Source: a virus (taxonomy: Duplodnaviria; Heunggongvirae; Uroviricota; Caudoviricetes). From it: DNA of 34,239 nucleotides. Under the pieces are notes generated by a model that was not told the origin of the DNA, made no database searches, and saw only the letters and a list, made by a program, of their open reading frames with translations. The position numbers and the translations under genes were made by a program. The stretch lies in the IMG/VR virus record IMGVR_UViG_2917881069_000005; one strand, given 5' to 3'. Shown here one piece after another: positions 1 through 34,239 of this stretch; positions within the stretch are counted from its first letter, which is position 1, and the number at the start of each line of letters is the position of its first letter.

Positions 1-474
1 ATGTACAGCCCGGTACAAATAGCCAATAAATTCATAACGTTGGGAAACCAACATCATAATCCTCTGACCCACATGCAACTGCAGAAGCTTACTTATATTG
101 CCCATGGTTACTATTTAGCATTAACAGGTAAGCCTTTGCTCAACGAATGTGTCTCTGCGTGGAAGTACGGTCCGGTTATTCCCGGAATGTACGATGCTTT
201 CAAAGATTATGGGAATAAGCCTGTTACGAATGTAGCAGTAGCTCCTTTTGGTGGCATTGTTACTATGGATCCGCAAGCAGAGAGCATTATAGGGGCTGTT
301 TATAAATTTTACGGCTCGAAAAATGGAATTGAGTTATCAACTCTAACTCATATGCCAGGTACGCCTTGGTCACAAACTTATAATGGTATTGGCTCGTCAA
401 TCATCCCAGATGATGCGATCAAGACTTATTATCATGATTTATTGAATAACCGACAGCAATGTCAGGGCCTCTGA
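1..474 (+). CDS. Panacea-domain (DUF4065, SocA/GepA-like) protein; putative antitoxin or abortive-infection component
   Basis: 157-aa ORF starting at window base 1; signatures recalled for Panacea/DUF4065 (LTHMQLQKLTYIAHGYYLA, AWKYGPVIP, LSTLTHMPGTPW); may be 5'-truncated by the window edge. Confidence 0.6.
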   Translation: MYSPVQIANKFITLGNQHHNPLTHMQLQKLTYIAHGYYLALTGKPLLNECVSAWKYGPVIPGMYDAFKDYGNKPVTNVAVAPFGGIVTMDPQAESIIGAVYKFYGSKNGIELSTLTHMPGTPWSQTYNGIGSSIIPDDAIKTYYHDLLNNRQQCQGL

Positions 475-496
475 AAAAGTAATATTCAGGGATGAC

Positions 497-1045
497 ATGT
501 CTCGCAATTCAGATATCTATAAACTTATCGGAGCGGCTGCAGGTGTTGAAAATGGTCGCTCTGAAGCATCCTTAAACTATACTGACAGTCAAGAACAGGT
601 TTTTAAATCTGCATTTGAGCCGTCTAATCATGAGAGCGATGATGATTCTTCTTCAGAAAATAAAGCTATTCTGGAGGAAGAAGAGTTTGGTTCTAATACA
701 GGTGCATTGCATGAGTTTATGCAGCAGCACAGAATGGACAGTCTTCAAGCTCAGCTTGATATGCTCAAATCACAAGTACGCGATAAGATAGCTGACGCAA
801 CTGGTAAAGAAATAGACAATGAACTTCGGACAAAAATGGCATCATTCACGGTTTGTTTTATGTCGTGGTGGTGCTTATTTGTAGCCGTAATGTTTGTATC
901 GTTTCTTATTGCTCATGAAGGAAAGCCTCCAGTTGAAGCAATCGTTGCATTACTAGGTACAAGTACAATTAGCATTGTTGGTTTGGTTGGTTTCGTTGTT
1001 AGTGGATTGTTCAAATCAAGAAAAGATGGCGATAAAGAAAAATAA
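497..1045 (+). CDS. small membrane protein: acidic Asp/Ser/Glu-rich and coiled-coil N-terminal part, two C-terminal hydrophobic helices; putative toxin/effector partner
   Basis: 182-aa ORF 22 bp downstream of the Panacea ORF on the same strand; hydrophobic segments FTVCFMSWWCLFVAVMFVSFLIA and AIVALLGTSTISIVGLVGFVVSGLF; no family recognised. Confidence 0.5.
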   Translation: MSRNSDIYKLIGAAAGVENGRSEASLNYTDSQEQVFKSAFEPSNHESDDDSSSENKAILEEEEFGSNTGALHEFMQQHRMDSLQAQLDMLKSQVRDKIADATGKEIDNELRTKMASFTVCFMSWWCLFVAVMFVSFLIAHEGKPPVEAIVALLGTSTISIVGLVGFVVSGLFKSRKDGDKEK

Positions 1046-1063
1046 CCCGTATATACACGGGTT
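1044..1063. terminator. hairpin between convergent genes (possible bidirectional terminator)
   Basis: AACCCGT-atatac-ACGGGTT perfect 7-bp stem between the + strand ORF ending 1045 and the - strand ORF ending 1079; A-rich upstream, T-containing downstream. Confidence 0.4.
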
Positions 1064-1078
1064 ATTCATGGTTTTAGT

Positions 1079-1378
1079 TTAGTTATATTTTTGTTTATCC
1101 GTTCTGACCTTTTCCCACTCAGCTCGTCCTTCTTCTCGTCTTTTGTCTATGTATTCCGCAAGATCCTGAATATTGATGCAACGTTTTGCTTTTTGTGATG
1201 TGCCGATGCGATATGTTGGAACGGGCAACTTACAAGCGTTTGCTTTTGCTTCTGCCGTGGCTGGGCTCATGCCAAAGTACTTTTGGCTAACTGCTGAGAG
1301 TTCAATGTTAGGGGTATTGAATTCAGCCATCAGTAAAAACAAGGTGTTCATAATTTTCTCCATCAAAACCGGCTGCAC
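1079..1378 (-). CDS. excisionase-like DNA-binding protein (PrtN family-like)
   Basis: 99-aa ORF; LLMAEF...LPVPTYRIG.SQKAKRCINIQDLAEYIDKRR resembles PrtN/phage excisionase family; last gene of the leftward operon. Confidence 0.6.
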   Translation of the reverse strand: MQPVLMEKIMNTLFLLMAEFNTPNIELSAVSQKYFGMSPATAEAKANACKLPVPTYRIGTSQKAKRCINIQDLAEYIDKRREEGRAEWEKVRTDKQKYN

Positions 1379-1387
1379 CCGGGAAAA

Positions 1388-1960
1388 TCATAATTCTGTG
1401 CTGGTGGCAGGAATTAATTTCTGCCAGATAGCGGAAACATATTTTGCCTGATGACGAGCATCAGCTAGGGCGTTGTGCCGTTCGCCATCGAAAGGCATGT
1501 CCATTTTGGGGTCGAATCCGATGGAACGCCCAAGCGTAACGATCGTGCGTACATCGTGATCATTCCAGTACGCCCATGGGCAGATTTGTCCTGCTCGCTC
1601 ATAAGCTCCGCGTAAAATTACGTTGTCGAAGTTGGCTCCGTTACCCCAGACTTTTAAATATTTCGTATTGTCCGCGTGCCGATTAATGAAATGGCTCAGT
1701 TCAGAGAGTGCATCGCTGATCGATAAAGTATCATCAATACAGATTGCAGCTCGTGCTTCAGGGCTTTGTTTCAACCACCACAGGATGGTATCGCCGTCAG
1801 GTGTGGCCCCTTGCTCCATAGCACTTTCCAGGCTAACAACCGTATAGAATTCTTGTCCGATATCTCCTGTTTCTGGGGTGAAGAACACTGCGCCAATGGA
1901 AACGATCGGTGCATCCTTATTTTTCCCCATCGTCTCAAGGTCGATCATTAAGTTGTTCAT
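1388..1960 (-). CDS. DnaQ-like DEDDh 3'-5' exonuclease
   Basis: Exo motifs MIDLETMG and HNALADA; start set at internal MNNLM (codon 19 of ORF 1388..2014), giving an ATGA overlap with the upstream gene stop at 1960. Confidence 0.7.
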   Translation of the reverse strand: MNNLMIDLETMGKNKDAPIVSIGAVFFTPETGDIGQEFYTVVSLESAMEQGATPDGDTILWWLKQSPEARAAICIDDTLSISDALSELSHFINRHADNTKYLKVWGNGANFDNVILRGAYERAGQICPWAYWNDHDVRTIVTLGRSIGFDPKMDMPFDGERHNALADARHQAKYVSAIWQKLIPATSTEL

Positions 1961-2433
1961 CACTCCACCTCCTGCTTCGGTTCTTGTATCGGCATCCATC
2001 TGATTACATCGCAATTACTTAGGTTGATGTCATCTCCAAGCCATCCTTGACCTTCAGACCAGCATTGCACGTAATACCCGCCTTCTGTGTCCACTACGCA
2101 CCACTGCGCGTCGTTCGGCATTCGCTCACTACAGCTTATCCAACCATCTGGAGCTACCGGTGCTGGAGGATAGCGATACAACGGAATAACTCGGCGCGGG
2201 TCCGCGTATTTATCTGGCGGACACGGCAATATGTAGCCGCAACCAATCCGCTCGACGTCTCGTAACTCTTCGTCATCAGTCCATGCTATCGGCTCTGCTT
2301 CCAGTGATGCCAGTGCGATACGAAACACATTAGCAAGCAGACTGTTTGACGATTGGTTATCGTGCGCCGGGTCGCTCAGGAAACCAGTGATGAATGATTT
2401 AATCTCCGCGCTTTCTCTGGTAATAGTGGTCAT
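1960..2433 (-). CDS. DUF551-type phage protein
   Basis: 157-aa ORF; C-terminal W-rich region (WISCSERMP...IRWMP) typical of DUF551 in lambdoid early regions. Confidence 0.5.
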   Translation of the reverse strand: MTTITRESAEIKSFITGFLSDPAHDNQSSNSLLANVFRIALASLEAEPIAWTDDEELRDVERIGCGYILPCPPDKYADPRRVIPLYRYPPAPVAPDGWISCSERMPNDAQWCVVDTEGGYYVQCWSEGQGWLGDDINLSNCDVIRWMPIQEPKQEVE

Positions 2434-2434
2434 A

Positions 2435-2623
2435 TCACTCTCCTTTAGTGCGCCCGTGGTTTTTCCAGCGGTTTTGCGCCGCGCTGGGTTTGTTAAGAGA
2501 ACACATCACGATATCAGCCGTGTTTGTGAACAATCCCATTCTGCGGTTACTGAGTTTTAACCATTGCTGGACGCCGCGCGCGTTTCTACAGGTCAAAAGA
2601 ATTTTTGCTTTACGGTTTTTCAT
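2435..2623 (-). CDS. small basic hypothetical protein (62 aa)
   Basis: ORF track; starts MKNRKAK, identical to first 7 codons of the upstream small ORF; start overlaps upstream stop (ATGA). Confidence 0.35.
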   Translation of the reverse strand: MKNRKAKILLTCRNARGVQQWLKLSNRRMGLFTNTADIVMCSLNKPSAAQNRWKNHGRTKGE

Positions 2624-2796
2624 CTTACTGCGTACCCTTTCTTCCGCCTGTTCTGTGACGCGCTAGGCTTACGCTTTGCGGCAAAAGCCACCTGACCAAA
2701 TGGATGGAATACCGCTATCTTATGGTTGCTGATAACCAGCTCCACCACACGCACAGGTCGCTGTAAAAAAAGTCGTTTTGCTTTACGGTTTTTCAT
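2620..2796 (-). CDS. small basic hypothetical protein (about 58 aa)
   Basis: Hand-translated (below the ORF-track size cutoff): MKNRKAKRLFLQRPVRVVELVISNHKIAVFHPFGQVAFAAKRKPSASQNRRKKGYAVR; AGGAGA about 9 nt upstream of ATG. Confidence 0.3.
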   Translation of the reverse strand: MKNRKAKRLFLQRPVRVVELVISNHKIAVFHPFGQVAFAAKRKPSASQNRRKKGYAVR

Positions 2797-2969
2797 CGTT
2801 TTGCTCTCCTGCGTTTCTTTGCTGCACGTCGTGCCGCCGCAATACCTGTATGGCGGCGCTTTGGTGCCGGGATGCCGCCATCAGTAGTAAAAAAAATGTG
2901 GTTTTATGAGTGACATATCCGCCCAAAGGCGGATCGGATGCGGTAACAGGCCAACAAATGCCACCTGCA

Positions 2970-3299
2970 TTACGTATTCTCCTTGTGCAGTTGCTTATTA
3001 ACGTAATCCACAATTTCAGATGACAGTTCAAACGGCGATTTCATCGCGTCAATATCCAGGTTTCTGTCAATATGTCGGATTAAATCATTCAGGGTTTCAG
3101 CACGGATTCCAGATTCAGAAATGCTGTTTTTGCGGCGCTCCTGAAGTTCAATCAGGGACTGCCGTAAGAGCGTCCACCACTCGCTGTCTACAACCGGCGA
3201 ACGCATACCCAGCATTTTGTCAGCAGCGGCAATCAGCTCGGTCAGGCTCTTATCGCTTATAGTGGTTTGTTGGTTCGCTTTTGTTTCCAGTACGCTCAT
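2970..3299 (-). CDS. hypothetical early protein (position and size resemble CPS-53 YfdT)
   Basis: 109-aa ORF, 4-bp overlap with upstream gene; no domain recognised. Confidence 0.45.
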   Translation of the reverse strand: MSVLETKANQQTTISDKSLTELIAAADKMLGMRSPVVDSEWWTLLRQSLIELQERRKNSISESGIRAETLNDLIRHIDRNLDIDAMKSPFELSSEIVDYVNKQLHKENT

Positions 3300-3658
3300 T
3301 TCTTATTCTCCGGTGCTTTCGGCATTACTGCCCAGTGAGTGATATTGACGTTTTCAAGGTCCCCGACCTGAAATGTCCACTGCCATTCTCCGGTTTCTTT
3401 TTGCCCCCAGGTGTACCAGAGAGAACGCCAGCCAATTAGCCAGCCTTCTCCGTTAGCATCGAATAACAAAACACTTTCATTTGCTGGTGGCAGTGCAGTT
3501 GACACTGGTATTACTTTGTTTTCCAGTGCCGCACATTTAGCTTCAAGCGCATCGAATTTACGCACCAGGTATTCAGCATCTGTTTCATTCACTTTCAGGT
3601 CTCGCGGTACACATCTCCCACGAAGAAACCCTTCCATTTCGAAAACATTCATGCGCAT
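3296..3658 (-). CDS. hypothetical early protein (position and size resemble CPS-53 YfdS, 120 aa)
   Basis: 120-aa ORF in operon; no domain recognised. Confidence 0.45.
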   Translation of the reverse strand: MRMNVFEMEGFLRGRCVPRDLKVNETDAEYLVRKFDALEAKCAALENKVIPVSTALPPANESVLLFDANGEGWLIGWRSLWYTWGQKETGEWQWTFQVGDLENVNITHWAVMPKAPENKK

Positions 3659-4185
3659 TTGCGTAACTCCGATAACTCGTTAAAACGTTCCATAAACATC
3701 CAGTAGGCATGGCCCGGTGCCAGTGGAATCACTTTGAACATCTCTGTTGTCGGGATACCTTCCAGTACAGGCCAGAAAGAGCCATCATCAAGTCCGAGAT
3801 CGCGGCGTTCGGTTGCCAGCATAATGAGATCGGCATATTTCACTGGCGTGCTCATAACCGGAGGTAACCCGTATTTCTCACGGATTACGGCGTCTATTTT
3901 TTCTTCCATCCGTTTATAGTCAGGAAGAAGGCGTTTCAGTGGTGCGGGAATGTCCTGGCAATACGCTTCTGTTGCATCATGCATTAACGCTTCAAAAGCA
4001 AATTCCTGCGGCACCAGCTGGCTGCAAAGAACCGCATGTTGGGCGACGCTGTAGAAGTGTGAAAGATGACCGGCAAAGCGACAGATATTTGAAAGGGAAA
4101 CCGCGATATCGTTAATATCGATGTCGTCTTTATTTATCTTGTCATAATAAAAATGCTTCCCGGAAAAAGTTTTAATAAATGACAT
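3649..4185 (-). CDS. yfdR: HD-domain phosphohydrolase, YfdR-like
   Basis: H..H...D-type HD signature (HLSHFYSVAQHAVLCSQLV, EALMHDATEAY); start chosen at MSFIK (178 aa) with GGAGAA RBS; ORF track 3649..4212. Confidence 0.65.
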   Translation of the reverse strand: MSFIKTFSGKHFYYDKINKDDIDINDIAVSLSNICRFAGHLSHFYSVAQHAVLCSQLVPQEFAFEALMHDATEAYCQDIPAPLKRLLPDYKRMEEKIDAVIREKYGLPPVMSTPVKYADLIMLATERRDLGLDDGSFWPVLEGIPTTEMFKVIPLAPGHAYWMFMERFNELSELRKCA

Positions 4186-4312
4186 TTTGTTCTCCACGTA
4201 TATGCGCTGCACCGCGCTGAATTCTGGTAAAAGGAAGCCCTCACCATCCGGCGATTATTGAGTCAATTACGTTTCCATAAATGCCCCCGCAGGGGCATTT
4301 GCAGTAATGAAA

Positions 4313-5137
4313 TCAGGCGGTGAAAGTACCAATAAAGGTTTCTACTTTGCTGTCTTTGAATTTCTCAACAAGCAGATCACGAAATTCGTTAGCCATTTCT
4401 TCCTGCACTGCTTCCAGCTGAATAATGCGCAGAACCAGTACAGGACGATCGCCAGTGATAATGCTGAGGCGTAATTTAAACGGACGTTCTTTCAGGCCTT
4501 CAAACGGAACGCATTTAAATTCAAATGCCACTGGCATAATGTCTTTGGTTTTCGCTTCGACAGACTCCATCAGGGAGCGTTTGCCGCTGAAGTCATTATC
4601 TTCAAAATCAGCGGTCTTGTTTGCTTCAATCGTGATTTTACGGACTGCCGCAGCCGCTTTTGTTGCCTGAATAGCGTCACCATTAGCATCAAAGCCCACA
4701 AGGTAGTCGGCCCAGTCTTCAATCCATTCTGCCAGTGACTTCTGGGAGTTACGCTCGCCGTTAACAGACAACAGGGCAGAGAACGGTGCTGTCTTTTTCA
4801 GTTTGAGAGTGGCGGTGTTATCTGCGTGACCTGGTTCATCAATAGTACCCAGGTTAAGCACACTGACTGCTCGCATATTATCGGCATCGATAAAGCAGCG
4901 GGTGCCTTCATCTGCAAGATCTTTAGAATAACGGGTAAAGTCATCGATGCTGGCAGTGGAAAGCGCACCACGGAAACGGAAGCGATTTAAATTAAATTTT
5001 TCCAGATCATGAATGCGGAAATTCTCAGGCAATGCCACAGCATCGGCACCAATCTTACTGATAATTTCATTAACACCCTGAGCAGAAATAAGGGCATGGA
5101 TTTGATTAATTGCGGTTGCGTCTAAGTTCTGAGACAT
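4313..5137 (-). CDS. yfdQ: DUF2303 protein, YfdQ-like
   Basis: 274-aa ORF; size, position and sequence character match recollection of E. coli CPS-53 YfdQ. Confidence 0.6.
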
Positions 5138-5202
5138 AATAAGTCCTCACTATATAAAGATATTCAGTGATGAGATAAATAATCGGTTAATTAAGAACGA
5201 TA

Positions 5203-5565
5203 TTAATGACCTGCTGCGCGGAGTTTTCCGTCAGGTTCACCGGCAAGAGTCAGTAATTGTCCCTGGTCTTCCTGCAGAATAGTCAGGCGACCACCGCGAT
5301 TGACATACATCGGCGTTTCGGTGGTGTCTTCTTCGGAAATTTTCCCGCGGTTAGTCGGGCGAACATATGAGAGTTTGTGTTTGATTTTCACACGGTTCTC
5401 ATCAAACGGTTCGATGTCCAGATTGACCGAGACTTTACCTTTGTTTTTCGTGTTCATCACACCGGAAGCGACTTCACTGAGAACTGCGCCGAGTTTGGTT
5501 TCAAATACGCCGCCGTCCAGTTCTACGATAAATTCCTGCACGTTGGTACTGCGTTCGCTAGCCAT
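5203..5565 (-). CDS. hypothetical protein, YfdP-like (120 aa)
   Basis: Start set at internal MASERS with GAGGAG 8 nt upstream (ORF track 5203..5796 is an N-terminally over-extended frame). Confidence 0.5.
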   Translation of the reverse strand: MASERSTNVQEFIVELDGGVFETKLGAVLSEVASGVMNTKNKGKVSVNLDIEPFDENRVKIKHKLSYVRPTNRGKISEEDTTETPMYVNRGGRLTILQEDQGQLLTLAGEPDGKLRAAGH

Positions 5566-5613
5566 TTTGCTGCTCCTCATCATATCGACCCTGCAAGGTC
5601 GGTTGGTTTCTCC

Positions 5614-5746
5614 ACAAAACAGAGAAGAACACCTGCGGTGACTGCCGCCCGGATGGATTGGGTTATGAGCCCGTCGTCCGGTGATGCTCTTCTCTGTTTT
5701 GTAAAAAGGACGGTACCAGCCGGAAGCAAGGGTACAAGCTGGTACC
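5614..5746. promoter_or_regulatory. structured non-coding region: 15-bp perfect inverted repeat with 59-nt spacer plus GGTACC/GGTACAAG operator-like repeats (candidate OL/pL region)
   Basis: ACAAAACAGAGAAGA (about 5614-5628) and TCTTCTCTGTTTTGT (about 5688-5702); GGTACCAGC/GCTGGTACC pair flanking GGTACAAG (about 5712-5746), same half-site as the cI-cro operator. Confidence 0.4.
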
Positions 5747-6198
5747 GCCAACGCAGTGGCAGTTGTGGCGGGGTTGTCACTCAGGCGTATGGTCAACCTG
5801 ACAATCCGGTGTCCTCAACGGGGAAAGAGTAACCCCGCCATACTTACCGCCGCGCCATTTCGCGGATTACCACAACGCTGAGAGCACTTAGCCAGTTACG
5901 GCACCACACTTTGTCGCGGCTCCATAAATGCTCTTATCGTTGCACCCTGGTCTCTTCCCAGGCGTCAAACCGAATCGCCACGCTGGTTAGGCGTCTTATC
6001 AGCATCATCATTGACTTGCACATTCCGGCTACCTGGTTTGTTTGCCCGAGCAAGGAGTGGATTGTCCCCTTTAACGTCCCCAGACCGCTAACGACGCATG
6101 TGCCATACGCCGTGTTACAACCAAATTTTGTTTGAATCTTGCCTGTTGCATGTTTCTTTTGGATACATTATGTATCTCAAAGGTACATTGTCAAGTAT

Positions 6199-6221
6199 AA
6201 AAAAACCTGCCGAAGCAGGTT
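6199..6221 (-). terminator. rho-independent terminator downstream of cI-like repressor gene
   Basis: On minus strand CCTGC-ttcg-GCAGG stem followed by T7 run, immediately after the repressor stop at 6234. Confidence 0.5.
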
Positions 6222-6233
6222 CATAAATATTGA

Positions 6234-6908
6234 TTAGGCCTTTATTTTGTATCTTCTTGGTTTTCCCGAGAAAATCACTGTACCAATTATAGAGCAATTA
6301 CCGTTGATCTTAATGTAAGGTTCAGGCCAGTTTGGGTTTAATGCTTTGAGGTAACGCTGTGTTCCATCTTCTATCAACCGCTTGAAGGTGGTTTCGCCTG
6401 TATCGTGCATCAATGCAATAACGTCGTCACCGTGGCAGGCAGGGACTTCAGGATCAACAAAAATCATGTCTCCCGGGCGGTACTCATCAATCATTGAATC
6501 ACCAATCACCCGCAAGATATAAGTCATTTCGCCACAGGGTACAGGGCAGGGATAAGTTTCTGCTGTGCTCAAATCAACCTCAGAATAGCCAACTTCTTTC
6601 CATGCTCCGGCCTGTACCCATGATATGACAGGGACTAACGTTATTTGTTTGTTAGTGATTGAAACATCAGGTTTTTTTGTGATGTTCGTTGTCTGGTGTT
6701 CTTGATCAAGCCATCCGACAGGCAGGTCGAAACATTTTTCGATGTGCCGTGCCATGCTGTCACCGATATTTTTAGTTGCACCATCTCCCATAAACCTGCT
6801 GGTCTGGGTTGGCTCGCGATCAATCATGGTGGCAAAGGAAGAATTCCCGCCAACACCATCTCTCAGTTTTCTGGCGTTAGACCGCCGGATGTCATGGACT
6901 GTTTTCAT
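6234..6908 (-). CDS. CI-like prophage repressor with LexA-like S24 peptidase domain
   Basis: 224-aa ORF; C-terminal S24 signature (GDSM...GD.IFVDPE, Ser/Lys-dyad-type region); divergent from cro-like gene. Confidence 0.8.
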   Translation of the reverse strand: MKTVHDIRRSNARKLRDGVGGNSSFATMIDREPTQTSRFMGDGATKNIGDSMARHIEKCFDLPVGWLDQEHQTTNITKKPDVSITNKQITLVPVISWVQAGAWKEVGYSEVDLSTAETYPCPVPCGEMTYILRVIGDSMIDEYRPGDMIFVDPEVPACHGDDVIALMHDTGETTFKRLIEDGTQRYLKALNPNWPEPYIKINGNCSIIGTVIFSGKPRRYKIKA

Positions 6909-6998
6909 AATGAAATTAAAACCCTTGTACCGTTAAGGTACAAGTATCTTGAAGGTTCATTTTAATCATGTAATATGTACATCGGAGGTACATATTGT
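6909..6998. promoter_or_regulatory. divergent cI/cro promoter-operator region with two palindromic operators
   Basis: Perfect 21-bp palindrome CTTGTACC-GTTAA-GGTACAAG (about 6923-6943) and ATGTACA-N6-GTACAT (about 6973-6993), the latter overlapping the cro RBS GGAGG. Confidence 0.5.
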
Positions 6999-7199
6999 AT
7001 GAAAGCGTATTGGGACTCTTTAACCAAAGAACAGCAGGGCGAGTTGGCCGGAAAAGTTGGCTCAACACCAGGCTACTTACGGCTGGTTTTCAATGGTTAT
7101 AAAAAAGCCAGTTTTGTGCTGGCTAAAAAACTTGAGCAATGCACGTCAGGTGCAATTACGAAATCTGACTTAAGACCGGATATCTATCCGAAAGATTAA
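6999..7199 (+). CDS. Cro-like HTH regulator (YdaS-like)
   Basis: Start at internal MKAYWD preceded by GGAGG; 66 aa; small HTH protein divergent from repressor. Confidence 0.6.
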   Translation: MKAYWDSLTKEQQGELAGKVGSTPGYLRLVFNGYKKASFVLAKKLEQCTSGAITKSDLRPDIYPKD

Positions 7200-7230
7200 C
7201 AGAACACCTTCAATTTTTAACCACAGAACG

Positions 7231-7794
7231 ATGAGGCTAACCGTGGGTAAGCATCACTGGAAAGTAGAAAAACAGCCTGAGTGGTACGTGAAAGCTGTCA
7301 GAAAAACTATCGCGGCGTTGCCGGGGGGGTACGCTGAAGCTGCTGAGTGGCTGGATGTAACAGAGAACGCTTTATTCAACCGCCTTCGTGCAGATGGCGA
7401 TCAGATTTTCCCGCTGGGATGGGCAATGATTTTACAGCGCGCGGCTGGCACTCACTACATTGCGGATGCTGTCGCACAGTCTGCTGGTGGGGTGTTTGTA
7501 TCGCTTCCTGAAATTGAGGAAGTAGAGAACGCCGATATAAACCAGCGCCTGCTGGAAGTCATCGAACAGATCGGGAGTTACTCAAAGCAGATTCGTTCGG
7601 CAATCGAAGATGGGGTAGTGGAGCCACACGAGCAGACAGCAATTAATGATGAGTTGTATCTGTCAATTTCGAAGCTCCAGGAGCATGCAGCACTGGTCTA
7701 CAAAATCTTTTGCGCTCCAGAAAAGAGTGACGCCCGCGAGTGTGCAGCTCCGGGCGTCGTGGCGTTTTGTGTCTGTGGAGAAACTAACGCATGA
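7231..7794 (+). CDS. YdaT-like protein (proposed CII-type regulator)
   Basis: 187-aa ORF directly after cro; position and sequence character as in Rac-type ydaS-ydaT pairs. Confidence 0.4.
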   Translation: MRLTVGKHHWKVEKQPEWYVKAVRKTIAALPGGYAEAAEWLDVTENALFNRLRADGDQIFPLGWAMILQRAAGTHYIADAVAQSAGGVFVSLPEIEEVENADINQRLLEVIEQIGSYSKQIRSAIEDGVVEPHEQTAINDELYLSISKLQEHAALVYKIFCAPEKSDARECAAPGVVAFCVCGETNA

Positions 7795-8627
7795 ACAGTT
7801 TAACGGCAAATAATCGTTTGTCGCAACAGCTGGTGGTCAGTGTCGCTGAACACCTGTTGTTACGGCATGAATGCAGATTACCAAATCACCTGGCTGTAAG
7901 TAACCACAGAGAACTTTACCTGACTGTGGGGGGCGAGTTGTGCAGGAACTTAACCGCTGGTTTCGTGACGGAAGAGGGCTTTATGTCCATGTTATTCGTT
8001 GGGAGCCAGAAACACAGCGCGTTATCTATCTTCGCAAAGACTACCCGCATGAGTGCTTTAGTCCTTTGTGGAAATTCAGGCGTGATTTTGTTGAGTGTGA
8101 AGGACCACCAGCACATTGATTCTGCCATTCCGGGACGTTACACTGTTCAGGCACCTTATAAAGCGGGTGCCGGGATTGGCGTCCTGGAATTGCATACGGC
8201 GACAATTGGCGCGTTAGCGTCTTTTTTGTTGCTACAACTCAGCTATACCCAAATTATGGTGGGCTGGGTGGGGGCACCGAAAGGTGCGCCGGTTTCCGTA
8301 TGCGCCGGTTACGCCAACCCTGCTCAGTTCACCACCAGCGAAATTGGCGTTTCCGGTGGTGGAAGTTATCCATTGCATACGGAGGCTGCCATCATGGCTA
8401 CTGTCCCAGCCCTCTCTCGTCTGAATGATGACGACTTACATAAACTCAGTTATGTAACAACTGCACTACGTGCTCTGCGCAAGGTAACTCTTTCGGATCC
8501 GCAGGCGCATCAGGTTCTGGTAGAAACCCTTCTTAACTTGCAGGCTGAACGTATTCGTCTGGCGGATAAGGCTAATTTTCATATTCACCGTCTCCTTAAT
8601 ATCAGCGGAGGGCATCGTCATGCTTAA
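7791..8627 (+). CDS. hypothetical protein
   Basis: 278-aa ORF; ATGA overlap with upstream stop suggests translational coupling; no domain recognised. Confidence 0.4.
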   Translation: MNSLTANNRLSQQLVVSVAEHLLLRHECRLPNHLAVSNHRELYLTVGGELCRNLTAGFVTEEGFMSMLFVGSQKHSALSIFAKTTRMSALVLCGNSGVILLSVKDHQHIDSAIPGRYTVQAPYKAGAGIGVLELHTATIGALASFLLLQLSYTQIMVGWVGAPKGAPVSVCAGYANPAQFTTSEIGVSGGGSYPLHTEAAIMATVPALSRLNDDDLHKLSYVTTALRALRKVTLSDPQAHQVLVETLLNLQAERIRLADKANFHIHRLLNISGGHRHA

Positions 8628-8856
8628 TCCGTTGATTCTCAATATTTGCCGTTTGCTTCAGCGTAAAAAAACATCAATTCCTACAGTTGGGCAGTGGTAC
8701 ACCACGCCTGCAGGGCATGTTCTACGTGTTAGCCTGGTTGACCGTGAATGTCAGAAGGTGATTTGTGAACCGCTGGGCCGTAATTACCGCGTCAGTATGC
8801 CGCTTATAGCCTTTCGCTCCGGAAAAAACATGAAGCATCTCGGAGGTGCAGCATGA
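8620..8856 (+). CDS. hypothetical protein (78 aa)
   Basis: ORF track; 8-bp overlap with upstream gene and ATGA overlap with downstream replication gene. Confidence 0.35.
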   Translation: MLNPLILNICRLLQRKKTSIPTVGQWYTTPAGHVLRVSLVDRECQKVICEPLGRNYRVSMPLIAFRSGKNMKHLGGAA

Positions 8857-9671
8857 GTATGGAGCTGATGGTTAAAGCGATGAAAATTCGAGTGGGTAAT
8901 CCATTGCGAAAACTGGTTCTGATCAAGCTGGCTGATAATGCCAGCGATCAGGGTGAGTGCTGGCCCAGCTACCAGCATATTGCTGACCAGTGCGAGATTA
9001 GCAAACGTTCTGTGATGAATCATATTGCGGCCCTTTGTGAGTCCGGGCTGGTAAAAAAAGTCACCCGGAAAGGTGAAAAAGGTAACTCAAGTAATATCTA
9101 TCTCCTTCATCTGGATGGTGCAGGAGATTCACTAGGGGGTAGTGCAAATAATTCACTATCTGGTGCAGCAAATTCACCAGGTAGTGCAGGAGTTGCACCA
9201 GGGGGTAGTGCAGGAGATTCACCCAGAACCAGTCACTCTTTTGAACCAGTCAAAGAATCAGTCAATGAACCAATAGCTTTTGGTGCATCTGCTGATGAGT
9301 CTGTGCGAGTTCGTTCAAACCGACCGGAATACTCTCCGGAGTTTGAGCAGGCATGGCTGGCATATCCCAAACGTGCTGGTGGCAATTCAAAATCTGCAGC
9401 CTTCAAAGCCTGGAAAGCCCGTTTGAATGAGGGGGTAAACCCCGAAACCATGCTGGAAGGTGTGAAACGCTACGCGGGCTGGGTATCTGCGATGGGTAAC
9501 AGTGGCACACAATTTGTGAAACAGGCTGTCACGTTCTTTGGTCCGGATCGTCATTTCGAAGAATCCTGGGAAGTTCCTGCGGTATCTTCAGCCAGACGCG
9601 AGGACCCGTACTTCAAAGCCAGTTACGACAACGTGGACTACAGCCAGATCCCGGCAGGATTCAGGGGGTGA
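8853..9671 (+). CDS. replication initiator, O-like (N-terminal HTH, internal Gly/Ser/Ala linker encoded by iterons)
   Basis: N-terminal LVLIKLADNASDQGECWPSYQHIADQCEISKRSVMNHIAALCESGLV resembles phage replication-protein HTH; repeat array within gene. Confidence 0.6.
   Translation: MSMELMVKAMKIRVGNPLRKLVLIKLADNASDQGECWPSYQHIADQCEISKRSVMNHIAALCESGLVKKVTRKGEKGNSSNIYLLHLDGAGDSLGGSANNSLSGAANSPGSAGVAPGGSAGDSPRTSHSFEPVKESVNEPIAFGASADESVRVRSNRPEYSPEFEQAWLAYPKRAGGNSKSAAFKAWKARLNEGVNPETMLEGVKRYAGWVSAMGNSGTQFVKQAVTFFGPDRHFEESWEVPAVSSARREDPYFKASYDNVDYSQIPAGFRG
9110..9225 (+). repeat. five about 21-24-bp iterons (candidate ori) inside the O-like gene
   Basis: Units GGTGCAGGAGATTCAC / GGGGGTAGTGCAAATAATTCAC / GGTGCAGCAAATTCACC / GGTAGTGCAGGAGTTGCACC / GGGGGTAGTGCAGGAGATTCACC, followed by an A/T-richer stretch with GAACCAGTCA repeats. 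Confidence 0.6.
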
Positions 9672-9673
9672 TC

Positions 9674-10162
9674 ATGAGTCTTTTGAATGAAGTTCAGAAA
9701 TTCATTGAAGCCCATCCGGGGTGTACTTCCGGAGACATTGCGGATGCTTTTACAGGTTACTCACGGCAGCGCGTTCTGCAGTCAGCAAGCAAGTTACGTC
9801 AGAGTGGGCGTGTGGCTCACCGTTGTGAAGGGGATACACGCAGACATTTCCCGCGCCTGACTGAGAGAGCGCAGGAGCCGGAACCACAACCAGTTCGTGA
9901 AACCAGACCTGTGCGCAATTTCTATGTCGGCACTAACGATCCACGGGTGATTTTGTGCCTGACCCGCCAGGCTGAAGAACTGGAGTCAAGGGGCTTATAC
10001 CGTCGTGCTGCAACCGTGTGGATGGCGGCATTCCGTGAAAGCCACTCCCAGCCAGAACGAAACAATTTTCTGGCGCGTCGTGAGCGGTGCTTACGGAAAA
10101 GCAGCAAGCGCGCTGCATCGGGTGAAGAGTGGTATCTGTCAGGGAATTACGTGGGGGCTTAA
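9674..10162 (+). CDS. PerC-like putative transcriptional regulator
   Basis: C-terminal LESRGLYRRAATVWMAA resembles PerC-family motif; ATG 9674 preceded by AGGGGG. Confidence 0.4.
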   Translation: MSLLNEVQKFIEAHPGCTSGDIADAFTGYSRQRVLQSASKLRQSGRVAHRCEGDTRRHFPRLTERAQEPEPQPVRETRPVRNFYVGTNDPRVILCLTRQAEELESRGLYRRAATVWMAAFRESHSQPERNNFLARRERCLRKSSKRAASGEEWYLSGNYVGA

Positions 10163-10815
10163 TGAGTAATAAATATTGCCAGGCGCTGGTGGAACTGCGG
10201 AACAAACCAGTCCATGAACTGAAGGAAGTGGGCGATCAGTGGCGCACGCCGGACAACATTTTCTGGGGAATTAACACCCTGTTTGGCCCGTTTGTTCTGG
10301 ATCTGTTCACTGACGGTGATAACGCCAAATGTGCTGCGTATTACACGGCGGAAGACAACGCGCTGGCGCATGACTGGTCAGAACGTCTTGCGGAGCTTAA
10401 AGGTGCTGCCTTTGGTAATCCCCCATACAGCCGCGCCAGTCAGCATGAGGGGCAATACATCACCGGCATGCGTTACATCATGAAACATGCCAGTGCCATG
10501 CGTGATAAGGGCGGGCGCTATGTTTTCCTGATCAAAGCTGCCACCAGCGAAGTGTGGTGGCCGGAAGATGCGGACCATATTGCTTTTATTCGCGGGCGTA
10601 TTGGTTTTGAACTGCCTGCCTGGTTTATCCCGAAGGACGAGAAGCAGGTGCCGACAGGAGCGTTCTTCGCTGGTGCTATTGCTGTTTTCGACAAGACCTG
10701 GAAGGGACCGGCAATCAGCTACATCGGGCGCGATGAACTTGAGGCATGTGGTGAGGCGTTTCTGGCGCAGGTTCGCCAGCAGGCGGAAAAACTGGTCAGG
10801 GAGATGGCGGCATGA
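10162..10815 (+). CDS. phage-type DNA N6-adenine methyltransferase (Dam-like)
   Basis: NPPY motif (GNPPYSR); start at MSNKYCQ with TAATG overlap; ORF track 10129..10815. Confidence 0.75.
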   Translation: MSNKYCQALVELRNKPVHELKEVGDQWRTPDNIFWGINTLFGPFVLDLFTDGDNAKCAAYYTAEDNALAHDWSERLAELKGAAFGNPPYSRASQHEGQYITGMRYIMKHASAMRDKGGRYVFLIKAATSEVWWPEDADHIAFIRGRIGFELPAWFIPKDEKQVPTGAFFAGAIAVFDKTWKGPAISYIGRDELEACGEAFLAQVRQQAEKLVREMAA

Positions 10816-11138
10816 CGACGTTAACTCAATGCCAGCAGCAGGTGCTGGATATGCTGATTTCTTATCAGAAAGAACGTGGCTTCCCGCCAACCAATCAGGA
10901 GGTGGCAACCATGCTGGGATACCGTTCGGTGAATGCAGCGGTGGAGCATCTTCGCGCACTGGAGAAAAAAGGCGTCATCACGATAAAGCGTGGTGTGGCC
11001 CGGGGGATAACGCTTCATACCGCGGTGAAGGACGACGACAGCGAGGTGGTCGGGATTATCCGCTCACTGCTTGCCGGTGAGGAAAACGCCAGGCTGCGTG
11101 CAGCCCGCTGGTTACATGAGAGGGGCCTGAAAGTATGA
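10812..11138 (+). CDS. LexA N-terminal DNA-binding-domain-like protein lacking the S24 peptidase domain
   Basis: LTQCQQQVLDMLISYQKERGFPPTNQEVATMLGYRSVNAAVEHLRALEKKGVI closely resembles LexA winged-HTH; only 108 aa. Confidence 0.6.
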   Translation: MTTLTQCQQQVLDMLISYQKERGFPPTNQEVATMLGYRSVNAAVEHLRALEKKGVITIKRGVARGITLHTAVKDDDSEVVGIIRSLLAGEENARLRAARWLHERGLKV

Positions 11139-11524
11139 AGCTGATTCTGCCTTTTCCGCCCAGCGTGAACACGTACTGGCGACACCCCAACAAAGGGGCG
11201 TTTGCTGGTAAGAGCCTGATAAGCGCGGCGGGGCGAAAATTCCAGAGCGCGGCGTGCGCTGCAATAGTTGAGCAGTTACGTCGTCTGCCGAAACCAACGT
11301 CGGCACCTGCTTCAGTGGAGATCGTGTTGTTTCCTCCGGATAACCGGATCCGCGATCTGGACAACTATAACAAGGCGCTGTTTGACGCCCTGACCCACGC
11401 GGGTGTGTGGGAAGACGACAGCCAGGTGAAAAGAATGCTGGTGGAGTGGGGACCAGTTATCCCGGAAGGGAAGGTCGAGATCACTATCAGTAAGTACGAG
11501 AAAACGGCGGGTGCAGCCGCCTGA
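11135..11524 (+). CDS. rusA: Holliday junction resolvase RusA
   Basis: 129 aa; RusA signature including DLDNYNKALFDALT. Confidence 0.8.
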   Translation: MKLILPFPPSVNTYWRHPNKGAFAGKSLISAAGRKFQSAACAAIVEQLRRLPKPTSAPASVEIVLFPPDNRIRDLDNYNKALFDALTHAGVWEDDSQVKRMLVEWGPVIPEGKVEITISKYEKTAGAAA

Positions 11525-11543
11525 TTAAGAGGAGAAACGAAGT

Positions 11544-12353
11544 ATGAATAATCTGATGGTCATTGATGGTATTGAAGTTCGTCGTGATGCTTATGGGCGT
11601 TACAGCCTGAACGATCTGCATCGCGCAGCAGTAGCATCTGGTGCAAATGCCAGAACCAAGGAGCCAGGAAAGTTTCTTTCCAGCCAACAAACTGTTGAGC
11701 TTGTTCATGAATTGACCAACACCCAGAATTTGGGTGTTGACCCGGTGAGTGTGATTCATGGGGGAAATGAACGGGGAACGTATGTCTGCAAGGAACTGGT
11801 GTATGCCTATGCAATGTGGATCAGTCCATCATTCCATCTGAAGGTGATCCGTACTTTCGACATGGTAACCAGCGCACCGGATAAATTATCCGGACAGGCT
11901 GCTGACAAGATGCAGGCTGGTGTGATTCTGCTGGACTTTATGCGCCGGGAATTAAACCTGTCTAACTCTTCAGTGCTTGGTGCCTGTCAGAAACTCCAGG
12001 AGGCTGTTGGCTTACCGAATCTGGCACCGCGCTATGCCATTGATGCTCCTGCTGACGCGCCTGATGGCTCAAGCCGCCCCACGCTGTCACTGAGTGCACT
12101 GCTGAAGCAGTATGGTATCCGCCTGACAGCTAATCAGGCATATCACCAGATGGCGAAGCTGGGGATCGTTGAACAACGTGAACGATACAGCCGTACCGCG
12201 ATTAACAACATCAAAAAATTCTGGTCGCTGACGGCGAAAGGCTGCATGTTCGGTAAGAACATCACCAGCCCCGCAAATCCGCGCGAGACGCAGCCGCATT
12301 TCTTCGAATCCCGATTCCCTGAGCTGTTAAAGCTGCTCGATACCGTTCATTGA
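11544..12353 (+). CDS. KilA-N domain protein (antirepressor-like)
   Basis: N-terminal YSLNDLHRAA-type KilA-N signature; 269 aa. Confidence 0.55.
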   Translation: MNNLMVIDGIEVRRDAYGRYSLNDLHRAAVASGANARTKEPGKFLSSQQTVELVHELTNTQNLGVDPVSVIHGGNERGTYVCKELVYAYAMWISPSFHLKVIRTFDMVTSAPDKLSGQAADKMQAGVILLDFMRRELNLSNSSVLGACQKLQEAVGLPNLAPRYAIDAPADAPDGSSRPTLSLSALLKQYGIRLTANQAYHQMAKLGIVEQRERYSRTAINNIKKFWSLTAKGCMFGKNITSPANPRETQPHFFESRFPELLKLLDTVH

Positions 12354-12354
12354 G

Positions 12355-13350
12355 GTGACCGTGAGAGCACTACTGACCCCTGAAATTGCCCCGCGTATGG
12401 GGATCGTATTGTTCAGACCAGGTTCAGAGCTGATGCCCCTGTTTATGCAGGGGCGTGTCCTGCTGGAGCCTGAGCCGGAACGTTATTCATCTTTCGCCAG
12501 TGGTGCCGTTCCGGCGGCATCACAACCGCTGGCGGATGATCCTGCCGTTCAGGCCGTGTTCCGCAATGAGGCAGTGATCCGTCGTGCTGGTGGCGTGGAA
12601 TGTCTTGAAAGCTGGTTACTTCGTGAAAAAGGCTGCCAGTGGCCTCATTCCGACTGGCACAGCGAGAACATGACCACAATGCGACACGCTCCGGGCGCAA
12701 TCCGTCTGTGCTGGCACTGCGATAACCAGCTGCGCGATCAGTTCACGGAACGGCTGGAATCAATGGCAACGGATAACTGTGCCCGCTGGGTGTTGTCTGT
12801 TGTGCGTCGGGATCTCGGTTTTGATGATAGTCACGTTGTGACAATGCCGGAACTGTGCTGGTGGCTGATTCGTAATGATCTGGCGGATGCCTTACCGGAA
12901 AGTGCAGCCCGTAAGGCACTGAGATTACCGAAGCCTGTTGTGCCGTCTGTTACCCGGGAAAGTGACCTTGTGCCTTCGGTTCCTGCCACCAGCATCATCC
13001 AGGATAAAGTGAAAAAGGTGCTGGCGCTGAAAGTGGATCCGGAGTCGCCGGAGTCTTTTATGTTACGCCCAAAACGTCGCCGCTGGGTTAATGAAAAGTA
13101 CACACGCTGGGTTAAGACACAGCCGTGTGCATGTTGTGGTAAGCCTGCTGATGATCCCCACCACCTGATAGGTCACGGTCAGGGTGGAATGGGTACAAAA
13201 GCGCATGACCTCTTTGTGTTGCCTTTGTGCAGAAAGCATCACGACGAGCTGCATGCGGATACCGTGGCATTTGAAGAGAAGTATGGCTCCCAGCTGGAGC
13301 TGATATTTCGTTTTATCGATCGTGCGCTGGCAATTGGCGTGCTGGCCTGA
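12355..13350 (+). CDS. DUF968-type protein with C-terminal Cys/His (HNH-like) motif
   Basis: CACCGKPADDPHHLIGHGQGGMGTKAHDLFVLPLCRKHHDELH; GTG start. Confidence 0.55.
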   Translation: MTVRALLTPEIAPRMGIVLFRPGSELMPLFMQGRVLLEPEPERYSSFASGAVPAASQPLADDPAVQAVFRNEAVIRRAGGVECLESWLLREKGCQWPHSDWHSENMTTMRHAPGAIRLCWHCDNQLRDQFTERLESMATDNCARWVLSVVRRDLGFDDSHVVTMPELCWWLIRNDLADALPESAARKALRLPKPVVPSVTRESDLVPSVPATSIIQDKVKKVLALKVDPESPESFMLRPKRRRWVNEKYTRWVKTQPCACCGKPADDPHHLIGHGQGGMGTKAHDLFVLPLCRKHHDELHADTVAFEEKYGSQLELIFRFIDRALAIGVLA

Positions 13351-13371
13351 TTTTGTGGAGAAAGTTGATGC

Positions 13372-13734
13372 GTGATATTCAAATGGTTCTTGGAACGTTG
13401 GGGGGCATGGGTGGCAAATAATCACGAGGATGTCACCTGGTCGTCTATTGCTGCAGGATTTAAAGGACTAATCCCTTCAAAAGTAAAATCCCGCCCGCAA
13501 TGTTGTGACGATGACGCGATGATCATTTGTGGGTGCATGGCTCGCCTGAAAAAGAACAACAGCGATTTGCACGATTTATTAGTGGATTATTATGTAGGTG
13601 GTATGACGTTTATGGCGCTTGCCCGTAAACATGGGCGTTCTGATTGCTGGGTTGGGCGTTTATTGCAAAAGGCTGAAGGTGTAGTTGATGGCATGTTAAT
13701 GATGTTAGAAATTGAGCTAGAGATGGATCGTTAG
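13372..13734 (+). CDS. late antiterminator Q (short QuuD-type); N-terminus frame-disrupted
   Basis: [27 protein letters not shown] is Q-family-like; long frame can only start at GTG 13372, while a well-placed ATG (13368, GGAG 8 nt upstream) is in another frame and stops after 17 codons. Confidence 0.6.
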
Positions 13735-13776
13735 AAGACCTCTTATTGAGGGGGTAATTGAATCAGTTTAATGTGT

Positions 13777-13807
13777 GGGGAGTCGATTTATTCTCCCCAT
13801 TTTATTT
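13777..13807 (+). terminator. hairpin plus T-rich tract just downstream of Q
   Basis: GGGGAG-N10-CTCCCC followed by ATTTTATTT. Confidence 0.4.
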
Positions 13808-13818
13808 AATTAATTTAC

Positions 13819-14265
13819 TTAAGGTTTTAATTCATCAAGACGTTGTTGGATAGTGTTTTTGCTTGCGTTGTCTGTTATAGCCATTTGTTGTACTTGCCCC
13901 ATTGCCATTTGAGTTTCCATCCACATATCGGCCCACACTTTTGTATCGTTATTAACTTGAGCGATAGTAAATCTGACTTTTGATACCGGGGTTGTTGAAT
14001 AGGCATTGCCGATTAACATTTGTCCAAAAACAGCAGAGCCGCCTTCCAGTTCTTTACCACATATAACACTGCTGTTATCCGCGTTGTAAATTATCAACCC
14101 TCTACTATTGCAGTAATTCACAAGGGCATCTTTGACTTTATCTTTTGTCATATTTTGATAAACCCCCTCAGGTTTTCCTGATTGAGTTTTCTTTATCAAT
14201 GGTACGGAAGAAGTACAACCTGAAATGATAGTTGCGCTAAGTAATAGTACAGTCATTTTATTCAT
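13819..14265 (-). CDS. lipoprotein (moron, opposite strand)
   Basis: 148 aa; signal peptide with lipobox LLSATIISGC; encoded against the direction of flanking late genes. Confidence 0.6.
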   Translation of the reverse strand: MNKMTVLLLSATIISGCTSSVPLIKKTQSGKPEGVYQNMTKDKVKDALVNYCNSRGLIIYNADNSSVICGKELEGGSAVFGQMLIGNAYSTTPVSKVRFTIAQVNNDTKVWADMWMETQMAMGQVQQMAITDNASKNTIQQRLDELKP

Positions 14266-14330
14266 GTTTCTTATCCATTGTTAAGGGCATACCCACACAA
14301 TTATTTTTATTGGAGATGAATAATCAACCG

Positions 14331-14413
14331 TTTACAATCGTAAAAAATCAAATATGCTGTTAAGAGTGGTTACTTCGCCACACAACTTAAACCCGCCGCT
14401 GAGCGGTTTTTTT
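14331..14413 (+). promoter_or_regulatory. candidate late promoter (PR'-like) with short leader and T7-tailed hairpin (tR'-like)
   Basis: TTTACA-N16-TATGCT followed about 40 nt later by CCGC-loop-GCGG and TTTTTTT; weak stem, so tentative. Confidence 0.25.
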
Positions 14414-14511
14414 GTACCTGTAAACTTGGTGCAGTACAGTAAACACGCTGGTGGTCGTGAATACTGACTTTTTATCTTGCTGGCTTTTTAGACAAGAGTT
14501 ATTGGTATGTC

Positions 14512-14739
14512 ATGTTAACCAGAAGGGGAAAAGACATGCTAAAACAGCAAGATATGACAGAAACCGCCGCCGCAGTCCTTCATTTCTTACCTGCTGACAA
14601 GTGGGTAACGCCACGCATGATGACGAGAACTACCGGAGTAAGCGAAGCCCGGTGCCAGTTAATACTGACCCAGTTAGTTCTGGCGGGTCTGGCGAAGGAT
14701 AACGGCGGGTACGGGAATAAATTCAGACGCTGCCAGTAA
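14512..14739 (+). CDS. small hypothetical protein, possibly winged-helix
   Basis: 75-aa ORF; no family recognised. Confidence 0.3.
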   Translation: MLTRRGKDMLKQQDMTETAAAVLHFLPADKWVTPRMMTRTTGVSEARCQLILTQLVLAGLAKDNGGYGNKFRRCQ

Positions 14740-14889
14740 TGGCGGTTTCCTGCTGTGAAAATGGGCGGCTGGTGGGTGTTGGTAGCACCTGCCAGCCATT
14801 CGCTCATGCTTACTGGTCACAAGCGAACCACGGCCCACTGCTTTAGCGCAAAAGCAGAGTGAGCCTACCAGAGTTACGCTTACTGATCC

Positions 14890-15942
14890 ATGAAAAACAC
14901 TGTAAAAATAAACAGCGTTGATTTAATCAACGCTGATTGCCTGCATTTTATTCAGTCCCTGCCTGATGATTCCATTGACCTGATTGTTACCGATCCGCCG
15001 TACTTCAAGGTGAAACCCAACGGCTGGGACAATCAGTGGAAAGGGGACGAAGATTACCTTAAGTGGCTGGATCACTGTCTGGCCCAGTTCTGGCGGGTGT
15101 TAAAACCTGCTGGAAGCCTTTACCTGTTCTGTGGGCATCGCCTGGCATCTGATATTGAGATCATGATGCGTGAACGTTTCAACGTGCTTAACCATATCAT
15201 CTGGGCGAAGCCGTCCGGACGTTGGAATGGGTGTAATAAAGAAAGTCTGCGCGCATATTTTCCTGCCACAGAGCGCGTTCTGTTTGCTGAACATTACCAG
15301 GGGCCATATCGCGGCAAAAGTGACGGCTATGCGGCAAAAGAAAGGGAACTCAAACAGCACATAATGGCACCGCTGATATCGTATTTCAGGGATGCTCGTG
15401 CCGAACTGGGTATAACGGCAAAACAAATTGCCGAAGCCACAGGTAAGAAAAATATGGTTTCCCACTGGTTTGGTGCCAGTCAGTGGCAGTTGCCGAATGA
15501 GGCTGACTATCGGAAGTTACAGGCACTGTTTTCCCGTATAGCGGCAGAGAAGTTTCAGGAACAACAACTGGAACAACCACACCACCAGCTGGTGGCATCT
15601 TATGATTCACTGAATCGCAAATATTCTGAATTGCTGGATGAGTTTAAATCTCTCCGGCGCTATTTCTCCGTATCAGTCTCCGTGCCTTATACCGATGTCT
15701 GGATGCATAAACCCGTTCAGTTCTACCCGGGTAAACATCCGTGTGAGAAACCGGCGGATATGCTCAGGCAAATAATCAATGCCAGTAGTCGACCTGGTGA
15801 GCTGGTTGCTGATTTTTTTATGGGATCCGGTTCCACAATAAAAGCAGCAATGGCGCTGGGGCGTCGGGCCTTAGGTGTTGAGCTTGAGTCAGAGCGGTTT
15901 AACCAGACAGTGAAAGAGATAAACGAGCTGGTGGGGAAATAA
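14890..15942 (+). CDS. DNA methyltransferase, N6_N4 (beta-class amino-MTase) family
   Basis: DPPY motif (LIVTDPPYF) near N-terminus and AdoMet motif FFMGSGST near C-terminus; 350 aa. Confidence 0.8.
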
Positions 15943-15945
15943 TCT

Positions 15946-15973
15946 GGTGGCCACGTCAGGTGGCCTTTTTATT
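15946..15973 (+). terminator. rho-independent terminator between methyltransferase and holin
   Basis: GGCCAC-gtcag-GTGGCC followed by TTTTTATTT. Confidence 0.5.
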
Positions 15974-16009
15974 TCCATTACACAGCACCCGCATCTGCGA
16001 GGTGGGGTT

Positions 16010-16225
16010 ATGAAATCCATGGATAAGTTAACAACGGGTGTCGCCTATGGCACCTCAGCAGGTAGTGCCGGGTACTGGTTTTTACAGTTGCTCGATAAAG
16101 TCACGCCCTCACAGTGGGCGGCAATAGGTGTGCTGGGTAGTCTGGTATTTGGCTTGCTGACGTATCTGACAAACCTTTATTTCAAGATTAAAGAAGACAA
16201 GCGTAAGGCTGCACGGGGAGAGTAA
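16010..16225 (+). CDS. pinholin (phage 21 S21-like) with dual start
   Basis: MKSMDK dual-start motif; closely matches recalled S21 ([17 protein letters not shown]...[13 protein letters not shown]...[20 protein letters not shown]); ORF track 15947..16225. Confidence 0.75.
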
Positions 16226-16229
16226 TTCA

Positions 16230-16544
16230 ATGACTCAAAACTATGAACTGATTGTGAAAGGGATCCGCAATTTTGAGAATAAAGTTACGGTAACTGTAGC
16301 GTTACGGGACAAAAAACGCTTTGACGGTGAAATTTTTGACCTGGACATCTCGCTGGACCGTGTTGAAGGTGCCGCGCTGGAGTTTTATGAGGCAGCAGCC
16401 AGAAGGAGCATCAGACAGGTCTTCCTGGATGTTGCTGCCGGGTTATGTGAAGGGGACGAGCTGTTGCCAGAAACGCGCCCCTGTTCAGAGGCGCGGTATA
16501 CCATAAAAATTAACAGTTCTGATAACTCGATTAAGGGTTGTTAG
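16230..16544 (+). CDS. hypothetical protein inserted between holin and endolysin
   Basis: 104-aa ORF with GGAG upstream; no family recognised. Confidence 0.4.
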   Translation: MTQNYELIVKGIRNFENKVTVTVALRDKKRFDGEIFDLDISLDRVEGAALEFYEAAARRSIRQVFLDVAAGLCEGDELLPETRPCSEARYTIKINSSDNSIKGC

Positions 16545-16599
16545 CTTTTTGCAGTTGGCTTTCCAGTATCTTTCATTGGTAGCATCCTGATAAATATCC

Positions 16600-17598
16600 A
16601 TGAGCGCAAAAATCAAATACGGCCTGTCAGCTGCTGTTCTGGCGCTGATTGCTGCAGGCGCGTCTGCTCCTCAAATACTTGACCAGTTTCTGGATGAAAA
16701 AGAGGGTAACCACACTACGGCATACCGCGATGGTTCCGGTATATGGACCATCTGTCGTGGTGCCACAATGGTGGATGGTAAGCCCGTCATACCGGGAATG
16801 AAGCTGTCGAAGGAAAAATGCGACCAGGTTAACGCTATTGAACGTGATAAGGCGCTGGCATGGGTGGAGCGCAATATTAAAGTACCACTGACCGAACCAC
16901 AGAAAGCGGGTATAGCGTCATTTTGTCCCTATAACATTGGCCCCGGTAAGTGTTTCCCGTCGACGTTTTATAAGCGGCTGAATGCCGGTGATCGTAAGAG
17001 TGCATGCGAGGCGATTCGCTGGTGGATAAAAGATGGTGGGCGCGATTGCCGCATACGTTCAAATAACTGCTATGGACAGGTTATTCGTCGTGACCAGGAA
17101 AGCGCATTAGCCTGTTGGGGGGATAGATCAGTGAGCAGAGTCGCCGCGATTATTTATGCTCTGGTTATCTGCATCATCGTCTGCCTGTCGTGGGCGGTCA
17201 ATCATTACCGTGATAACGCCATCGCCTACAAAGAACAGCGTGATAAAAAAGTCAGTGAGCTGAAGCAGGCGACCGCCACCATTACTGACATGCAGCAACG
17301 CCAGCGTGCTGCTGATGTACTCGATGCTAAATACACGAAGGAGTTGGCTGATGCGAAAGCTGAAAATGATGCTCTTCGGCGCAAGCTTGATAATGGTGGT
17401 CGGGTGCTCGTCAAAGGAAAATGCTCTGTGCCATCCTCAGCCGAAACCTCCAGCGCCTCCGGCATGGGCAATGATGCCACCGTCGAACTCTCTCCAGTTG
17501 CTGGACGAAACGTTCTCGGTATCCGGGACGGAATCATCAGAGACCAGACAGCACTGAGAACGCTTCAGGAATATATCAGGACGCAATGCCTTCGATGA
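16600..17598 (+). CDS. SAR endolysin (T4-lysozyme-type, P21 R-like) whose frame runs without a stop into Rz
   Basis: N-terminal signal-anchor ([18 protein letters not shown]) and lysozyme core ([22 protein letters not shown]); no stop before Rz; G6 run at about 17117-17122. Confidence 0.7.
17131..17598 (+). CDS. Rz: i-spanin Rz
   Basis: [34 protein letters not shown]... nearly identical to recalled lambda Rz; GTG start preceded by GGGGGGA. Confidence 0.75.
17351..17557 (+). CDS. Rz1: o-spanin Rz1 (embedded in Rz, +1 frame)
   Basis: [19 protein letters not shown] lipobox, Pro-rich [12 protein letters not shown]; inside ORF 17306..17557. Confidence 0.7.
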
Positions 17599-17770
17599 TA
17601 GCGATTAATTTTACTCATCATCCTTCACATCTGGCTCTGTAGACAGGGTGGTGATCACTTCTGGAGTGAATCCAGATTAAACATCTCATTGCTGATGCTT
17701 GAAGTTGAGCATCTGGCGCGCGGTAAGGGGCTGCGTTGAAATAAGAGCCAGTCATTACAAATACCAGGAT

Positions 17771-17800
17771 TTAGCCTCGTATTCGCGGGGCTTTTTATTG
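17771..17800 (+). terminator. terminator-like hairpin after the lysis cassette
   Basis: AGCCTCG...CGGGGCT imperfect stem followed by TTTTTATT. Confidence 0.3.
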
Positions 17801-18414
17801 CCATTACAAAAGCCACTCCCTACAGAGTGGCTTTGATAATGGCTTATACCCTACACGGGATAACTTAACTGATATCCCTTTTAACGGATAAAGGTATTCA
17901 AGCCTGACACATCATGCGCTGTATCGTCGCCGTATTCCCGTATTAACAGAGACCGTAGCCCGACGGGGAACTCCTTCTGCGAGAGTGTGCGGGAATAATC
18001 AAAAACGATGCACACCGGGTTTTTACCGCGTTTATGGTTCGCGGGTTTGTCCCTCATGCTCGCCAGTCCTGTGCGGGGGTGGAAGAAACAGGATACTCAC
18101 ACAGATTCTTGTGGGCACGATGCTATTCCTTTCTGGATTATCCCGATGCCATTCATGCAAGGCGCTGTATCAGACGTTCGTCATGGCTGTCAGGCTGACG
18201 GGTCCTCCCGGTGGGGTGGCCTGCCACGGGGCGGGAGCGTCGCGGAAAAAGGCTAGTTTTTGCATTTTTATCGGCCACCATCATCTTTGCATCTTATTGA
18301 TTATTAATGGTTATTTGTTTTTTGTATGTCGAATTGAGTGTTTTTTGTTCGACATCGAACGCGTTTTCTTAAAGTTGTTCGCACGATGCATGTTTAAAGC
18401 TCTCCGGAGGAAAT

Positions 18415-18906
18415 ATGGATCATGAGTTGAAAAACCTGGTGCTGAATATTAATCAACTGGCGGCTTTATCTGGTCTGCACCGCCAGACTGTCGTGGCAAG
18501 ACTGAAAAACATTCGTCCCGCTGGTGGACATGACAAACTCAAGCTATACCGGTTGACCGATATTCTGACTGAATTTATGGGGTTACCACCGCCGGTTGCT
18601 GAGGGCGAAATGGATCCACATGAACGCAAAGCCTGGTATCAGTCTGAACGTGAGCGTCTTAAGTTCGAACAGGAAACGGCACAACTCATTCCGGCCAGTG
18701 ATGTCAGACGGGAGTTTGCCATCTGGGCAAAAGCGGTCGTGCAGGTGCTGGAGACATTACCGGATATTCTGGAACGTGACTGCGGCCTGCAGCCTGCCGC
18801 TGTGAGCCGTGTTCAGTCCATTATTGATGATCTGCGCGATCAGATAGCCCTGCGGGTGACCGAAGCAGGTGCGGATGATGAGGAGGAATTACAGCAGGAG
18901 GAGTAA
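18415..18906 (+). CDS. terminase small subunit (Nu1-like, N-terminal HTH)
   Basis: 163 aa; HTH-like LNINQLAALSGLHRQTVVARLKN; immediately upstream of and overlapping (TAATG) the large terminase. Confidence 0.6.
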   Translation: MDHELKNLVLNINQLAALSGLHRQTVVARLKNIRPAGGHDKLKLYRLTDILTEFMGLPPPVAEGEMDPHERKAWYQSERERLKFEQETAQLIPASDVRREFAIWAKAVVQVLETLPDILERDCGLQPAAVSRVQSIIDDLRDQIALRVTEAGADDEEELQQEE

Positions 18907-21009
18907 TGCTGAATCAGGAAACCGCAAAGGCAGCACGAACCGATTCAGGTTATATCCTTCGCGCACCGAGACGAATGCTGGTTGCTGATGCCGTTGCTCA
19001 GTATATGCGGGTGCCCATGGGGGCCGGGAACTCAGTCCCGTGGGATCCGCTGGTGGCACCGTATGTTATTGAGCCGATGAACTGCCTGGCCTCGCGTGAA
19101 TACGACGCAGTGATATTTGTTGGCCCGGCACGAACTGGCAAGACTATCGGCCTGATTGACGGCTGGGTGATTTACAACGTGATTTGCGATCCTGCGGATA
19201 TGTTGATCATTCAGATGACGGAGGAAAAAGCCCGCGAACACTCCAAAAAAACGACTTGCCAGAACGTTTCGCGTCAGCCCGGAAGTGGTCAGTCGCCTGA
19301 GTCCGAACAAAAATGACAACAACGTTTATGACAGAACATTCCTTGCTGGCAACTACCTGAAAATCGGCTGGCCGTCAGTCAATATCATGTCCTCATCAGA
19401 TTATAAATGCGTGGCGCTGACGGATTATGACCGTTTTCCGGAAGATATTGATGGCGAGGGGGATGCCTTCTCTCTTGCCTCAAAACGTACCACCACATTT
19501 ATGTCCAGTGGTATGACGCTGGTGGAGAGTTCCCCCGGCAGGGATGTGAAGGATGTGAAATGGCGACGGACTTCACCGCATGAGGCTCCACCAACCACGG
19601 GGATACTGTCGCTCTATAACCGTGGCGATCGCCGTCGCTGGTACTGGCCCTGTCCACACTGTGGTGAGTATTTTCAGCCCTGCGGCGATGTGGTTGCTGG
19701 TTTCCGTGATATTGCCGATCCCGTGCTGGCAAGTGAGGCGGCTTATATTCAGTGTCCTTCCTGTTCAGGACGGATTATGCCTGAACAAAAACGTGAGCTG
19801 AACGGACGTGGGGTCTGGTTGCGGGATGGTGAATCCATCAATGCGGATGGCAGTCGTTATGGTGATCCCCGACGCTCACGTATTGCGTCATTCTGGATGG
19901 AGGGTCCGGCAGCTGCTTACCAGACACTCTCGCAACTCGTTTACAAACTGCTTACTGCAGAACAGGAATACGAGACAACCGGAAGTGAAGAAACACTCAA
20001 GACGGTTATCAATACCGACTGGGGATTACCTTATCTTCCCCGTGCCAGCATGGAGCAACGAAAAAGTGAACTGCTTGAACAGCGGGCAGAGCCAGTTCCT
20101 TCCCGCAGTGTGCCGGATGGCGTTAATTTCCTGGTGGCGACAGTTGATGTGCAGGCGGGACGTCATCGCCGTTTTGTGGTTCAGGTAACGGGCTATGGCA
20201 GCCGTGGCGAACGCTGGATTATTGATCGTTACAACATCACGCAGTCATTGCGCGGTGACAGCGACGGGGAGAGCCAGCGAATTGATCCGGCCAGCTATCC
20301 GGAAGACTGGGATGTCCTGCTGACGGATGTTTTTCATAAAAGCTGGCCGCTGGCCTCCGATCCTTCTCAACAAATGCGACTGATGGCAATGGCGGTGGAC
20401 TCCGGCGGTGAAGACGGGGTCACTGATAATGCCTATAAATTCTGGCGTCGTTGCCGTCGTGATGGCCTTGGTAAACGTATTTACCTGTTTAAGGGCGACA
20501 GCATCCGGCGCGCAAAACTGATCACCCGTACATTCCCTGATAACACCGGACGAACGGGCCGACGGGCGCAGGCCGCAGGTGATGTGCCGCTCTGGCTTCT
20601 TCAGACGGATGCCCTGAAAGACCGGGTGAATAACGCGTTATGGCGTGACTCTCCAGGTCCCGGCTATGTGCATTTCCCTGACTGGCTGGGGAGCTGGTTT
20701 TACGACGAACTGACGTATGAAGAGCGGAGTAGTGACGGGAAATGGAGTAAGCCGGGTCGCGGTGCCAACGAAGCTTTTGACCTGATGGTGTATGCCGAGG
20801 CTCTGGTCATTCTGCATGGATACGAAAAGATCCGCTGGCCGGATGCACCGGAGTGGGCGAGCCGGGAAACCTGGCTGGAGTGTGTCCCGGACAGTACCGA
20901 ACCGTCACCCTCACCGGAACCGGTATCCACGCCTGTTAAAAAACAAAAACGGAAGAAAACAGTAACTGACGATGTTAACCCCTGGCTGACTTCCGGAGGA
21001 TGGTTATGA
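18906..21009 (+). pseudogene. A: terminase large subunit (lambda gpA family) split into two frames at an A7 run
   Basis: ORFs 18906..19316 (Walker-A-like VGPARTGKT) and 19285..21009 (WYWPCPHCGEYF, gpA-like); deleting one A in AAAAAAA at about 19245-19251 joins them into one frame reading ...HSKKRLARTFRVSPEVVSRL... Confidence 0.6.
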
Positions 21010-21218
21010 ACCAGAATGATATCGAAGCCATGATTCAGCGTTATACGGAAGCTGAAATGGCGGTGCTGGACGGAAAATCCGTCACCTTTAATGGTCAGCA
21101 GATGACCATGGAAAACTTATCTGAGATCCGGCAGGGACGGCAGGAGTGGGAGCGCCGCCTTGCGGCTCTGATTACACGACGACGGGGGCATCCCGGGTAC
21201 CGGCTGGCGAGGTTCTGA
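21006..21218 (+). CDS. W: head-tail joining protein W-like
   Basis: About 70 aa; ...GRQEWERRLAALITRRRG resembles gpW; GGAGGA upstream; ORF track 21000..21218. Confidence 0.6.
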   Translation: MNQNDIEAMIQRYTEAEMAVLDGKSVTFNGQQMTMENLSEIRQGRQEWERRLAALITRRRGHPGYRLARF

Positions 21219-22726
21219 TGGCAATTCTTGATGATGTGATTGGCGTTTTTTCACCAGGATGGAAAGCGGCAAGGCTGCGTTCCCGTGCGGTGATCCAGGC
21301 TTATGAGGCCGTAAAAACGACGCGGACACATAAAGCCCGGCGGGAAAACCGAACTGCCGACCAGTTAAGCCAGTACGGGGCCGTGTCGTTACGTGAGCAG
21401 GCCCGTTACCTTGATAACAACCACGATCTGGTCATTGGTGTATTTGACAAGCTGGAAGAACGGGTGGTGGGGAAAAACGGGATTATTGTCGAGCCACATC
21501 CGGTATTACGCAATGGGGCCATTGCCCGTGATCTGGCAGCGGAGATACGCACCCGATGGAGTGAATGGTCTGTCAGTCCGGAAGTCACCGGGCAGTTTAC
21601 CCGTCCGATGCTGGAACGTCTGATGCTGCGTACCTGGCTGCGCGATGGTGAGGTGTTTGCCCAGATGGTTTCCGGGCGCATAAACAGCCTGACGCCTTCT
21701 GCCGGTGTTCATTTCTGGCTGGAGGCGCTCGAGCCGGACTTTATTCCCATGACCAGTGATGAGAGCAACAGGCTGAATCAGGGCGTGTTTGTTGATGACT
21801 GGGGGCGTCCCGAAAAATATCTGGTGTATAAAAGCCGTCCCGTATCCGGGCGGCAGATGGAAACCAAAGAAGTGGATGCAGAGCGAATGCTGCATCTTAA
21901 ATTTGTTCGCCGTCTGCACCAGATGCGCGGGACGTCTTTGTTGTCCGGTGTGCTGATCCGCCTCAGTGCCCTGAAAGAGTATGAAGATTCTGAGCTGACT
22001 GCAGCAAGGATCGCCGCTGCTCTGGGGATGTACATCCGCAAAGGCGACGGACAGAGCTATGAAACGGATGGTAATGACAGCAAGGAGAATGAACGCGAGC
22101 TTACCATTCAGCCAGGCATTATTTACGACGATCTGAAACCCGGCGAAGAAATCGGAATGGTGAAGTCGGATCGCCCCAATCCTAATCTTGAAACTTTTCG
22201 TAATGGTCAGTTGCGTGCCGTGGCGGCGGGTAGTCGTCTGAGTTTTTCCAGTACAGCGCGCAACTATAACGGCACTTACAGCGCCCAGCGTCAGGAGCTG
22301 GTTGAATCCACTGATGGCTACCTGATCCTGCAGGACTGGTTTATTGGTGCCGTCACCCGCCCGATGTATCGTGCCTGGCTGAAACAGGCTGTGGCATCCG
22401 GTGTTATCAGGCTACCCCGCGATCTTGATCGTTCTTCACTGTATACCGCGGTGTATTCCGGACCGGTGATGCCGTGGATTGACCCTGTTAAGGAGGCTGA
22501 GGCCTGGAAAATTCAGATTCGTGGTGGAGCGGCGACAGAATCAGACTGGGTACGTGCAGGTGGTCGTAATCCGGATGATGTTAAACGTCGGCGCAAGGCA
22601 GAAATTGATGAAAACCGCAAGCTGGATCTGGTATTTGATACCGATCCTGCCAGTGATAAAGGAGGCAGCAGTGCCGCAACGAAACGACAGGAGCCGCAGC
22701 ACACCGACGACCAGTCCGAAGAATAA
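21218..22726 (+). CDS. B: portal protein (lambda gpB family)
   Basis: 502 aa from MAILDD (TGATG overlap with W stop); portal-size, position and sequence character; ORF track 21146..22726. Confidence 0.75.
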   Translation: MAILDDVIGVFSPGWKAARLRSRAVIQAYEAVKTTRTHKARRENRTADQLSQYGAVSLREQARYLDNNHDLVIGVFDKLEERVVGKNGIIVEPHPVLRNGAIARDLAAEIRTRWSEWSVSPEVTGQFTRPMLERLMLRTWLRDGEVFAQMVSGRINSLTPSAGVHFWLEALEPDFIPMTSDESNRLNQGVFVDDWGRPEKYLVYKSRPVSGRQMETKEVDAERMLHLKFVRRLHQMRGTSLLSGVLIRLSALKEYEDSELTAARIAAALGMYIRKGDGQSYETDGNDSKENERELTIQPGIIYDDLKPGEEIGMVKSDRPNPNLETFRNGQLRAVAAGSRLSFSSTARNYNGTYSAQRQELVESTDGYLILQDWFIGAVTRPMYRAWLKQAVASGVIRLPRDLDRSSLYTAVYSGPVMPWIDPVKEAEAWKIQIRGGAATESDWVRAGGRNPDDVKRRRKAEIDENRKLDLVFDTDPASDKGGSSAATKRQEPQHTDDQSEE

Positions 22727-22739
22727 TTCCTGGTTCAGG

Positions 22740-23714
22740 ATGCAGGCTGGTCACCAGAGTGACGCGGATATTTATATTTATGACGAGATTGGTTTCTGGG
22801 GTGTTACAGCGAAGCAGTTTATCAGTGATCTGAATGCACTGGGCGATATCACCCACATTAATCTCCATATCAATTCACCGGGTGGCGATGTCTTTGAAGG
22901 CATCGCCATTTTTAATGCGCTGAAAACACATGGTGCGTCCATTACCGTTTATGTCGACGGTGTGGCGGCGTCAATGGCGTCGGTCATTGCGATGGTGGGA
23001 AACCCGGTCATTATGCCGGAAAACACCTTCATGATGATTCATAAACCATTTGGCTTTACGGGCGGTGATGCGGAGGACATGCGCACCTATGCTGACCTGC
23101 TCGATAAGGTTGAGGCGGTTCTGTTACCCGCTTATGCACAGAAAACCGGGAAAACCACCGATGAAATTGCTGCCATGCTGGCGGATGAGACCTGGATGTC
23201 CGGTGCCGAATGTCTGGCACATGGATTTGCTGATCAGGTGACGCCAGCCGTTAAGGCAATGGCATGTATTCAGTCAAAACGTACAGAGGAATTTAAAAAG
23301 ATGCCGGAATCCATTCGAAACATGATTACTCCGCCACGCAACAGTGCTCCACGCGTACAGGATGATGAACCAGCAGCCTCCCGGACGCCAGTGCAGGCAG
23401 CAGCACCCGTGGTGGATGAAAACAGTATCCGTGCGCAGGTACTGGCAGAGCAAAAAGCGCGTGTAAACGGTATTAATGATCTGTTTGCCATGTTTGGCGG
23501 GCGTTATCAGACGCTGCAGGCTCAGTGTCTTGCCGATCCTGAATGTTCGCTGGAGCAGGCCCGCGAAAAGCTGTTGAACGAGATGGGGCGCGAGTCCACG
23601 CCATCCAATAAAAATACCCCGGCTCATATTTATGCCGGTAACGGTAATTTTGTGGGGGACGGGATCCGCCAGGCGCTGATGGCGCGTGCCGGATTTGAAA
23701 AAACCGAAACGTGA
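22740..23714 (+). CDS. ClpP-like prohead protease with C-terminal scaffold-like extension
   Basis: ClpP-type signatures (HINSPGGDV, AASMASVIAM, MIHKP); start at internal MQAGHQ of ORF 22479..23714. Confidence 0.7.
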   Translation: MQAGHQSDADIYIYDEIGFWGVTAKQFISDLNALGDITHINLHINSPGGDVFEGIAIFNALKTHGASITVYVDGVAASMASVIAMVGNPVIMPENTFMMIHKPFGFTGGDAEDMRTYADLLDKVEAVLLPAYAQKTGKTTDEIAAMLADETWMSGAECLAHGFADQVTPAVKAMACIQSKRTEEFKKMPESIRNMITPPRNSAPRVQDDEPAASRTPVQAAAPVVDENSIRAQVLAEQKARVNGINDLFAMFGGRYQTLQAQCLADPECSLEQAREKLLNEMGRESTPSNKNTPAHIYAGNGNFVGDGIRQALMARAGFEKTET

Positions 23715-23730
23715 TAATGTCTACAACGGG

Positions 23731-24699
23731 ATGACCCTGCGTGAATATGCCCGTATGTCACTGACTGAACGGGGTATTGGGGTTTCCAGTTATAACCCGA
23801 TGCAGATGGTCGGTGCGGCGTTCACACACAGTACGTCTGACTTCGGTAATATTCTGCTGGATGTTGCGAACAAAGCCATTCTGCAGGGCTGGGAAGATGC
23901 TCCTGAAACCTATGAACAGTGGACGCGGAAAGGTCAGTTGTCTGATTTTAAAATTGCCCATCGTGTGGGTATGGGGGGCTTCAGTGCTCTGCGTCAGGTG
24001 CGTGAAGGGGCGGAATATAAATACGTCACCACCGGAGATAAACAGGCCACTATTGCACTGGCGACCTATGGCGAGCTGTTCAGTATCACCCGTCAGGCCA
24101 TTATCAATGATGATCTGAATATGCTGACCGATGTCCCGATGAAACTGGGCCGTGCGGCGAAATCCACTATTGCCGATCTGGTTTATGCCATTCTGACGTC
24201 TAACCCGAAAATCTCCACAGATAATGTAAGTCTGTTCGATAAAGCGAAACATGCAAACGTACTGGAGAGCGCTGCAATGGACGTGGCATCGCTGGATAAA
24301 GCCCGCCAGTTGATGCGCGTTCAGAAAGAGGGGGAGCGTCATCTGAATATTCGTCCTGCGTTCGTACTGGTACCGACGGCGATGGAGTCTGTTGCTAACC
24401 AGGTCATTCGCTCCTCAAGTGTCAAGGGGGCTGACATTAACGCCGGTATTATTAACCCGGTGAAAGATTTTGCGACCGTTATTGCAGAGCCTCGTCTTGA
24501 TGATAACAGCCAGACCACCTTCTACCTGGCTGCGTCAAAAGGCTCCGATACAATTGAAGTGGCTTATCTCAACGGTGTGGATACGCCATATATTGATCAG
24601 ATGGAGGGCTTCAGTGTGGATGGCGTGACAACGAAAGTGCGTATTGACGCCGGTGTCGCGCCAGTTGATCACCGCGGTCTGGTGAAATGTACGGCGTAA
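23731..24699 (+). CDS. major capsid protein (HK97-fold; not lambda gpE-like)
   Basis: Follows protease; about 320 aa; start ambiguous (GTG 23686 or ATG 23731). Confidence 0.65.
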   Translation: MTLREYARMSLTERGIGVSSYNPMQMVGAAFTHSTSDFGNILLDVANKAILQGWEDAPETYEQWTRKGQLSDFKIAHRVGMGGFSALRQVREGAEYKYVTTGDKQATIALATYGELFSITRQAIINDDLNMLTDVPMKLGRAAKSTIADLVYAILTSNPKISTDNVSLFDKAKHANVLESAAMDVASLDKARQLMRVQKEGERHLNIRPAFVLVPTAMESVANQVIRSSSVKGADINAGIINPVKDFATVIAEPRLDDNSQTTFYLAASKGSDTIEVAYLNGVDTPYIDQMEGFSVDGVTTKVRIDAGVAPVDHRGLVKCTA

Positions 24700-24721
24700 A
24701 CGTCGCAGACAACAACTCTGA

Positions 24722-24742
24722 TGGCCCGTAAGGGCTTTTTTT
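24722..24742 (+). terminator. hairpin plus T7 after major capsid gene
   Basis: GCCC-gtaa-GGGC followed by TTTTTTT; a second hairpin CAGCCCC-tgaac-GGGGCTG lies at about 24753-24771. Confidence 0.4.
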
Positions 24743-24785
24743 GTACCTGAAATCAGCCCCTGAACGGGGCTGTGCGGAGACAGTT

Positions 24786-25108
24786 ATGGCAAAGAATTTT
24801 GTAGAAGAAGGAAAAACGGTGGCGATTGTTGCCAGTGCAGCCATCAGCAGCGGAGATCTGGTGCAGGTGGGTGATGTTTTGCGGTGGCGCTGACCGATAT
24901 TCCACAGGGTGAAACAGGCGACGGCATGACCGAAGGTGTGTTTATGCTGCCTAAGCTGAAAACGGATGACATGAAAACGGGTAAGAAGGTTTATCTGAAG
25001 TCCGGAAAAGTTCAGCTGACTAACAGCGGCTCTGATCCGCTGGTCGGGGTTGTCTGGGCAGATGCCGGAACCAGTGCAGAAGAAGTGCCGGTAAAACTCA
25101 ATGTCTGA
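24786..25108 (+). pseudogene. small head protein (DUF2190-like), frame-disrupted
   Basis: ATG 24786 with GGAGA RBS opens a 35-codon frame (MAKNFVEEGKTVAIVASAAISSGDLVQVGDVLRWR*) abutting out-of-frame ORF 24884..25108; one added G near 24882 would give a continuous about 107-aa product. Confidence 0.45.
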
Positions 25109-25376
25109 TCCCTTTTCCCGGCTGGCAGCGCGTATGGATGCGATCACGGTCAGAAAGATGGGAAAGACAGCCTCGATTAATGATGTCGATATGACTGTGA
25201 TCCCGGGAGAAACACTGGCAGAGCTGAATGCTCTGTCCGGACCTGCGGTCTCTCTGGTGGTGTTTTCTTCGGGATACCGCCCACGGCGCGGGGATTGCGT
25301 TGTTTATGACGGACAACAATGGACGGTCACACGGCATGAACGCTTTAACGGTAAGCCAATGATCTTTATTGAGTAA
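25101..25376 (+). CDS. head-tail joining protein, FII-like
   Basis: 91 aa; position and RRGD-containing pattern resemble lambda FII; ATG overlaps upstream stop. Confidence 0.45.
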   Translation: MSDPFSRLAARMDAITVRKMGKTASINDVDMTVIPGETLAELNALSGPAVSLVVFSSGYRPRRGDCVVYDGQQWTVTRHERFNGKPMIFIE

Positions 25377-25387
25377 AGAGGTATGGG

Positions 25388-25978
25388 ATGAAGGGGCTTG
25401 AGAATGCCATCCGCAATCTGAACAGCCTTGATACCCGTATGGTGCCACAGGCCAGCGCATGGGCGATAAACCGTGTGGCACAGAAAGCGGTCTCGGTTGC
25501 CACCCGGCAGGTTGCCGGGAATACCGTTGCGGGAGATAACCAGGTGAAAGGGATCCCCCTGAAACTGGTACGTCAGCGTGTCCGGGTGTTTAAAGCCAGT
25601 CCGTCAGGAAAAATGACGGCCAGGATCCGCGTTAACCGGGGCAATCTGCCCGCCATCAAACTGAACACAACACGGCGGCGTGCTGGTGAAGGACTGAGAG
25701 TGGGAAAATACTTTTTCCGGGGGGCATTTGTTCAGCAACTGGCGAATGGCCGCTGGCATGTTCTGAGGCGTCTTCCTGAAGCGCGTTTTGCAACAGGGCA
25801 TGACCATCAGGGCAGGCCAAGAAAAAATCGTCTTCCTGTGGAGGTAGTGAAAATCCCGCTGTCCGGACCGCTGACACAGGCATTTGAAGATGCCCGCGAC
25901 CGCATCATTGCTGCGGAAATGCCGAAACAGCTGGGGTATGCACTGAAACAACAACTGAGGTTATGGCTGACCCGATGA
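25388..25978 (+). CDS. Z: tail completion protein Z
   Basis: 196 aa; gpZ-family sequence character and position before U. Confidence 0.7.
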   Translation: MKGLENAIRNLNSLDTRMVPQASAWAINRVAQKAVSVATRQVAGNTVAGDNQVKGIPLKLVRQRVRVFKASPSGKMTARIRVNRGNLPAIKLNTTRRRAGEGLRVGKYFFRGAFVQQLANGRWHVLRRLPEARFATGHDHQGRPRKNRLPVEVVKIPLSGPLTQAFEDARDRIIAAEMPKQLGYALKQQLRLWLTR

Positions 25979-26376
25979 ACCGACATACACAAATCCGCCA
26001 GGCCGTACTGGCACGCCTTCGGGAACAGTGTGGAGACAGCGCCACGTTTTTTGACGGGCTTCCGGCATTTATTGATGCGCAGGAACTGCCTGCCGTGGCG
26101 GTGTGGCTGAGTGATGCTCAGTACACCGGAAAAATGACGGATGAAGATGACTGGCAGGCTGTTCTGCATATTGCCGTCTTCATCCGGGCACAGGCACCGG
26201 ATTCAGAGCTGGATATGTGGATGGAGAGCACCATTTTCCCTGCCCTGAATGATATACCGGCACTTTCCGGACTCATCGACACCCTGATCCCACTCGGTTT
26301 TAACTATCAACGTGATAATGAGATGGCCACCTGGGCGATGGCGGAAATCACGTACCAGATCACGTACACGAATTAA
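25975..26376 (+). CDS. U: tail terminator protein U
   Basis: Matches recalled lambda gpU (ATFFDG...PAVAV...YTG...WQA.LHI.VF..AQ.PDSELD.WMES.I.P...DIPALS.LI); ATGA overlap with Z. Confidence 0.8.
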   Translation: MNRHTQIRQAVLARLREQCGDSATFFDGLPAFIDAQELPAVAVWLSDAQYTGKMTDEDDWQAVLHIAVFIRAQAPDSELDMWMESTIFPALNDIPALSGLIDTLIPLGFNYQRDNEMATWAMAEITYQITYTN

Positions 26377-26386
26377 GGAGGTGGTA

Positions 26387-27130
26387 ATGACCACACCAAA
26401 TCCACTGGCAAAGACGAAAGGTGCGGGGACGACGTTCTGGATGTATACCGGCAACGGCGACGCATTTGCGAACCCTTTGTCGGACACTGACTGGCTGCGT
26501 CTTGCGATGGTGAAGGATCTGCAACCTGGCGAAATGACCGCTGATGCAGAAGATGATACTTATCTCGATGATGAAGATGCAGACTGGAAAACGACAACCC
26601 AGGGGCAGAAATCCGTTGGTGATACTTCGGCGACGCTGGCTTGGCGTCCAGGTGACAGCGGGCAGAAAAAACTGGTTCAGTTGTTCGACTCCGGTGAAGT
26701 CTGCGCGTTTCGTATCAAATATCCCAACGGTACTGTTGATGTTTTCCGTGGCTGGCTGAGTTCACTGGGTAAAACCATTGCCTCAAAAGACGTGATGACC
26801 CGCACTGTGAAAATCAGCGGTGTGGGGCGTCCGTATCTGGCAGAGGAAGGCACTGAAACAGTGAGCGTTACCGGGCTGACGGTGGCACCGGCATCTGCCA
26901 GTGTAAAAGTGGGAGCAACCACCACGCTGACCTTTACAGTAAAACCTGACGGAGCCAGTGACAAAGCGATCAGTGTGCATTCGTCAGATCCACAGACTGC
27001 CACGGTGACCCTGAACGGGCTTGTAGCCACGGTGAAAGGCGTGAAGCAGGGCAGTGTCAGCATTGTGGGCATGACCGCTGACGGGAATTTTGTGGCTGTG
27101 GCTGCGGTGACTGTCAGCGCCGCAGGTTAA
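26387..27130 (+). CDS. V: major tail protein V with C-terminal Ig-like domain
   Basis: Start MTTPNPLAKTKGAGTTFW with GGAGG RBS; gpV-like; ORF track 26312..27130. Confidence 0.8.
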   Translation: MTTPNPLAKTKGAGTTFWMYTGNGDAFANPLSDTDWLRLAMVKDLQPGEMTADAEDDTYLDDEDADWKTTTQGQKSVGDTSATLAWRPGDSGQKKLVQLFDSGEVCAFRIKYPNGTVDVFRGWLSSLGKTIASKDVMTRTVKISGVGRPYLAEEGTETVSVTGLTVAPASASVKVGATTTLTFTVKPDGASDKAISVHSSDPQTATVTLNGLVATVKGVKQGSVSIVGMTADGNFVAVAAVTVSAAG

Positions 27131-27190
27131 CAGGACGATACTCATCATTTGCCCCGGTTATCCGGGGCTTTTTTGCAGGTGGAGAACATG

Positions 27191-27577
27191 ATGTTTCTGA
27201 AACAGGGCACGTTTAATTATGAAAAACAGTCCGTGGTGCTCAGTGAGCTGTCCGGGCTGCAGAGAATTGAATATCTGGCGTTTGTTCAGCAGCGAACGGC
27301 AAAGTTTGATGCCGGTGAGGGAGAACTGCCGGAGGCTGAACGACAGATTGCTTTTCTGCGGATGGGGATGGATATCAATGCCTGGCTGGTTTCCCGCTCA
27401 CTGTGGAATGCGGATCAGTCTAAGGATGTAGAGACGCTTTGCGCATCCGTTATTACAACATGGTCGTATGATGCCCTGGGTGCGGGGGCGGAGATGGTTC
27501 TGTCGCTGAGCGGTATGGGGGCCATTGATAATGCCGGGGATGATGAGCATGAGGCGCTGACGCCGGAAAAGTCCTGA
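27191..27577 (+). CDS. G: tail assembly chaperone G
   Basis: MFLK...LSELSGLQRIEYLA resembles lambda gpG; GGTGGAG RBS. Confidence 0.8.
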   Translation: MFLKQGTFNYEKQSVVLSELSGLQRIEYLAFVQQRTAKFDAGEGELPEAERQIAFLRMGMDINAWLVSRSLWNADQSKDVETLCASVITTWSYDALGAGAEMVLSLSGMGAIDNAGDDEHEALTPEKS

Positions 27578-27915
27578 CGCGGGAAATGCAGTTTGTCATG
27601 CGGCTTGCCCGGGAGTTCCGGCGGGCAGACTGGCGGCGGATGCTGTCGGAAATGTCGGCCACTGAGCTTGGTGAGTGGGGCGATTATTTCCGGATGCAGA
27701 GCTTCAGTGATGTGTGGATGGATGCGCAGTTTGCCTCGCTGAAGGCATTGATCGTGAGAATGGTGTCCGGCAGCAGTGATGCTGCGGTGGCTGATTTCAG
27801 CCTTTTACCGGAAGAGAACGGGATACCGGAGCGAACGGACGAAGAACTGATGCATCTTGGGGAAGGTATTTCCGGAGGTGTGCGTTATGGACCAGATAGC
27901 CAACCTGGTCATTGA
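27191..27915 (+). CDS. T: G-T fusion product via -1 programmed frameshift near the end of G
   Basis: T frame (ORF 27586..27915) is -1 relative to G and open from about 27553; overlap contains CCGGAAAAGTCC just before the G stop. Confidence 0.6.
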
Positions 27916-30900
27916 TTTGGGGATTGATGCGGCAGAGTTTAAAAATGAAATCCCCCGTATCAAAAACCTTCTGAATGGTGCAGCCAGCGATGCAGAACGG
28001 TCTTCTGCCCGTATGCAGCGTTTTATGGAGCGTCAGACTCAGGCCGCCCGGCAGACAACGCAGGCGGCGTCTTCGGCTGCAACAGCCGCATCCGTCCATG
28101 CGCAGACGGTGGAGAAGAACGCACAGGCTCATGAACGCATGGCCCGCGAGGTGGAGAAAACCCGCCAGCGCATGGAGGCGCTGAGCCAGAAAATGCGCGA
28201 GGAACAGGCGCAGGCCATGGCTCTGGCGGAGGCTCAGGATAAAGCGGCTGCTGCGTTTTATCGTCAGATTGACAGTGTGAAACAGGCCAGTGCGGGTCTG
28301 CAGGAATTACAGCGTATTCAGCAGCAGATCCGACAGGCCAGAAACAGTGGCGGGATTGGTCAGCAGGATTATCTGGCGCTGATTTCTGAGGTTACGGCGA
28401 AAACCCGTGTTCTTACACAGGCTGAGGAAGAGGCTACCCGACAGAAAGTGGCGTTTATCCGTCAGCTTAAAGAGCAGGCAACCCGCCAGAATCTTTCTTC
28501 TTCTGAGTTGCTTCGTGCTAAGGCTGCCCAGCTGGGGGTAAGCAGTGCTGCAGAAGTGTATATCCGCAAAATGGAGCAGGCAGGAAAAGCCACGCATTCG
28601 CTGGGGCTGAAAAGTGCAGCGGCCCGTCAGGAGATAGGCGTTCTGATAGGTGAACTGGCCCGCGGAAATTTAGGTGCGCTGAGGGGATCCGGAATAACGC
28701 TGGCTAACCGTGCCGGGTGGATAGACACATTGATGTCACCGAAAGGCATGATGCTTGGCGGGGTTATTGGCGGTATTGCCGCGGCTGTCTATGGTCTGGG
28801 TAAAGCCTGGTATGACGGTCAGAAGGAGGGGGAAGAATTTAACCGCCAGCTGTCGCTGACGGGGCATTATGCCGGAGTCACTGCCGGGCAGCTGTGGACG
28901 CTCAGTCGTGCTATTTCCGGGAATGGTATCACGCAACATGCTGCAGCCGGTGCGCTGGCTCAGGTGGTGGGGAGTGGTGCATTTCGTGGAAACGATATCG
29001 GTATGGTGGCGAGAGCTGCCGCACAGATGGAGCGATCGGTTGGCCAGTCGGTCAGCGATACCATAAATCAGTTTAAGCGGCTGAAGGATGATCCTGTAAA
29101 TGCCGCGAAGTCTCTGGACAATGAGCTGCATTTTCTTACTGCCACTCAGCTTGAGCAGATACGCGTCCTTGGAGAGCAGGGGCGGTCCAGTGATGCGGCA
29201 CGGATAGCCATGTCTGCACTGGCAGAGGAAACCGGTCGGCGTACTGCGGATATTGATAATAACCTCAATGCGCTGGGCAGTACGCTGCAAACTTTGTCTG
29301 ACTGGTGGAAGCAGTTCTGGGATGCGGCCATGAATATTGGTCGTGAAGATTCGCTGGATGCGCAGATTGCCGCTTTACAGGAGAAAGTGTCGCGGGCGAA
29401 AAGACTCCCCTGGACGGCATCATCTTCTCAGGTTGAATACGATCAGCAGCGTCTTAACGATCTTCAGGAGAAAAAACGCCAGAAGGATTTGCAGGATGCA
29501 AAAGAGCAGGCAGAGCGGAATTATCAGGAGCAACAGAAACGCCGTAATGCTGAAAATGCTGCACTGAACCGGATGAATGAAACGGAAGCTGCACGACATC
29601 AGCGTGAAATTGCGCGTATTAATGCCATGCAGTACGCCGATCAGGCTGTCAGGGATGCGGCGATACAACGTGAAAATGAACGTTACGAGAAAGCCCTGGC
29701 ATCCGGTAAGAAAAAAACACGCGAAACCCGTAATGATGAGGCCACCCGGTTATTGCTGCAGTACAGTCAGCAACAGGCACAGGTGGAAGGACAGATTGCT
29801 GCTGCAAGACAGTCAGCAGGCATTGCCACTGAAAAGATGACAGAAGCGCATAAACAGCTTCTGGCTCTGCAGCAGCGCATCAGCGATCTGGACGGGAAAA
29901 AACTGACGGCAGATGAAAAGAGTGTGCTGGCCCGTAAAGATGAACTGATTCAGGCACTGACGCTGCTGGATGTAAAACAGCAGGAGCTTCAGAAACAGAC
30001 GGCACTCAACGATCTGAAGAAAAAAACAATTCAGCTGACCAGTCAACTGGCTGAAGAAGAGCGCGCTCAGCGTCAGCAACATGACCTGGATATCGCCACG
30101 GTTGGTATGGGTGATCAGCAGCGGCAGCGATATCAGGTACAACTGAGTCTTCGCCAGAAATACCAGCAACAGCTGGAGCAGTTGAGGCGGGATAGTGAGC
30201 AGAAAGGGACATATAACACGGATGACTACAGAAAGGCCGAGCAGGCGCTGACGGAGAGCCTGAACCGACAACTGAATGAGAATCGCCGTTACTGGCAACA
30301 GCTTGAAATTGCTCAGGGTAATTGGAAAAACGGAGTCCTGCGTGCACTCCAGAATGTCACTGAGAATGCGGATAACACAGCCGGGACAGTGGAACAGTTG
30401 TTCACGTCTGCGTTCAGTAGCATGAGTGACTGGCTGGCGACATTCTGTACTACAGGCAAACTCAATTTCAAATCTTTTACTTCTTCTGTGCTGTCAGATA
30501 TGTCCAGAATCATGGCTCAGATAGCTTTAATGAAAGCGGTAAAAGGCATTGCTTCCGCGCTGCCTTTTGATTTTGTAGCCAATGCTGATGGCGGTGTTTA
30601 TCAGTCGGCTGATTTGAGTCGCTACAGTGGCACGGTGGTTAACCGTCCGACGTTTTTTGCTTTTGCAAAAGGCGCGGGTGTGATGGGGGAAGCTGGACCT
30701 GAAGCCATTCTGCCACTGCGTCGTGGTGCTGACGGTAAGCTGGGGGTTGTGGCGGATATTGGTGGTTCAGGTATGGCGATGTTTGCCCCGCAGTACAACA
30801 TCGAGATCAATAACGATGGCACGAACGGGCAGATAGGCCCGGCTGCCCTGAAGGTGGTTTATGACCTTGGGAAAAAAGCGGCAGCGGACTTTATGCAACA

Positions 30901-30943
30901 GCAGGCCCGTGATGGTGGTCGGTTAAGTGGAGCATATCGGTAA
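27887..30943 (+). CDS. H: tail tape measure protein H
   Basis: About 1018 aa, coiled-coil rich; C-terminus VINNDGTNGQIGPAALK matches recalled lambda gpH; GGAGGTG RBS. Confidence 0.85.
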   Translation: MDQIANLVIDLGIDAAEFKNEIPRIKNLLNGAASDAERSSARMQRFMERQTQAARQTTQAASSAATAASVHAQTVEKNAQAHERMAREVEKTRQRMEALSQKMREEQAQAMALAEAQDKAAAAFYRQIDSVKQASAGLQELQRIQQQIRQARNSGGIGQQDYLALISEVTAKTRVLTQAEEEATRQKVAFIRQLKEQATRQNLSSSELLRAKAAQLGVSSAAEVYIRKMEQAGKATHSLGLKSAAARQEIGVLIGELARGNLGALRGSGITLANRAGWIDTLMSPKGMMLGGVIGGIAAAVYGLGKAWYDGQKEGEEFNRQLSLTGHYAGVTAGQLWTLSRAISGNGITQHAAAGALAQVVGSGAFRGNDIGMVARAAAQMERSVGQSVSDTINQFKRLKDDPVNAAKSLDNELHFLTATQLEQIRVLGEQGRSSDAARIAMSALAEETGRRTADIDNNLNALGSTLQTLSDWWKQFWDAAMNIGREDSLDAQIAALQEKVSRAKRLPWTASSSQVEYDQQRLNDLQEKKRQKDLQDAKEQAERNYQEQQKRRNAENAALNRMNETEAARHQREIARINAMQYADQAVRDAAIQRENERYEKALASGKKKTRETRNDEATRLLLQYSQQQAQVEGQIAAARQSAGIATEKMTEAHKQLLALQQRISDLDGKKLTADEKSVLARKDELIQALTLLDVKQQELQKQTALNDLKKKTIQLTSQLAEEERAQRQQHDLDIATVGMGDQQRQRYQVQLSLRQKYQQQLEQLRRDSEQKGTYNTDDYRKAEQALTESLNRQLNENRRYWQQLEIAQGNWKNGVLRALQNVTENADNTAGTVEQLFTSAFSSMSDWLATFCTTGKLNFKSFTSSVLSDMSRIMAQIALMKAVKGIASALPFDFVANADGGVYQSADLSRYSGTVVNRPTFFAFAKGAGVMGEAGPEAILPLRRGADGKLGVVADIGGSGMAMFAPQYNIEINNDGTNGQIGPAALKVVYDLGKKAAADFMQQQARDGGRLSGAYR

Positions 30944-31272
30944 TGGAGACGTTTCACTGGAAAGTGCGCCCGGATATGAATGTGGTATCAGAGCCGAAAG
31001 TGGTGACAGTGAAGCTGGGCGATGGTTATGAACAGCGTCGTGCAGCGGGACTGAATAACCAGTTGTCGACTTACAGCGTGACGATACGTGTTCGTAAATG
31101 TGAACACCCATCTTTAAAAGCCTTTCTGGAACGGCACGGTGGCGTCCGCGCATTTCAGTGGACGCCACCTTATGACTGGAAGCCGATCAGGGTGGTTTGT
31201 CGTAAATGGTCGGCAAGCGTGGGGGCATTGTGGGTAACCATAACGGCAGATTTTGAACAGGTCGTGGCATAG
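30943..31272 (+). CDS. M: minor tail protein M
   Basis: 109 aa, gpM-like; TAATG overlap with H. Confidence 0.85.
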   Translation: METFHWKVRPDMNVVSEPKVVTVKLGDGYEQRRAAGLNNQLSTYSVTIRVRKCEHPSLKAFLERHGGVRAFQWTPPYDWKPIRVVCRKWSASVGALWVTITADFEQVVA

Positions 31273-31281
31273 GAGGCTCTG

Positions 31282-31980
31282 ATGCAGGATATTCCACAGG
31301 AAACACATCATGAGACGACACGCCTCACTCAGTCAGCCCAGGTGGTGCTCTGGGAAATCGATCTGACAGAGGTCGGTGGTGAACGTTATTTTTTCTGTAA
31401 TGAGCAGAACGAAAAAGGTGAGCCGGTTACCTGGCAGGGGCGGCAGTATCAGGCATACCCCATTCAGGGGACGGGATTTGAACTGAACGGCAAGGGCAGT
31501 GCTGCCCGTCCGACACTGACGGTTTCTAACCTGCACGGAATGGTCACCGGGATGGCGGAAGACCTGCAGAGTCTGGTCGGCGGAACGGTGGTCAGGCGTA
31601 AGGTTTACGCCCGTTTTCTGGATGCGGTGAACTTCGTCAACGGAAACAGTGACGCCGATCCGGAGCAGGAGGTGATCAGCCGCTGGCGCATCGAGCAGTG
31701 CAGCGAACTGAGCGCGGTCAGTGCCTCTTTTGTACTGTCCACGCCGACGGAAACGGACGGTGCTGTTTTTCCGGGGCGCATCATGCTGGCTAATACCTGC
31801 ACCTGGACCTATCGCGGTGATGAGTGCGGTTATCACGGTCCGGCTGTCGCTGATGAATATGACCAGCCGACGTCCGATATCACGAAGGATAAATGCAGCA
31901 AATGCCTGAGTGGTTGTAAGTTTCGCAATAACGTCGGCAACTTTGGCGGCTTCCTTTCCATTAACAAACTTTCGCAGTAA
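31282..31980 (+). CDS. L: minor tail protein L
   Basis: 232 aa, near-identical to recalled lambda gpL including C-terminal Cys cluster. Confidence 0.85.
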   Translation: MQDIPQETHHETTRLTQSAQVVLWEIDLTEVGGERYFFCNEQNEKGEPVTWQGRQYQAYPIQGTGFELNGKGSAARPTLTVSNLHGMVTGMAEDLQSLVGGTVVRRKVYARFLDAVNFVNGNSDADPEQEVISRWRIEQCSELSAVSASFVLSTPTETDGAVFPGRIMLANTCTWTYRGDECGYHGPAVADEYDQPTSDITKDKCSKCLSGCKFRNNVGNFGGFLSINKLSQ

Positions 31981-31984
31981 TCCC

Positions 31985-32728
31985 ATGACACAGACAGAAT
32001 CAGCGATTCTGGCGCACGCCCGGCGATGTGCGCCAGCGGAGTCGTGCGGCTTCGTGGTGAGAACGCCGGAGGGGGAAAGATATTTTCCCTGCGTGAATAT
32101 CTCCGGTGAGCCGGAGGCGTATTTCCGGATGTCGCCGGAGGACTGGCTGCGGGCAGAGATGCAGGGTGAGATTGTGGCGCTGGTCCACAGCCACCCCGGT
32201 GGTCTGCCCTGGCTGAGTGAGGCTGACAGGCGGCTGCAGGTGCAGAGCGATTTGCCTTGGTGGCTGGTCTGCCGGGGTGAGATTCATAAATTCCGCTGTG
32301 TGCCGCATCTTACCGGGCGGCGCTTTGAGCACGGGGTGACGGACTGTTACACGCTGTTCCGGGATGCTTATCATCTGGCGGGGATTGAGATGCCGGATTT
32401 TCATCGCGGGGATGACTGGTGGCGTCACGGTCAGAATCTCTATCTGGATAATCTGGAGGCCACAGGGCTGTATCAGGTGCCGTTGTCAGCGGCGCAGCCT
32501 GGCGATGTGCTGCTGTGCTGTTTTGGTTCATCGGTGCCGAATCATGCCGCCATTTACTGTGGTGACGGCGAGCTGCTGCACCATATTCCTGAACAACTGA
32601 GCAAACGAGAGAGGTATACCGACAAATGGCAGCGACGCACACACTCCCTCTGGCGTCACCGGGCATGGCACGCATCTGCCTTTACGGGGATTTGCAACGA
32701 TTTGGCCGCCGCATCGACCTTCGTGTGA
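31985..32728 (+). CDS. K: tail assembly protein K (JAB/MPN plus NlpC/P60-like)
   Basis: Start MTQTESAILAHARR; HSHP JAB motif; near-identical to recalled lambda gpK. Confidence 0.85.
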   Translation: MTQTESAILAHARRCAPAESCGFVVRTPEGERYFPCVNISGEPEAYFRMSPEDWLRAEMQGEIVALVHSHPGGLPWLSEADRRLQVQSDLPWWLVCRGEIHKFRCVPHLTGRRFEHGVTDCYTLFRDAYHLAGIEMPDFHRGDDWWRHGQNLYLDNLEATGLYQVPLSAAQPGDVLLCCFGSSVPNHAAIYCGDGELLHHIPEQLSKRERYTDKWQRRTHSLWRHRAWHASAFTGICNDLAAASTFV

Positions 32729-33273
32729 AAACGGGGGCCGAAGCCATCCGGGCGCTGGCCACACAGCTCCCGGCGTTTCGTCAGAAACTGAATGACGGCT
32801 GGTATCAGGTGCGCATTGCCGGGCGTGATGCAGGTGAAACCGAATTATCTGCCCGTCTTAATGAGCCGCTGGCAAATGGTGCCGTGATCCATATCGTGCC
32901 GCGTCTGGCGGGAGCTAAAAGTGGCGGTGTATTTCAGGTGGTGCTGGGGGCGGCGTTGATTGCGGTGGCATGGTGGAACCCTGTGGGCTGGCTGGGTGCC
33001 GCGGCTGTATCGGGCATGTATGCGGCAGGGGCCAGTATGATCCTGGGCGGTGTGGCGCAGATGCTGGCACCGAAAGCCAGGACGTCCACGGCAGCCAGTA
33101 CAGATAACGGCAAACAGAACACCTATTTTTCCTCACTGGATAACATGGTTGCTCAGGGCAATGTTTTGCCTGTTCTGTACGGTGAAATGCGTGTGGGGTC
33201 GCGGGTGGTTTCTCAGGAGATCAGCACGGCAGACGAAGGGGACGGTGGTCAGGTTGTGGTGATTGGTCGCTGA
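32626..33273 (+). CDS. I: tail assembly protein I
   Basis: MAATHTLPLASPGMARICLYGDLQRFG... as in lambda gpI; overlaps K 3' end in another frame. Confidence 0.8.
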   Translation: MAATHTLPLASPGMARICLYGDLQRFGRRIDLRVKTGAEAIRALATQLPAFRQKLNDGWYQVRIAGRDAGETELSARLNEPLANGAVIHIVPRLAGAKSGGVFQVVLGAALIAVAWWNPVGWLGAAAVSGMYAAGASMILGGVAQMLAPKARTSTAASTDNGKQNTYFSSLDNMVAQGNVLPVLYGEMRVGSRVVSQEISTADEGDGGQVVVIGR

Positions 33274-33333
33274 TGCAAAATGTTTTATGTGAAACCGCCT
33301 TCGGGCGGTTTTGTCGTTTATGGAGCATGACGA

Positions 33334-34239
33334 ATGGGTAAAGGCAGCAGTAAGGGGCATACCCCGCGCGAAGCGAAGGATAACCTGAAATCCACGCAGT
33401 TACTGAGTGTGATCGATGCCATCAGCGAAGGGCCGATTGAAGGTCCGGTGGATGGATTAAAAAGCGTGCTGCTGAACAGTACACCGGTGCTGGACAGTGA
33501 GGGGAATACCAACATCTCCGGTGTCACGGTGGTGTTCCGGGCAGGTGAGCAGGAGCAGACACCGCCGGAGGGTTTTGAATCCTCCGGTTCCGAGACGGTG
33601 CTGGGTACGGAAGTGAAATACGACACGCCGATCACCCGGACCATCACGTCTGCAAACATCGACCGTCTGCGCTTTACCTTCGGTGTGCAGGCACTGGTGG
33701 AAACCACCTCAAAGGGTGACCGGAATCCGTCGGAAGTCCGCCTGCTGGTTCAGATACAACGTAACGGTGGCTGGGTGACAGAAAAAGACATCACCATTAA
33801 GGGCAAAACCACGTCGCAGTATCTGGCCTCGGTGGTGGTGGATAACCTGCCGCCGCGACCGTTCAATATCCGGATGCGCAGGATGACACCGGACAGCACA
33901 ACAGACCAGCTGCAGAACAAAACGCTCTGGTCGTCATACACCGAAATCATCGATGTGAAACAGTGCTACCCGAACACGGCACTGGTCGGCGTGCAGGTGG
34001 ATTCGGAGCAGTTCGGCAGCCAGCAGGTGAGCCGTAATTATCATCTTCGCGGGCGCATTCTGCAGGTGCCGTCGAACTATAACCCGCAGACGCGGCAATA
34101 CAGCGGTATCTGGGACGGGACGTTTAAACCGGCATACAGCAACAACATGGCCTGGTGTCTGTGGGATATGCTGACCCATCCGCGCTACGGCATGGGGAAG
34201 CGTCTCGGTGCGGCGGATGTGGACAATGGGCGCTGTATG
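33334..34239 (+). CDS. J: tail tip / host specificity protein J (5' part; continues beyond window)
   Basis: Hand-translated open frame to window end: MGKGSSKGHTPREAKDNLKSTQLLSVIDAISEGPIEGPVDGLK... near-identical to recalled lambda gpJ N-terminus; absent from ORF track because no stop in window. Confidence 0.85.
   Translation, partial: MGKGSSKGHTPREAKDNLKSTQLLSVIDAISEGPIEGPVDGLKSVLLNSTPVLDSEGNTNISGVTVVFRAGEQEQTPPEGFESSGSETVLGTEVKYDTPITRTITSANIDRLRFTFGVQALVETTSKGDRNPSEVRLLVQIQRNGGWVTEKDITIKGKTTSQYLASVVVDNLPPRPFNIRMRRMTPDSTTDQLQNKTLWSSYTEIIDVKQCYPNTALVGVQVDSEQFGSQQVSRNYHLRGRILQVPSNYNPQTRQYSGIWDGTFKPAYSNNMAWCLWDMLTHPRYGMGKRLGAADVDNGRCM

Follow-up and report, generated by a model that had tools for sequence, protein, structure and literature searches.

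What is the small gene that separates the holin gene from the endolysin gene in this lysis cassette, and what could it do there? It lies in a stretch of 34,239 nucleotides from a tailed phage (Caudoviricetes; IMG/VR record IMGVR_UViG_2917881069_000005), which is referred to here in its whole length as the window. A sequence-only reading of this DNA had taken the gene to be an unrecognised one, placed in a cassette type in which the holin is normally followed directly by the endolysin, and had proposed that it is co-transcribed with the lysis genes and could either modulate lysis timing or be cargo. Here, we trace the gene to its family, describe its junctions, its distribution and its product, and weigh the functions that can be proposed for it.

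Family Membership of the Gene

The gene occupies positions 16230-16544 on the plus strand and runs in the list of open reading frames (ORFs) from an ATG start to a TAG stop at 16542-16544, encoding 104 amino acids. Its product matched the Pfam family PF07041 (DUF1327) with an E-value of 8.7e-40 and 135.3 bits (cut-off 25), whereby residues 1-96 aligned to positions 1-90 of the 93 positions of the model. A second match, to PHROG 2735 (E 5e-55), covered the whole length of the ORF. Furthermore, the residues that are invariant or nearly so in two alignments reaching down to 33% identity (Y5, E6, L7, G47, L50, Y53, E54, A57, A69 and L72) are all found in the window protein. The ORF almost certainly belongs to the YdfR/DUF1327 family, and we refer to it as ydfR. 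NCBIfam gave no match for the ORF, and a sequence search of the PDB gave none at E ≤10.

In phage mEp460, the corresponding protein is gp55, which is annotated in RefSeq as "YdfR family protein" and shares 97% amino acid identity with the product of the ORF; the 1.75-kb lysis regions of mEp460 and the window are 99.2% identical at the DNA level. Two phages induced from ECOR13, PhiR55_1 and PhiR40_1, were found to be 98% identical to the window over 84% of its first 25 kb. Of 5426 complete E. coli genomes, 4254 (approximately 78%) contain matches to the DNA of the ORF, with the gene annotated as YdfR or DUF1327. In the Qin prophage of a K-12 derivative the gene order is essQ-ydfR-rrrQ-rzpQ, and ydfR of K-12 occupies the same position as the ORF in the window. 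The Pfam match, the mEp460 annotation, the matches in E. coli genomes and the Qin prophage therefore indicate that the gene is recognised and very common. It is a member of a catalogued family that is present in thousands of E. coli genomes, K-12 included, and the view of it as unrecognised is refuted.

YdfR of K-12 (P76160, Qin prophage) is of the same family and length class as the window protein, and its gene sits in the same slot, preceded by a P21-type holin gene and followed by one for an RrrQ-type lysozyme, with the same junction at the holin stop codon. The two differ in their tails, that of K-12 being unrelated to residues 74-104 of the window protein. They also differ downstream: in K-12 ydfR overlaps rrrQ, whereas the window has a 55-nt spacer with the remnant of a deleted convergent gene.

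Probable Coupling of ydfR to the Holin Gene

The gene directly upstream (16010-16225, plus strand) encodes a P21-type (pin)holin S of 71 amino acids with a dual start (MKSMDK). It matched PF04971, named "Bacteriophage P21 holin S" in Pfam (E 2e-35), as well as PHROG holin families. The sequence across the junction reads GGGGAGAG TAA TTCA ATG, with the ATG of ydfR four nucleotides after the holin stop (stop+4); there is therefore a strong Shine-Dalgarno (SD) element inside the 3' codons of the holin gene (GGGGAGAG, 16215-16222, plus strand). Exactly the same stop+4 spacing was found in 92 out of 92 loci. Between the hairpin described below and the ATG of ydfR (15966-16229), a consensus scan, which cannot prove absence, detected no promoter-like site. 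With no such site upstream and with the spacing kept throughout, the proposed co-transcription with the lysis genes is very probable, and the layout of the junction suggests that ydfR is very probably also translationally coupled to the holin gene. An AT-rich hairpin at 16519-16544 was considered as a terminator and rejected as weak, with only 3 GC pairs out of 10. An Rfam scan gave no match in or near the ORF.

Just before the holin gene, and 3' of a DNA methylase gene, there is a hairpin followed by a T-run (GGCCACGTCAGGTGGCC TTTTT, 15949-15965, plus strand). A homologous site in phage Ayreon is annotated as a terminator. The hairpin of the window is terminator-like and would be passed only by anti-terminated late transcription. 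The segment 14890-15965 of the window consists of the methylase gene, coding for an N6/N4 DNA methyltransferase (PF01555), and then the GC-rich hairpin with its T-run. The methyltransferase gene looks like cargo inserted between the Q region and the lysis genes, and mEp460 and Ayreon share it. Elsewhere in the window, Rfam matches above the gathering score were obtained for the Hfq-binding RNA isrK (8151-8227, plus strand, 61 bits) and, adjoining it, for a C4 antisense RNA (8252-8339, plus strand, 81 bits).

Downstream of ydfR lies the gene for an RrrQ-type (SAR-like) lysozyme (16600-17130, plus strand; PF00959, Phage_lysozyme). Its N-terminus is rich in Gly and Ala and moderately hydrophobic (Kyte-Doolittle 1.78), and the protein carries an E-X8-D-X5-T motif; these features are consistent with a SAR endolysin. 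The endolysin ATG is directly preceded by a leader without an SD element, TCCTGATAAATATCC (16585-16599, plus strand). An AU-rich leader of the form (A)TCCTGATAAATATC(C/T), likewise lacking an SD, is conserved in nearly all ydfR-bearing loci examined. Judging from this arrangement, the insertion of ydfR takes the holin-embedded SD away from the endolysin gene and may lower its translation.

The cassette is completed by Rz, the i-spanin gene (17131-17598, plus strand; PF03245), which starts with GTG in relatives, and by Rz1, the o-spanin gene embedded in it (17351-17557, plus strand; PF06085). In the window, an extra G in the G-run at about 17112-17117 fuses endolysin and Rz into a single ORF of 332 amino acids (16600-17598). 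In mEp460 and 46 other related loci the run is one G shorter, and R and Rz are separate, overlapping genes. Two explanations offer themselves for the fusion: a sequencing error in the homopolymer, or an inactivating frameshift private to the window. Despite it, Rz could start at its own GTG at 17131.

ydfR Is an Optional Insertion at the Junction of Holin and Endolysin

When a phage collection was searched by tblastn, DUF1327 was found in 101 records, compared to 438 records with a P21-type holin (approximately 23%). As the gene is absent from the remaining holin-bearing records, it must be regarded as accessory. The phages that carry it include H-19B (where the gene is unannotated), BP-4795 (ORF47), Stx2-86 and YYZ-2008, and Stx1 and Stx2c phages are among them. 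On E. coli chromosomes, the DNA matches of the two genes are of the same order of magnitude, with 6895 places for the holin and 7955 for ydfR. We fetched 100 loci, and at the lysis cassette the order holin-DUF1327-endolysin was constant. Thus, when conservation in related lysis cassettes was checked, as had been proposed along with the earlier reading, the ORF was found to be present with both its order and its spacing kept. The same counts bear on the notion that a holin directly followed by an endolysin is the norm and the arrangement in the window unusual, which fails for a large minority of phages and for most prophage copies in E. coli.

The direct arrangement does occur in Ayreon, Lambda_ev110 and the Stx2a phage PA28. 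PA28 has the same types of holin and endolysin and no ydfR; its endolysin ATG itself sits at stop+4 and is served by the holin-embedded SD (GGGGAGAG). In Ayreon and Lambda_ev110 the holin gene overlaps the gene for a different lysin of 165 amino acids. The junctions of these three phages therefore indicate that ydfR, together with the variable segment downstream of it, is a clean optional insertion between S and R. As the PA28 cassette illustrates, ydfR is dispensable for the basic cassette, and the suggestion that it could be cargo holds to the extent that the gene is accessory and cargo-like.

The family is confined to phages of Escherichia, Shigella and Salmonella. Searches of 5.8 billion proteins yielded 299 and 350 clusters of the family at 90% identity, and only 61 matches came from HMMER run exhaustively against 1.84 billion representatives. 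Two giant repetitive proteins among the latter (P0148 and P0151) are Ig/G2F-repeat proteins and were dismissed as compositional matches. A profile search with a diverse alignment of the core did not extend the family past DUF1327. Scanning 185,579 species genomes, we found eight loci, which belong to Escherichia/Shigella apart from two contigs of metagenome-assembled genomes (MAGs) labelled Veillonella and Bacillota. With a holin and an endolysin that share 94-96% identity with the E. coli ones, these two contigs are in our view E. coli prophage DNA that was binned wrongly.

In the Salmonella copies (L014-L017), ydfR lies downstream of a holin of a different family, PF16080. At about positions 3881-4000 of these loci, directly before ydfR, we observed what is left of a P21-type holin gene, degraded and internally deleted but with its 3' end and SD kept. 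The other holin family was rejected as an independent association, as the P21-type remnant still precedes ydfR. The sequence of the remnant is evidence of a holin replacement in which the junction between S21 and ydfR was preserved.

YdfR Consists of a Conserved Core and a Variable Tail

The product of the ORF is an acidic protein of 11.7 kDa (pI 5.0). Neither a membrane segment nor a signal peptide was found in it, the maximum Kyte-Doolittle(19) value being 0.75, and the protein is predicted to be soluble and cytoplasmic. Residues 1-73 (16230-16448, plus strand) form a core that is conserved in the alignments. In an AlphaFold2 model built with a diversified alignment, this core consists of antiparallel strands at residues 5-14, 18-27 and 34-43, followed by a single long helix at residues 50-73. 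The pLDDT is 79-92 across the core and below 50 from residue 76 onwards, and an earlier model agrees. Structure prediction, which had been suggested as a check, thus gave a confident beta-beta-beta-alpha core; a search for fold relatives returned no significant match. A dsRBD-type RNA-binding domain was considered and rejected, as its fold is alpha-beta-beta-beta-alpha and no significant structural match was obtained.

The tail of the window protein (residues 74-104; 16449-16541, plus strand) is variable in the alignments and modelled with low confidence. Beyond the core, the family has at least four unrelated classes of tail, with long forms of up to 287 amino acids.

Between diverged alleles, the dN/dS of the core (Nei-Gojobori) is 0.2-0.4, and the ORF is therefore coding, yet under weaker constraint than its neighbours. 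Within the allele class of the window, dN/dS is 0.39-0.60 for ydfR, which is three to four times as high as in the holin (0.11) and endolysin (0.10) genes; the tail alone has a value of 0.25 in this class. Accordingly, ydfR is under moderate purifying selection. Considering this selection together with the PF07041 match and the SD at 16215-16222, the earlier claim of a genuine extra gene with its own Shine-Dalgarno between holin and endolysin is borne out, and ORF 16230-16544 is confirmed as a real gene, more than a chance reading frame. Frameshifted or truncated copies with aberrant tails are common, e.g., in Shigella flexneri (L012, 4001-4390) and in many database proteins such as P0122-P0127, P0141 and P0150. 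Such frequent breakage is consistent with the decay of cryptic prophages and with dispensability.

Convergent Genes Accompany DUF1327 in Several Late-Operon Slots

The segment between the core of ydfR and the endolysin gene often carries a small gene on the minus strand, whose identity varies with the class of the tail. In the window, only a remnant of such a gene is left. Alignment to locus L034 showed that 39 nt (16545-16583, minus strand) correspond to approximately the last 13 codons of a convergent gene of 79 amino acids (phrog_21218), the rest of which was removed by a deletion of about 312 bp. A minus-strand ORF at 16485-16616, listed mechanically, spans this remnant. The intact gene is present in L034 (3312-3551) and in the Salmonella loci L014-L017 (4309-4548), and the short form with the partner deleted was found in 69 of 80 closely related, window-type IMG/VR loci. 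The partner genes fall into phrog_21218, 2411, 2572 and 1853, all annotated in PHROG as of unknown function. Homology among them was considered and not accepted, as the partner proteins show at best marginal similarity to one another.

Three distant DUF1327 homologs (33-49% identity) are located in other slots: L013 (4001-4285) between the lambda-like tail genes I and J, L101 (449-667) between the likewise lambda-like tail genes M and L, and L102 (503-718) directly after Rz. All three point forward, and a small convergent gene comes next in every case. This recurring combination suggests that DUF1327 and a convergent gene form a mobile unit that targets late operons.

A Possible Link to RNase E

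The only experimental data on the family come from K-12. A bacterial two-hybrid screen yielded residues 1-72 of YdfR on three occasions (PMC13232886, RNA Biol 2026), and this fragment showed an interaction with RNase E as well as a weaker one with RNase G; a fusion of the full-length protein scored only with Rne1-597 (PMC13232886). When Strep-YdfR was purified from lysates, Rne1-598 co-eluted, and the eluates held DNase-resistant nucleic acid, for which the authors allow that RNA was retained by a contaminant (PMC13232886). As the co-purification was done without nuclease treatment, RNA could bridge YdfR and Rne. Overexpression of YdfR in K-12 was not toxic and changed very few transcripts (PMC13232886), which argues against YdfR as a global modulator of RNase E. 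The gene is silent in K-12 during normal growth (PMC13232886). In the same study its neighbours were called "genes of unknown function"; they are the holin, endolysin and spanin genes. The link to RNase E rests on one study of overexpressed, tagged K-12 YdfR.

Over the core, the window protein and K-12 YdfR are identical in 60 of 72 residues (83%), and the differences are mostly conservative. Taking position and homology together, we tentatively favor, at less than even chances, the reading that the window protein is a late-expressed, cytoplasmic accessory factor that binds RNase E or RNA. According to this proposal, YdfR would be produced from the Q-dependent late transcript and only in the late phase of lytic growth, and its translation would be coupled to that of the pinholin via the SD in the 3' end of the holin gene. 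As the homology to K-12 suggests, its core would attach in the cytoplasm to the catalytic, N-terminal half of RNase E, to RNA, or to both. This binding might adjust late RNA decay, e.g., by changing how stable the long lysis and morphogenesis transcript is or how it is processed; a direct action of YdfR on the lysis proteins of the membrane is not part of the proposal. As a side effect in cis, the endolysin gene would be left with its SD-less, AU-rich leader whenever ydfR is present. That forward orientation in late operons is kept even by the distant homologs in other slots speaks for the RNase E reading. The higher dN/dS and the many frameshifted copies are as expected of a dispensable gene and count against it. 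The complete chain, in which YdfR docks on the catalytic half of RNase E or on late RNA, tunes the lysis and morphogenesis transcript and thereby lysis timing and yield, and is possibly the half that survives of a mobile module of two genes, is unlikely to hold in all its parts.

Several known proteins offer comparisons. T4 Srd and the host protein RapZ, proposed as analogues, are small proteins that contact Rne's N-terminal half, and Srd is a phage-encoded protein that changes RNA decay during infection, as summarised in PMC13232886. We found no relationship in sequence or fold between YdfR and either of them, and YdfR differs from both in that few transcripts are altered on its overexpression and in that it would be a late gene of a temperate phage. 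Dip (gp37) of phiKZ, an inhibitor of the RNA degradosome, is also among the closest known systems.

Alternative Explanations

YdfR might instead be a trans-acting modulator of lysis timing, as the sequence-only reading had suggested. It would bind either the pinholin, at its charged cytoplasmic C-tail, or the SAR endolysin, at the short N-terminus (MSAKIK...) that contains Lys and lies in the cytoplasm, and would delay or sharpen triggering. Regulation of holins or SAR endolysins from the cytoplasm has precedents. T4 RIII is described as a cytoplasmic antiholin that also touches RNA metabolism via ribosomal protein S1 and RegB (PMC9409239), and Mu gp25, the releasin (DUF2730), as a small accessory protein acting on a SAR endolysin (PMC9239132); on this description, both act from the cytoplasmic side. 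Moreover, ydfR is seldom met outside the lysis cassette, and its translation is coupled to that of the holin gene. In Salmonella it kept the 3' end and SD of the P21-type holin gene after the PF16080 holin had taken over, and the partner endolysin is of the RrrQ type in every lysis-cassette locus examined. However, the same types of holin and endolysin work without ydfR in Stx2a phages, just about 23% of the holin-bearing phage records carry it, and the distant homologs between tail genes M/L and I/J lie away from holin and endolysin. YdfR has no sequence match to T4 RIII or Mu gp25 and, unlike releasin, no membrane segment; with a maximum Kyte-Doolittle value of 0.75 it showed no hydrophobic segment, and no DUF2730 match was found. 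Pfam, PHROG and NCBIfam gave only DUF1327 and PHROGs of unknown function, no lysis-category family, and no membership in the known lysis-regulator families S21-71, T4 RI/RIII or P1 LydB. Finally, overexpression in K-12 caused no growth or envelope phenotype, under conditions in which holin and endolysin are unexpressed (PMC13232886), and the experiments on K-12 YdfR point towards RNase E and RNA instead of the lysis proteins. Considering both sides, we regard a direct effect on the lysis proteins as improbable. An envelope screen (PMC3879167) was discounted as functional evidence, as ydfR appears in it only in supplementary hit tables, and replacement of ydfR by a kan cassette could drive the downstream lysozyme gene.

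A second alternative is that DUF1327 and the convergent gene make up a mobile cargo module serving conflicts between phages or between phage and host, for instance in exclusion, in anti-defence, or as a toxin/immunity-like pair with a polymorphic C-tail, and that the copy in the window is decayed and has lost its partner. The convergent gene follows DUF1327 in four late-operon slots: between S and R (L034, L006, L007, L100 and the Salmonella loci L014-L017), after Rz (L102), between M and L (L101) and between I and J (L013). The class of the C-tail switches along with the partner gene, and the window retains the 39-nt remnant of the 79-aa partner. The partners belong to recurring PHROGs (21218, 2411, 2572 and 1853), two of which were found in four records of the phage collection: Perceval and vB_EcoS-783R2, in which the partner adjoins ydfR, and Chlobot and phiSTEC1575-Stx2k; adjacency is established for the first two only. 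Most copies, however, are solo, since 69 of the 80 window-type IMG/VR loci as well as K-12 and H-19B lack the partner while the tail is intact, which makes an obligatory toxin/immunity pair hard to reconcile with the data. A search of the window protein and three long-form relatives against the PADLOC-DB defence models (E ≤0.1) matched 0 families, and no toxin/immunity Pfam domain was found. The partner proteins are only marginally similar to one another, and no promoter of its own and no deviant GC content were found for ydfR. A conflict module seems unlikely to us.

Lambdoid morons offer a further comparison. Like bor and lom, ydfR is optional between essential late genes, polymorphic in its presence and absence, and set in mosaic flanks. 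Classic morons bring a promoter and a terminator with them and are active in the lysogen. In contrast, ydfR has no promoter-like site, is coupled to the holin gene and is ordinary in GC content.

Rather doubtful, finally, is a near-neutral passenger or purely cis-acting spacer kept by tight linkage to the essential lysis genes, any effect of which would arise solely because the endolysin gene is moved away from the SD inside the holin gene: relaxed constraint (0.39-0.60 in the allele class of the window against 0.10-0.11 for the neighbours), frequent frameshifted and truncated copies, presence/absence polymorphism and an SD-less endolysin leader in every ydfR-bearing locus would fit, but dN/dS is clearly below 1 between alleles with dS above 1.5, the motifs YEL and EGxxLExYE are still present in homologs with as little as 33-40% identity and at other genomic slots, and a specific protein interaction has been reported (PMC13232886).

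Significance

For a specialist in lambdoid phages, the locus holds nothing surprising: it contains a widespread lysis-cassette gene, for which there is now a concrete RNase E hypothesis. Nevertheless, roughly four E. coli genomes out of five have the gene, inside a very thoroughly studied type of cassette. Added here are the fixed coupling to the holin gene, the SD-less endolysin leader and the recurring module of DUF1327 and a convergent gene in several late-operon slots. Combining the reported binding to RNase E with the position in the lysis cassette leads to a testable hypothesis, namely that late RNA decay is controlled by a protein encoded in the lysis cassette. If this is true, YdfR would be a lambdoid counterpart of T4 Srd, residing in the lysis cassettes of prophages in approximately 78% of E. 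coli genomes.

Follow-up and report, generated by a model that had tools for sequence, protein, structure and literature searches.

The closest described counterpart of the lysis region analysed here is the pinholin-SAR endolysin cassette of phage 21 and other lambdoid phages (S21, R21, Rz/Rz1), whose gene order and protein families recur in the window, the term used here for the whole stretch of 34,239 bases under analysis. By analogy with phage 21, the endolysin R, once exported, would stay anchored in the membrane through a weakly hydrophobic N-terminal segment, and depolarisation by the pinholin would set it free. On the model of phage 21 and lambda, translation of Rz would start at its own GTG and be coupled to the termination of R, and Rz and Rz1 would then disrupt the outer membrane. 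The window differs from phage 21 in carrying a gene of the DUF1327/YdfR family between the holin and endolysin genes, as do many Escherichia coli prophages, and its endolysin belongs to the rrrQ/933W-like group and is not R21 itself; the P21-like protein P0008, which is considered further below, is only 60% identical to it.

As a whole, the window is an mEp460-like lambdoid prophage with 97-99% identity to PhiR40_1, PhiR47_1, mEp460 and many E. coli prophages. Prophages of this kind (PhiR47_1, PhiR40_1 and mEp460, and those of E. coli HS13-1, E138 and PCP06235) are sited at dusA and are 97-99.9% identical to the window in the replication, lysis, head and tail genes, whereas mosaicism is seen in the immunity region and in the early part of the left arm. 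Between Q and the holin gene PhiR47_1 possesses tRNA genes, in contrast to the window and PhiR40_1, both of which encode a DNA methyltransferase there. Small gaps clustered at 7226-7241 proved to be a same-length substitution block at a mosaic junction by the immunity region, which causes no frameshift, and were set aside.

An exact-protein look-up led to GenBank contig PDIG01000039.1 (83,622 bp; assembly GCA_004745185.1; sequence records L230, L246 and L248), the final 34,239 bases of which match the window with 100% identity, a contig position being the window position plus 49,383. The exact portal protein was uninformative about the source, since it is very common (11,136 blocks) and the places listed for it were other prophages. 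The PDIG00000000 assembly represents Escherichia cryptic clade II strain E2661, which came from intertidal sediment (PMC6639607). The lysis cassette and the junction at issue comprise the following features, in window coordinates.

16010..16225, + strand: pinholin-type holin of the P21 S family, first gene of the cassette (PF04971 Phage_holin_2_1, E=3.6e-35)
16230..16544, + strand: DUF1327/YdfR-family gene between holin and endolysin, intact (PF07041, E=8.7e-40)
16600..17134, + strand: SAR endolysin R, a GH24 lysozyme of 177 aa when the extra G is removed (PF00959, aa 33-167)
17117-17122, + strand: GGGGGG run flanked by T and A, equivalent to PDIG01000039.1:66500-66505, the extra G of which gives rise to the fused ORF
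17131..17598, + strand: i-spanin Rz (PF03245), whose GTG start overlaps the R stop (GTGA) in the G5 form
17351..17557, + strand: o-spanin lipoprotein Rz1 (PF06085, E=3.7e-21), embedded in Rz in the +1 frame

Apart from the junction, each component has the properties expected of its family. The holin gene is 216 nt long in relatives, where its position matches, and the ORF taken from the earliest GTG spans 15947..16225; the exact DUF1327 protein is recorded in only five contigs, the source contig among them. R contains, as read from its translation, the motif E35-X8-D44-X5-T50 of the GH24/T4-type lysozyme catalytic domain, and its residues 8-24 form a Gly/Ala/Ser-rich, weakly hydrophobic segment that by composition and hydropathy is of the SAR type, with a 19-residue Kyte-Doolittle maximum of 1.78 versus 2.73 for the membrane segment of Rz. 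The pinholin partner of such an endolysin lies two genes upstream, where PF04971 ('Bacteriophage P21 holin S') was matched. Rz has a 19-residue N-terminal membrane segment and, by a match to the full PF03245 profile, the periplasmic coiled-coil domain of an i-spanin, and the embedded Rz1, which is unaffected by the G6 run, has a lipobox-like VVGC (...LIMVVGC) within a 19-residue stretch, as befits an o-spanin. The real locus is thus the standard pinholin/SAR-endolysin/Rz-Rz1 cassette of an mEp460-like prophage, an arrangement that is already known.

In the deposited sequence, R and Rz are not separate. A 332-aa ORF (16600..17598, + strand) runs without an internal stop from the SAR-type GH24 endolysin into the i-spanin, and Pfam recognizes both parts in it, Phage_lysozyme (PF00959) at aa 33-167 with E=7.3e-24 and Rz (PF03245) at aa 206-330 with E=4.6e-28, the latter covering positions 1-125 of a profile of 126. 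The in-frame fusion across the G6 run that had been noticed in the sequence-only reading is therefore present as deposited. The junction reads ...GCC TGT TGG GGG GAT AGA TCA GTG AGC..., in which the GTG at 17131-17133 shares the frame of the fused ORF and the TGA at 17132-17134 lies in the +1 frame; reading these four bases bears out the GTGA overlap described earlier. It had also been predicted that one G fewer would restore two genes, and in silico removal of a single G does so, yielding an R of 177 aa (...ACWGIDQ*), whose TGA overlaps the GTG of Rz, and an Rz of 155 aa. Both products are identical to proteins of E. coli HS13-1 (lysozyme and lysis protein, the latter WP_001300226.1), and the source contig itself has Rz on record as a protein of its own, 155 aa long. 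The fused ORF is real in the deposited sequence, and the evidence set out below speaks against its presence in the organism.

A comparison with homologous R-Rz junctions, which had been proposed as a check, found G5 in the relatives, with separate R and Rz genes. When a 71-mer spanning the junction was searched in 5,426 complete E. coli genomes, it was found in 1,344 of them, at 1,626 places, and all of the matches listed were 70/71 with one gap, corresponding to G5. Alignment with PhiR47_1, HS13-1 and UID2404240032 revealed G6 versus G5 as the sole difference across the junction, and over a 1-kb R-Rz segment the window is 99.9% identical to HS13-1, APEC 16-1068 and phage PhiR47_1, the gap being the only difference. 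A 41-mer constructed so that only G6 copies seed megablast retrieved a single record, a diverged prophage copy in E. coli SCU-485, in which the annotation gives a frameshift or an internal stop for every one of the holin, DUF1327, lysozyme, Rz and iss genes. Exact-pattern scans for G6 gave no hits in IMG/VR, in GTDB species representatives or in JGI metagenomes, and those for G5 gave at least 120 contigs in IMG/VR, two GTDB representatives and 84 JGI metagenome contigs. The occurrence of G6 in SCU-485, at the same run in another prophage, marks the run as an indel hotspot, whether by error or by mutation.

The fused protein was similarly sought. The exact 332-aa sequence is absent from an index of 153 billion gene positions, likely because the depositor annotated R as a pseudogene. 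In a set of 5.8 billion proteins, lysozyme-Rz ORFs were encountered only as isolated entries (P0001, P0003 and P0008), each on one contig and each with its fusion junction at a different position; these are sporadic frameshifts and do not constitute a family. Such ORFs arise because a +1 shift leads into the frame of Rz, and no stop interrupts this frame along the final codons of R, as is seen in both the window and P0001/P0003; one base inserted there is enough for R to be read on into Rz. A natural fusion would be expected to conserve its frame across independent genomes, and no such conservation was found. A search of a survey of 528 two-component spanins (PMC6139136) yielded no passage on an endolysin-spanin fusion.

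The G6 run is one of at least seven indels of the same kind in the window, so that it is the pattern which decides between artefact and biology. Comparison with five relatives identified seven single-base indels private to the window, every one of which lengthens or shortens a run of identical bases.

13392, + strand: +1 indel, G1 to G2, in antiterminator Q, 8 codons in; absent from 4/4 aligned relatives and from L249
17117, + strand: +1 indel, G5 to G6, at R/Rz
17605, + strand: +1 indel, T1 to T2, just past the Rz stop, in a small 50-aa ORF annotated in relatives
19245..19251, + strand: A7 run (A6 in relatives), splitting the large terminase into 18906-19316 and 19285-21009
23707, + strand: +1 indel, A2 to A3, splitting a ClpP-like protease/major capsid fusion gene
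24877..24880, + strand: T4 run (T5 in relatives), truncating a DUF2190/Phage_cement_2 head gene
34225, + strand: -1 indel, A3 to A2, in tail-tip protein J, near the contig end

None of the seven occurs in any of the mEp460-like relatives, and their effects on the genes concerned are considerable. The large terminase is a single ORF of 699-700 aa in relatives and the protease-capsid gene one of 675 aa, for which no product is recorded from the source contig; the DUF2190 gene, which encodes 107 aa in relatives, is represented there by fragments of 50 and 74 aa, and Q, a 121-aa protein in L249, has no recorded product. More generally, the gene table of the source contig lists no product for R, Q, the terminase or the capsid gene, gives Rz separately and has DUF2190 in fragments; missing products are what would be expected had the depositor marked those genes as pseudogenes. 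Over 17.7 kb the window has six private 1-nt indels (the one in Q being the seventh) and 38 private substitutions, whereas each of the five relatives has, over the same 17.7 kb, 57-106 substitutions of its own but not a single isolated 1-nt indel. Counting one that is shared with two relatives in addition to the seven private ones, the final ∼26 kb of the window contain eight run-length indels. A minority of those that are private to it may be genuine, and the change from G5 to G6 is in itself also plausible as natural slippage.

The substitutions are of a different character. The private codon changes of the window comprise 32 that are synonymous, three that are nonsynonymous and none that creates a stop, which fits genes under purifying selection and implies that the prophage has not been decaying for long enough to collect seven frameshifts. 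A decayed prophage was rejected on this ground, and also because no IS insertions or deletions were found and because indels of the same kind affect plsB and ubiA, which are outside the prophage.

These two genes lie 5-8 kb upstream of the window on its contig and contain three indels in 3.3 kb. Two private 1-nt indels (A1 to A2 and C2 to C1) break the frame of plsB into three segments and one cuts ubiA, and the resulting pieces are 97-100% identical to E. coli proteins. In L246, which is the reverse complement of bases 41343-61816 of the contig, the plsB sites are at 17215 and 17619 and the ubiA site is at 19821. In E. coli, plsB is essential. Strain E2661 was cultured overnight in LB (PMC6639607), and since it grew, the frameshifts in an essential gene cannot be real. 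In a sister Ion Torrent assembly, E2748 (PDIF), which was found through a look-up of PanA, plsB is likewise broken, at a different site; this assembly was unsuitable as a clonal control for the G run, its prophage being a different relative with 97-99% identity. A reliable sequence would be free of comparable frameshifts in genes that must be intact, and here they were found in plsB, ubiA, the terminase, the capsid gene, Q and J.

On the Ion Torrent platform each homopolymer is read as one signal, and miscounts of its length are the characteristic error. E2661 was sequenced by this method, using single-end reads of 35-400 nt at 40x coverage, jointly the lowest among 16 strains, and assembled with MIRA/SPAdes (PMC6639607). 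Gene splitting by frameshifts at low coverage would fit the CDS densities in Table 1 of the same study, which are about 1,000-1,050 per Mb at 40-60x versus about 910-930 at 100x (PMC6639607). The Logan assembly SRR6148326 differs from the GenBank contig over 7.5 kb by only one indel, in the length of a G run in dgkA, and is presumably the same strain, given this identity and a protein found nowhere else in the collection. A look-up by means of the rare DUF1327 protein yielded no SRR6148326 Logan contig that spans the R-Rz junction.

Among the nearest relatives of the lysis region, indels are about as many as substitutions. L249 (GCA_014468455.1) differs from the window by five mismatches and four indels over 6.3 kb, and L250 (Logan ERR3653583) by one mismatch and two indels over 2.1 kb; for L229 (GCA_028436695.1), in which all genes are intact, the figures over 19.1 kb are 26 mismatches and the same six indels. 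No clonal relative of strain E2661 came to light that had been sequenced on a different platform, and the nearest, L249 and L229, still differ by a few substitutions.

It is very probable, then, that the fused ORF is an artefact, in which a run expected to be G5 in E2661 was over-called as G6 in an Ion Torrent draft. Under this explanation, the G5 run that the endolysin gene has at its 3′ end would have been called one base too long, and the +1 error would shift R into the frame of Rz and lead directly into it, because the stop of R and the start of Rz overlap and no stop codon interrupts the Rz frame between the G run and that start. The run, 8 nt upstream of the Rz GTG, is probably also the Shine-Dalgarno element of Rz. 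What is found here is what a flow artefact entails, namely a one-base change in a run, flow-based reads and an excess of private indels over substitutions that extends to essential genes. The indels of the window match the homopolymer errors of Ion Torrent and 454 in being one-base run changes scattered in coding genes, one of them essential, and none of the data from the window is inconsistent with such errors. Of the three origins that the sequence-only reading had left standing (a true fusion, a homopolymer error or a lesion that inactivates lysis), the homopolymer error is strongly supported by the Ion Torrent source, the G5 of the relatives and the many other private indels of the assembly, and a true fusion is not supported.

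A recent +1 slippage mutation in the E2661 prophage, which would make G6 real and a lesion, is improbable. In that event all of Rz would be appended to the C terminus of R and lysis would be impaired or altered; the membrane segment of Rz would follow the periplasmic domain, probably inverting or mislocalising the Rz part and tethering the lysozyme, and Rz initiated from its own GTG might persist. Homopolymer runs are natural sites of slippage and prophage decay does occur, and both the G6 record of SCU-485 and the singletons P0001, P0003 and P0008, found among 5.8 billion proteins, are compatible with a mutation of this type. Slippage would nonetheless require this one indel to be real within a set that demonstrably includes errors, in a draft produced by Ion Torrent, with equivalent private indels in the essential plsB on the same contig. 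It would also have to accommodate the presence of seven private indels in a sequence that very few substitutions separate from its nearest relatives, the 32 synonymous and three nonsynonymous codon changes without any stop, and the fact that for three of the indels in the window the run is just 1-2 bases long, a poor substrate for slippage. A G6 truly present in E2661, such that the prophage makes a ∼37 kDa SAR-endolysin/i-spanin fusion with two membrane segments, possibly together with free Rz from the internal GTG, must be considered very improbable.

Far less credible still is a selected fusion protein that would couple degradation of the wall to disruption of the outer membrane. The 332-aa frame is open and both domains are intact, as such a protein would require, yet among ∼1,600 junction copies in E. 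coli only the frameshift-ridden SCU-485 has G6, which is absent from IMG/VR, the metagenomes and the GTDB representatives alike, and the nearest relatives have separate R and Rz with identical protein sequences. The exact protein is unrecorded among the 153 billion gene positions, the other fused ORFs are singletons whose junctions differ, and a search of the spanin survey yielded no passage on a fusion with an endolysin (PMC6139136). The topology also appears incoherent, as a type II membrane segment would lie behind a periplasmic domain. Equally far-fetched is the possibility that the G run is a recoding site, at which ribosomal +1 frameshifting or transcriptional slippage would produce both R and R-Rz from one gene. 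A tRNA decoding GGG can re-pair after a +1 shift on a G run, and the run is placed exactly where the two frames meet, but G5, the state that is both ancestral and universal, gives two separate genes for which no recoding is needed, and equivalent indels occur in this assembly at sites that are not recoded, plsB among them. Transcriptional slippage, moreover, usually needs longer A/T runs.

If G6 were true, the prophage would offer a natural test of whether lysis can still proceed with a lysozyme that is fused to a spanin or anchored at each of its ends, and a real fusion would be a modest curiosity in lysis biology; with homopolymer over-calling as the preferred explanation, the endolysin-Rz fusion is almost certainly no biological feature. 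The case is rather one for caution, since a single-base error at an overlapping R stop and Rz start produces a plausible two-domain 'fusion protein' and not an obvious truncation, and Pfam matches are good on both halves of fusions made by such an error. Homopolymer frameshifts are frequent in the E2661 draft and probably likewise in the sister Ion Torrent drafts, and work on gene content or pseudogenes in Escherichia cryptic clade II that draws on these drafts needs homopolymer correction first.

The large terminase, which in relatives is a single gene of 699-700 aa, is present in the window as two ORFs, and the seven-adenine run responsible for the split is a private homopolymer indel of the same type as the G6 run at the junction of the SAR endolysin gene (R) and Rz. 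Further private 1-nt differences (absent from the aligned relatives) are found in other phage genes; they are listed here, with that of the terminase, in window coordinates.

13368-13734, antiterminator Q, frameshifted 8 codons in by an indel at 13392 (G1 to G2)
17605, private 1-nt indel (T1 to T2) directly past the Rz stop, within a 50-aa small ORF annotated in relatives
18906-21009, large terminase, split into ORFs of 136 aa and 574 aa; A7 at 19245-19251 versus A6 in relatives
22479-24699, ClpP-like protease/major capsid fusion gene, split by a +1 indel at 23707
24877, DUF2190/Phage_cement_2 gene, next after the protease-capsid gene, truncated; T4 versus T5 in relatives
34225, private 1-nt indel (A3 to A2) in the tail protein J gene; the contig ends 15 nt further on

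In relatives, the protease/major capsid fusion gene is 675 aa long. The lesion in Q is masked in ORF lists because a GTG at 13372 keeps a 120-aa ORF open in the shifted frame, and the source contig has no recorded Q protein. Unlike these indels, the difference at 31979 (A2 in the window versus A3), at the stop codon of the tail protein L gene, looks like natural polymorphism at a gene end, since the state found in the window is common to two of the five relatives.

Chromosomal genes outside the window are affected as well. In L246, the reverse complement of positions 41343-61816 of the source contig (PDIG01000039.1, strain E2661), the following were detected.

L246 16494-18914, plsB, an essential gene, with two private 1-nt indels
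L246 19077-19947, ubiA, with one private 1-nt indel

The plsB gene is also broken in the sister Ion Torrent assembly of E2748, at a site different from that in L246. The plsB and ubiA indels, together with the plsB break in E2748, point to homopolymer errors that extend assembly-wide in this Ion Torrent project. Over 7.5 kb, L246 and the Logan assembly SRR6148326, which apparently represent one strain, differ solely by G2 versus G1 in dgkA (L246 15997), the gene being intact (122 aa) in the GenBank version and cut to 109 aa in the Logan version.

Differences of gene content are also evident. A megablast comparison with the five closest relatives gave no match for three stretches of the window (1971-3308, 6132-7215 and 8174-8689), which are mosaic segments. 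They contain early-left genes, a cI-like S24 repressor (6234-6908) and its partner, and a portion of a Rha-like gene. In the whole collection, the DUF551 protein at 1960-2433 is recorded for just two contigs. A pair of Panacea-domain genes (1-1045), annotated in phage PhiR47_1 as PanA antitoxin and PanT toxin, adjoins chromosomal zur in the source contig, at the prophage's left edge. Between Q and the holin, the window carries the following gene.

14890-15942, N6/N4 DNA methyltransferase, 350 aa

In PhiR47_1, HS13-1 and UID2404240032 this position is occupied by four tRNA genes; the two are alternative cargo modules that have been swapped.

Elsewhere, G6 at the R-Rz junction occurs in a single record, that of E. 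coli SCU-485 (NZ_CP053245.1, 3843670-3843710), a diverged prophage remnant adjoining ompC in which every lysis gene and iss are annotated as frameshifted or with an internal stop, a pattern that may reflect either error or genuine decay. Singleton ORFs joining lysozyme to Rz occur in other assemblies (protein-collection entries P0001, 329 aa; P0003, 310 aa, from an NCBI genome of 4.9 Mb with six member sequences; and P0008, 319 aa), with frameshifts at differing sites near the 3′ end of R. Lysozyme-Rz fused ORFs are an annotation trap that recurs.

What the first reader, a model, noticed from the sequence alone, without database searches (positions are those of the whole stretch)
19216..19320. 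Terminase large subunit interrupted by a +1 frameshift at an A7 tract
The gpA-like coding sequence is split between ORF 18906..19316 and ORF 19285..21009. Removing one A from AAAAAAA (about 19245-19251) gives a single about 700-aa frame reading ...EHSKKRLARTFRVSPEVVSRL.... As written the phage cannot make full-length terminase unless slippage occurs at the A7 run, so it is either a defective prophage or a sequencing indel.
Basis: seen in the sequence. Interest (0 to 1): 0.55.

Follow-up and report, generated by a model that had tools for sequence, protein, structure and literature searches.

The report
Sequencing-error frameshift in phage terminase gene
The extra A that splits this prophage's DNA-packaging (terminase) gene is almost certainly a base-calling error of the Ion Torrent draft genome the window comes from, one of many such single-base errors there, so it is an ordinary artefact and not a biological frameshift.

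Summary
An A7 run at 19245-19251 splits a lambda-gpA-type large terminase into ORFs 18906..19316 (136 aa) and 19285..21009 (574 aa). Deleting one A gives an intact 700-aa protein.

The break is very unlikely to be biological. The window is the last 34,239 nt of contig PDIG01000039.1 of Escherichia cryptic clade II strain E2661, an Ion Torrent draft at about 40x. The window holds seven private single-base indels. Six break essential phage genes: Q, endolysin, TerL, protease-capsid, DUF2190 and J. Those genes otherwise translate at 97-100% identity to intact homologues.

The 8 kb of host DNA just upstream carries three more such indels, breaking ubiA once and the essential gene plsB twice. A sibling assembly from the same project breaks plsB at a different place. 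Two assemblies (L156/L157) carry a TerL identical to the window's at every other base, but with A6. All 124 contigs found by an unbiased scan have A6, as do 12 isolated phages and all but one of 1,360 matching complete E. coli genomes.

A7, A5 and A4 variants recur mainly in other indel-rich assemblies. There is no evidence for programmed recoding. Verdict: a homopolymer miscall, of low interest.

The parts
19245..19251 (+). A7 homopolymer with one A too many. The true state is inferred to be A6, encoding Lys114-Lys115.
   Evidence: Every close intact homologue has A6. L156 and L157 are identical to the window across TerL except for this base.
18906..21009 (+). Large terminase gene (lambda gpA type, 700 aa once repaired), written as a frameshifted pseudogene.
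   Evidence: repair; Pfam GpA_ATPase and GpA_nuclease, both full length; RefSeq homologues annotated as phage terminase large subunit, 2103 bp.
18906..19316 (+). N-terminal fragment ORF of 136 aa. It holds Walker A and ends in 21 out-of-frame residues.
19285..21009 (+). C-terminal fragment ORF of 574 aa (GTG start). It holds the rest of the ATPase domain and the nuclease domain.
13392..13392 (+). Private +1 insertion (G to GG) that breaks antiterminator Q at codon 9. Same class of artefact.
   Evidence: Absent from all 1,426 matching complete E. coli genomes.
17117..17122 (+). Private +1 insertion (G6 where relatives have G5) that fuses the endolysin in frame to Rz (ORF 16600..17598, 332 aa). 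Same class of artefact.
   Evidence: The fusion protein is not in the 15-billion-protein collection.
17605..17605 (+). Private +1 insertion (T to TT) just after Rz, in a small hypothetical ORF or spacer.
23707..23709 (+). Private +1 insertion (AAA where relatives have AA) that splits the ClpP-protease/major-capsid fusion gene (22671..24696).
24876..24880 (+). Private -1 deletion (T4 where relatives have T5) that splits the DUF2190/Phage_cement_2 head gene (24786..25108).
34224..34225 (+). Private -1 deletion (AA where relatives have AAA) in tail-tip gene J, 15 nt from the end of the contig.

Best explanation
The A7 run is a homopolymer-length miscall (A6 read as A7) in an Ion Torrent draft assembly. 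The real prophage in Escherichia clade II strain E2661 most likely encodes an uninterrupted 700-aa gpA-type large terminase. Shown: the platform, the excess of private single-base indels across the contig (including in an essential host gene), and the existence of otherwise identical A6 alleles. Inferred: that this particular base is one of those errors, since no reads were examined.
For: (1) Source. The window is 100% identical to GCA_004745185.1 contig PDIG01000039.1, positions 49,384-83,622. PDIG00000000 is strain E2661, sequenced with Ion Torrent single-end 35-400 bp reads at about 40x and assembled with MIRA/SPAdes (PMC6639607). Ion Torrent data are documented to give frequent single-base indels, in and outside homopolymers, with accuracy falling as run length rises (PMC3623719, PMC3446914).
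(2) Host control. In the 8,041 nt of chromosome upstream of the window, ubiA is split in two and plsB in three by single-base indels. These are absent from five E. coli references and from the sibling assembly, and the pieces stay 97-100% identical in protein. plsB is essential in E. coli (established knowledge), so these cannot be real. The sibling Ion Torrent assembly (PDIF, strain E2748) breaks plsB at a different site.
(3) An independent assembly of read set SRR6148326 matches the source with 0 mismatches in 4,782 nt. It differs by one single-base indel in dgkA, and its contig ends exactly at one of the plsB indel sites.
(4) Rates. The window has 7 private single-base indels (1 per 4.9 kb) and the host flank has 3 (1 per 2.7 kb). 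Control prophages have none: PEC301 over 21.8 kb, E2348/69, L010 and L012.
(5) The nearest prophage, L154, is 99.83% identical over 19.1 kb. It has all genes intact, and the only gaps are the window's six indels. L156 and L157 TerL are identical to the window's at all other bases but carry A6.
(6) Private SNPs in the late genes are 9 synonymous to 1 nonsynonymous. That indicates purifying selection until essentially the present, which does not fit four independent real frameshifts in the same region.
(7) A6 is found in 124 of 124 contigs from an unbiased A5-A9 pattern scan of IMG/VR and GTDB species representatives. Exact A7 gives 0 hits in IMG/VR and 0 in JGI metagenomes, and exact A5 gives 0 in IMG/VR. 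All 12 closely related records of isolated phages (98.5-99.4% identity) have A6. The only same-length match among 1,360 matching complete E. coli genomes is strain A24.
(8) Other A7, A5 and A4 carriers mostly have further private homopolymer indels or wholly shredded prophage genes: A24, the NCTC E. fergusonii assembly, L006, L011, L014, L162, L164, L168 and L170.
Against: No raw reads were examined, so the base itself is unverified. Phage genes are dispensable to the host, so viability does not exclude a real frameshift here as it does for plsB. Bragg et al. report that under-calls (deletions) dominate in longer homopolymers, whereas this is an over-call of a 6-run, although the window's G5-to-G6 change at 17117 goes the same way. 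At least one other A7 carrier (L008) and two A5 carriers (L013, L016) show no other private indel, so genuine length variants at this run may exist in nature.
Confidence: 0.9

Rival explanations
1. It is a genuine, very recent single-A insertion by replication slippage at the A6 run. It inactivates TerL by separating Walker A from the rest of the ATPase and from the nuclease domain, leaving a packaging-defective prophage.
For: Homopolymer runs are natural indel hotspots (established knowledge). A7 and A5 alleles occur on several SNP backgrounds, and a few carriers have no other private indel (L008, L013, L016). Real TerL knockouts do exist in this phage group: L010 and L012 carry a GAA-to-TAA nonsense codon at codon 111 and no private indels.
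Against: The same contig carries demonstrably false indels in plsB and ubiA at an equal or higher density. The platform is Ion Torrent. Six other private indels hit essential phage genes that show no other sign of decay. Late-gene private SNPs are 9 synonymous to 1 nonsynonymous. An otherwise identical A6 allele exists. In complete E. coli genomes the allele frequency is at most 1 in 1,360, and that one case also looks like an error.
Confidence: 0.08
2. It is a functional recoding or switching site. Full-length TerL would be made from the A7 allele by +1 ribosomal frameshifting or by RNA-polymerase slippage that drops one A. Alternatively, the run could be a phase-variable switch that controls prophage productivity.
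For: An A-run decoded by tRNA-Lys is intrinsically slippery (established knowledge; review PMC5009743, listed). A low level of leaky read-through from an A7 allele cannot be excluded.
Against: The shifted arrangement is not conserved. A6 and a single ORF are found in 124 of 124 unbiased contigs, in all 12 closely related isolated phages, and in all but one of the 1,360 matching complete E. coli genomes. Exact A7 gives 0 hits in IMG/VR and 0 in JGI metagenomes. E. coli RNAP needs at least 7 T, and more than that for A, to bypass an indel (PMC6260861). Selection against slippery runs appears at about 9 nt (PMC1088944). No stop or rare codon follows the run: the zero-frame codons are AAA AAA ACG. 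The nearest SD-like GGAGG lies about 21 nt upstream and is equally present in A6 alleles. Length variants go both ways (A4, A5, A7) and appear mainly in error-rich assemblies.
Confidence: 0.02

Closest known systems
Ion Torrent / 454 homopolymer and single-base indel miscalls that create false frameshifts in draft bacterial genomes (Bragg et al. 2013, PMC3623719; Yeo et al. 2012, PMC3446914)
   Same: A single-base length change at a run. Many such changes across the same contig in mixed contexts. Genes are otherwise perfectly conserved. Essential host genes are 'broken'. Two assemblies of what is probably the same strain's reads differ only by an indel, with no substitutions.
   Different: Nothing substantive. 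The direction here (over-call of a 6-run) is the less common one for long runs.
Genuine terminase pseudogenes of defective lambdoid prophages
   Same: As written, the gene is split inside the ATPase domain and would be non-functional. PGAP labels the analogous A24 gene 'frameshifted', and the source record calls no protein for this gene.
   Different: True decay normally comes with nonsense substitutions, deletions or IS insertions, and with relaxed dN/dS. Here gene content is complete, there are no nonsense codons, and late-gene private SNPs are 9 synonymous to 1 nonsynonymous. L010 and L012 (GAA to TAA) show what a probable real knockout looks like.
Programmed frameshifting or transcriptional slippage that restores a split gene (dnaX; IS elements; Shigella mxiE; Citrobacter tssM, PMC4256274)
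   Same: Two overlapping ORFs joined at a homopolymeric A run.
   Different: Those sites are conserved in the split state, typically have runs of 9 or more or a defined slippery heptamer with a stimulator, and sit in verified sequence. Here the split state is essentially unique to error-prone assemblies and the run is only 7.

Membership tests
Lambda gpA-type large terminase (TerL) | N-terminal packaging ATPase domain with Walker A | tested here: met
   Pfam GpA_ATPase, E = 8.5e-72, profile 2-247 of 247 on the repaired protein. GPARTGKT at residues 73-80.
Lambda gpA-type large terminase (TerL) | C-terminal gpA endonuclease domain | tested here: met
   Pfam GpA_nuclease, E = 1.1e-85, profile 1-294 of 294.
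Lambda gpA-type large terminase (TerL) | Synteny: small terminase upstream; W-like gene, portal and protease-capsid genes downstream | tested here: met
   DUF1441 (annotated as small terminase subunit in the phage records) at 18415..18906, a 70-aa gene, Phage_portal_2 and ClpP-MCP follow in the same order as in E2348/69, PEC301 and phage mEp460.
Lambda gpA-type large terminase (TerL) | A single uninterrupted ORF of about 700 aa | tested here: not met
   It is split at the A7 run in the window as written. It is met in all close relatives.
Programmed ribosomal frameshift / transcriptional slippage site | The split-ORF arrangement and slippery run are conserved among homologues | tested here: not met
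   124 of 124 unbiased contigs have A6. Exact A7 gives 0 hits in IMG/VR and 0 in JGI metagenomes, and exact A5 gives 0 in IMG/VR. All 12 closely related isolated phages have A6.
Programmed ribosomal frameshift / transcriptional slippage site | Run length or motif sufficient for efficient slippage (about 9 A/T for RNAP; a slow or stop codon plus a stimulator for +1 PRF) | tested here: not met
   The run is A7 followed by ACG, with no adjacent stimulator. Thresholds are from PMC6260861 and PMC1088944.
Programmed ribosomal frameshift / transcriptional slippage site | Full-length product demonstrably made from the shifted template | not testable with these tools
   This needs a reporter assay or mass spectrometry.
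Phase-variable contingency locus | Both ON and OFF run lengths are common in high-accuracy genomes of the same lineage | tested here: not met
   Only 1 of the 1,360 matching complete E. coli genomes matched without a length difference (A24), and it has a second indel in the same gene.
Sequencing/assembly indel artefact | An indel-prone platform with no polishing by an orthogonal technology | tested here: met
   Ion Torrent single-end reads at about 40x, MIRA/SPAdes, with no second platform mentioned.
Sequencing/assembly indel artefact | The same kind of indel breaks essential, conserved host genes in the same contig | tested here: met
   plsB has two frameshifts and ubiA one within 8 kb. The sibling assembly breaks plsB elsewhere.
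Sequencing/assembly indel artefact | The indels are private, and the flanking sequence is identical to intact alleles | tested here: met
Sequencing/assembly indel artefact | The read pile-up shows length heterogeneity or strand bias at the site | not testable with these tools
One indirect hint: the Logan contig of SRR6148326 breaks exactly at a plsB indel site and differs from the deposited contig only by one indel.

The most novel reading that the evidence does not exclude
The A7 allele is real in strain E2661, and possibly in a few other lineages such as L008. The Lys-Lys A-run of this widespread terminase would then be a natural mutational hotspot that reversibly switches prophage packaging competence off and on, with low-level rescue by slippage.
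Probability: 0.03. Interest if true: 0.25.

Novelty: not a real feature. Interest (0 to 1): 0.04.

Why it matters
There is little biological significance. The practical value is as a caution. This draft assembly, and its sibling from the same project, carry roughly one false single-base indel every 3-5 kb. Any apparent pseudogene, gene fusion (such as the endolysin-Rz 'fusion' at 16600..17598) or 'defective prophage' call in them is unreliable without polishing. Truncated terminase fragments from such assemblies are already deposited as proteins in public databases; one example is the 136-aa STN20783.1 from an NCTC E. fergusonii assembly. The prophage itself appears to be a complete lambdoid phage of the mEp460/Ayreon terminase type and is probably functional.

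Tried and rejected
(1) A 61-nt megablast query across the run returned nothing, probably because low-complexity masking left no 28-nt word. It was replaced by a 126-nt query.
(2) I tested whether the SNP T74 (Leu25) is linked to A7, which would have shown identity by descent and therefore a real allele. It is not linked. T74 also occurs in A6 genes, and both A7 and A5 occur on G74 and T74 backgrounds.
(3) My first indel census was confounded by strand-dependent gap placement. I redid it after orienting all loci the same way.
(4) I looked for host flank inside the window as an internal control, but the window lies entirely within the prophage. The host flank was obtained later from the source contig.
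(5) I tried to retrieve an independent assembly of the same reads across TerL, using strain-specific proteins (HTH protein, tape measure, DUF2190 fragment). Only a left-end contig of SRR6148326 was found, so the A-run itself could not be checked independently.
(6) The GTDB representative scan did not contain the source.
(7) A sequence search of the PDB with the repaired TerL found nothing. It is not needed for the verdict.
(8) Programmed frameshifting, transcriptional slippage and phase variation were considered and rejected for lack of conservation and insufficient run length.

Full report
**Observation.** An A7 run lies at 19245-19251 (CTCC-AAAAAAA-CGAC). ORF 18906..19316 (136 aa) is followed by ORF 19285..21009 (574 aa) in the +1 frame. 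Removing one A gives a 700-aa ORF that reads ...EHSKKRLARTFRVSPEVVSRL.... The repaired protein is a complete lambda-gpA-type large terminase. It matches Pfam GpA_ATPase over profile positions 2-247 of 247 and GpA_nuclease over 1-294 of 294. The break comes after residue 115, between the Walker A motif (GPARTGKT, residues 73-80) and the rest of the ATPase domain. As written, neither fragment could act as a terminase.

**Comparison with relatives.** The E2348/69 homologue (WP_000934130.1, 2103 bp, intact) differs from the window's gene by four SNPs plus this one extra A. Twelve records of closely related isolated phages (98.5-99.4% identity; mEp460, Ayreon, phi458, PhiR47_1 and others) all span 2103 bp, which means A6. 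A 126-nt query across the run hit 1,360 complete E. coli genomes. None matched at 100%. The only match without a length difference was strain A24, whose gene carries a second single-base insertion and is annotated 'frameshifted' by PGAP. Exact A7 gave 0 hits in IMG/VR and 0 in JGI metagenomes, and exact A5 gave 0 in IMG/VR. The split state is therefore not conserved, which excludes a programmed recoding site.

**Recurrence of length variants.** Exact look-ups of the two truncated products found them in a few other assemblies. A7 occurs in an NCTC E. fergusonii assembly (deposited as STN20783.1) and in several Logan read-set assemblies. A5 occurs in four others. An in-frame GAA-to-TAA nonsense codon occurs in two. 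A7 and A5 each sit on several SNP backgrounds and are not linked to the nearby T74 SNP, so these are independent events at a hotspot. Most carriers also have further private homopolymer indels nearby: A24, the NCTC assembly, L006, L011 and L014. Assemblies in which the whole prophage is shredded into dozens of small ORFs show A5 or even A4 at this run. The hotspot is thus largely a sequencing hotspot.

**The window has many such indels.** Against a prophage about 98% identical (PEC301), and then against about 140 related loci, the window shows seven private single-base indels:
- 13392, antiterminator Q, codon 9.
- 17117, G6 where relatives have G5, fusing the endolysin to Rz.
- 17605, just after Rz.
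- 19245, TerL.
- 23707, the ClpP-protease/major-capsid fusion gene.
- 24876, the DUF2190 head protein.
- 34224, gene J, 15 nt from the window's end.

Every affected gene otherwise translates at 97-100% identity to intact homologues. Gene content is complete and there are no nonsense codons. The variant alleles are absent from all related loci (0 of 47 and 0 of 36 for the capsid and DUF2190 sites). They are also absent from every matching complete E. coli genome: 1,992 for the capsid site, 1,463 for the endolysin, 1,426 for Q and 4,325 for J. Control prophages show no private single-base indels over comparable lengths. The window's private SNPs are 22 synonymous to 13 nonsynonymous overall, and 9 to 1 in the late genes. 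The structural genes were therefore under purifying selection essentially up to the present, which does not fit four independent real frameshifts in that region.

**Source and decisive control.** An exact look-up of a window protein carrying private substitutions located the source. The window is 100% identical to the last 34,239 nt of NCBI GCA_004745185.1 contig PDIG01000039.1, and the window's end is the contig's end. The 8,041 nt of host chromosome immediately upstream (ubiC-ubiA-plsB-dgkA-lexA-dinF-yjbJ-zur) is about 92.7% identical to E. coli. That stretch contains three more private single-base indels. One splits ubiA and two split plsB, and the pieces remain 97-100% identical in protein to E. 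coli. plsB is essential in E. coli (established knowledge), so these frameshifts cannot be real. The sibling assembly PDIF01 breaks plsB at a different site. A Logan assembly of read set SRR6148326 matches the source with 0 mismatches in 4,782 nt. It differs by one single-base indel in dgkA, and its contig ends exactly at one of the plsB indel sites. The indel density is 1 per 2.7 kb in the host flank and 1 per 4.9 kb in the window. The window's indels therefore need no explanation beyond the contig's background error rate.

**Platform.** The genome announcement (Shen et al. 2019, PMC6639607) identifies PDIG00000000 as Escherichia cryptic clade II strain E2661 from Hong Kong intertidal sediment. 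[quoted passage not shown] PDIF is strain E2748 from the same project. Ion Torrent data are documented to give frequent single-base insertions and deletions. Calling accuracy falls with homopolymer length, and high-frequency errors also occur outside homopolymers, commonly as A/T insertions (PMC3623719, PMC3446914). That matches the mixed contexts seen here.

**Closest relatives of the prophage.** L154 (GCA_028436695.1) is 99.83% identical to the window over 19.1 kb and has all genes intact. The only gaps between the two are the window's six indels in that span. L156 (a SPAdes assembly at about 49x) and L157 have no mismatch to the window between 18210 and 22582, so their intact 700-aa TerL genes equal the window's gene minus one A.

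**Rivals.** A genuine recent insertion cannot be excluded without reads, because phage genes are dispensable and a few other carriers (L008, L013, L016) show no other private indel. Given the demonstrated error rate in the same contig and the allele's near-absence from high-accuracy genomes, I put this at about 8%. Programmed +1 frameshifting, transcriptional slippage or phase variation lack conservation. The run is also shorter than what E. coli RNA polymerase needs for appreciable slippage: at least 7 T, and more than that for A (PMC6260861), with selection against slippery runs appearing at about 9 nt (PMC1088944). No stimulatory context is present. I put this at about 2%.

**Verdict.** The feature is an Ion Torrent homopolymer miscall, one of at least ten single-base errors in about 42 kb of this contig. 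It is not a real biological feature, and its interest is low. The definitive test is to resequence strain E2661 or inspect the read pile-up.

Noticed in passing
window 16600-17598: There is an apparent 332-aa endolysin-Rz fusion ORF. It is produced by a private G5-to-G6 insertion at 17117-17122. Relatives have separate lysozyme (177 aa) and Rz (155 aa) genes that overlap by 4 nt. It is an artefact of the same kind as the TerL break, not a novel lysis protein.
   Followed up: yes
window 13368-13734: Antiterminator Q is frameshifted at codon 9 by a private G insertion at 13392. As written, late-gene transcription would also be abolished. The insertion is absent from all 1,426 matching complete E. 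coli genomes.
   Followed up: yes
window 22671-24696 and 24786-25108: The ClpP-protease/major-capsid fusion gene is split by a private A insertion at 23707. The DUF2190 (Phage_cement_2) gene is split by a private T deletion at 24876. The 74-aa DUF2190 fragment recurs in 71 blocks of the protein collection, mostly in assemblies whose whole prophage is shredded into small ORFs.
   Followed up: yes
window 34224 (15 nt from the window and contig end): There is a private 1-nt deletion in tail-tip gene J. The window ends exactly at the end of contig PDIG01000039.1, inside J.
   Followed up: yes
L149 (source contig upstream of the window); host-flank positions 650, 2855, 3259: Host genes ubiA (one frameshift) and plsB (two frameshifts; an essential gene) are broken by single-base indels in the source assembly. 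Sibling assembly PDIF01 (L148) breaks plsB at a different site. The NCBI records call no protein for these genes.
   Followed up: yes
L010 and L012 (Logan ERR1609503, SRR27214126), about locus position 1246: Two read-set assemblies carry a GAA-to-TAA nonsense codon at TerL codon 111, with an A6 run and no private indels. This looks like a genuine terminase knockout in a related prophage, in contrast to the window's artefact.
   Followed up: partly
L005 (GCA_900450565.1, E. fergusonii NCTC assembly), locus 10001-12105: TerL there is split into three pieces (136, 99 and 410 aa) by A7 plus a C5-to-C6 insertion. The 136-aa fragment is deposited as protein STN20783.1, 'DNA packaging protein of prophage (terminase large subunit)'. 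It is an example of probable error-derived fragments entering protein databases.
   Followed up: partly
window 1-1045: A SocA_Panacea-domain protein (1..474) is followed by a 182-aa protein with C-terminal hydrophobic segments (497..1045). They sit at the left edge of the prophage, next to host zur, and could be a Panacea-type antitoxin/toxin pair. This is common: the Panacea protein occurs in 536 blocks of the collection.
   Followed up: no
window 27191-27912 (about 27565-27571): The tail assembly chaperone genes G (27191..27574) and T (27586..27912) are present, with GGAAAAG near the end of G. This is where lambda-like phages have their conserved -1 programmed frameshift that makes G-T. The motif is not the canonical G GGA AAG, and I did not examine it.
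   Followed up: no
window 17600-18415: The roughly 800-nt stretch between Rz and the small terminase gene has no convincing ORF. It is the most variable segment relative to close relatives, with clustered mismatches against L154, L156 and L157. It presumably holds the cos/packaging region. Not analysed.
   Followed up: no

What the first reader, a model, noticed from the sequence alone, without database searches (positions are those of the whole stretch)
24786..25108. Small head gene split by a single-nucleotide frame break
A strong start (GGAGA then ATG 24786) opens only 35 codons before a TGA, and the adjacent ORF 24884..25108 has no credible start of its own. One added G near 24882 (TTTTG-CGG to TTTTGGCGG) would join them into an about 107-aa protein reading ...VGDVLAVALTDIPQG..., which resembles small DUF2190-type head proteins.
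Basis: partly seen in the sequence, partly recalled or inferred. Interest (0 to 1): 0.45.

Follow-up and report, generated by a model that had tools for sequence, protein, structure and literature searches.

The report
Frameshifted phage capsid cement gene
A small, well-known phage head "cement" (decoration) gene in an E. coli lambdoid prophage is split in two because one T is missing from a run of five; this is an ordinary sequence error or recent inactivating mutation, not a new genetic mechanism.

Summary
ATG 24786 opens 35 codons and stops at TGA 24891-24893. The next ORF (GTG 24884..25108, 74 aa) continues the same gene in the -1 frame.

The lesion is not a missing G. One T is lost from a T5 run (GATGTTTTTGCG to GATGTTTTGCG, window 24877-24880). 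Restoring it gives a 107-aa protein, ...VGDVFAVALT..., identical to WP_001097050.1 of E. coli UTI89. That protein matches Pfam PF09956 Phage_cement_2 (formerly DUF2190; E 9e-21) and PHROG 122 "head decoration". It is 61% identical to Gifsy-2 STM1034 and sits in the same place, just after the fused protease-scaffold-capsid gene.

All 1971 copies in 5426 complete E. coli genomes and all 16 close phage relatives carry T5. Programmed frameshifting is rejected: no slippery heptamer, no stabilising RNA structure, and the T run is not conserved.

The window has six more private single-base indels that break Q, the lysozyme end, a small ORF, the large terminase, the capsid fusion gene and J. The encoded proteins are otherwise 92-100% identical to those of sequenced phage PhiR40_1. 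I judge uncorrected homopolymer errors most likely (about 0.6) and real recent decay second (about 0.35). The same T4 allele recurs rarely in other public assemblies, some of them otherwise clean. Low interest.

The parts
24786..25108 (+). Whole capsid cement / head decoration gene (Phage_cement_2, ex-DUF2190), frame-broken. It is 324 nt / 107 aa once the missing T is restored.
   Evidence: The repaired product is identical to P0016 / WP_001097050.1.
24776..24780 (+). Shine-Dalgarno GGAGA, 5 nt upstream of ATG 24786.
   Evidence: Read directly from the sequence. Identical in Ayreon, UTI89 and mEp460.
24786..24893 (+). N-terminal fragment ORF of 35 codons. Residues 1-31 are authentic; LRWR* is out of frame.
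   Evidence: The exact product P0001 is seen on 32 public contigs.
24877..24880 (+). T4 tract, the site of the lesion. All close relatives have T5 here (codons Val31-Phe32).
   Evidence: None of 1821 E. coli records (1971 places) carries T4. All 16 close phage records span 502 nt against the 501-nt query.
24884..25108 (+). C-terminal fragment ORF (74 aa, nominal GTG start = internal Val34 codon). It matches Pfam model positions 32-103 of 103.
   Evidence: 48.6 bits on its own. The exact product P0017 is seen on 51 public contigs.
24723..24746 (+). Intrinsic terminator-like hairpin plus T run, between the capsid fusion gene (stop codon 24697-24699) and the cement gene.
   Evidence: Annotated as a rho-independent terminator at the same place in mEp460 and Ayreon.
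25101..25376 (+). Downstream FII-like head-tail joining gene (PF13856 'Gifsy-2' family, PHROG 153), intact. Its ATG overlaps the end of the cement gene by 8 nt.
22671..24699 (+). Upstream fused ClpP-protease / scaffold / major capsid gene, itself frame-broken by an extra A at 23707-23709 (AAA against AA).
19245..19251 (+). Companion frame break: A7 where relatives have A6, splitting the large terminase gene (18906..21006) near residue 114.
13392..13393 (+). Companion frame break: GG where relatives have G, in the antiterminator Q gene near codon 8.
17117..17122 (+). Companion frame break: G6 where relatives have G5, altering the last 3 codons of the lysozyme (R) gene.
17605..17606 (+). Companion frame break: TT where relatives have T, in the small ORF that overlaps the end of Rz.
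34224..34225 (+). Companion frame break: AA where relatives have AAA, in tail-tip gene J (codon ~298), 14 nt before the window ends.

Best explanation
The locus is the ordinary capsid cement (decoration) gene of a Gifsy-2 / mEp460 / cdtI-type lambdoid prophage head module. In intact form it encodes a 107-aa protein. By homology with Gifsy-2, this protein is expected to bind the outside of the expanded capsid at the threefold positions as trimers and stabilise it (inferred, not shown here).

In this window one T of a T5 run is missing. Translation from ATG 24786 therefore terminates after 35 codons, and the remaining 74 codons lie in the -1 frame. Nothing in the sequence restores the frame, so this is not recoding.

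The most likely cause in this particular record is an uncorrected homopolymer-length error of sequencing or assembly. It would be one of seven single-base errors in coding sequence in the late region, and the biological gene would be intact.
For: Identity of the gene:
- PF09956 E 9e-21 and PHROG 122 E 1.8e-47.
- 100% identity to P0016 after repair.
- 61% identity over the full length to Gifsy-2 STM1034, in the same gene position.
- Gifsy-2 is reported to carry a trimeric cement protein at each threefold axis (PMC8538268, citing Effantin et al. 2010). Gifsy-2-type heads have a fused protease-coat gene (PMC12315714), as seen here.
- A low-confidence model's best Foldseek matches are almost all small capsid auxiliary proteins.

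Nature of the lesion:
- T5 to T4.
- The T4 state is absent from 1971 copies in complete E. coli genomes and from 16 close phage records.

Error reading:
- Six further window-private +/-1 indels break Q, the R end, a small ORF, TerL, the protease-capsid fusion and J.
- The encoded protein pieces remain 92-100% identical to those of the sequenced phage PhiR40_1, with no extra frame breaks and no IS or larger deletions.
- The window's private substitutions in 21699-25663 are mostly synonymous (6 of 9). This indicates the genes were under selection until very recently.
- The very same T4 state appears en masse in obviously noisy long-read assemblies, with 15-36 extra gene pieces over 14 genes and five contigs in one sample. 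It is therefore a known error mode at this site.
Against: The reads behind the window cannot be inspected, and its source record was not found.

The T4 allele also occurs in at least three otherwise clean contigs, where it is the only break among 14 structural genes (L014/L022, L020, L024). It also occurs in an NCTC genome (L018) whose prophage has a real IS insertion. It can therefore be a genuine mutation.

The window has real private substitutions that remain unmatched among about 2000 E. coli copies. The ratio of private substitutions to private indels (about 9:2 in 4 kb) is not far from what neutral decay could give.

Four of the seven coding events are in runs of 1-3 bases, which fits neither explanation especially well.
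Confidence: 0.6

Rival explanations
1. The T4 state is a genuine mutation. Under this reading the prophage is a recently inactivated (cryptic) element, and the cement gene is a true pseudogene created by replication slippage in the T5 run, alongside real frameshifts in Q, TerL, the capsid fusion gene and J.
For: The same T4 allele exists on several diverged haplotypes (16-79 substitutions apart over 2.6 kb; GGT GAT and GGC GAT backgrounds). These include contigs in which every other structural gene is intact.

T4 is at least 30 times more frequent than any other predicted +/-1 homopolymer frameshift product of this gene: 32 contigs against 0-1.

The window lineage carries private substitutions, so it is a distinct natural lineage. 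One of the eight indels (31979, AA against AAA in the L-K spacer) is a natural polymorphism shared with the clean contig L014.
Against: Seven independent frameshifts occur without a single nonsense codon, IS element or larger deletion. Protein pieces remain 92-100% identical to PhiR40_1.

Private substitutions are 6 synonymous to 3 non-synonymous, which is not the pattern of relaxed selection.

Six of the seven coding breaks are seen in no other fetched locus. The window-specific capsid-fusion products are not on record anywhere.
Confidence: 0.35
2. The split is functional. Either a programmed -1 ribosomal frameshift at GUU UUG yields a full-length ...VGDVLAVALT... protein, or termination-reinitiation at GTG 24884 (SD-like GGTGAT 8 nt upstream; ORF1 stop 5 nt downstream) makes a working 74-aa cement protein.
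For: ORF2 is in the -1 frame relative to ORF1, and the two overlap by 10 nt. A GTG with an SD-like element is present. The arrangement recurs in public data.
Against: There is no X XXY YYZ heptamer in the zero frame (GAU GUU UUG), so P-site re-pairing would fail.

The downstream RNA folds no better than shuffled sequence (z +0.89).

The T run is not conserved: Gifsy-2 reads GAT ATG TTC GCT.

More than 99% of homologues are single 107-aa ORFs.

The 32 N-terminal residues that a reinitiated product would lack are among the most conserved of the family (14 invariant columns). In the model they contribute three of nine beta-strands.
Confidence: 0.03

Closest known systems
DUF2190 family protein WP_001097050.1 (E. 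coli UTI89 prophage) = 'head decoration' gp06 of phage mEp460 / cdtI gp06 / Ayreon SJJBTUD_0006
   Same: DNA identity is 99.2-99.8% over 501 nt. The RBS, the upstream terminator and the neighbours are the same (protease-capsid fusion upstream, FII-like gene downstream). The protein is identical to the UTI89 copy after repair.
   Different: The window lacks one T of the T5 run, so the gene is split into 35 + 74 codons. All these relatives have a single 107-codon ORF.
Gifsy-2 STM1034 and the trimeric capsid cement protein of Gifsy-2 (Effantin et al. 2010, as cited in PMC8538268 and PMC12315714)
   Same: Identity is 61% over the full 107 aa, with the same position directly after the tripartite protease-scaffold-capsid gene. 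The expected role is the same: a trimeric plug at the capsid threefold axes.
   Different: That STM1034 is the protein seen at the threefold axes rests on my recollection of the 2010 paper, which could not be read here. Gifsy-2 has no T run at the equivalent codons.
Pfam PF09956 Phage_cement_2, and distantly PF22758 Phage_cement (E217 gp24 / Pam3 gp6)
   Same: There is a full-length match to PF09956 (positions 1-103 of 103; 74.6 bits) and a sub-threshold match to PF22758 (24.4 bits against a cut-off of 27). Foldseek lists Pam3, TW1, T1, Sf11, phiCD508 and HFTV1 capsid auxiliary chains among the top hits.
   Different: No PDB relative is detectable by sequence. The structural matches are weak (E 6e-3 to 1, TM 0.5-0.65) and come from a model with pLDDT 62.
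Lambda gpD (head decoration protein)
   Same: It has an analogous role and gene position in a lambdoid head module: a small protein added to the expanded capsid at threefold sites (established knowledge; PMC8538268).
   Different: It belongs to a different Pfam family, and no sequence match to it appeared in any search here. Homology was not tested.
Programmed -1 frameshifting of phage tail chaperone genes (lambda G/GT)
   Same: Two overlapping ORFs, with the second in the -1 frame.
   Different: There is no slippery heptamer, no stimulatory structure and no conservation of the two-ORF layout. This is a resemblance in layout only.

Membership tests
Pfam PF09956 Phage_cement_2 (ex-DUF2190) capsid cement proteins | HMM score above the curated gathering threshold over the whole model | tested here: met
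   The repaired protein scores 74.6 bits (cut-off 24), covering model positions 1-103 of 103. The C-terminal fragment alone scores 48.6 bits over model positions 32-103. The 35-aa fragment alone gives no hit.
Pfam PF09956 Phage_cement_2 (ex-DUF2190) capsid cement proteins | Encoded as one ORF of about 100-110 codons | tested here: not met
   In the window the gene is split 35 + 74 codons. All 19 aligned homologues at 58-98% identity are single ORFs of 106-121 aa. The gene is therefore a disrupted copy of a family member as it stands in this sequence.
Pfam PF09956 Phage_cement_2 (ex-DUF2190) capsid cement proteins | Gene located in the head module immediately after the major capsid gene | tested here: met
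   The gene lies 86 nt downstream of the protease-scaffold-capsid fusion gene and overlaps the FII-like gene. The order is the same in UTI89, mEp460, Ayreon, PhiR40_1 and Gifsy-2.
Pfam PF09956 Phage_cement_2 (ex-DUF2190) capsid cement proteins | Fold of a small beta-rich capsid auxiliary protein | tested here: inconclusive
   The AlphaFold2 model has mean pLDDT 62.3 and is mostly beta. Foldseek top hits are capsid auxiliary chains, but with E 6e-3 or weaker.
Pfam PF09956 Phage_cement_2 (ex-DUF2190) capsid cement proteins | Protein physically bound to the mature capsid (trimers at threefold axes) | not testable with these tools
   This needs virion proteomics or cryo-EM. It is known only by analogy with Gifsy-2 (PMC8538268).
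Programmed -1 ribosomal frameshift site | Slippery heptamer X XXY YYZ in the zero frame at the ORF overlap | tested here: not met
   The zero-frame codons are GAU GUU UUG CGG. Val-tRNA on GUU would have to re-pair with UGU.
Programmed -1 ribosomal frameshift site | Stable downstream stimulatory RNA structure | tested here: not met
   Region 24870-24960 folds at -22.7 kcal/mol against a shuffled mean of -25.4; z +0.89.
Programmed -1 ribosomal frameshift site | Two-ORF layout and slip site conserved among homologues | tested here: not met
   None of 1971 E. coli copies and none of 16 close phages have it. The intact product is on at least 1000 contigs, against 32 for the 35-aa product. Gifsy-2 lacks the T run.
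True pseudogene in a decaying prophage | Signs of relaxed selection besides the frame breaks (nonsense codons, IS elements, deletions, excess non-synonymous change) | tested here: not met
   No extra breaks or truncations appear in 30+ genes beyond the single-base indels. Private substitutions are 6 synonymous to 3 non-synonymous. The numbers are small, so this weakens but does not exclude the pseudogene reading.
True pseudogene in a decaying prophage | Frame break confirmed in the underlying reads or by independent resequencing | not testable with these tools
   The source record and its reads are not available.

The most novel reading that the evidence does not exclude
The T5 tract of this cement gene may be a genuine recurrent mutational hot spot. 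Under this reading, T5 to T4 arises independently on several prophage haplotypes and persists in otherwise intact prophages, because the cement protein is dispensable under many conditions (as lambda gpD is for shortened genomes). That would make a naturally segregating 'decoration-minus' allele. Less likely, the 74-aa product made by reinitiation retains function.
Probability: 0.08. Interest if true: 0.3.

Novelty: already known. Interest (0 to 1): 0.08.

Why it matters
It matters little for biology. The gene, its family and its genomic context are all known, and the repaired product is identical to a protein seen on more than a thousand contigs.

The practical value is for annotation:
- The two ORFs should be merged and flagged as one frameshifted cement gene.
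- The window should be treated as carrying seven single-base frame breaks in coding sequence, so any 'split gene' seen in it deserves suspicion.
- Public databases already hold the two fragments as separate 'hypothetical protein' and 'DUF2190 domain-containing protein' entries.

If the break were real, the prophage would in any case be non-viable for other reasons (terminase and capsid genes broken). The cement lesion alone therefore decides nothing.

Tried and rejected
1. Rejected: alignment shows a missing T in the T5 run.

2. Programmed -1 frameshift. Rejected: no heptamer, no RNA structure, no conservation.

3. Finding the window's own source:
- An exact 44-nt T4 pattern gave no hit in viral contigs or genome contigs.
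- Exact look-ups of the three window-specific capsid-fusion fragments found nothing on record.
So the sequencing platform could not be established.

4. Sequence search of the PDB with the protein and with a 19-sequence profile. Only chance-level hits appeared (LptE, E 0.1-0.3).

5. Structure prediction gave only pLDDT 62. The fold search is therefore supportive at best.

6. Reading Effantin et al. 2010 directly. The paper is not held, so only secondary citations were used.

7. A literature search on 'cement protein' returned barnacle papers.

8. Treating all eight indels against L004/L005 as private. Rejected for 31979, which is an intergenic polymorphism shared with the clean contig L014.

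9. Using the substitution-to-indel ratio alone to separate error from decay. This was inconclusive, because the private substitutions stay private even against about 2000 E. coli copies.

10. A GGGAAAG slip site for the G/T tail chaperone. It is not present near 27500-27600 and was not pursued.

Full report
**1. The observation**

GGAGA lies at 24776-24780, followed after 5 nt by ATG 24786. The ORF has 35 codons (MAKNFVEEGKTVAIVASAAISSGDLVQVGDVLRWR) and ends at TGA 24891-24893. A second ORF runs from GTG 24884 to TGA 25106-25108 (74 aa), in the -1 frame, overlapping the first by 10 nt.

The surrounding window is the late region of a lambdoid prophage. In order it encodes small and large terminase, portal, a fused ClpP-protease/scaffold/major-capsid gene, this small gene, an FII-like gene, Z, U, V, G, T, the tape measure, M, L, K, I and J.

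**2. What the break is**

A 501-nt query around the locus finds 16 phage records at 98.8-99.8% identity (Ayreon, mEp460, cdtI, PhiR40_1 and others) and 1829 E. coli records. Every close match spans 502 nt in the subject.

Alignment shows the single difference. The relatives read GATGTTTTTGCG; the window reads GATGTTTTGCG. One T of a T5 run is missing, leaving TTTT at 24877-24880.

The authentic junction is D30-V31-F32-A33-V34. Restoring the T gives a 107-aa protein identical to P0016 / WP_001097050.1 of E. coli UTI89. GTG 24884 is simply the Val34 codon of the intact gene.

**3. What the gene is**

- The repaired protein matches Pfam PF09956 Phage_cement_2 (the former DUF2190) over the whole model (E 9e-21, 74.6 bits, cut-off 24). 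It matches PHROG 122 'head decoration' at E 1.8e-47.
- It is 61% identical over its full length to Gifsy-2 STM1034, which occupies the same slot after the tripartite capsid gene.
[quoted passage not shown] 2010). It also states that Gifsy-2-type heads have fused protease and coat genes (PMC12315714).
- That STM1034 is that protein is my recollection of the 2010 paper, which I could not read.
- No PDB relative is detectable by sequence.
- An AlphaFold2 model from 19 homologues is of low confidence (pLDDT 62.3). Its best Foldseek matches are weak (E 6e-3 to 1, TM 0.5-0.65). They are almost all small auxiliary capsid proteins of phiCD508, Sf11, HFTV1, phi29, TW1, T1, FCWL1 and Pam3. I treat this as supportive only.

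**4. Is the two-ORF layout designed?**

No, for these reasons:
- A 61-nt query centred on the T4 tract finds 1971 places in 1821 complete-genome E. coli records. None is an exact match; all differ by the one-base gap.
- Homologues down to 58% identity are all single ORFs. The 32 N-terminal residues are among the best conserved, with 14 invariant columns.
- Reading ORF2 from ORF1 would need a -1 shift at GAU GUU UUG. This is not an X XXY YYZ heptamer.
- The downstream RNA is no more stable than shuffled sequence (z +0.89).
- Gifsy-2 has GAT ATG TTC GCT at the equivalent codons, so the T run is not conserved.
- Reinitiation at GTG 24884 is conceivable, since an SD-like GGTGAT lies 8 nt upstream. 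The product would, however, lack three of the nine predicted beta-strands.

**5. The break is not alone**

I compared the window with its two best full-length relatives: an E. coli chromosomal prophage at dusA (L004) and phage PhiR40_1 (L005). The comparison shows eight single-base length differences on which both relatives agree against the window.

| Position | Window vs relatives | Gene affected |
|---|---|---|
| 13392 | GG vs G | antiterminator Q, near codon 8 |
| 17117 | G6 vs G5 | last 3 codons of lysozyme R |
| 17605 | TT vs T | small ORF after Rz |
| 19245 | A7 vs A6 | large terminase, near residue 114 |
| 23707 | AAA vs AA | protease-scaffold-capsid fusion, near residue 320 |
| 24877 | T4 vs T5 | cement gene |
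| 31979 | AA vs AAA | L-K intergenic spacer |
| 34225 | AA vs AAA | J, near codon 298 |

tblastn with the PhiR40_1 proteins confirms the frame switches. The broken-gene pieces are 92-100% identical to PhiR40_1, and every intact late-region gene is at least 96% identical. There are no other truncations.

Searches of complete E. coli genomes show that the best matches lack the three insertions in 16600-21100, and both changes in 22700-25650.

Of the eight, 31979 is a natural polymorphism shared with a clean contig. The other six companions occur in no fetched locus.

**6. The T4 allele elsewhere**

Exact-product look-ups changed the picture somewhat. The 35-aa and 74-aa products are on record on 32 and 51 contigs. 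The intact protein is on at least 1000 contigs (the counter's cap) for each of two alleles. All fetched carriers do have T4.

I counted tblastn pieces for 14 structural genes:
- Most carriers are plainly noisy long-read assemblies, with 15-36 extra pieces. Five contigs come from one metagenome sample.
- L014/L022 (Logan ERR14106470), L020 (ERZ28660638) and L024 (Logan ERR3317654) have the cement break as their only break.
- L018 (an NCTC genome) has the cement break plus a real IS insertion in the tape-measure gene.

The carriers lie on diverged haplotypes, 16-79 substitutions apart over 2.6 kb. The window is closest to the T5-carrying UTI89 copy (4 substitutions). T4 has therefore arisen, or been mis-called, many times independently.

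Other predicted +/-1 homopolymer frameshift products of the same gene are on 0-1 contigs each. That control is imperfect, because the longer products depend on the downstream allele.

In short, T5 to T4 is both a recurrent basecalling error and, apparently, a rare real allele.

**7. Error or real in this window?**

In favour of error:
- There are seven single-base breaks in coding sequence within 21 kb, and no nonsense codon, IS element or larger deletion.
- Protein pieces are otherwise 92-100% identical to a sequenced phage.
- Private substitutions are mostly synonymous (6 of 9; neutral expectation is about a quarter). This implies the genes were under selection until essentially the present.

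In favour of a real mutation:
- T4 exists in clean assemblies.
- The window lineage has private substitutions that stay unmatched among about 2000 E. coli copies. The private substitution-to-indel ratio (about 9:2 in 4 kb) is therefore not extreme.

The source record and its reads could not be found.

My probabilities are: sequence error about 0.6, genuine recent decay about 0.35, any functional recoding or reinitiation about 0.03.

**8. Comparison with what is known, and verdict**

The gene is a known member of Phage_cement_2 in a known head module. The phenomenon is a homopolymer frameshift.

- the missing base is a T, not a G;
- the junction residue is Phe, not Leu;
- the break is one of seven single-base breaks in coding sequence in the window.

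Novelty: already known. Interest: low. The only mildly interesting residue is that the same T4 allele recurs in otherwise intact prophages. This could reflect a tolerated decoration-minus allele (probability about 0.08).

Noticed in passing
window 22671-24699 (break at 23707-23709): The fused ClpP-protease / scaffold / major capsid gene is a single 675-aa ORF in UTI89 and other relatives. Here it is split into two frames by an extra A (AAA against AA). The two pieces are 99.7% and 98.8% identical to the PhiR40_1 protein.
   Followed up: yes
window 18906-21006 (break at 19245-19251): The large terminase gene is split near residue 114 by A7 where relatives have A6. None of the best E. coli matches has the extra A.
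   Followed up: yes
window 13392-13393; 17117-17122; 17605-17606; 34224-34225: Four further window-private single-base indels break the antiterminator Q gene (codon ~8), the last 3 codons of the lysozyme gene, a 50-aa ORF overlapping the end of Rz, and tail-tip gene J (codon ~298, 14 nt before the window ends).
   Followed up: yes
window 31979-31980: AA where L004 and L005 have AAA, in the 5-nt spacer between the stop of gene L and the ATG of gene K. Unlike the other indels, this state is shared with the clean contig L014/L022, so it is a harmless natural polymorphism.
   Followed up: partly
window 24723-24772: Between the capsid gene stop and the cement gene RBS there is a terminator-like hairpin with a T run (24723-24746), annotated as a rho-independent terminator in mEp460 and Ayreon. 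A second GC-rich hairpin, CAGCCCC-TGAAC-GGGGCTG (24754-24772), follows without a T tail. A terminator in the middle of a late operon is unusual. It may lower expression of the cement and tail genes relative to the capsid gene.
   Followed up: no
window 1-1045: The window starts inside a gene for a Panacea-domain protein (ORF 1..474; the L004 homologue is annotated as such). A 182-aa ORF (497..1045) with a hydrophobic C-terminal part follows. This looks like a PanA-type antitoxin/toxin moron at the left end of the prophage. PhiR40_1 carries YafM/YafO at the same place instead.
   Followed up: no
public records for this gene family (P0001, P0017, P0002, P0010-P0012, P0030; L002 3403-3678): There are annotation problems in public databases. 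The two halves of the T4 allele are deposited as separate proteins (for example NYY75546.1 / NYY75545.1, STH74311.1). Fragments of this cement protein are named 'recombinase RecA' or 'predicted RecA/RadA family phage recombinase'. The FII-like neighbour is named 'DNA breaking-rejoining protein' by PGAP.
   Followed up: no
L006, L010, L011, L013, L015 (all ENA ERZ1714329); L007, L025 (ERZ1714338): One metagenome assembly holds at least five different contigs of this prophage family, all with the T4 state and all with 16-33 extra gene fragments over 14 genes. This shows T5 to T4 is a systematic consensus error in that data type.
   Followed up: partly
L018 15205-16361 (GCA_900449095.1, NCTC strain): A T4-carrying relative also has an IS element (rve-type transposase genes) inserted in the tape-measure gene. 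This is a genuinely degraded prophage copy.
   Followed up: no
window 27149-27915: The G and T tail-chaperone ORFs are present. The lambda-type GGGAAAG slip site is not found near their junction (nearest matches are at 25160 and 32073), so the G-T frameshift site of this phage group must differ from lambda's.
   Followed up: no
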